This document shows, in pieces, positions 1 to 64,000 of a stretch of 64,000 nucleotides of DNA. The number at the start of each line of letters is the position of its first letter. The first letter of the stretch is position 1. The notes beneath the pieces are model-generated. The model made no database searches and was not told where the DNA came from. It saw only the letters and a program-made list of their open reading frames with translations. The stretch comes from the human T2T-CHM13v2.0 reference genome, Homo sapiens. The position numbers were made by a program, and so were the translations under genes. The stretch lies in the NCBI RefSeq assembly GCF_009914755.1, contig NC_060933.1; one strand, 5' to 3'.

Positions 1-178
1 AAATTAATGTTTCCTCCTCAAGCTCAAAAACTCTTATGGATTTTGAGAAATGCATAATGTTATGTCCACCATTACAATATCATATAAAATAGTTTCAGTA
101 CAGTAAAAAAATTGTTTTCATGTTTCACATATTTAACCCTACTTCCTCTCCCCTCACCTCTGGAAGCACTAATCTTTT

Positions 179-483
<305 letters not shown>

Positions 484-497
484 AGCACTAATCTTTT

Positions 498-1480
498 ATA
501 CTATATTGTTTTGCCTTTTTTACCATGTCATATATTTAGCAATATATAATACGAGGCATTTGCTGACTAATTTCTTTCACAGAGCAATAAATATTGAATA
601 TTCATGTATTTATTCCTGTAGATTTATATTTATTTCTTTTTTCTGGATGTACCAGTATATCAATTCACTTATTTAAGGTTTAAGGTCATGTAGGTTGCTG
701 TCCATTTTTGATAATTATAAAAAAGAGCTCTGATAAACACTCACATTTTTATGTGATATAAATTGTCACATCATTGGGATAAATACCTAGAAGAATGATA
801 GCTGAAGTGCGTGGTGAGACGATATTTAGATTTGTAAGAAACTGCCAATCTGTCTTCCAGCGTGCAGTACCATTTTTAAAATTCCCTTCAGCAAACAGCT
901 ACTATTGCTCTACATTTTCACCAGAATTTGTAATATTTAAGCCATTCTAACTAATGTGTGGTAGTATTACAATTGTTTTAATTTGTGTTTCTCTAAAGAA
1001 AAAAAATACTGTTGAGCATATTTTTATATGCCAGTTGCCATGGGTATTTCGGGGGCAGGGGTGAGGTGTCTTTTCAGATTCTATGCACATTTGTAATTGG
1101 CTTGTTTGCTTTCTTATTATTCAGTTTTCAGAGTTATTTGTATGTTTAGATACCAGTACTTTATTAGATATATGGTTTACAGATATTTTCTTCTAGTTTG
1201 TGGCTTGTCTTTTAACTCTCTGGAGTCTTTCACAGAGCAGAAAATTCCATTTTAAATTTAACAAACTCTAACATTTTTTCTTTTGTAGCTAGAACTTTTC
1301 GTATTAATATTATATCTAAAAATCCATTATCAAACCTAATGTCACTCATTACCTGTAAAGCATACTTTCTTTTTCAACTATTCTAGTGGTTCCCCAGAGT
1401 ATCCAACACACATTTGTTACTAATCTAAGATCACCTTCAAATAGCACTCCACCAGTTCACATATAGTGCAGGTACCTTAA
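498..1480 (-). mobile_element. Ancient L1M fragment(s), antisense (host of AluYb8 and LTR12)
   Basis: Degenerate L1 ORF2/3' antisense motifs (AAATACCTAG...GAAACTGCCAA...CCATTCTAA); boundaries approximate. Confidence 0.65.
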
Positions 1481-2725
1481 TAAGAAGTTACAGCGTGATG
1501 GCAGCCCTTGTTCGCTCTCCGTGTCTCCTCGGCCTGGACGTCCACTCTGGCCGCGCTTGAAGAGCCCTTCGCCCCACCGCTGCACTGTGGGAGCCCGTCT
1601 GTGGGCTGGCCAAGGCCGGAGCATGCTCCCTCTGCTTGTGGGGAGGTGTGGAGGGAGAGGCACAGGCGGGAACTGAGGCTCTGCGCGGCACACATGGGGG
1701 CGGCCCTGCACTCAGAGTGGTCAGGCTGGCGCCACAGGCCCTGGGCAGTGAGGGGCTTAGCACCCAGGGCCAGCCGCCTCGGAGTATGCGCTGAGTTCCG
1801 CATCACTGCCGGCCCGCCCGCTCTAGGCTCGAATTCTTGCCAGGCCTCAGCCGCCTCGCTGTGGGGCAGGGCTCGGGACCTGCAGCCCGCCATGCTCGAG
1901 CCTTTCCCCGCCTGCCCCTTCCCCCGTGGACTCCCCAGCGGCTGGCGGGAGTCTCCCCAAGGGCACTGCCCCCTGCTTCGTGGCGCCTGGTCCCATCAAC
2001 CACCCAAGGGCTGACTAGTGCAGGCGCCTGGCGTGGGACTGGCGGGCAGCTCCCCCAGCGGCCCCAGCGCGGGATCCGCTAGGCAAGCCAGCTGGGCTCC
2101 CCAGTGAGGTGGGGTCTTGGAGAACTTTTGTGTCTAGCTGGAGGATTGTACATGCGCCAATCAGCACTCTGTGTCTAGCTCAAGGTTTGTAAATGCACCA
2201 ATCAGCACCCTGTCAAAACAGGCCAATCACCTCTCTGCAAAATGGACCAATCAGCAGGATGTGGGTGGGGTCAGGTGAAGGAATAAAAGTAGGCTGCCAC
2301 AAGGGACAGTGATAACCGGCTTGGGTCCGTTTCCGTGGTGTGGAGGGTTTGTGTTTTTGCTGTTTGCAGTAAATCTTGCTGCACACTCTTTGGGTCCACA
2401 CTGCCTTTATGAGCTGTGACAACCACCAGGAAGGTCAGCAGCTTCACTCCTGAGGCCAGTGAGACCAGGAACCCACCGAGAGGAATGAATAACTCCAGAC
2501 GTGCTGCCTTAAGAGCTGTAACACTCACCGCGAAGGTCTGCGGCTTCACTCCTGAAGCCAGCGAGACCACAAACCCACCAGAAGGAAGAAACTCCGAACA
2601 CGTCCAAACATCAGAAAGAACAAACTCCGGACACACCATCTTTAAGAACGGTAACACTCACCACTAGGGTCTGCAGCTTCATTCTTGAAGTCAGTGAGAC
2701 CAAGAACCCACCAATTCTGGACACA
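1481..2725 (+). mobile_element. Solo LTR12 (ERV9) LTR
   Basis: CpG-rich U3 start (CAGCGTG...GAGCCCTTC...CTGCACTGTGGGAGCCC), repeated CCAATCAGC, AATAAA, U5 repeats CTTCACTCCTGAAGCCAGCGAGACC, end CCAATTCTGGACACA; 4-bp TSD TTAA. Confidence 0.93.
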
Positions 2726-2729
2726 TTAA

Positions 2730-4318
2730 TAGAATAGTCCCAGTTCATCCTTCATATCTTTTGTAACATAACCATCAGGCATTTCACTTACCCACATGCT
2801 GTAATTGCCCAAAACATTTACTAATATTACTTTAAACAAACATGTAGTTTAAAAAGATTTAGAATAAGAAAAATAAAACATTTTTTTTCCTTTTTCAACA
2901 TACTTGCTTTCTTATTGTAAATACAGTTTTCTGATCATATCATTCTTCTCCTCCATGAATAACCTCTTTTAACACATTTGCAGGAAAGTTTTCTGGCAAT
3001 ATATTCCGTTAGTGTTTTATCGTCTGGTAAATTCTGATTTCCCCTCTGCTTTTGAAGTATAATTTTGCTAGATGTAGAATTCTAAGTTGGTGCATTTATT
3101 CCTTTAACACTTTAAACATTTCCCGCAACTCTCTCCTTTCTTGCCTGGTTTCTTACTGGAAGTGGGCTGAAATCCTTGCTCTTTTTTCTCTACAAGGAAT
3201 GTAGTTTTCATTCCAGATTCTGTCAAGATTTTCTCTTTGTCTATTTATTGATTTATTTTATTTTCTTCTACATATAGGAAATGCTATGTCTGGTGCTGTA
3301 TTTTTGTTGTTTGTCATGAATTGTATTCTCTGAGCTTCCTGGACCGGTTGTTTGTTTCATGTCCTTATGCTTTAAAATTTCTTGATCATTACTCATTTAG
3401 ATAGATTCTCCTCATTTCTCTCTTTCTCGTCTTTCTGCTATTCCAGTTTCCCATTTTGTTCAACTTTAGAGACTGCCCAGCGGGTCTTTGATGTCCTTCA
3501 CTTTTTTTTTTCCGTTTATTTTTTCTTGGCACTTTGTTTTAAAATGTATTTTTGACCTATCTTTAGTTTCACCAATTCTTTCCCCAAACATGTCTGGTCT
3601 ACTAATGAAACCATTGAAAGCATTTTTTAAAAATCTATTGGCGTTATTTTAATTTCTAGCCTTTTCTTTTGGTTCTTTGTTAGAATTTTCATCTCTCTGC
3701 TTATACTAATCATCTTTTATTGAATATTTTCTACATTTTCCACTAGTGTCCTTAACATCTTAATCATAGTTATGTAAAATTTCTTGATTGCTATTTCCAA
3801 AATATGCATCATCATCACTGAGTCTTGTTCTGATGATCATCCTGTCTCTTCAGATTGTTAATTTTTTTCTTGTCTTTTACCATGTTTTGTAATTTTGTTG
3901 CCATTGTTGAGAGCCAGACATGTGGTATCCATAATAGATATTGAGATAAATTGATGCTGAGATAAATTGATACTGAGATAAAGTTAATTGAGGATATATG
4001 TTAATCTGTCTTGGAGTTGAACTGCATTTAATATTTGTTATAGCTCAAGTTTCTGAAGGTTTCAAATTCCTCTAGTGTCCTTGTTTTTGTCTCCTCCCTT
4101 AACTTTAGGTTTCCTTAAGTACTCATCTTCAAACAGTGTCTGTTTCTTATAGCTCTTTTGTCTGTCTCCTTATATTGGAGTCATGTTGGTTTAAATTTTA
4201 TGGTATGAGCAGAGAAATATGTTCTATAGTGCTCTGATTGAATATCCGCCTTTCAGTGGGCCTATGTCTTAGGTTATGACTTTTACGAGTGTTTTGCCAG
4301 TAGTTTATCTTTTGTCCC
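2730..4318 (-). mobile_element. Ancient L1M (ORF1/5' region), antisense
   Basis: T-rich degenerate L1 antisense motifs (TTTTGAAG...GATGTAGAATTCTAAGTTGG; CTCTGAGCTTCCTGGA). Confidence 0.6.
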
Positions 4319-4905
4319 TATTACAGGACTGCCAGATTCATATGCCCACTGAGCAGCAATAGACCAATACACTGAGACATCATAATTTGCAGCAGAAAAA
4401 GAGTTTAATAATCACAATGCCATTGGGCAAAGAGATGAAGGAATCCTCAAGCTTCAAATCTGTCTGCTTGAGGGGTTCTGGGCCAGGGTTTTTAAGGGGA
4501 TTGTGGCGGGTGAGGTTCTGGAGAATTGGGGTTGTCAATTGGTCAGGTCAAGGAAGATTAAATCATCACGATGTGAAAACTGCATTCTTCTGTGAGTCGG
4601 CTCCTTGCTGGGACCTTCAGATCAACTGGCATCAACAATTTTATCAGTATGTGTAACATAAAGGAGAAACTCAAACAGAAAGCATATCATCTCACGTGCC
4701 TTAGATCTTATCTATAGAAAAGAAAAGGAACACAGTCTTGTGACAAGGGCTACACTATCTTGTGGGAGTAAGAAGTAACTAGCTACAAGGAAGTAGGCCA
4801 AATTGGGATGTGGATTTCATGATTGCCACTGATTATTCTGCAAGCCTAGTTGAATTTTATTTTCTCCCTTAATTGGTTTATAAACTTTTCTTTGGGACAG
4901 TTTCA
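4319..4905 (-). mobile_element. ERV1/MER4-group solo LTR (LOR1-like)
   Basis: Termini T(A)TTAC...GTTTCA, AAAGAGTTTAAT and GGTTTTTAAGG motifs, near-TSD TCCC/TCCT; subfamily uncertain. Confidence 0.6.
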
Positions 4906-4942
4906 TCCTTTATCCCCTTTAGATGAGAAAAGAAGGTTAAAT

Positions 4943-13392
<8,450 letters not shown>

Positions 13393-13395
<3 letters not shown>

Positions 13396-13660
13396 TTGAA
13401 ATATGAGCTATAATGAGGGGCACTAGAGGTACTTGGCTTTAAAAAGACATAGGTGCAGTGACATGATGTTAGTTACATAGCCTTTGAAGCCATGTTGTGT
13501 GAAAGAGCAGTTGGATATTGACATTGGCTACCAAAACCAATGGGTAGGCATTTAGATTTTGGTTCACTAGAAAACCTGAACTATCTATCGATTAAGCTCT
13601 CAAAAACTAAATAGACTGCTGCCTCCTAAATAAAATATGTCTCCCACTGTGGAAATGTCA
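13393..13660 (+). repeat. 268-bp direct duplicate of 17849-18116 (~96% identical)
   Basis: Read by eye: same length, about 10 substitutions, no indels. Confidence 0.95.
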
Positions 13661-14982
13661 TTGATTTTCAATTTGTATAGCTTTTATTATTATTATTGTA
13701 AGGCCAGGAATGACAACTTCTGAGCCCTTCACATGTTGGTGATAAATCCAAAAGTCCTGTAATGTATTTGTTTTCTCATTTTTTAAAACCAAATATTTGA
13801 AGCTATTTTATTAAGGGTTTCCTTTTCCTCAAAAAGTAAATGCATTAAATATAATCTAGATATTCTACACTCATGAGAAAGATATTTCATTGTATATAAC
13901 CAGAGCTATAGGCCTACAAACATTTGGACTTTATCAGAGGTAAATAATAAGAGATAATACTATTAGTTAAAATTAAAGTATAAATTTAGATCATTATTTT
14001 TAATTGGTTATTTTTTAAAGGTGACATAACTTTAATTTACAATGTAAACTCAGGAATGAAAAAGCATTAAGTAACTCATGATCTGTAATGAAAATTTCAA
14101 AATTTAAGGTAAGTAATGAGATTTCCCCATATTTCTGTGTTTAATTCATCAATGTTTTTAAAATACTTAAACCAGCTAAGAAGTGTGTTCAGGTTTCTAT
14201 TTATTTTAAAAGTGAATTATGTATTTTTCTCACAAGGGAGGATGATTGTAGAGGAGTTTAGAGCCTGCATCGTGGTTCCAAGTTAGCATCACCGTTCCTG
14301 GTCCTTCCATCTTTCTGCTTAGTCATATTTAACTTGTGTTTATTTCTTCATGATCAGAATATGTGTCTTTTTCAACTATCATATGTATGTTCTAGGTAGA
14401 AAGGAGAAAAACAAGAATTTATGTTGTTCTGTCAAATTATAGAAAGTTTATTTGATAATAAATCAACTGTTAAAAAGTACCCATTAAAAGTTTAATAAGT
14501 ATACAATATTAAAAGAAAGCATGGGACTTTGCACAATTGTGAAATCTATTGAGAATTTTGTAAGTTTTTAAATTTTGATCTGTGCTGTCATTTATTAATT
14601 CAGTCAAAATTTGCTTCAAAAACACATAGTTGTCAGAATATGTAAGTGCCTTAGAAGAGTGCAATCTATAAGTAAAATAATTCTGAATATTCATCTGAAA
14701 TAGTTTGAAAAGGTTTTGAAAATCTACTGTCTCTCTTATTTCTTGTAATCAACATATTTCTCAATAGGAAAATTCACCATTTGCCATCAAAATGTATTGT
14801 CTGAAACTTCCACTGGAACCTTCATATGGCAAAATATGTAGGCATTCTGAGGAGATGCAAAGTTTGGTAAGCAGAATAAATGTGTTTTAATATTTAATAA
14901 TTATAAATGATATTTGGAAAATTATAAAGATGTTCTTAGTTCAATTAATAGAGTAAGATTTATATATCTATTAAGAGTGCTG

Positions 14983-15360
<378 letters not shown>

Positions 15361-15693
15361 TTAGTTGAGATATTTGAAATTACTGGAAAGCAAAAGGAAA
15401 TTTTAATGTACTGCGGAGTAGCCTAGGGTAGTATGTGTATGTATTTCTACTAAATGCAAAAGAAAGCACCAGATAAAAATGCAATAGGCTTCTACTTCTA
15501 GTTCAGGATGGGAAAAGATGGGGAAGACCAAAAAAGATCTGCATAATGCACAAATCCATGTGATTTCTGAAGGGAGTGGACACGATCAGTCTTGATAAAC
15601 TGATAACTAGTTAGTGGATCTGCAGGTTTCATCTGTGGTATTTTCTTTTAGATGATTTGTGTAGTGACTAAAAAACAGTCAATACATTTAAAT

Positions 15694-15765
15694 AAACTGC
15701 ACATTGTGCACATGTACTCTAAAACTTAAAGTATAATAAAAAAATAATACAATAAATAAATAAAC
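15694..15765 (+). mobile_element. Very short L1PA 3' end
   Basis: CTGCACATTGTGCACATGTACTCTAAAACTTAAAGTATAATAAA plus A-rich tail. Confidence 0.8.
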
Positions 15766-17186
15766 TTATTTTCTGGTTTAGTAATTGAGGTTCACCAATG
15801 TCTATTATTAATTGTTAACTATTTCCTAACCAATAATCTGTCTTATATTAAACTGTACATACACATTACAAGAAATTTGTTACACTCACACATAACTGAA
15901 TAACATATTTAATGCTTATATAGGTGTGCATTTAATGTTAAAATCTAGATATAAAAATAAGAAAATGAAACCATAATTTTTAAGTAATGGAACTTGTTCC
16001 AAAAAATCAAATGTGGTTATGCATTGGTATGACAATTCTGAATCCTGTCCTCAGGCAGCATCTGAACACTGTTTTATTAGCTATCAATAAATTGTCTGCA
16101 CTGCAGGCCGATGATGGTTTAAGGACAGCAGTGTTAATAATAATGTTCAAAGTGTCAGTCTGGAGGGGAGGCAATAATTGACTATATGAGACTATTAAGC
16201 TATAAAAACAATGTATAATTTTGAGCATCAAAATATGATAGACAGAGCTTCAAATGCTCTTGGTGAAGTCATTATTAACACATACAAAACTGATTTTCAT
16301 TCAACATTTACTGTAGAGAAAATTATATTCCATCAGGCTTTAAAATTGAGAAGAAAACAGAAAGAGTAAGTCTTAAATGCCTTTCTTCCTCACCTTCCTC
16401 CTTCACCTAGTTTGCCTGCGGACCTACACTGTTACATTCCCACATACCTCCTGTGTGTATTTCTTTGCAGATCATTTACCTTACATTTCTACATTTCCCC
16501 TTAATTTTTTCCTCATCAATAGATGAGAAAAAAATTTGTTAAATCATGGTAGATGAATATGGACCAGATCATCCCATGAACTACGTTCAATCATTGGTTT
16601 TACCTTTCAAAAAATTCTGAATGAAATATGTAATAATTTAATATTCTAAAACTTTATTTTTTCAGGAATATTTACATATATTCACCCTTCCTTCTAAAAC
16701 AGTGGCCAGAGCAGTTAGAAAACAAAAGCATGAGAAACAGTAACTCTTACAGTTGTATTATGCCTGTATGCCTCCCCAGTTCTGCAAAGATTATGAGGAT
16801 TTTTTTAGGTCTGTACATAGTTTTAAAATATCCTTAAACAATCCACATAAATAAACTCATTACCATAATAATCTGCAAGATAGACATTGTCATCCTCAAG
16901 TAATATCAAATAAATCTTATTTGCCTGCAAGATCTGAATCTGAAAATCCCAAAGCTCAAGTTTACCTAGCTAATAGGTAGTAAGACTGGGGCCTCAATCT
17001 GGTTTATCTAATTCTGAAAAGTGTTTTGCTATAAAAGCACTATAGGAAATAAAACATTAGACTTTATACCTTTAGATAATAAGAATATTTATGTCATTGA
17101 ACCTGAAAAGATACTGTTTAACTTTCATGTTCTACTTGTCATTTTTCTTTTCTGCTTTTATATGTAATTTAGGTAATAGATACCCA

Positions 17187-17630
17187 AGAATCAACTTAAA
17201 TTCCCATCAGTGGTAGACTGGAAAAAGAAAGTACGGTACATATACACCATGAATTACTATGCAGCCATAAAAAAGAATGAGATCTGTCCTTTGCAGCAAC
17301 ATGGATGGAGCTTGGAGGCCATTATCCTTAGCAAAGTAACACAGGATCAGAAAACCCAATACTCCCTATTTTCACTTATCACTGGGAGCTAAATAATGAG
17401 AACACATTGACAGAAAGAGCAGCACAATAGACACTAGGGTGTGCTTGAGGGAGGAGGATGAGAGATGGGTGAGGTTCAGGGAAAAAAAATTGTTGGGTAC
17501 TATGCTTACTACTCAGGTGACAAAATAATCTGTACATCAAACCCCTGAGTCACGAATTTACCTAAAGAACAAACCTCCACACGTTCCCATGAACCTAAAA
17601 TAAAAGTTAAAATATTTAAAATAATAATAA
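17187..17630 (+). mobile_element. Old L1PA/L1PB 3' end
   Basis: ORF2 C-terminal remnant (ORF 17210..17392) and 3'UTR ending GAACCTAAAATAAAAGTT. Confidence 0.85.
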
Positions 17631-17805
17631 TAATTTAAAAATGTGAAATGTTGTGATAATTACTAAAATGTCAAATAGAGACACAAGGTGAGCACGTTGT
17701 TGGAAAAATAGAATGAATAGACTTGCTTGATGCAAGATTGCCACAAACCTTCAATTTGTGAAAAATGTGTTATTTGTGAAGAGCTATAAAGTGAAGCACA
17801 CGCAA
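17630..17805 (+). mobile_element. Tigger1 3' terminal fragment
   Basis: AGAGACACAAGGTGAGCAC...GTTGGAAAAAT...ATAGACTTGCTTGATGCA...GCCACAAACCTTCAATTTGT. Confidence 0.75.
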
Positions 17806-17848
17806 AAAAAGTGAGTTTGATTAATGCAATTCATTGTTGCTGAAAGAT

Positions 17849-18116
17849 ACCTTGAAATATGAGCTATAATGAGGGGCACTAGAGGTACTTGGCTTTAAAA
17901 AGACATAGGTGCAGTGGCATGATGTTAGTTACATAGCCTTTGAAGCCATGTTGTATGAAAGAGCAGTTGGATATTGACGTTGGCTACGAAAACCAATGGG
18001 TAGGCATTTAGATTTTGGTTCAGTAGAAAATCTGAACCATCTATCGATTAAGCTCTCAAAAACTAAATAGACTGCTGCCTCCTAAATAAAATATGTCTCC
18101 CACCATGGAAATATCA
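17849..18116 (+). repeat. Second copy of the 268-bp duplication
   Basis: ACCTTGAAATATGAGCTATAATGAGGGGCAC...GGAAATATCA. Confidence 0.95.
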
Positions 18117-19221
18117 AGCTAGGGTCACAATTCAAGTAATGTAAATATGAATCTAATGACTTCCAAGATGCTTTTCCAACTTAAAGTTTTTGACAAGTAC
18201 CTTTTAAAACAGTATACCATTTGAATTACCTGCAGCCATTTTAATATTTCTGAGAGGGTTTTTTTGTGTGTGTGCTCCTTCTGTCATCACATGGAGAGTT
18301 ATTTTGCCTTTTAGGGTAAAATATAAAAACAAATGCACGTCACAATATGATGTGGCAAACGTTACCCAGAAGCCTTAGTGATGTTGTTGCGATGGTATTA
18401 GCATGCACAGAGTATGCAACTCGCAGCTCTGCTGTGTGCACTTGTTCTTTTGCTTTCTCTCATGTGTTCTGCTCCATATATTTTAAGAGAGTTTAATGTG
18501 GGTGTTCCAATTCAATCCCATTAGAGTACTATGTATATTATTGTTACTAAACCTTGCCTTCATAATCATTCCTATGTATGTGGTCTATTGAAAAGCAATC
18601 ATTTATATCTTTAGGAGGATGAATGGGAAGTCACAGATCTAGAACAATAATCAACTTGAACTCATGCTGCTAGCACAGGTATGGATTTTTAATATAATCT
18701 CAGGCAGGGAAGTGCTTGTAGGCATGTTTTCTCAGTCAGGAGCTGAGAGCATATGCACGATGGCAGACACAAGGTAACTACCCTTTGGCTGGTTGAAAGA
18801 TGAAGTCATTATAAAGCTGGATTTTAAACCAAATGCAGTGCTGGCTGTTGTCTGGACTTACCTAAAACATACACTATATTTTAAAAAGAAGGCTGAGAGT
18901 CACAGAAGTAAAACAAATAAATTCCAAAGTTGGTGTTTTATATTATCATTTATCTGCAATAAGTGATAATTGATATTCCAAAAATATACTTTGCTTTGAA
19001 TTCAAATTGTTTATTTTGAACAATTAGTGAGTTCATCTCTGCACATGCCTAAAGAAGATAAATCAATAAATAAAAGAATAAAAATTAAAACTCTATATAA
19101 TAAACACTTGATTTCTTAGTCCTGATTTCTCTTTTATTATGAAGACCAGAAGCAGAATGTTATTCTATTTTACCTAAAAATATATATATGATCTTTAGAA
19201 ACTCCTTGTCAGCAATCATCT

Positions 19222-19225
<4 letters not shown>

Positions 19226-19261
<36 letters not shown>
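19226..19261. repeat. (TG)n(TA)n compound microsatellite
   Basis: Directly visible. Confidence 0.9.
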
Positions 19262-19514
19262 CTCATACAAACAATATGTATCACATTTATATGTTATCAA
19301 GCACAATCATATAATAAACCCACAAATGTCCAACTCCAAAACTAGAAAATTATTAATAGCTTGTACTACTCCTGTGTTCTTCCCCATCTGCCTGTAGGAA
19401 TTATTTCTTTTTCTAAAATAGTTTTCTTACATACATATATATATCAAAGAATGTGTTTTTGCTTATTTTTCAGCTACAAGACTGTGTCACACTGTATATA
19501 GTCTACTGTATTAC

Positions 19515-19973
<459 letters not shown>

Positions 19974-20259
19974 CTACTGTATTACTTTTTATGCCTCCAG
20001 AATTTTTCTGTGTTGTTGCAGGTGTCTGTTGTGCCTTAATTTTTGCTATTGTAGAGGATTCTATTATGTGCAATTGTGCAGCAGTCTATGTATCTGTTCC
20101 CCTGTGGATGGACATTTGGGTTGTGTCCAGTGTCTCTTGACAACCTACCTTGTGCCATGCCCCCGACCCTCCTGCCATTACTCCACAATCTAGCTACATC
20201 CACAAAGCCATGACTTCACAAAACCCTGTCTTCCACTTCTGAGCTCCAGACCATATAAA

Positions 20260-20450
20260 AGGCATAATTGTGTTTATTGAGCACTTACTCTGAGCTAGAA
20301 ATGATTCTCAACATTTTACATGTGGTAGCGCATTTAATATTCACAGCAACACAAATGGGAAGTAATATTCTTATCACCGTTTTACAAATGAGAAGCCCAA
20401 GGCCCAGAAGAGTTGAATATCTTGCTCAAGATCACACACCTTTTGCCACC
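20260..20450 (-). mobile_element. MIR fragment
   Basis: TTTATTGAGCACTTAC...TTTTACAAATGAGAAGCCCAAGGCCCAGA...CTTGCTCAAGATCACAC. Confidence 0.65.
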
Positions 20451-22087
20451 CCCCATTCCAAGTCCCATAGGCAACTCAGACTCAGCACATCCATGATGTA
20501 ACTTATCATCTTCCTCTCCAAACCATTTCCTCACTTGTGCCCTACTCTCAGTGGGGACATCTCCAATCCCCAGGCCCAAGCTGGAAACCGGAAGCCATTT
20601 CTGACTCCTCCCTCACCCACTCCATCCAAATGGAGCCCAAGTCCTGTACATTGTACTTCTTGGGTATTGATCAATCCCGGCCCTTGTCTCCACGCCCACG
20701 GTGCTGACCCATTGTTAGGTGCCCGGCTGCTGCTCCTGGGTCATCACTTCCCAGCACTCTCTTTGCAGGCCCATCTCCACCATTTCCAGCATCCTACACA
20801 CTGCGGCTCAGGTGTGCTTTCTAAACCTCACCTCACCATGTCCCCATCTCCAGAATGAAGCCCAGCCTCCTCTGCTCATCCCCTCAAACTGTAAAGTGCA
20901 GATCCCAGACCCAAAAAGGACACCCCCCACCACAATACCCTGCTCTGTCTCCTCCTCTGGGAAGCCTCCTGGCCTTGGCCCAGAGGCTGGATGTGAGCTC
21001 CCCCACCCCAAGCCCCACAGCCTCCAAGCCTCCCACTCTGCACTCACCTTCTTCCTTATAATTACCTGTCACCCATTAAACTGCAACCCTCAAAGGCAGA
21101 GCCCAGTGCATCCACTGTGCATCCCCAGTGTCCAGGCAGGGCCTGCACACAGTAGGTGGACAATAATTGTTGAAAGGCAAAATACATGAGCAATGACAGG
21201 AACCATGGGTGATACTGCCTTCTGAGCCCCAGGCAACAGAGTGATTCCTGCCTGGCCCCAGGGTCAGTGGATCCTGGCCCCTCACCCCACCCAACCTCTG
21301 CAGCTGCTTCCCTGGAGCCCTTGGAGCCCTAAGAGGCCTCTTCCTGTGTCTTCATGTGTTCGAAGGATTTCCCTCTTTGCATCTTCCTTTCCTATTCCTT
21401 CATGTGGGAGCACTCTGGCACCAGGAAGAAGAAAGAGGAGCCCAACCCCTTACCAGCCTTCAATCTATAACAAGCATTCTCAAGGGAATTAAAACTGATT
21501 CTTAAAAGGGGAGGTGAAAAAAAACTTACTCTTTTTTACGTATAAAGCACAGAACATATACAGAACATAAACAGATGTATAGTATATCTGTGGTATTAAA
21601 ATTTCATGTGATTAAGAAAAAAAAATCTGGAAGAATACTAGGGAAGGCACTAATGAAAAAAAGGCTAAAAAATTCTGATCTACCTTCTTGGGCCATGCCT
21701 TGTCTGGTCCAAGAACCGGCCAGAACTCGGGGAAGTGAACAACCAGGGGAGAGTCTAGAGTCCAATCTCAGGATCCCCTCAAAGTATTTCCAAAGCCAAC
21801 CCCCCATCAGTCAGCTACAGTCCTTTCACCAAAACCGCCCTTCCTTCCCCCTTGCCTGAAAATCCCTCATTCTGTTTCTGTCATTCTTTCATCTTACCTT
21901 GTTCCTACTGAGGGCGCAGGTCAGTTCTTCCCCATTCTCCCCCTGGGGCACCCCAGTTCCCAGGGCATGAAAGACTTGAGGTGCCTCACCTCTACACCTT
22001 GGGCTAAGACATAGCCCTAGAGCTCCTGGAAGAACCCAGGAGGGAAGCCCAACCACAGGAGGCCCCCAGGAAGTGGGGGTACTGCTG

Positions 22088-22426
22088 TGGGACAAGCTTC
22101 TCTTTATTGGGGAAGGGATGGGATCACAAATAATCTCTGCTTAGAAGTGCTCTAGGGCCATGGATTCATGTAAGGGTGGGGCAGGGTGGACTGAAGATCT
22201 GTTGGCAGGGCTCATAGAGATGAGGGTAAGGGGAGAGATCATGGGTTCATGAGATCCCATCTTGGGCAATACAGTTATCCCATGGTCTTCATATGCCACA
22301 GAGTCCTCCAATTTCAGTGGCTCCCGTGGGATGGTGGAGCCAATGAAGACCAGGTAGATGATGCCACCTAGAGAGGCACCCAGAAGTGGTGCCACCACTG
22401 GCACCCACCACAAGTTCTCCCCATTG
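22088..22426 (-). pseudogene. AQP7: AQP7 paralogue exon 8 (last; native stop TAA at 22143-22141, polyA signal 22108-22103)
   Basis: NGENLWWVPVVAPLLGASLGGIIYLVFIGSTIPREPLKLEDS...ESMALEHF* (ORF track 22141..22521). Confidence 0.95.
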
Positions 22427-22784
22427 CTGCAGGCAAGAGGCAGAGGCCAGCTGAGGGGGCTGATGCCCAGGACAGCACCCTCATCCACCTCGGGCCAAGA
22501 CTGGTTGAGCAGAGGAGTCATCCTCAGGCTAACCCAGGAAACACCCCCAACCCGGGGCCCTGGTCAGCCTCAGCCCGATTCAGGGACAGGGTTGACACTC
22601 AGTGCAGGTGCAGGATCTGTATCTGTACTGGCCTGGGGAAATGTTGGGACTCACTCCTGCTCCCCAGGCCACCTGGGGGCTCTGCAGGACCCTCCTGTGC
22701 TGCCCCTCACATCACCCCCCACACCTCAACACACAGGGGCCCCACAGAAAATCTCAAAGGAATGGGCCTGGGCAGGGGAAGTAC

Positions 22785-23003
22785 CTGAAGACCTGTTTGC
22801 CCCAACCAGCAATGAAGGTGAAGATGCGGGGGGGGCAGGTCCCGGGATGGATTGATGGCATATCCTGTGTTCATGCCATGGGACACCCTGATGATGACCA
22901 CGAGGATGCCTATCACCAGCGCGTGTGTTCCTGGCAGTGCTGGGTTTTTCTCCCGGTCCGTGATGGCGAAGAGACACAGCTGGAGCATCCCGGTCAGCCA
23001 CTC
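22785..23003 (-). pseudogene. AQP7: AQP7 paralogue exon 7 (219 nt; NPS motif; +1 frameshift at C8 run)
   Basis: EWLTGMLQLCLFAITDREKNPALPGTHALVIGILVVIIRVSHGMNTGYAINPSRDLPP, then shifted; the AQP7 continuation RIFTFIAGWGKQVF is present in another frame. Confidence 0.95.
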
Positions 23004-23213
23004 CTGAGGAGCAGATGCTGTGGCAGCTCACCTGGGCCCCTCCCCAAGCCACAGGACCTCGGCAGTGCCCCAGACCCAAGCCCACCAGCAGAGACACATC
23101 TTGGTACAGTCTCCATCCAGAGTTCTTGTCCTGTCTATCCGGAGGGACTCCCTGCTGGCTCCGTCCTGAGGGGTGGAGGGCAGGGGGAGGGGTACTCATC
23201 CTGGACCACTGAC

Positions 23214-23332
23214 CTCATTCAGGAAGCCCCGCCACAATGTCATGTGATCAGGAAGGTAGGTGGCAAAAATGCCAGCTGTAGCAACGGGACCGGTCACCAT
23301 CAGCTCTCCACCCGAAAAGTGGAGAATGGCCA
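23214..23332 (-). pseudogene. AQP7: AQP7 paralogue exon 6 (119 nt)
   Basis: AILHFSGGELMVTGPVATAGIFATYLPDHMTLWRGFLNE; CAG/GTCAGT. Confidence 0.95.
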
Positions 23333-23540
23333 CTGTGGAGACACAGACTATCATGCGAACCTGCCCCCAACTAAGCCCCACCGGGGTCCCAGAAATGAGG
23401 TTATAGGTTAGAGGGTGGGAGACCTCCAAGCCTTTTTTCTCCCAGCTATTTTTTACAAATCAGGACACTGAGGTCCAATCTGCCCATATTTCATAACAGG
23501 CAGTTGAGGCCAGAGGCGGACACCCGGGCAGGACGCTCAC

Positions 23541-23678
23541 TGTAGAAGAGTCTGTAGATGGTGGCAGCCGCCAGGAAGGAGCCCAGGAACTGCCCCAGCA
23601 CATAGACTGGAAACTTCCTCCAGGGCACACGGCCCAGTGCACAGTTAGTGAAGCTCACAGCTGCGTTCATGTGGGCTC
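23541..23678 (-). pseudogene. AQP7: AQP7 paralogue exon 5 (138 nt, NAA motif)
   Basis: GAHMNAAVSFTNCALGRVPWRKFPVYVLGQFLGSFLAAATIYRLFY; CAG/GTGAGC. Confidence 0.95.
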
Positions 23679-24106
23679 CTGCGGGCAGCAGGCAAGTGTG
23701 TCAGGGAGTGAGAGCAGAACAAACAACAGTGACAAACAGTATGAGAACAACGATGGCTAGTGTGTATGACAGCATGCTCCGTGACAGAGTTCTCTCCTTG
23801 AGCCCTCACAACCACCCCGTGAGGCAGGGGCCACCATCTTCGTTTCACTCTTAAGGAAACTGAGGAACACAGAAGGCGATGGCTTGCCTAAGATCACCCA
23901 GCCAGTGAAAATGGTAGGTCGGGGGGGCCAGGAAGAATCTGGGGCAGACACGTCATAGGCACGGGCTTCAGAGGAGACTTCCTCCCGCCCGGTGGCCAGG
24001 CTGAGGCACTGGCTGTGCTGGCAAAGGAGCTGGCTGAGGCAGGCAGGAAAGAGCCTGTTGGGGACACCTGGTCTTGCCCGGTCCGGCAGGGCCTGGGCTC
24101 ACTCAC

Positions 24107-24230
24107 CAGAGATGCGGCCTGCCACGTGCACTCCCATGGTGACTCCGAAGCCAAAACCCAAGTTGACACCAAGGTAGCTCCCAAATGTTTTATTTAGAAG
24201 CATATGGGCCACGGAACCAAGGCCGAATAC
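24107..24230 (-). pseudogene. AQP7: AQP7 paralogue exon 4 (124 nt)
   Basis: VFGLGSVAHMLLNKTFGSYLGVNLGFGFGVTMGVHVAGRIS; TAG/GTGAGT. Confidence 0.95.
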
Positions 24231-25631
24231 CTACAAGGGAGGGCCTCTAAGGGGGCTGCCTGCCCAGAAGCCCCAACCTCAGAGGAGGGCTCAGAGCTCA
24301 GTTCTAGCTCCTCACCCCCATGCCCTGGGCCTCCCTGGCGTTGCCTCGAAGACCCTCTGCCATGCCCTCTTCCTCCAGAGCCTTCCCTCCTCACTGCCTC
24401 CTCTCCTTGCCCCTGCTGAGGCCTCTCAGACCTGAGCCACTGAGAGCCGGGTGGAGCGGCAGAGTTAGAAGCTCTTACTACAAACATCCAAGCACCTCAG
24501 CCCCAGGCCCACCTGAAGTTTTGGGGTAAGGCAGGGCTGCAAGGAGGGGATGGCTGGCATGCATTGCACCCCCTCAGAGTCCCTCACACTTCAGGCTGAC
24601 CTGAAGGAAGTTTCTTCAAGGGACCCCCAAATCCATCCATGCCTGACTCTGCCAGGAACCCCTCCCTACACATGCACACACTCCACCGCAATTCCCACAA
24701 TGCTGGAACAGTGGGGCCCTAACTGTCTTGCCCTCAGCTTCATTTCCACTGACCTCAGGCGGCATTCCCAAGCTGCTGCTTCTTGCCCATCCCTCACGGC
24801 TCCTCAGATAATGCTGCCTTCACAGGGGAAGGGGCCTACCTTCAGGCCCATTACCCTCAGTCTAGAGCCACTGTTCCCTTCAGCCCTGGCTCCTGTGCTA
24901 TCCTCTCCCTCTGCAGAGGCCTCCGTCTCCCCCATACCTTCCATCCTCCCATTGATCGGTTCCCACACACTGGAGTCTCATCCTTCCCAGCAAACTGTCC
25001 CACCCCTGCCCAGTGTCCTTCTCCAGCTGTGGGTTCCTGGTTGCCCCCTCCCTGTTTCAGTCAGGCTGCAGGAGAGAACACACTGGCCAGCTGCTTCACC
25101 CCTTCCCTCGCACCCCCTCCTCAATCTGGCTTCCACTTCCACATGTCACAGACACCAAAGCTCTCTCCAAGGGCTCCAGCAGCCTCCTGATTTTCCAAAG
25201 GTCTTTTCAGGCATGGTTTTACCACGTAGACAGTCTCATCTATGCCTGATGCACTGAAATTCCCATCATCTCCGTGGGGGAGCCAGATGCCTATTTGCAA
25301 ATCCCCACTGCAACTCTCCTGGTGTTCCGCGGGCGTCTCAGGCTCTGATGAAGGTTCGCCATCTCACAGCACACCTGCTCCTCACTCTATGTTCCCCATC
25401 CCCGTTGGCCAAGCCAGAAACTCAGATGTTGCAAATGATAGTTAAGCACTATTATTCTCCCCCACTTGACAGATGGGTAATCTGAAGCTTAGAGAACTTG
25501 AATGGCTTGTCCAAGGTCACACAGCCTGTACATGGTGAGCCAGGATTAAATCCAGGCAGTTACCTGTGACAGATGGCCTCAAACCAAACAACTGCGCTGC
25601 TCCATGCATGCCTTGCTTTCTTGTGCCTCTG

Positions 25632-26253
<622 letters not shown>

Positions 26254-26254
26254 A

Positions 26255-26423
26255 GAATATCCTAATAATTTTACATTGATTGCATCTTGAAATAGGATTT
26301 TTGCTATGTAGGTTAATTATTAAAATTAATTTCACCTGTTGCTTTTTACCTTTTTAATGTGGATACTAGAAAAATTTAAATTATACAGATGGCTTGTATT
26401 GTATTTCCCCTGGAGAACTCTGT
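26255..26423 (+). mobile_element. MER3/MER33-like hAT fragment
   Basis: ATTAAAATTAATTTCACCTG...TTTAATGTGGATACTAGAAAAATTTAAATTA. Confidence 0.6.
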
Positions 26424-26533
26424 TCTAGAGTTGATAAAGGAGAAAACCTGAAGAATTGTAGACATAAGGGCCGAAGTCAAAGCCGACAGAGGAGAAGGCC
26501 CCAGGAGAGGGTACAGGGTAAGAAGGCAGACCA

Positions 26534-26941
<408 letters not shown>

Positions 26942-27604
26942 TCATTTTGTGTTGTTTTCAGTGGAGAAACTTCAGTATGTTTATAGGCTGAGAGAGGGAT
27001 GGGCTGAAGATAAAGGACAGAGAAAAAGGACAGAGTAAAGTACCTGAATAGGCTGGACAGCTGGATTGGTGCAGAAGTGGAGGTGTCCTCCAGGAAGGAG
27101 AGGACCCCGCCCCAGCCAAGGGGTGATATGTGGATACACGGGTGGTTAATGGGTCTGGTGGTAAGAGGGACAAGAGGGTGAGCTGAACATAGGAAGTGTT
27201 GATTATTTTACCTATCAAGCAGCAGATCAAGCCATTTGCTGATTTAAAAAAAAAAAAAAAAGTCAGAGTACAGAGCAGCTTTGGGGAAGTCTGAGAAAAT
27301 GTGAAATAGCCCAGATATGGTGGGGGAGAGGCAGCTGAGCAGAGCCCACTGGGTCCCTCAGAAGCCCCAGGACAGAAGCAGGGGAGCCCAGAGCTGGGCT
27401 GGCTTCAGATCCAGGATAAGATACAGCAGGAGAGGACAGGAACAGATGGGGGTGCAGGGGGGAGTGAGGTCAGGACAGGTTGACAGGCTGGCAGGGTCAA
27501 GAGGTAGAGGGACTGGAGGAGGCATGGAGGGTCTGAAAACAGAGGGGCCCCCATGGCCTTTCCTGCATTCCAATACCATGTGCTAAAAATACTGGATGAG
27601 CATA

Positions 27605-27905
27605 GGCCGGGCATGGTGGCTCACGCCTGTAATCCCAGCACTTTGGGAGACTGAGGCAGGCCGATCATGAGGTCAGGAGTTCGAGACCTGCTTAGCCAAC
27701 ATGGTGAAACCCCGTCTCTACTAAAGATACAAAAAATTAGCCAGGTGTGGTGGCACATGCCTGTAATCCCAGCTACTCGGGAGGCTGAGGCAGGAGAATC
27801 ACTTGAACCCGGGAGGCAGAGCAGTGAGCTGAGATCACACCACTGCACTCCAGCCTGGGCAACAGGGTGAGACTCTCTCAAAAAAATAAAATAAATAAAA
27901 TAAAA
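27605..27905 (+). mobile_element. AluS (Sg-like)
   Basis: Dimer; degenerate TSD AAAATACTGG(A/G)TGAG. Confidence 0.9.
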
Positions 27906-28812
27906 TACTGGGTGAGTGAATGAACCCCACATGATTCCTTGTGTCAGGGTTGCCAACTGGCAACTCATGCACCTAATTCATCCAGCGCACAGATTCTGTT
28001 TAGATAACTTGGTTTTGAAGAACAGAAGTTTCCATCTCTCTTGAAAAATGAGCAGCTCAGGCAACACTGGCCTGCATTCCACCCTCCATGGCAACAGTCA
28101 GCTGGAGTGGCAGCAGCTATACAGCCTTGCACAGATTGGCACTCTGCAGCCAGCCAAAGTCCCCACCGCCCTGAGTGGCCGCTCTCTTGGCCCCCGTAGT
28201 ATGTGATCTACAACCCTTGCCCCGTGTCTCACGTGTATGGCTGGTTTTCCAGGGCCCGGATGGCTCCAGCCCCTCCTCTCCCTGATCAGTGAATGTGGCC
28301 TAGCCCATCCAACTCTCCCCCACAGCCAGGAGGCCAGCTCCAAGGGCAACACACCTGGAAGCTGCAACACAGATCAGTCCACTTCCCTTGTCCTGGCTGC
28401 AATAAATGGGGCCAAGGTCACACTAGCTTTTTTGGCAAAACATTCACCCTGGTGACTCACTGAGATTCCTATATATATATTTACAAAAAAAAAAAGAAAA
28501 AAAAAGCCCTCACTTCTTGGCACAGCCTGGCAACTAAAAATAACAACACCACAATATCCGATATAGGCTTACGCCTCACAAAGTTCTTTTACAAGTGCTA
28601 CTGTCTTCAATCCTCACAACAAATCTGCACAGCAAGAATTTTTCTCCCACTCTATAAGTGGGGAAACTGAGGCCGAGAGAGGCATCTTGAACTACCTGAA
28701 AGTGAGGACCTTACCCTGGCTGGGGGAGCATTAACAAGCCAGTCTTTAAAAGCTGGCAATATTTAAGCTAAGGTACAGAGCATAGAGGTTAAGGGTCAAG
28801 ACTGTGATATTG

Positions 28813-29099
28813 GGCTGGGCACGGTGACTCATGCCTGTAATCCCAGCACTTTGGGAGGCCGAGGTGGGAGGATCACTTGAAGTCAGGAGTTCAAGACCAG
28901 CCTTGACAACATGGTGAAACCTTGTCTTTCCTAAAAATACAAAAATTGGCTGGGCATGGTGGCATGCACCTGTAATTCCAGCTACTCCAGAGGCTGAGAC
29001 GCAAGAATCGCTTGAACCCGGGAGGTAGAGGTTGCAGTGAGCCGAGATTGCACCACTGCGACAAAGCAGGACTGTATCTGAAAAAAAAAAAACAAAAAA
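28813..29099 (+). mobile_element. AluS
   Basis: Dimer; TSD AAGACTGTGATATT; inserted in a MIR. Confidence 0.9.
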
Positions 29100-29705
29100 G
29101 ACTGTGATATTAGACTGCACTGGATTTAATCTTGACTTAAAGTGTGACCTTGGGCAAAAGGCTTAGTCTCAAGGAGCCTCAGTTTTCCCATCTGTGAAAC
29201 TGGGATAATAATAGTACCTGCTTCACAGGGCTATTGTGAGGATTTGGGAAGATGCTGCACGTAAGGGGCTTAGCATCACAGAGCCCGGGATGCATTAGGT
29301 GATCAATGAAAATCTCAACAAAAGGAGGAGGAACACAGATGTGGGCAGGTATCAAGCATGTGGGCGGTGCCTATTTCCCTAACAGCTCTCAGAGGATGCA
29401 CCCTCCTGCCTCCGAGGTTCCAAGGGTTAACAGCCCTCATGGGGCTGGAATGTCTTGTGGTAAGTGAATTACTTTGCCCTGGATTAAGGAGGGACAGGAT
29501 CCAACTGCTGTCCTCACAGCTCAGGAGCCAAAGCAGGTGGGGAGGTAAGAGAGGAGTAGGGGAGGGCCAGAGACAGAGAGGAGACAGCAGCTAGAGCACC
29601 CGTCGTAATAACAAGGGACCAATACATGGGTACCACACTGGGTGCTGAGACTTGGCCTTCTTCACACAAGTCCTCCTGTTAACAAATAAGGAAGCTAAAG
29701 TTGTG

Positions 29706-29999
29706 GGCCGGGCGAGGTGACTCACGCCAGCAATCCCAGCACTTTGGGAGGCCGAGGCAGGAAGGTCACCTGAATTCGGGAGTTTGAGACCAGTCTGGCC
29801 AACATGGTGAAACCCCATCTCTACTAAAAATAGAAAAATTAGCTGAGCACAGTGGCACGTGCCTGTAGTCCCAGCTACTCAAGAGGCTGAGGCAAGAGAG
29901 TCACTTGAGTATGGGAGGTGGGGGCTACAGTGAGCTGAGATCGTACCACTGCACTCCATCCTAGGAGACAGAGTGAGACCCTGTCTCAAAAACAAGAAA
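29706..29999 (+). mobile_element. Alu (J/S)
   Basis: Dimer; TSD AAGCTAAA(G/T)TTGTG. Confidence 0.9.
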
Positions 30000-31240
30000 G
30001 CTAAATTTGTGAACAGTTAAGATACTTGTGGATAGTCGCACAGCTAGAAGATAACAGAGCTAGGATTCAAACACAGCTCCAAAGCCCACGAAGGCCTAAT
30101 TCTACACGATATAAGTGAGAAGTCAGGCTTTAAGCCAGGGAGAGACCTGCCCAAGGCAACTGGTCACTCAGTGGCAGGGTCAGGCTAAGAACCCTGGTGT
30201 TCCAATTTCCTCTCTCCCTTGAGCTCCATGGGCCCCACCACACACACAAACAGCCTCTCTCACCCCACCTTCCTCTAGCATGCACCTGGCTGCCTTTGCC
30301 TCCCTTCCCAGAGGCTGCCCCTTCTTTTTCTAGACCCTGGACCCTGCATAAGATGCAATAAACATGGCTACAGTCATGTTAAGGGCAGAGGCTCACTGGG
30401 GTAAGTGGCAGGGCTGAAGCAGGTGGAGAGGGAGCAACCTCACATCCTGCCTGCAGTCTGGATTCTGTCCCAATCACACACTAAAGAAGAGCCCTTGTCA
30501 AGGTTACCAGCAACCTCCACGTTGGCAAACCCTAAGGCCCCTTGCCAGTGCTCACCTCGTGTGGCCCATCTGCCGCTGCCCATGCCGCTGACGGCTTCTT
30601 CCTGGTGGAACCACTGCCCCCTCTGTCACGCAGTCGGCTCTGGTTCTCCTCCCACCTCTCTGACCATTCCTTCTCAGGCTCCTTTGTGTGCCCCTCTTCA
30701 TTCCTCAGGGCTCTGTCCTCAAACCATCCTTTTCTCTTTCTGTACACTCCTTCTAGACAGTGTTGACAACCACCACCTGTGTTGTGATGAACTTCAACTT
30801 TTTCCTTCCAGACCAAGCCTCTCCTGAGCTCCAGCCCCTTGCCTGTGTTTAACTATCTCCTGGATTTCCCCACAGGCATCTTGCCTCTCACCCTGTGCTG
30901 GGTCCCGTGCTCCAGAACAGCTCATCGGCGCTTTGCCCACATGTTCTGTTGGCAGAGTCTCCCCGATTCTGTCTTCCACAGCCCTCTCAAACATGTGCTT
31001 TCTTCTCCAACCCCAGATCAGTCATCACCCTCTCTGTCCCAGATCAAAAACAGCCTCTTAACTGGTTCCTTCTTGCCAGCCTTGCCTGTCCTGCTTATGC
31101 TCCACACTGCACCCAAAATTACCTTTAAAATCCAAATCTGATCATGTCACTCCCCTGCTTGCCAGCCTTCAACATCGCCCATTGCCCTCTGGATTCATTA
31201 TCAGAGCCTGATCTTCAAGTTTCTCTTCAATCTCTCTCTC

Positions 31241-31553
<313 letters not shown>

Positions 31554-31831
31554 TCTTTAATCTCTTTACTCTGGGTTTCCCTTCTCCCCATTTCCAGCCT
31601 TGCCCCGGATACCCCAGTGCATGATTTCATTTGACCCCCACATATTATGAGCCCTTTCTGTCCAAAAAGACTTGATGAGAAAGCCCCCCCTCCTTACTTT
31701 CCTCGCTGCTTCCCCAGGCTCCCAGCTCAGAGGCAAGGAATGGACAATGTGACCCATGGGGTCAGAATGGGGAGGGGGTCATGGAAGGCCATGGCAGAGC
31801 CCCACTCACTTCGTGCTGCCCACCCACTCAC

Positions 31832-31961
31832 CATCATGACATATGTGCTCATGAACTCAGCCAGGAACTCTCGCTCCATCTTCCTCTCATCTTCCTCGCA
31901 CCATATTTCCTGGATCTTTGCTATCACGGACCAGGAGACCATTTTGGAGCCACGGGTGGAC
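31832..31961 (-). pseudogene. AQP7: AQP7 paralogue exon 3 (130 nt, net +12 nt in-frame insertion)
   Basis: STRGSKMVSWSVIAKIQEIWCEEDERKMEREFLAEFMSTYVMM; CAG/GTGAGT. Confidence 0.95.
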
Positions 31962-32799
31962 CTGATACAGTGGCCCGAGCCCATGGACAGTAAGGAGACT
32001 CAAGTCTGCCTGCTGCCCATCGGCTCTTCAACTCACAGCTGAGTTAATAGGTAACCCAGCAGACTTGCCACACACACCTCCTCTTGCCTGGAGCAGCTGG
32101 GACAGCTGGAATTGGAGACACTTGAGAGCCATGGGGACATGGAGAGGAACTGGGGTAGATGGCCAAGCCATGCCCCTTGTAGTTGGGACTGGACCAGTAA
32201 AAATGGCACACCAATGAGGCCACTTTGCAGACGGGCAGGTGGGGAGCTGAAAGTGCAATCCACGGTGCCAACAAGCCTCTGGGAAAAAGCAGGGTGGGAG
32301 AGAGCAGGCTGGAAAGTAGAGCTCAGTAGTCTATGTCTGTCCATCTGTCTGTCCGCCTATCTGCTAGAGCCAGAACTTTGGGGTCACAGGCCAGGGCCTG
32401 GCAACAGTGAGGCACTCTACAAACAGCATGAGGTGTGACAAAGTCTGCTGCTTAGCTCTGTAAACAGCACTGAGTGCTGAAACATGCGCCAGGTTCTGTC
32501 AAAAATGAAGGGGTCAGCAAAATGCACCAGGCTGTGCAACCAGGTCAGTGCAAACAGAGGTTTGTGAGAGAGTGAGTGAATGAATGAATGACCAAGAGAG
32601 AGGGAGGGAGAAAAGGAAGGACTGGATCTACTTCCTGGTGTATCTTCAGTGCCCAGCACCATGCCAGGCACATAGTAGATGTGCAATAAGTATTTGTTGA
32701 ATGAGTGAAAACTGGGGAATCTGTCTTACTCCCAACTAGATCCTCAGAGCTTCCCAAAGGGCCTGGCACTTGATTTATATTTAGTTAAGTGCACGGTTA

Positions 32800-33223
<424 letters not shown>

Positions 33224-33312
33224 GAGGAAGAAGAGGGATACAGATACCTCTAAGTATGGCCTTAGTCACTCTGCTATCTCACTGTCTGCATGCCCGGAAG
33301 CTGACACCAACC

Positions 33313-35031
<1,719 letters not shown>

Positions 35032-35713
35032 TGGCATGAGATGGGCAGAGAGGGGCCAGGGCCAGGTGGCAGAAGGCCTCATGGCCCACATTAGGGAGTC
35101 TGAACTCTACCAGAGGGCCATGGGCCAAGTGGAGGATTTCAGCAGGAGAGCTGCCTCCCCTGTGGAGGCCAGGATGGAGGAAGTGGAGTGGAGGCAGGGT
35201 GAGCATCAGCTTCTCCACAGATGGGTGGAGAAGTGGTGGCAGCCTGAGCCACAGAGATGGCAGTGCCAATGGCCACAAGAGCACAGTCAAGCTGACAGGC
35301 TTGGTGTTTGGTTAGAGAGGGAAGGGAGCGGGGCAGCTCAGCGATGCCCTCAGGTCCTGGCTAGGGCAGCGGAATGACTAGCGTGGGGCACAGCAGAGAA
35401 GCTGTGGAAGAATGGACAAGGAGGCCCTTTCTGGACATGTTGAGTGTGAGGAGCCCGCTAGACACTTGGGTGGGATGGCCAGTGAGGAGGCAGCTGGTCA
35501 TGTGGTCTCACTTACAGACACATTTGGAGGACAGCAAATCACAGATGGTCATCTGAGCCATGGGCATAGATGAGAGAGCTCAAGGAGAGGGTACAGACTA
35601 AGAAGAGGGGCCCAAGAAAGCCAGCCTACAAAGCAAGAAACTGACAGCCAACCAGATCCCCTAAGTTATCTGTTAACCAAGGAACTAAATAGCTAACAAC
35701 TCACTAATGCCTG

Positions 35714-36042
35714 TTTCTTTTCTTTTTCTTTTCTTTTTTTTTTTTTTTTTTTTTTTGAGACAGGGTCTCACTCTGTCACCCAGGCTGAAGTGCAGTGGCA
35801 CAGTCACAGCTCACTGAAGCCTAGACTTCCCAGGGTTCAAGTGATCCTCCCACCTCAGCCTCCCAAGTAGTTGGGACTACAGGAGCATGCCACCTTGACC
35901 GGCTATTTTTTCCTATTTTTTGTAGAGATGGGGTTTTGCCATGTTACCCAAGCTGGTCCCAAACTCCTGGACTCAAGCAATCCTCCAGCCTCAGCCTCCC
36001 AAGGTGCAGGGATTTCAGGCATGAGCCACTATGCCCGGTGGC
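35714..36042 (-). mobile_element. AluJ
   Basis: Antisense dimer with J-type features. Confidence 0.85.
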
Positions 36043-36213
36043 TTACTAACCCTTTGACTAACCTATCAAAAACCAACTAACTGATTCTCCTGTTAACCAG
36101 CTATTAACTCATTGAATTATCTAATCAACCAGTCAACCATAAACTATCCAACTAACCACGAGCCAACAATTCAACCTGCTAACCAACATTTCTTCATTCA
36201 ACAAACATTTGTT

Positions 36214-36538
<325 letters not shown>

Positions 36539-37394
36539 TCAAGCACCAGGGATACAAAGTCAAAACCCACTCTCCACTCTTGGGTCATTCTGTTTAATAG
36601 AAGAGATGGGTAATGGCAACACCACCAGAGAGAAGCAGCCTGGGACTGGGGGAACTCAGGGGAGGCATGGGAGGTGAGGCCTGAAGGGAGTTTTGAAGAA
36701 TGGGCGGGTGGTGGCCTGACATGGCCATGGAGGAGTAGGGTGGTGGTAGAAAGAATGGTGGAAGCTGTGCACATTCTAGATATTTTAGGAGATTGGTGAC
36801 TGGATGTGAGGCATGGGGGAGAGGGAAGTATCAAGGACATGACCTTGACTTCTGGCTTGAGCAACTGAAGATAAGGGGACCCCTGACTGAGCCAAGAGCA
36901 CAGGAGGAGTGGACTTGTGGGGGGCGGAGGAAGCTGTTTCCATCTAGGAGCTGAGTTGCCTGTGAGACACAAGTGGGTCTCTAGAAACAGGATCTAAAGC
37001 CCTGGAAAGAGATGTAGGCTAGAGGCAATGATGTCAACAGAGGGGCACTATTCATTCTCTCCGTCCAAGTGTACAACAGGCAAATATCCCTGCTTGTGTG
37101 GAGCTGACAGCAATGAAATGTAATAAGTAAGTACCTTTGTATAAGCGAAGGTACCAGCTCCTATGGAAAAAAACAGAGCAAGGGGAGGGGAATTGGGAGT
37201 GCAGGGGCTGGAGATGGGGTGTGATTTCAAATAGGGCAGTCAGAGTAATCCTTGTTGAGAAGGTGGCCTTGGAGCAAAGCCATGAAGGAGATGAGAGTGG
37301 GCTGTATGTTAACTGCAGAAAGCCTCTCAGATGGAGGGAATAGTCACCAGAGGACTCTCAGCATGTTTGAAGAAAGCAAAGAAAGTCAGTGTGA

Positions 37395-37793
<399 letters not shown>

Positions 37794-38154
37794 CTAACAA
37801 GGACTACATAGGCAGGGCCTTGGCCATTGCAAGGACTGGCTCTTTTTCACCCCAAAGACAGCTGAGCCTGAGAGGGTGAGAGGTGCTGAGTGCAGTTGAG
37901 TTGAAGGCCACCTGCATGCCTTGACCCTCATCCAAGTATTTCTGAGCCTCCCCTCACCCCAGGACCCAGCCCAGGCAACAGGTGGAAGATGCTTTTCTTC
38001 TGGGACCTCAGAGACGAGTGGGTGGGTGGGGAGGAGGAGGTCGAGGGGGGACAGCTGCCCCAAGGGAGAGGCTGAGGATGGAGCAGGGAGGGCACTGAAG
38101 TGGGCTGGGTGGAGGACAGGGGGCTGGAGGGTGAGAAGAGGGTGGGGTACTTAC

Positions 38155-38205
38155 CGCCTGTGCCCAGATGCTTGAACCATGTTTTGTCCTTCAGATTTGT
38201 AGATG
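38155..38205 (-). pseudogene. AQP7: AQP7 paralogue exon 2 (ATG at 38180-38178; MVQASGHR)
   Basis: CAG acceptor, GTAAGT donor, 26 coding nt. Confidence 0.92.
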
Positions 38206-38593
38206 CTGAGGAGCCAAAGAGAGGTCACTAGGGCTGGAGGACACAGAACTTGGCCCCACACTTCCATCAGACCTTGGTCCCCAGGGGAGAAGCCCTGGGG
38301 CAGCTCCTGCTAGTGCCACTCCCTTAACCCAGCCAAGCAACAGGGAGGGAGGAGCGGTGCTCAGCCAATGAGGCGACACCCTGGAGCCCCACCCCACCCA
38401 TGCTGGCCCCAGGACCCCAGCCCCAGGCCAGACCCTCCAGTGCTCCTGCTGACCTTCCCTGTCTGCAGCCCAGCTTTGGACTGTGGAGATGCCCTCAGCC
38501 TCTACTCAGTGGCTCCAGCCTCATATTTGCGTGCTATACCTTTAACCTCAAGCCCTCTTGCTGCTAACTTAAGCTGTGACTGTCCAGGACCTG

Positions 38594-38616
38594 CACACAC
38601 ACACACATGCACGCAT

Positions 38617-38648
<32 letters not shown>
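38594..38648. repeat. Interrupted (CA)n microsatellite in AQP7-paralogue intron 1
   Basis: Directly visible. Confidence 0.9.
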
Positions 38649-38649
<1 letters not shown>

Positions 38650-39304
38650 AGGTGAACACACAGGATGAGGCCCTGAAAACTCATTTCACCCGTGTACCTC
38701 ACCCAAAAATTCCCCTTTGTACTCTTATCTTTATCTCTAACTGACAGCATGAAGGTAGCCCGAAGTCCCCTCACCCTGTCTGTCCTCCTGATTCTCTAGC
38801 CCAGTTCCCTCTAGCTCCAGCACAGACTCTTATCTCCAGCCCTGACTGCTGAAACCCTCCAGCCCCAGCTCCAGCCCCTCAGGAGGGGACTGCGTGGGAG
38901 GAATGACTCCAGCAAGCCGGCAGCTGACCCGTCTCCTGCCTGCACGCCTCCCGCTGTGGTCCACTGCTGGTGGTCTTCAGCTCTCTCCTCGTCCCACCCC
39001 CATGGTCTGCTGACAGCCCAGCCCAGTGCATCCCTGCCATCTCTGCTCTGCCACTGGTCCTCCCAACAACCAACTTACAGGTAAGGAAACTGAGGCCCAG
39101 AGAGAAGGTGTATGTGCCTGTGTCACACAGCAACACAGGACTGCACCATAACAAGAAAGCTGGGACTTCCACTCCCAGCCGGGGCTCCTTCCCCAAACAA
39201 TCCCTCAGTCACCTCCTCGCTGTATGGTACCCAGCGAATGGCCCTTCCAGATCTGGGCACTGAGGAGGCTGTCCCATCCCCACCCTGCCTGGAGCCCCAC
39301 TCAC

Positions 39305-39452
39305 TCTGCTGAAATGTCTTCTGATTCTCAGCCTCTGCCTTGGGGGCTTCTCAGTTAAAGCGCATCTTGATCTTGTTCCTCTGTGACTGTCCCTGTCTCA
39401 GCTTCCACCCCCAGCTGGGGCTCAGCTATCCCTGTGTCCCCAGTCCAGAGCC
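39305..39452 (-). pseudogene. AQP7: AQP7 paralogue exon 1 (5'UTR)
   Basis: Matches the recalled AQP7 5'UTR (GGCTCTGGACTGGGGACACAGGGATAGC...ACATTTCAGCAGA); donor GTGAGT at 39304-39299; TSS approximate. Confidence 0.8.
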
Positions 39453-39501
39453 TGCCTCTCAGCCCTCCCAGGGCGGCCTCGAGTGCTGCTCCTGCTCCTC
39501 C

Positions 39502-39514
39502 AGGGGAGAGGTCA
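39502..39514. promoter_or_regulatory. DR1-type PPAR response element (AGGGGA-G-AGGTCA) of the AQP7 promoter
   Basis: DR1 motif about 50-62 bp upstream of exon 1; AQP7 is an established PPARgamma target with a proximal PPRE. Confidence 0.7.
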
Positions 39515-39566
39515 GTAAGGCAGGGATTTGGCTGGTGCCACTTGAACCAAGTCCAGATGCACTGCC

Positions 39567-39573
39567 CAAAATA
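39567..39573 (-). promoter_or_regulatory. Insulin response element-like heptamer TATTTTG; a second, TGTTTTC, lies at 40081-40075
   Basis: T(G/A)TTTT(G/C) cores at about -120 and -625 from exon 1, consistent with described insulin-repressive elements of AQP7; short motif. Confidence 0.5.
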
Positions 39574-40666
39574 ACATCCCTCATCTGGCCAGCAGTGCCG
39601 TGGAGACCGAGTTCTGAAGCAGGCCTTTGTGAGGTCAGAGGTGGAGTTCTGGGTGGGCACTCTGGGCCTCACAGTCCCAGAGGAAAGGCCTGTCCTCCAA
39701 GCCAATGTGCAGCCTGACTCTGGGGCCAGCGCCTGAGGAAGCCCTCCCTGAGCCCCAGCCCTGGGGAAGGCTGAAGAGGCCTCTGAACCCCCAGCGCTGG
39801 GGAGAGCTGTGCAGAATAGGACTGGAGGTGGAAGTGTTGGAGATTAACAGCCAGATGGAGGGGACGGCGGGAGGCCCTGGGTCAGTCCTCAGGGAACCCC
39901 ATTCTGAAGGGGGAGAGGGAAACTCAGGCCCAGTCCTCAGGGGCCCCCAGTCTGAGAGGAAGGAGGACACACGAGCCATATTTGCAGAGAGACACCAGCC
40001 TGCGAGAGGAGGTAGAAGCCCAGGCCTGGCCCTCCGAGGGCCCCTAGTCTGAGGAGCAGTCCACCTGCCCTCGGGAAAACACCTCCCTTAGGAAAGGCCA
40101 GCAAGGCCCCCGTAAAGGAGCCACAGCTGGATCGGGGCATGGGGCTCGGGGCCCAGCGGCGTGGGAGCTCCGGGACCGAGGTGCAGTCAGGAGAGGCCCT
40201 GGGGGCCAGCGGCAGTCCAAGAGGACTTTTGGAGCCAAGGCCTGACTGGGTCTCAAACAATGGGGCAGGCAGTTTGGGGTTTCAGCAGGTGGCCCAGTGC
40301 TGAGACACAAGGGAGTTGTTTCTGGTCTGCAGACACTGAGGACACTTGCTATGTGGCGTGGTGGATGGTGGGTAAGTCCTGGGAATTTCTGGCACCAGGT
40401 TCCATGGGTGGGAAGGGGCATAGGATTCAGTTGTCCAAAGCTCAGGTGTGGGAATGGAACTGTCCTGTAGAGGGTGCCAAAGACCAGGTCTGGAAACTGC
40501 ATAGCCCCAGTCCCCACCCCCACACACACCATCCCACCCCTTCCAGCTTTTTCTGCAGATCTTTCTGCAGGGGTGAGGCAGGGAGAGGAAGGGGTCGGCC
40601 GCAGTTCCGGGGCTTCCTAGTCAGAAGCCCTCTGTAAGGCACTAACTTCCCTCTTCCCTCTGCAGA

Positions 40667-40964
40667 TTTTTTTTTTTTTTTTTTGAGACGGAGTCCCACT
40701 CCACCCAGGCTGGAGTGCAGTGGCACAATCTTGTCTCACCACAGTCTCTGCCACCCAGTTCAAGTGATTCTCCTGCCTCAGCCTCCCAAGTAGCTGGGAT
40801 TACAGGCATGCACCACCAAGCCCAGCTAGTTTTTTTGGATTTTTAGTAAAGACAGGGTGTCACCATATTGGTCAGGCTGGTTTCGAACTCCTGACCTCAG
40901 GTAATCCACCCGCCTCGGCCTCCCAAAGTACTGGGATTATAGGTGTGAGCCACTGTGCCCGGCC
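40667..40964 (-). mobile_element. AluS
   Basis: TSD TCCCTCTGCAGATT on both sides. Confidence 0.92.
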
Positions 40965-41242
40965 TCCCTCTGCAGATTCTACGTGGGCTCTAAGCAGCCT
41001 CTAAATTGCCTGAACACCTAAGGCTTATTTGCTAGTTGACATCTGATCTATTCTGACACTGAAAATTTCAGTGCTTTAGGGTGCTAAAAGGAAAAAAGAG
41101 GGTTTGCAAGGAATCCTGCAGTTGCTGAGGGGGACCCTGATAAGGGAATTTTAAGCAATTATAGTAAGTGTCACTAAACTTTTTAAAAAATCTTTAACCA
41201 GATTAAACTTACACAATTTTGTTATAATTTGTGTTTCTGCAG

Positions 41243-41350
41243 CTTCCAATTGTGGACAAGATAAGGACCATTGCCCAGGCTGTCTATGGAGCCAAAGATA
41301 TCGAACTCTGTCCTGAGGCACAAGTCAAAATAGATCGTTACACTCAGCAG
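41243..41350 (+). pseudogene. MTHFD1L: MTHFD1L-derived exon (108 nt)
   Basis: TTTCTGCAG|[36 protein letters not shown]|GTAAAA. Confidence 0.92.
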
Positions 41351-42867
41351 GTAAAAGTTGTAATTTTAGGGGAAAAGAAAAAATTCACCTTAGGCTCTCA
41401 GAATACTCAGCTTGACTTGAGGATTTGTACATGTCTCACCAGCTAACCTCTGCTTAATCTATTTTCTGATTAACAAAGATGAAAGCAATATCCTCGGGTA
41501 GAGTGTACACTATATTTAGAACTTTATGGTGAGGCATGTATCCTCTGATCCATGCACCATTTACTTCTGTGACTATAAATGTGTCTGATATGGGTGGTAT
41601 CCCTGTTTGTAGGTGATGTGTGATCTTTCATCCCTCCCACTCAGCCCAGAATGTTGAAACTATCCTTTGGAGTAGAGCTGCGGAGTCAGATTTACATGAA
41701 TTGCAATGCTTCCTCTTCCTTACAGGCCTCTTACTACCTTAAAAATGCTAGCAAGGTGCCAGGGTAGGCAGATAGGAGTGCAACCTATAAAGATGGGAAC
41801 GTTTGCTGTTCTTATGCAAGCGGTTCATTGGCTTTTTACTGAGCTGGTCCACTGAGGTTGAAGGCTCCATCATCTTCTACCTCTAGCCACTGAGAAAGGC
41901 AAGTAGGCAAACAGCTGGGAAGGTGGCTATGATCTGACAGCATGTGTCATCACCTAGTCCAGTGACAGTCATGATGAATCAACTCCATTACAGGAGGCTC
42001 AGCCACCTTTTACCAAAAGGACCATGTGCCTCCAGTGTCCCTCCTACTTTGGTGTAATCAGATAGATAGAAGTCAGAACATTTTAAGAGCCTGCTGGCTA
42101 AAGAGCTTCATGATTGGTAGTGTTGACCTTATCTTTAAAAACAATCTCCAACTCCTTATTCTTTTTTGTAAACCCATTTGAAATTTTGTTAAATGCTACC
42201 ATTGCCAGCCAGGGTATTTGTTCTCCTAGGTTTGGTAAAATAGGAACTCAGAAAGTTCTAAATTCTTAAAATTTTCCCTGATGTTCTTGGCTTACCCTTT
42301 ACAAAAAGGATTCCCAAGCACTGCTCTGTGCCTAGGCATTGTGGTGAAGTTTTCATTCATGTGCAATGAACCAAGTAAAATAAGGTCATTCTCATGAGGT
42401 TGCTTTGTTTTTTTTTCCCCTGAGTTTTTAATAATGATATTTAAGACTATCATTTATTGTAATATTAAGTCTTTTCTCCTTTCAGTGTTAAAATGTTATT
42501 TCTTTTATGAAGTAATGTGGTGACAGTATATAGCATACTGGTTGGTTTCTGTTTCTTTTTAATATGCCTACTGACAAAATTTTTACATTAGCAAACCTAT
42601 AGAAATTACTTTAATATTTAACCATGTCTGAAATTCAAAATTCTGGCACCATTCTGAAAGGCAGTTGTGATTCTCACTCAGCAAAATTCTTATCAGTATA
42701 GAAGAGTGGAGATTTCAAAAAGAAAATGGCCCCAAGCCCAAGTCCTCCCTAAGTTGATAAGACTCTAAGATCTTCCAAATAGTTTTAGGCTAAGTCTTAT
42801 GAAAATTTGACTAAAGATTTCATTCCCTTTATCTCTATCAAGGAAATACTCCTTAAAACTCGTGTCA

Positions 42868-42981
42868 ACCAGGCATGGTGCTCACACCTGTAATCCCAGC
42901 ACTTTGTTGGGGCAAGGCAGAGGATCAGTTGAAGCCAGGAGTTGAGACCACTCTGAGCAACATAGCAAAACCTCCATCTCT
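42868..42981 (+). mobile_element. Alu left monomer / FLAM
   Basis: Single arm only. Confidence 0.75.
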
Positions 42982-43691
42982 ATTTTTATTTTTTTAAAAG
43001 TTAGTGCCAAGTATGTGGTTGCAATGAATTAGCAAAGCCTCTAAAGGAACACTGTGTGCCATTTAATCAGAAACAGGCTTAGAGGACACTGTGCTTTTTG
43101 TGAGACACCACATGTGACTTCCTGATCTTTCACCTTTGGAACTCTGGGTCAGACATAGACTTTGGTCCTTAAAAACAAGAAGCTTAAATAGTGACCTCAT
43201 CTTAGTTCTTGTAATGTAGTTGCAGATCAAATAACCATGATTCATAAACCAACACAAAGGAACCCTTTGCTTCTTGACTGACTCCAGAATGAGTGAACAA
43301 CATAACTAAGAGCCTAGTCGCAGAGCCTTTCTCCAGATTACCTTGCTGGGTCCCAGATATTAATAGTCTTGGAAAGCGGTTTCTACAGCTGCTGCTTTGC
43401 CTGAAAATAGCAATGCTTTTCCCAAACATGCACATAACACTGCCTTCTCTTAACGAGACCTCCAAAATAAACAATAGTCACCCTTGACCTACTAAACAGT
43501 CATCACATGGAGATGAGTTTTTATCCTCACCTTCTTGCTTCTTCAGTGAACAAGTAGTAACAAGCAGCTCCTGCGTGTGCCTCGATCTGAGCTGGCATAC
43601 CATTGCTGCCGAGACTGTATAAAGTGCAAATTGAAGAACACAGGAGACTCACATCTATATCAGTGAACACATTTTCTTTCCTTTCTTACAG

Positions 43692-43844
43692 GGTTTTGGA
43701 AATTTGCCCATCTGCATGGCAAAGACCGATCTTTCTCTGTCTCACCAACCTGACAAAAAAGGTGTGCCAAGGGACTTCATCTTACCTATCAGTGATGTCC
43801 GGGCCAGCATAGGTGCTGGGTTCATTTACCCTTTGGTCGGAACG
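43692..43844 (+). pseudogene. MTHFD1L: MTHFD1L-derived exon (153 nt)
   Basis: TTCTTACAG|[51 protein letters not shown]|GTGAGT. Confidence 0.93.
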
Positions 43845-46356
43845 GTGAGTGAGTCACATTTTCCAAAATCCCTCCCCATTCTGCATTGTCGCAGTGCCTC
43901 AAATCGTTATGCTCCACCCGCTCTTTAAAAATCATGGATTAGGGAGAATTGGGAGTAATTAATAGTACAGTATTCGCTATTTTTCTAAACACTCTGTCTC
44001 ACCTACCTTTGCCATTGTGGTTTGGGTTTTTCTTTTTTTAGATCATGTGTTCAGGATCCTTAGAGTCATAATACTAATTTCCTTCCTAAGGCAAGTAAGA
44101 ACATAACTTGGGAGAATTCAGTCTATTTAAATGGTAGAATGGCTTAGGACAGTGGTTGTCAACCTTTATCACACATAGCACCCAAAATGATGTAATCAGT
44201 AGGGTTGAATGCTCACACCAGACAGGATCTGCCCAGTCACCACAAGGGCTGGGGAAAGCAGTCCTCACCCTCTCACTTCCCCAGCACATCAGGTGGGAAG
44301 TTCTGGCTTAGGAAATTACTGAATCATATGAATTCTCATTTTTGATGTTGTTGTGATGGGATTATGTTGCTATTGGTTGATTATTCTGTTATTTTGTGTT
44401 ATCTATGGAGGTAAAGGAGATGAGCAGAGATATAAAAGCTTATCAAAGTGCTTAAAATCCATGAAGATTGGCTTCATTTGGTATAGCTACACAGTGATAG
44501 CCTTCCATTGGTACCATCAGTGGCCTAAATTTGATTTCTTGTCTTTGGGAGTGCTCCTGAATTTGGTTTAGAATAAAAAAGAATTCTTAAAACCTGGCAG
44601 ATCCCATGGCAAGAAAAGAAAAAAAATTCTAACCCATCATTATCATCATCATTAGTGCAAAGTGATCTGAGCTTAAACAGCATACATTATAATAATTTTT
44701 TATAATAAACCATGTGGCTCTATTGTGCAAACAAGCAATAGACAGACAAAAAGTGCAGATTCTTGCCTTGATATTTACATACTTCATCTAATATTGGACA
44801 CAATGTTTTTTCAATCAGCATCATTTGAATTCTTCCTGCATGTGAGGCACAGAGATTTTAAGATGAGCAGGTGTGAGATGCATGGATTTGAATAGCATAG
44901 AGGTATCTGGAGAGCATTGTGTTGGTATTCTGAATGCCCTCAGATCCCAGGGGGATAACAGCTCATTATGCCTGGGGTAGAACTTACCTGGGCTGTGGAA
45001 GAAGAGGGGATTCTTCAAAAAGGGCTCAACCTCTGAACTGGCAAAACAGTGAGTTTTGACTCAAAGGCACCAGAGTACTAATACATGACATCCTCTCCTG
45101 GGGTGATCCAATGTGGCTGGAGTTGGATGAGGTGGGGAGGCTGGGGATGGGAATGGGAATGGGATTGGGATAGCAGGACGGGGTCACATGGCCAAGGATC
45201 TTGAAGACCATCTCACGGAACTTGAGTCTGATCTCTACACACTGAGGAGCCACGGTAGGGTGGGTTTTTTGTTTGTTTCTTGGTTTTTTATTTTTTTGAT
45301 TTTTTGTTTTTAAATAAGGAGGAGAAGAATGTGGTCTGATGTGTATTTTAGAAAAATAGCTCTGGCAGCAATGTGGAGAATGTTTAGTGAAAAGAGAACC
45401 AGGCCCAGATAGGTGGGTTAATTCAGCTGGGGCCAGAGGAAATCAAGGTCTGCACTTTGGCCACAGAAGTAGATACGGAGAGTGGGGGTGAATTGCAGAC
45501 ATACTCTAAAAGTATCCTCCTACAGTAGGGGCCGGGTGAAGGGACTGTTCTAGCTTGGTGACTGGCTGGTGATGCCATCACCGTGTCATGGAAAGGACAC
45601 GGGAGGAGGCAGATTGGCCAAGCCAGAAATGAGCCTGGCTTGAAGAGAGAGAGCTCAGAGGGTTAATAGGATCTAAGGAACAGTCTGTGTCTCCACTGGA
45701 AATACAGATACAGCTCTCCAAAGAAAGGGGAAGGAAGGTCGCCCTGGTGGGTTTAAGGATATGGGTGAAGGCACTCATTAAACAAGAGACACAGGGATAG
45801 CTGGAAATCAGTGAGAAGAGAGTAAAGGAAGACACCCCTGAAACACCCACTTTAATGCAGCCGACTCCTGGCAGGGGTGCCTTCCAGAAGGCAGGAAGGA
45901 AGGAGCAGGGGCATGGCAGAGAACGTCCAGAAAAATCCCACAGACACCGCTCACAGCAATGTTGACACAGAGAGAAGGGTCCAGATGAAATGGGTTCTGA
46001 ATGACATTTTCAGGTCTACAGTTCAGATCAGCAGTTGCCAGGAGTTGGGGGAGGGAAGTGTTTGACTGCAGAGGGGCAGGAGGGAACTTTTTGGGATAAT
46101 GGAAATATCCTATGTTTTGACATGGTAGTGATTCCATGGCTATATACATTCTTCCAGACTCATAGACCTATACACGTGTGTTGCCCAGGCTGGACTCAAA
46201 CTCCTGATCTCAAGCAATCCTCCCACCTCAGCTTCCCAAGTTGCTGTGACTATAGGTTCGTGCCACTGTGCTGGGCCTGTGTATCATTTAGTTATACCTC
46301 AGTTAAAAATGGGTACTGAAGAGCTTGCTGTATATTCCTTAGAATGGCCTCAGTCA

Positions 46357-46663
<307 letters not shown>

Positions 46664-47121
46664 TAGAATGGCCTCAGTGATGGCCACTTTACTCCTGAGC
46701 TTTAGTTGGCAAAGGCCTTGGCTTAGGGATAAGAGGGTGGCTGGACAGTGCAGGCCCAGAGAGACTGGACCATCAGGGGAAGTGAGGGGTGACGGAGGTG
46801 CCCAAACAGAGCATGAAATGGTAGAGTAGATGAGAAGGTTAGCCTCGATCACGATCTGTTCTGTCCTACCCTCTGCGGACTCTAAACCCCGCAGCAGTTC
46901 ACCCAACAAATTCATTCACTCGGCCAATGCTGCATAAGGCACTCAGCTCGGGGCTACAGGAAGCCCCAACCTAAAGAAGCTTTCTCTGCTTCAGGTAGTT
47001 TACAGCTGGTAGACGCAGATAGAAGTGAATTAGCAAAGAAAATAGTTTGATATAAAAATTGTGCATTTAACTGCAACCTTAATTCACTTCTGAGCATTTA
47101 ATAGCCATTAAACAAAAACCA

Positions 47122-47430
47122 GGGCCCACACAGTGGTTCACACTTACAATCCAAGCACTTTTGGAAGCCAAGGTAGAAGGATTGCTTCAGGCCAGGAGTT
47201 CAAGACCAGCCTGGGCAACATAGCCAGACTGTGTCTCTACTTAAACCAAAATTAGCCAGGAGTCATGGCACACACCTGGAGTCCCAGCTACTCAGGAGGC
47301 TGAAATGGGAGGATTACTTGAGCCCAGGAGTTTGAGGCTACACTGACCTATGATCATATCATTGCACTCCAGCCTGGGAGATAGAGTGAGACCTCTGTCT
47401 CTAAAAAAATGGAATAAAATAATAAAAAAC
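47122..47430 (+). mobile_element. AluJ
   Basis: Diverged dimer. Confidence 0.85.
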
Positions 47431-49919
47431 ACAATATAATTTAAAATCTTTGGAGTCACTAAACAAATATACAATGTGAATCTCCTCCCACTCCAGCTAA
47501 CACTACCATATCCAACATCAGGTAAAGACCAAAGCCGTTCTGGGAAATCAGAATCTGTTGCCATGGCTCATGCCTGGACACCAGGCTGTCCGCTCCTGAT
47601 GTCACTCTTTGACTTATGACTTGTTAGAAAATGAATGCGTGGAATGGCCCTGGAGGAGCCGCTGCAGCTCTCTGGGTTTCCTGAAGTGAGCCCTCTGTGT
47701 CATTATCTGGTCTTCTCAGCCCTCAGCCGAGTTCCTCCTGTGGCCACATGTGGGGTCGCAGTGAGCATCAGTGCACAGTGATGAAATCTGGAACAATCGG
47801 GTGTGGGGTGTGAGGGAAGGGAGTGGTGCCTGACTACAGAAGTTCCTGGAGGTCAGGAAACTCTCACTGGAGGCGGTGGCCCTAGAGGGCTGCTTTCTAT
47901 GACAGAGCAGGAAGCTGCATGTGTAGTGGGACACATGCATCAGAGGGGCCAGGATCTCCTAATAAGGACTGGTATTTACTTTTACTTGAACCCATTCTGG
48001 GCCTTACCACAGTCTGCTGAAATGCCTTGAACATTCATCACCCATGTGGGAGACAGGATAGTAATTTCCTGCTGAGATGACTGAGGGGACAGGGAATGGG
48101 GACACCAGGGGGACTGGCTCCTGCAGGTGGGAAAATTCTAGCAAAACGAATCACTCTTCTGCTTAGTCACCCAATGTGCGCTTATTAGAGTGCTGCTGAA
48201 AAACATATTCGTCTATCCACTCCAGAAAGATAGTCCAAACTGAGACCTCAAGATCAGAAAGGCTCCCAATCTCCTGCAGGGTTCATTCATTTACTCAGTG
48301 AATTATTAAATGCCTACAGCACGCAGGGCCATCAGCCCAACGGCTATGAGAAAGAGATTCAGTCCTTTCCTCACAGGCCTTATGATAGACTCCAGTAAAT
48401 AAAACAATACAGGCACAGAATGTGGCAGGCTTTATAAGAAAGCCTCTCTTGTTGTGTCCTCAAGGGAAGCAGAGAATCTCCTCTCTGGCTCTAGTTGGAG
48501 AATCCCAACCCAAGCAAGTCCATCTTTGAACAATAAACATCTCCAGTATTGCTGGCTTTGGAAGACCCCATGGTGAGATGCTGGAGCTTTTTTCCACTCC
48601 TGATTTCACTTTCTAAATATTTACTTTTACTTTCCATGTTCACTTGTAGGCCAGATTTTTTTTCCTACCATTGAATTATTTCATCATGTTCTATTTAATT
48701 ATTGTTTTAATTGGCATTGGTGACCACAAATAATAATAAATACTATTAACTGGTGTAACAGCTTCACTAGTCTATTTAACTTCCCCATGCTGTTGTAACT
48801 GAAGCACCCAGCACAAGCATTCCCAGCTCGTGGACGTCTAAGACCTTTGAGGTCATTCTTACATGCATTGCTAGTGTTTTCCATATTCCTTGATGGTAAC
48901 CAATTTTTCCTTCCTAAAATAACTTTCTTCATTCCTAGTAAGCTTCATATGTATTTTGTGTATTCTTCCCTCTTTTTTATGACATTATACATATTATTGA
49001 AAGCTAGAAAATAATACAAGATGCTTGACTGACATAATACCACTTAGTACATCTTTTTGTAAGAAATAGATTTTCTAATACAAATCTTTGATATAGGAAG
49101 AAATGAGCAAGTTGTTTTTTAAGGTTTTCCAACCCTATATTCTACTACAAATTACCCTGTTATAGTATGCTTCCAAAATTCTTTCAAGGATTACAGTTTA
49201 TAGTGTTCAATAAACCTAATAGTTTATAAAACTTCTCAAAAAGTAATCTCATGCCAAAAATAATTTAGTAGTAGGTGGTCTTTGTCTTGTGGTCACATTG
49301 TTTTGATATTGTCTTTAAGTTTCTGTAATTTACAAGGGCCGTTTAATCAGTTGGCATAAATTTCATGACAAAAATGCTAATATGTAAGCAAAGTATATGA
49401 AATGATATTTTTGAGAAGTAAATTACATTCCATATAGAAAAAGACTAGAAAGACTACACCAAAACCTTAAATTAGACAGTGATATTATAAGTAGCTTTTT
49501 TTCTTCTCTTTTTTGTATAGATCAAATTACTACGTTGGGTGTATATCACTTTTATAACATGAAAATACAGTAAATAGGGCGATGATAAACTGCAAGTGCT
49601 TGGGGAGAAGGCTTAACTCAGGCCACTTGCAAGAGAGTGAGAACACACACGCAGCCTGTGGGAGCGGGCTCCGTGCCGTCACCTGGCCGGTCCTGGCTGT
49701 GTTGCTGTGTTTTCGCACCTCAAAAGTTGGGACAGCAAGGAAAGGCCATAAGAGCTAGAATGTTTCTATAAGAAGTGTATTCAGTATGATTTGTCTAGCT
49801 CTGACTAATGTGTGCAAACCCCAGATTCCACTAAGCAAATGCAAGATTGTTTTTCCCTGTTAATTTGTTCCTGGGCCCTTCTTGCTTACTGTGTTGGGCA
49901 TTGGAGAGGGGGTGATTGA

Positions 49920-50212
<293 letters not shown>

Positions 50213-50490
50213 ATCTCTCACAGTGTTTTTTAAAACAACAATGCATTTTCACAACAGTTGGCCTGGAGAAGTGTCCAACCAAGTTGGAATTCATAGCAGA
50301 TATCCATTTGAAGTTAATTTTTGGTGTATTTGACTGTTTTCCATTGACTTCACATTGAGGCAGTGAGAGAGACTTGAAGAACTTAGAATATGAACCCTTT
50401 TCTCACTGGCAAACATGGGACATAGAGGCATGTCTTGACAGCAATTTATGGCAACACTCTGGGCTGGAATCTAGGGGTTAGGCAGCCTGG

Positions 50491-50689
50491 CCGGTTTTGT
50501 AAATTAGCCAGGCCACCCTCAGAGTCAGTTTGAGGGTTTAGTGGGAAGCCTGAATAAAAAGAGAAGTTAAACTTTTAAGAAAAGGGTCAAGCTTTAAAAC
50601 TGGAATTGGCTTTTCAAATTTAATGAGTAAAAAGAAACCCCAAAACTGGAATTGTAATTGTGGAGAAGTACAAATTATAGTATTTGGAA
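50491..50689 (+). repeat. ~200-bp diverged direct repeat, copy 1 (copy 2 at 53428-53656)
   Basis: Shared CCGGTTTTGTAAATTAG...AAGAAAAGGGTCAAGCTTTAAAACTGGAATTGGCTTTTCAAATTTAATGAG...CCCAAAACTGGAATTGTAATTGTGGAGAA. Confidence 0.9.
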
Positions 50690-50912
50690 TATCATCTACA
50701 AGGAATGAAACTATTCAGAAGCATTTAGATGGTAGTCATTGATTGTAGGGCATCTCTGGGGGCAGGGTGGCTCCTGGCACTGTAGAGAAAGACCATCGGT
50801 GCTTCCGTCTCCCAGTTGGAGGAAAGGGATACACTGTGGAGGTCCCAGCAGCTTAGGGCCTGCCCCCATGTGGTTATGTCTGCATGGTTTCCTTCCCTCT
50901 GTCTTCCTGTAA

Positions 50913-51278
<366 letters not shown>

Positions 51279-53108
51279 CAAGTACATGCTTTTTTTCCTC
51301 TTGTTGGGATTGGCCTGGGCTATACCTATCTCATGGTGGAAGCCTGCCTAGGGACCAGGCCCTAGAAGACCAGCAGTTTATTTAACTGGGTTGGCTTTTG
51401 TCCCCACTCCCTGTGACCCAGCCCTGCCATATCTTTACCCAGGTGCACCACTGACATCATTGCTCGGCTGGACTCTGGAAAGCAGGAAATTGCTGGAGCA
51501 TGTTTGGGGCATCAGTGATGTCACCCGCTACGAATGCCGGGTGGGGTTACTGGACTGAGGGCCATGAAAAAAGAAAGCTGCGGCCCTGCCCCGTGGACTC
51601 ACTGCCATTCTGTTCTTTCTCACGTTTCAGTTCAGCTCACTTTGTTTTCCGTCCCCCTCCCTCTACTGTAAAAGTATGTACTCAGTGTTTCATTTCCTGC
51701 TGGATCTGATTCAGGTCAGTGATGAAGTTCTTTGCGAGCTCAGTGGGGAGGCGTTTCCTCCCTTTCATACCGGCCCTGCTTAGGGATGCATGGTTGGTTA
51801 TATACTTGCTTCACTCAGTTAGGCATGGAGGAGAATTCCTTCAGACCTCATAGGTTTAAATCAAATGCATGACCCTTCACATTTTCCAGAGATTTAGACA
51901 GTTACAGTGAGACAATTAAACATTCACCCCCCAAGCTGCACTTGGAGATGTGTAAGCAGTAATGTAGTCATGCGCTCCCCATGATATGAGAGTGTGCAGA
52001 ATGCCACTCCCCACAGCAGGTCCACCAGGACCTCCTCAGGGAGCATCTTGCCTACAAAATCACCCATCCCTTTTTCCCCACTCTCTTCACTTACCCTACG
52101 TTTCCACTCCCACACCCACAAATAAACAAAGAAACTTTGAGCTTATTTTACAAAAGTCTTTGAAATGGCCCTCCTCTCTCCGATGCTCCTGGGCCCTGGT
52201 TTGGCCCCATCTGTGCAGTTTCTCTGATGAGTGTGAAATAAGCCAGGTTTGGCTCATGCTCTCCCTGTGAGCTTGCTCTCCCCGTGAGCCTGCCCTCTCC
52301 ATCTGGCCTCACTTTGTTTGTGTCCCTGTGTCCTTTGTCTCTGATCCTGGGATCCTGGTGGTTTCCTCCTCCCCGCCCAGCTTGGATCCTTTTCCCCAGG
52401 GTTCTTCCCTATCTCTACATCAGAATTTCCTGCTTTCTCCCAAATATGCATTTCCCTGGCCCAGGCATCCATTGCTTCCTCTCATCGTGAGGTCCCTGCA
52501 GCAGGCTGCCGATGGTGTTGTGGCCATGCCTTCCTCCACAACCCAGGGAAAGCTACATGTGTGTCTGTCCCATAGGGAAGGAGTCATCCCTGTCTCTTCA
52601 GTGTGGCATGTTCAGGAGGAAGGAAAGTAACCAGCGTCGTTCTCAATTTCCGGAAACTGTTTATCATACTGACAAGAAGAAGAAAGCTTTGTGACTCATG
52701 AGAATGATGTTTTCCTCTCTGGTACATAAGGTTATGTAGGTCCAATCCATTGTGTAGAGGATCTTTTCTCCCTTAATGGGATGTACACTTATTTTTAGCA
52801 CAAGTATAAAACTACTTTAAATGAAATCAGCCTCAGCCAGGGAAATATGCTGAGTAATAATGTTGCCAGGTACTATACCACTGAGTTGAGTTTGCAGTTC
52901 ACTGCTATTAATCCCTGCGTGGTAGTTCTGAATTTTTACTCTTTGCATACATAGAAAAATGGTGTTTCTCTTCAGAGTCAAGGAGGGAAAAAAGAAAAGA
53001 TAAAAGACGCTTATAACACTTTTGTGTCCACCCCTAAAATCAGCATATTGATCTACTATTTTTCTAGGTATTGATGGAATATTGACTCATATACTTTCAT
53101 ACAACTGG

Positions 53109-53144
<36 letters not shown>

Positions 53145-53724
53145 TCATTTTTCTTCCACTTTCATCTACAGCCTACTTGTTTTTTTCCCGCCATTTTTCA
53201 TTTGGATTCATAGCAAAAATTGACAACAAAGATACATCTCAATTTAGAGCTTCCAAAAGGCACCCATAAAAGTATCTGGTGCTCATGGAACTTCTCTTTC
53301 TTCTGTGTCTCTTAGTTACACTTTTCTCTTATTACACTTTTCTATCCAGCCGTGGCTAAGAGGCATATAATCAGAAGCAGCTAAGCAATGTATGCAAGGG
53401 AAATAAAATGAACGCAAACCAAGATAACCGGTTTTGTAAATTAGATAGCAAGGCCACCCTCAGTGTCAGTTTGAGGGTTTCGTGGGAAGCCTAAGAAATA
53501 TAACTGATATAACTGATATATTATCAGTTATAAAAAAAGTTATAAGAAAAGGGTCAAGCTTTAAAACTGGAATTGGCTTTTCAAATTTAATGAGCAAAAA
53601 GAAATCCCAAAACTGGAATTGTAATTGTGGAGAAATAGAACTGATAATATCTGGAACTTACAGCAGTTTACAGGCTTAACTATGTATGTGTTCCTTAAAT
53701 TATCCACCCGCAGATATCAGATTA

Positions 53725-53925
53725 CAAGAAGTCCTCACTTAATGTCATTGATAGGTTCTTGGAAACTACCACTTTAAGCAAAAGGACATAATGCATACAA
53801 AACCAATTTTCCCAGAGTCTAATTGATAGGAAAAAGAGTTGAGTTATGAAGCCACACAGTACCTCGTTTGGCTTAAAGTCACTGTTTCCAAGAACATATC
53901 CACAATGTTAAGTAAGGACTTACTG
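53725..53925. mobile_element. MER82-like (TcMar-Tigger) internally deleted element
   Basis: TIRs CAAGAAGTCCTCACTTAATG...GGTTCTTGGAAAC and GTTTCCAAGAAC...GTTAAGTAAGGACTTACTG; TA TSD. Confidence 0.75.
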
Positions 53926-54450
53926 TAAATGAAAATATTTGCAGTAAATCGCTTTTGAGAGAATTGGTTATCACACTCTTCTCTGGGTATCACTGAAAAT
54001 TCAGAATGTTTAGTTACATCAGGCTATACTCACTGGTATGAAATCAGGGAGCAAGTATAAAGTAGGTGTAGGGAAATAATTTATGTTGGATTAAATGATC
54101 CAATGAAGGAATTTTATTAAGCCCCTAGAAATCCCAGAATGAAAATGTATAACTGCATGACTAACCCCTGTAAGAATTTGCTGGGGTTTCTGCATTAAGT
54201 ACGCTTCCCAGGCCATTTGTAATGAAGGTACCGTGATCTGTTAAGGAAGAGACCTACACCTGGGAACATAAACAGCCAATTCCATCCTGGACATCAGTCT
54301 CCTGTTTGACTCATTCCAACCCCAAGAATATGTTGTAGAGTGTAGGACCCATGAAAGTTACCTACTGTGCTTCCCTGTACCTTCCATCATCCAGTTCCCA
54401 AACATACCTGTGTTTCTTCTCTGAATGCATAGTTACTTGGGATCCCATGT

Positions 54451-54823
54451 TGTATTAGTCTGTTCTCACACTGCTGTAAAAAACTACTTGAGAGTGGATA
54501 GTTTATAAAGAAACAAGGTTTAATTGACTCAGTTTTGCAGGCTATACAGGAGGCATGGCTGGGGAGGCCTCAGGAAACTTACAATCATGGGGAAGGCAAA
54601 GGGGAAACAAGTACATATTCACATGGCGGCAGGAAAGAGAGAGAGTGAAGGGGCAGTTCCACACACTTTTAAACAACCAGATCTCATGAGAACTCACTAG
54701 CACGAGAAAAACAAGGGGGAAATTCATCCCCATGATACAGTCACCTCCCACCAGGCCCCTCCTCCAACACTGAAGCTCATAATTCATGAGATTTGGCTGG
54801 GGACACAGCGCCAAACCATATCA
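54451..54823 (-). mobile_element. MaLR solo LTR (THE1D/MSTA type)
   Basis: TGTATTAGTCTGTTCTCAC...GGGGACACAGCGCCAAACCATATCA. Confidence 0.88.
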
Positions 54824-55439
54824 TATGCCTTTCCCAGGACTGGTGTTGGAGGAACAGTGCCTTTGTCACACCTACCAGAATATACTCACCCACTTCCAGA
54901 CACTCCATTTCTCTTTCAAGCACACCTCCTCACTTGTGCCGCCAGCTAAGGTTTACTGCAGTTACTTCCTTTGTGTGTCCTCTTACCTTACCAAGTCGCC
55001 TCACCCACCATCTACTGTTAATTAAATTACCACCTCCCCCACTTCCCCACCTCCAGAGTAGAGACTGTGTCTTCAGTTCTCTTGGCCTTCCCACAATGGG
55101 AAGTCTGGTGTGGAACATACCCTAGGAGCCAACTAAATGTGGTAGTGGCCTGCCAACCCTGCAGAGGGCTAGCAAATCTTCAGGGAGTCTGCTGCCGGTG
55201 GAAACTCACCAGTACTAGAATCCCAGGCTCCAAAGAAGTTTAGAAAAGTACGTCTTTTAAGGAGCTAATAAGAGGTTCAAGTTTCCACAAATCCTATCTG
55301 CTCTTGGCCTAGTTCTTTTGGGATCAGTGTGCTAGTCTCTCTTCTCAAACTAGTTACTGACCAGCAAGACTAAAAAACCAGGCCCAAACACATTCTATTC
55401 ATGTGCTTAGATATAGACCTATGGATCAAATATCCCACT

Positions 55440-56423
<984 letters not shown>

Positions 56424-56437
56424 CAGAGCTGTTATGA

Positions 56438-58927
<2,490 letters not shown>

Positions 58928-60980
58928 GAGGGCATTATAAAAATGCCTCATGGAAAAAATATTATTTTAACAATTAGTAAAGTAAAATAAAAATTTGTGA
59001 CTCATAAAGACACACTTCATTTTCATACTCTATTTTTTTTTTTTTTTACAAATGGGACTTGAATATTTTAAGATACAATTTAAAAAGTCAAGTAATTTTA
59101 ATCAGAAATTTCAAAAAAATAAAACCCTGAATCCAATTCAAATTTCACTTACTTGGAAATTGTCACTGATATAAATTTATTTATATAAATGTGATATAAC
59201 CAATAAAGATATGTAATAGAGTCATTGTTAATTTGGGTAAAAAAATTTTAAAAACAATGCAAACTTGTATTACCTCCATATGTATGTATGTACACATGTA
59301 CACATATATGAATATTTATATATATATTTGCATACACACACCATATATATACCTGTGTATAAATGAATAACAATGGAATGTCAGTTGGCCTCTACTACAA
59401 CATTTGAAGGCCCATTGCACAATGGCCAGAACAGAGACGACATCAGAATGCAACTTAAAATTTCCAAGATGACTTGAATTATATCTGAATTTCTAACAGG
59501 GCATAGAGAAATTAAAATCTTGTTTGATTATGCTTCTTTGCTTATTACTGGGAGAGCCTCACATGAAAAGCAGATCAGGATATTCTCTTACCAAATGTGT
59601 TAATTAACAGTCAGTTCATAATGTAAGGGTGACTCAAATAGCAGATTCAATATCAAACAGGAAGGGCTTTTGTAGCCCGTTCTATTTTCGGTCAACCACA
59701 ATCCACCCACTCCTGCTGAAATAAAAACTTAAAAGGCAGGTGGAGGAAAATATGTTCTAGACCAAGGGGTAGGTTCCGGGTCTGCAAAAGACATAGTGTG
59801 CCACCCACAAACACACAAGTTCAAGGAGCGTGGCTCAATCCTTCAGAAAATTGGTTCTAACTTTCAAATCATTAGGGATCTTCTTTATGAAAGATATAGC
59901 AAACAAAAACACAAAATATACCCCTCTAAGATTATTAGGAAGTTAAAAAAAAGTGACTTGTAACTTTTAATAAATAACTAGGGAGGTAAGCTTGTTCATT
60001 TCTGAGATTCACAACTTTTATAAAGATGCTGTATTAATACTTGAATTGTGCTATGTTCAATAGAAGCAATGAGACATAAGCCATACTGAGAGAAGAAAAA
60101 AATTTTACAACAAGAAAATCTAATGCTGTTTAATTTCTTTAAATATTTATTAATTTCTGAATGCTATGTGATTGCTTTTATATTAATTTTTCAGTAGAGA
60201 AATTGAATACAATTGAATACAATTTCTCAGTTGAGAAATTAAATACAATGGATTTTAGTGTGATGACATACTTGATGGGATAATTTTAAAATCATGATTT
60301 TAATTAGATATAATACTTTTAGGTAGAATAATAAAAATAAAGGAAAACCGATTTTCTTTAAATTCCATCAATTATTTCTTTCTCACAATAATTAATATGT
60401 AATTTACCAATGATGTAGTAGATTAATACCAGATTCTCTTACTTTTGGTTTCATCAAAAAATGACGAGAATTTTTCTCTGATTGATGTTCAGTTACTTTC
60501 AGATGGCTTGTAATCTTGTACTTTCAACATTAAAGATTTTTTTCACATATTGATACCAATCATTTTATGATATATCTGATTTTATAATTATGTATTCATT
60601 GTATTCAAATGAGAGTTATGGTTGTATACAGTAAGAATTATAATAGAGGAAGTTATCTGGTGCTCCAGGAATTTAAATAAGAGAAGATATAAAGATCTCA
60701 GACTTTGTATCAATATTTTAATTGGATCCTGAAAAATGAATGAAGATAGACAGAAAACAAGTAAAAAATGGTCTAAGCAGATGGAATAAAAGAGTAAAAG
60801 GAAAGTAATAGAAAAGTGTGTGTGTCTTTGAAGGAACATAACCTGTTCTGGGTGTGGCTACAGCACAGGTTTGTGAAGGAAAATGTTAAATGATTGAGGA
60901 GAATGTCTCTCAATATCAGTGATTTTGTATTTTACCCTTCAATGATGGGACATAAGTAAACAATTTTTAAAAGCATAGTG

Positions 60981-61088
60981 GGTGTGTGTGTATATATAGT
61001 ATATATAGTATATAGCATGTCTATACTTATACTATATACATACATATAATGTGTATGTATATATGTATATATAGTATACATATATACT
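60981..61088. repeat. (TG/TA)-rich low-complexity repeat
   Basis: Directly visible. Confidence 0.75.
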
Positions 61089-61898
61089 TTTCATTCTAGA
61101 TAGAAGTTTTTGAGATGCAGTTAGAAGAAAAAGTCAGAAAGAATAGTCAAGATTATTCCAGCAGTACAGGCATGATGTGATGAATGACTAAATTAAAACA
61201 TTAGCAGCAACACAGAAGAGAAATGGCAGAATAGAAAGGTAATTCAAGGTAGAAACAGCTGAACTTAATAATTCATTTAGAAGGAAGAGTCAAGGTATAA
61301 ATACTCTAAATTTTCTTGGCGACTGGCTTGATATTATCATCATTAGCTGAGATGGGCAATGCTTTAAAAGAAATAGATTTATTTGCCAAAATATAAAATG
61401 TGTTTATGGCTATGTCAAATTTGAGATGCAGGTGGTGAAGACAGAGGGGGAGAATCAGTTGACATTTTAAAATATACGTTTGAAACCTACAGGAAAATAT
61501 TGGAGTAAAAAAAAATAAAGAAAATCAAACGTCAAAGGAAATGCTGGAAGTGTAGGAATGGATAAAAGGAGCACAGGAAAAGTGTGCAGAGCATTGTTAC
61601 CCAAAGTGCTGTGGGAATTTTATACACATATGAATACAACTCGCAAAACACACAAATATTTTTGCTTCCCTGGATCATTTACTGGAGTCTTTTACATACA
61701 CATTCTGAAGTATAAGGTATGCAGAATTTTCTAAGCGTATCATAGAATTCCATTCCAAGAATACATTTCAGGAAAACTATTGTCAATCAGGGAAACATTG
61801 GTGCAGAATAGTAAGAAAAGAAATACCCATTAAGACTAGTACTTACACAGTGGACTTGAAAAAACTAGGCAGCAAGGAGTTATTAAAAAGAAAGCATG

Positions 61899-62205
<307 letters not shown>

Positions 62206-62422
62206 ATGAAAGCATGGGGCCAACATTGAATGGTCTTAAGGAAGTCAAGGTAGAAGGAAATTTAAAGAAGGAAATGAGAAGCAATGCAGAATGTTTAGAA
62301 AGTCAATTAGGAAGCTCCCATAAATATTCTCACTATGTATTATAGGGAATTCATTTATAACTTCAAAAATACCACTCAAAAAAGATGGTAATTGTTGAAA
62401 TGAGATTTCAATGGGTGAAAGA

Positions 62423-62796
<374 letters not shown>

Positions 62797-63249
62797 TTAT
62801 GATTTTGGCTATAACTTGCTATGAATGGAAACAGCAACACACCACTGGATTTCAACTTTTGAGTGCTTAAGAAGGTGGAGATGGTGATTAAAATAATAAT
62901 AATAATAATAATGCTAAGTGTGTAATAGTTGCTAAGTGTGTGGTGTCTGAACCCAGGATATCAGGATGTCTGGAACTGGGATTGAATCCCAGCTCTTCCA
63001 CTTTCTGGTTATGTGAGTGACTGTAGGCAAATTACTTAATCTTTTAATGCTCCAGTTTCCCATATGTAAAATGAGAATTATAATAGTAAACTACTTCATG
63101 GCTTGTGAGGATGAAGTGCATGTAGAGTACTTAGTGAGTTCTCTTTGTGTATTATGTATTAGTTTCAAAATGCAGATTCTAGAGCCCTTAGATTCTCATT
63201 CAATAGGTATGAGGCAAGCACGGGCCAGGATTCTGCATTCTTTAAGGAG

Positions 63250-63720
63250 GTGTAATTTCCTATATCTGCTGTGACAAAGTGGTTCACATCAGGTCGCTTA
63301 AAATGAGATAAAGTTATTCTTTTACGGTTCAGGAAGCTAGAAATCTTAAATGAAGAAGTTAGCAGTGCTGCATTTTTCTCTCAAGGACCTGGGAAAAAAT
63401 CCTTTCTTGCTTCTTCTAGCACCGGGTGATCACTGAGCTTCATTGTCATTGCTTGGCTGGAGGATACCTCACTTTATTCTCTACCTCCATCCTCACATGG
63501 CCATCTCCTCCCTGCGTCTCTGTTTCCTCTTCCCTTCTTAGGAGGATATCAACCATATTGAATTATGGCCCACTCTAATGCATTATGAGCTCATCTAGCA
63601 TATCATAATTATACAGCATCTGCAAATAATTTGATTTTAAATTAAGTCATACTCACAGACATCAGGGGCTAGAACTCTAATATATATATTTTCTTTTTGA
63701 AGACACAATCTAACCCACAA
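63250..63720 (-). mobile_element. MLT1 (MaLR) LTR
   Basis: GCTGTGACAAAG...GCTTAAAA...AATCCTTTCTTGCTTCTTCTAGC...GACACAATCTAACCCACAA. Confidence 0.65.
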
Positions 63721-64000
63721 AAGGAGGGGAGCCGCTTAAGATCATAAATAACTCAAGTAACAAGACTGTGTGTTTAAAATAGCATTTAAATTTCTCCAAA
63801 TGGCAGACAGCTTAATTCAGATCAATACCAATCAGGAGATAAACAAGTGTTTGTCTCCTAATTGGCATTTACCTGAGATTAAAACATTATGGTAAAATAC
63901 ATTATCTTCGGTGATCTTTGGTTTAGGTGAGCATTCACAAGGCACACAGTTATTATCACTTGAGCCATCTCTCTCTAATAACTATTTTCTAATCTGCTGG

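What the first reader, a model, noticed from the sequence alone, without database searches (positions are those of the whole stretch)
22785..22845. A single homopolymer base (C8 vs C7) separates this pseudogene from a full-length 346-aa aquaglyceroporin
Seen: all exons, splice sites, start, native stop and polyA signal are intact. Coding lengths are 26+130+124+138+119+219+286 = 1042 nt, one more than 347 codons. The extra base lies in the G8 run at 22828-22835 (CTG CCCCCCCC GC; AQP7 has seven C). Inference: a mononucleotide run is a slippage-prone and reversible lesion, so paralogues, alleles or MMR-deficient cells could carry the open version. It could also be a long-read homopolymer error.
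Basis: partly seen in the sequence, partly recalled or inferred. Interest (0 to 1): 0.72.

Follow-up and report, generated by a model that had tools for sequence, protein, structure and literature searches.

The report
Broken AQP7 copy, sibling frame reopened
This duplicate of the human glycerol-channel gene AQP7 is out of frame by one extra C that three sister copies share, and a fifth copy (AQP7P1) has an open frame again with ten C in this assembly, but all six duplicates carry an arginine at a pore-filter position where glycerol channels have a small residue, so a reopened copy would likely not carry glycerol.

Summary
It is very unlikely to be an assembly error: 4 of the 5 chr9 duplicates carry the +1 (C8, C8, C8, C7+G).

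The slippage idea holds up elsewhere. The fifth chr9 copy (AQP7P1, chr9:77.63 Mb, listed as a pseudogene) has C10 and an open 347-codon frame with GT-AG introns. It nests among the +1 copies (bootstrap 100; alternatives rejected), so its frame most likely reopened by +2.

The claim that one base separates this copy from an aquaglyceroporin holds for length, probably not for function. All six duplicates carry G214R at the helix-5 filter position (G in 161 of 161 orthologue clusters; G191 in GlpF; His in AqpZ), plus A176E and L217H. This copy adds V34E and N194K. dN/dS on duplicate branches is 0.60-0.74, not distinguishable from neutral.

Verdict: a decaying hominine segmental-duplication pseudogene. 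The real lead is AQP7P1's open frame, untested across haplotypes, transcripts and protein.

The parts
19239..40990 (-). AQP7-derived duplicated segment (about 21.7 kb, 95.7% identical to AQP7): whole gene plus about 1.4 kb upstream of exon 1
   Evidence: blast of the AQP7 region against the window
39305..39570 (-). exon 1, 5' UTR; holds a DR1-like motif (about 39502-39514) identical in all 7 copies; its reading as a PPAR element is recalled, not tested
38155..38205 (-). exon 2, start ATG at 38180-38178 (26 coding nt)
31832..31961 (-). exon 3 (130 nt; 12 nt longer than AQP7, as in all six duplicates); private V34E at 31876-31874
24107..24230 (-). exon 4 (124 nt); V59L, F74 kept
23541..23678 (-). 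exon 5 (138 nt); first asparagine motif NAA kept; T98S, private S132R
23214..23332 (-). exon 6 (119 nt)
22785..23003 (-). exon 7 (219 nt; 218 in AQP7 and the chr2 copy, 221 in AQP7P1)
23001..23003 (-). A176E codon (GCG to GAG): a charge where orthologues have small or hydrophobic residues; in all duplicates, including the gorilla and chimpanzee proteins
22887..22889 (-). G214R codon (GGG to AGG): helix-5 position of the aromatic/arginine filter; in all six human duplicates and the chimpanzee protein
22878..22880 (-). L217H codon (CTT to CAT)
22842..22853 (-). second asparagine motif NPS and filter arginine R229, kept
22828..22835 (-). C8 run (G8 on plus): the +1 frameshift
22141..22426 (-). 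coding part of exon 8 in the native frame (286 nt, helix 6 and tail; W253L, Y266S), ending at TAA 22143-22141
22289..22291 (-). TGA ending the frameshifted 297-aa frame (60-residue novel tail without a transmembrane-like stretch)
22103..22108 (-). AATAAA polyadenylation signal, kept in all 7 copies

Best explanation
This is an unprocessed AQP7 duplicate whose C8 frameshift is shared with three sister copies and likely arose once by replication slippage in their ancestor; the copy is likely a decaying pseudogene whose product would not carry glycerol even if the frame reopened, because G214R, A176E and L217H are already in it. Shown: the lesion, its sharing, the missense changes, the tree, and AQP7P1's C10 open frame nested among +1 copies. 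Inferred: (1) the duplicate lost constraint early, as A176E and L217H are in the gorilla duplicate protein and G214R in the chimpanzee one; (2) any transcript would escape exon-junction decay, the stop being in the last exon, and give a 297-aa product without helix 6, likely misfolded and degraded; (3) the run changes length now and then (one +2 event in 0.024 substitutions per site of tree length), so open frames appear by chance, as in AQP7P1; (4) an arginine at position 214, beside R229, likely narrows or blocks the filter.
For: Run states in 7 of 7 copies: C7 (AQP7), in-frame C6+A (chr2), C8, C8, C8, C7+G, C10. Tree on 19.8 kb of alignment, all nodes 100; AU test rejects AQP7P1 outside the +1 copies (p 1.6e-69 and 4.4e-49 whole gene; 0.00016 and 0.010 on 5.2 kb around the run). 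Two sister copies also have TGA at codon 29. G214 is G in 161 of 161 orthologue clusters with a residue there; A176 never E in 155; L217 never H in 162. The position is 12 residues before the second NPA: G in two and A in one other human aquaglyceroporin exon, G191 in GlpF, G in PduF, His in AqpZ. PMC10010469 (passages and section 14 read) lists position 5.57 as a filter residue and predicts that Gly to Arg in AQP7 changes substrates. In residues 36-247 this copy has 8 residues seen in no orthologue (AQP7 has 1); leave-one-out median 0, with 3 of 117 orthologues at 8 or more. Duplicate branches: 33 nonsynonymous, 18 synonymous.
Against: dN/dS point estimates (0.60-0.74) are below 1, and the test has little power (p 0.10-0.35). 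The copy is fixed at two per genome in 2494 of 2504 people (PMC11463660 Table S1) and keeps promoter, splice sites and polyA signal. No G214R transport assay was found or run; PMC7339978 defines the AQP7 filter as F74, G222, Y223, R229 and does not name G214. Frames are open in AQP7P1, the chr2 copy (AQP7B) and a chimpanzee protein, which could reflect selection; the protein database shows only open copies, so the last case is biased. Orthologue clusters include isoforms and are not independent. Only one human haplotype (CHM13) was read.
Confidence: 0.8

Rival explanations
1. The duplicates are an altered but working channel family (water-only, or another solute). Open members (AQP7B, AQP7P1 with C10, a chimpanzee copy) are translated, and run length is an on/off switch among copies and alleles.
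For: AQP7P1 has an open 347-codon frame with GT-AG introns, is present in 98.68% of 1000 Genomes samples and was used as a Schwann-like cell marker by single-cell RNA and in situ probe (PMC7293718, passages read). NAA, NPS, F74, Y223 and R229 are kept. Water-only AqpZ has a bulky residue (His) at 214. HGNC lists AQP7B as protein-coding (PMC9825485).
Against: AQP7P1 adds S216Y, A126V, T190V and Q245L at conserved sites; AQP7B has 12 unseen residues, including G180R and G207S, and a GC donor; the chimpanzee and gorilla duplicates have R229W. Each open copy is damaged differently. The RNA signal cannot be assigned to one copy at 98.5-99.7% identity. HGNC says AQP7B is not yet studied.
Confidence: 0.08
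2. Duplicate products (the 297-aa truncated form or the AQP7P1 form) do not conduct but join AQP7 tetramers and dampen glycerol release, or the RNAs act on AQP7 expression.
For: The stop lies in the last exon, so decay is not expected. The proximal promoter is kept. AQP7P1 and AQP7P3 reads rise with AQP7 in a CD36-correlated set (PMC8463699, passage read). Aquaporins are tetramers (PMC7339978).
Against: No protein evidence found. Co-expression may be cross-mapping of reads. The truncated form lacks a helix-6-like stretch (best 19-residue hydropathy 0.35 against 2.23). An antisense MTHFD1L-pseudogene transcript is annotated across this copy's exon 1 and promoter. No brain expression listed for this copy.
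Confidence: 0.08
3. C8 in this copy is an assembly homopolymer error and the copy is intact.
For: Homopolymers are the usual residual error of long-read assemblies (general knowledge). Reads could not be examined.
Against: The same +1 is in three other copies at 1.5% divergence, one with an internal C>G that no longer is an 8-run. GENCODE's GRCh38 gene for this locus (ENSG00000277737) is also an unprocessed pseudogene; its sequence was not seen.
Confidence: 0.02
4. The C10 in AQP7P1 is the assembly error or a private CHM13 allele, so no human chr9 duplicate is commonly open. This concerns the sibling; the probability given is for this sub-claim.
For: C10 is seen in one haplotype only; long C/G runs are hard for short reads (general knowledge); the annotation calls it a pseudogene; no human database protein with the extra proline appeared among the best 120 of 140 hits (90% clustering could hide one).
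Against: A two-base error is less usual than a one-base error (general knowledge). A chimpanzee protein of the same clade has the extra proline, so this state occurs in nature.
Confidence: 0.4

Closest known systems
Human AQP7 (aquaglyceroporin, MIP family PF00230; PDB 6QZI, 6KXW, 6N1G)
   Same: Eight exons, splice sites, start, NAA/NPS motifs, F74, G222, Y223, R229, G264, polyA signal; 3.4% nucleotide divergence over the gene.
   Different: +1 frameshift at codon 232-234; G214R, A176E, L217H, W253L, Y266S, V34E, N194K; 4-codon insertion; only about 1.4 kb of upstream sequence.
AQP7 duplicate family: AQP7B (chr2), AQP7P1, AQP7P4, AQP7P5, FP325317.1 (this copy), one further copy at chr9:79.9 Mb
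   Same: Known hominine expansion: seven copies, at least four 'potentially functional' (PMC449870, passages read); six pseudogenes on two chromosomes (PMC7408487, passages read); human-duplicated family ID_294 (PMC11463660 Table S1). Coordinates match the copies found here.
   Different: The passages read do not describe the shared C-run lesion, AQP7P1's open frame in CHM13 or the shared G214R. The supplement of PMC7408487 (Figure S4, on these pseudogenes) could not be read and may.
Compensatory frameshift pairs and resurrected pseudogenes (PMC8935012, passages read)
   Same: A second indel restores the frame after a first, typically in weakly constrained genes.
   Different: Here both indels fall in one C run (+1, then +2), on different branches of the tree, adding one proline; that paper set such delayed cases aside.
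Coding mononucleotide repeats hit in microsatellite-unstable tumours (BAX G8, MSH6 C8; recalled)
   Same: An 8-base C/G run in a coding exon is of the length that slips without mismatch repair.
   Different: Here a one-base loss would open a frame rather than close it; not tested, and the product is predicted to be impaired.

Membership tests
MIP / aquaporin family (PF00230) | Match to the MIP profile | tested here: met
   Exon 7 alone scores 35.3-37.3 bits, cut-off 25; best solved matches are AQP7.
MIP / aquaporin family (PF00230) | Six transmembrane helices in one frame | tested here: not met
   The frame shifts after residue 237; the 60-residue tail has no hydrophobic helix (0.35 against 2.23). 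Open in AQP7P1 and the chr2 copy.
MIP / aquaporin family (PF00230) | Two asparagine motifs (NAA and NPS in AQP7) | tested here: met
   Both kept.
Aquaglyceroporins (GlpF, AQP3/7/9/10) | Small residue (Gly/Ala) at the helix-5 filter position 5.57 | tested here: not met
   Arg in all six duplicates; G in 161 of 161 AQP7 orthologue clusters, G191 in GlpF, G/G/A in three other human exons.
Aquaglyceroporins (GlpF, AQP3/7/9/10) | Asp after the second NPA-Arg; filter F74, Y223, R229 | tested here: met
   NPSRD, F74 and Y223 kept.
Aquaglyceroporins (GlpF, AQP3/7/9/10) | Glycerol permeability at the plasma membrane | not testable with these tools
   Needs an oocyte or liposome assay; the AlphaFold model of AQP7B was too poor to use (pLDDT 42.6).
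Unprocessed (duplicated) pseudogene | Introns kept and a disabling lesion | tested here: met
   Eight exons, +1 frameshift.
Unprocessed (duplicated) pseudogene | Loss of purifying selection | tested here: inconclusive
   33 nonsynonymous to 18 synonymous, dN/dS 0.60-0.74, p 0.10-0.35 against neutral; excess of residues unseen in orthologues.
Polymorphic pseudogene (open and closed alleles segregating) | Both alleles of this copy present in people | not testable with these tools
   Only CHM13 could be read; differences between paralogues are shown, between alleles are not.

The most novel reading that the evidence does not exclude
AQP7P1, listed as a pseudogene but nearly fixed in humans and reported as a marker of Schwann-like cells, was resurrected by two more C in the same run and makes a 347-aa hominine-specific aquaporin with an arginine-plugged filter. 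It acts as a water-only channel or as a brake on AQP7 tetramers, and C-run length switches the chr9 copies, this one included, on and off between people and in mismatch-repair-deficient cells.
Probability: 0.08. Interest if true: 0.75.

Novelty: new member of a known kind. Interest (0 to 1): 0.4.

Why it matters
If AQP7P1's open frame is common and translated, the human gene count gains an unannotated aquaporin, and the old question of whether any extra AQP7 copy works (raised in PMC449870) becomes directly testable with two constructs. If the copies are dead, as is more likely, two practical points remain. AQP7B's protein-coding label looks doubtful, given G214R, G180R, G207S and a GC donor. 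And some catalogued AQP7 'SNPs', such as the filter Gly to Arg, match fixed differences of the duplicates and may be read-mapping artefacts.

Tried and rejected
Assembly error of C8: rejected by sharing among copies. C10 as a retained ancestral state in AQP7P1: disfavoured by the AU tests and by zero sites grouping the other three close copies against it; whether the state before the human-chimpanzee split was C8 or C10 is unresolved, as the chimpanzee protein has the extra proline. Conversion of AQP7P1 from AQP7 or AQP7B: flanking variants within 200 bp are of the chr9-duplicate type. Rescue by the alternative exon-8 acceptor of AQP7 isoform 5: does not return this copy to the native frame; the AGs that would (offsets 10, 106, 121) lack a pyrimidine tract. 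Ribosomal +1 slippage on the proline codons: considered, not testable, no evidence. AlphaFold model of AQP7B from 30 orthologues: pLDDT 42.6, unusable, no fold search run. The wide profile search was still queued, so family-wide conservation rests. A complex prediction was not run: it would pass by likeness to solved AQP7 tetramers. Literature: ten searches. AQP7 + segmental duplication + CHM13 gave 0 papers. None of 20 listed of 22 papers for G214R mentions AQP7. None of 20 papers holds LOC102724922. The 33 listed of 34 AQP7P1 papers were seen as listings, passages of three read. PMC10924726 supplement: no AQP7. PMC6232157 and PMC6262577 passages did not name G214. Subscription papers are not searched.

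Full report
OBSERVATION. The eight annotated exons, spliced on the minus strand, have GT-AG introns throughout. The extra base lies in G8 at 22828-22835. As read, the frame is 297 aa and stops at 22291-22289 in the last exon, 135 nt past the last junction and about 180 nt before AATAAA at 22108. The 60-residue tail has no hydrophobic helix (best 19-residue mean 0.35; AQP7 2.23).

THE FAMILY IN THIS GENOME. Exon 7 and exon 3 each have 7 matches in CHM13. I fetched 30 kb around the six others and found all eight exons in each. Names: the chr9:33.4 Mb copy encodes the 342-aa AQP7 of the solved structures; the chr2:95.1 Mb frame reads the same as the database protein named AQP7B (compared by eye). 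Table S1 of PMC11463660 (supplement rows read) gives AQP7P4 at 40.5 Mb, AQP7P5 at 42.8 Mb, AQP7P1 at 77.63 Mb and FP325317.1 (ENSG00000277737) for this copy. All four are listed as unprocessed pseudogenes; this copy is at two per genome in 2494 of 2504 people and AQP7P1 is present in 98.68%. The 79.9 Mb copy is not among those rows. The expansion is known (PMC449870, PMC7408487; passages read).

THE RUN. States are C7 in AQP7, in-frame C6+A in AQP7B, C8 here, C8 at 79.9 and 42.8 Mb, C7+G (still +1) at 40.5 Mb, and C10 in AQP7P1. So 4 of 5 chr9 duplicates carry +1, which makes an assembly error very unlikely. AQP7P4 and AQP7P5 also have TGA at codon 29. The 79.9 Mb copy is, like this one, one base from an open frame. 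AQP7P1 has an open 347-codon frame, with one extra proline and GT-AG introns.

ORDER OF EVENTS. A tree on 19.8 kb of alignment gives (AQP7, AQP7B, (this copy, ((42.8, 40.5), (79.9, AQP7P1)))) with every node at 100. This copy is 1.5% from the other four; AQP7P1 is 0.26% from the 79.9 Mb copy. Trees placing AQP7P1 outside the +1 copies are rejected for the whole gene and for 5.2 kb around the run. One length change in 0.024 substitutions per site of tree suggests about 40 times the point rate, from a single event and so only an order of magnitude. This copy has kept C8 over its 0.9% branch. A chimpanzee protein of the same clade (V59L, Y64F, T98S) also has the extra proline in frame; only its protein was seen, and databases show only open copies, so the state before the human-chimpanzee split is unresolved. 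C10 rests on one haplotype and could be private or a sequencing error (about 40%).

WOULD AN OPEN COPY WORK? All six duplicates share G214R, A176E, L217H, E202H and Y266S. Among 162 orthologue clusters (173 proteins held; 11 left out: human, chimpanzee, bonobo and gorilla entries, one fish fusion and my query), position 214 is G in 161 of 161 with a residue, 176 is never E, and 217 never H. The clusters include isoforms, so they are not independent. Position 214 lies 12 residues before the second NPA. There, three other human aquaglyceroporin exons have G, G and A (AQP3, AQP10 and AQP9 by position, names recalled), GlpF has G191, PduF has G and water-only AqpZ has His. PMC10010469 counts generic position 5.57 as one of four filter residues and predicts that Gly to Arg in AQP7 alters substrates; that 5.57 is G214 follows from the spacing I206, G214, G218 (my mapping). 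Against this, PMC7339978 lists the AQP7 filter as F74, G222, Y223, R229 only, and no assay of G214R was found. This copy adds V34E, S132R, Q192R, N194K and W253L. In residues 36-247 it has 8 residues seen in no orthologue, AQP7P1 9, AQP7B 12, AQP7 1; the leave-one-out median is 0, and 3 of 117 orthologues reach 8 (AQP7P1's count includes one column produced by the proline insertion). The gorilla duplicate has A176E and L217H but G214; both ape duplicates have R229W. Damage therefore came before the frameshift and differs among lineages. Duplicate branches carry 33 nonsynonymous and 18 synonymous changes (AQP7-versus-all sites and codons 29-30 left out): dN/dS 0.60-0.74, p 0.10-0.35 against neutrality, which neither shows nor excludes residual constraint.

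EXPRESSION. The AQP7-derived segment spans 19239-40990 and keeps about 1.4 kb upstream. Proximal promoter, a DR1-like motif and the polyA signal are conserved in all copies, so transcription is plausible. AQP7P1 was used as a Schwann-like cell marker with an in situ probe (PMC7293718) and rises with AQP7 in a breast tumour gene set (PMC8463699), but at 98.5-99.7% identity such signals cannot be assigned to one copy. [quoted passage not shown] No brain expression is listed for this copy.

MECHANISM AND VERDICT. Most likely (0.8): a hominine segmental duplicate under relaxed selection, first damaged by missense changes in and near the pore, then frameshifted by slippage; any transcript would escape junction-based decay and yield a five-helix product that is likely degraded. 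Slippage can reopen the frame and probably did in AQP7P1, but the product is predicted not to carry glycerol. Rivals are an altered working channel (0.08), a dominant-negative or RNA role (0.08) and assembly error (0.02). It works like a duplicated pseudogene with a compensable frameshift; it fails two membership tests for a working aquaglyceroporin (six helices; small residue at 5.57). The family is known. AQP7P1's open frame in CHM13 and the shared G214R were not found in the ten searches listed under Tried and rejected, but RefSeq's annotation at 77.6 Mb, the supplement of PMC7408487 and subscription papers could not be seen. Interest 0.4.

Noticed in passing
L005:1501-1721; G000:C9:77631003-77648485 (AQP7P1): C10 run and an open 347-codon frame with canonical splice sites in a copy listed as an unprocessed pseudogene; adds A126V, T190V, S216Y, Q245L.
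   Followed up: partly
G000:C9:79897763-79915232 (L008-L010): A second copy that is one base (C8) from an open frame, with no other stop; not among the AQP7 rows of PMC11463660 Table S1.
   Followed up: partly
G000:C2:95109699-95109705 (AQP7B): The exon-5 donor is GC, database isoforms skip exons 4-6, and the protein has G180R, G207S, G214R and R234S, although the gene is listed as protein-coding.
   Followed up: partly
window 22887-22889 and AQP7 codon 214: dbAQP-SNP lists the filter Gly to Arg change as an AQP7 SNP, and AQP7 has the most entries (353) of 13 aquaporins; the change is fixed in all six duplicates, so it may be a mapping artefact. V59L and silent A103, recalled as reported AQP7 polymorphisms, are likewise fixed in all five chr9 duplicates.
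   Followed up: no
window 38441-41350: The MTHFD1L pseudogene's first exon lies in intron 1 of this copy on the opposite strand, so its transcript crosses exon 1 and the promoter; its second exon (95% to chr6:152.2 Mb) starts about 250 bp past the AQP7-derived segment and is present beside all six duplicates.
   Followed up: partly
window 22289-22367: The frameshifted tail ends in the same reading frame as the C-terminus of AQP7 isoform 5, which uses an acceptor 59 nt into exon 8.
   Followed up: yes
window 31832-31961 (exon 3): All six duplicates have a 12-nt in-frame insertion near codon 29-30 that looks like a local micro-duplication; two copies turned its Trp codon into TGA.
   Followed up: no
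P0006 (gorilla) and P0129 (chimpanzee): Both ape duplicate proteins have R229W at the filter arginine, absent from all seven human copies.
   Followed up: no
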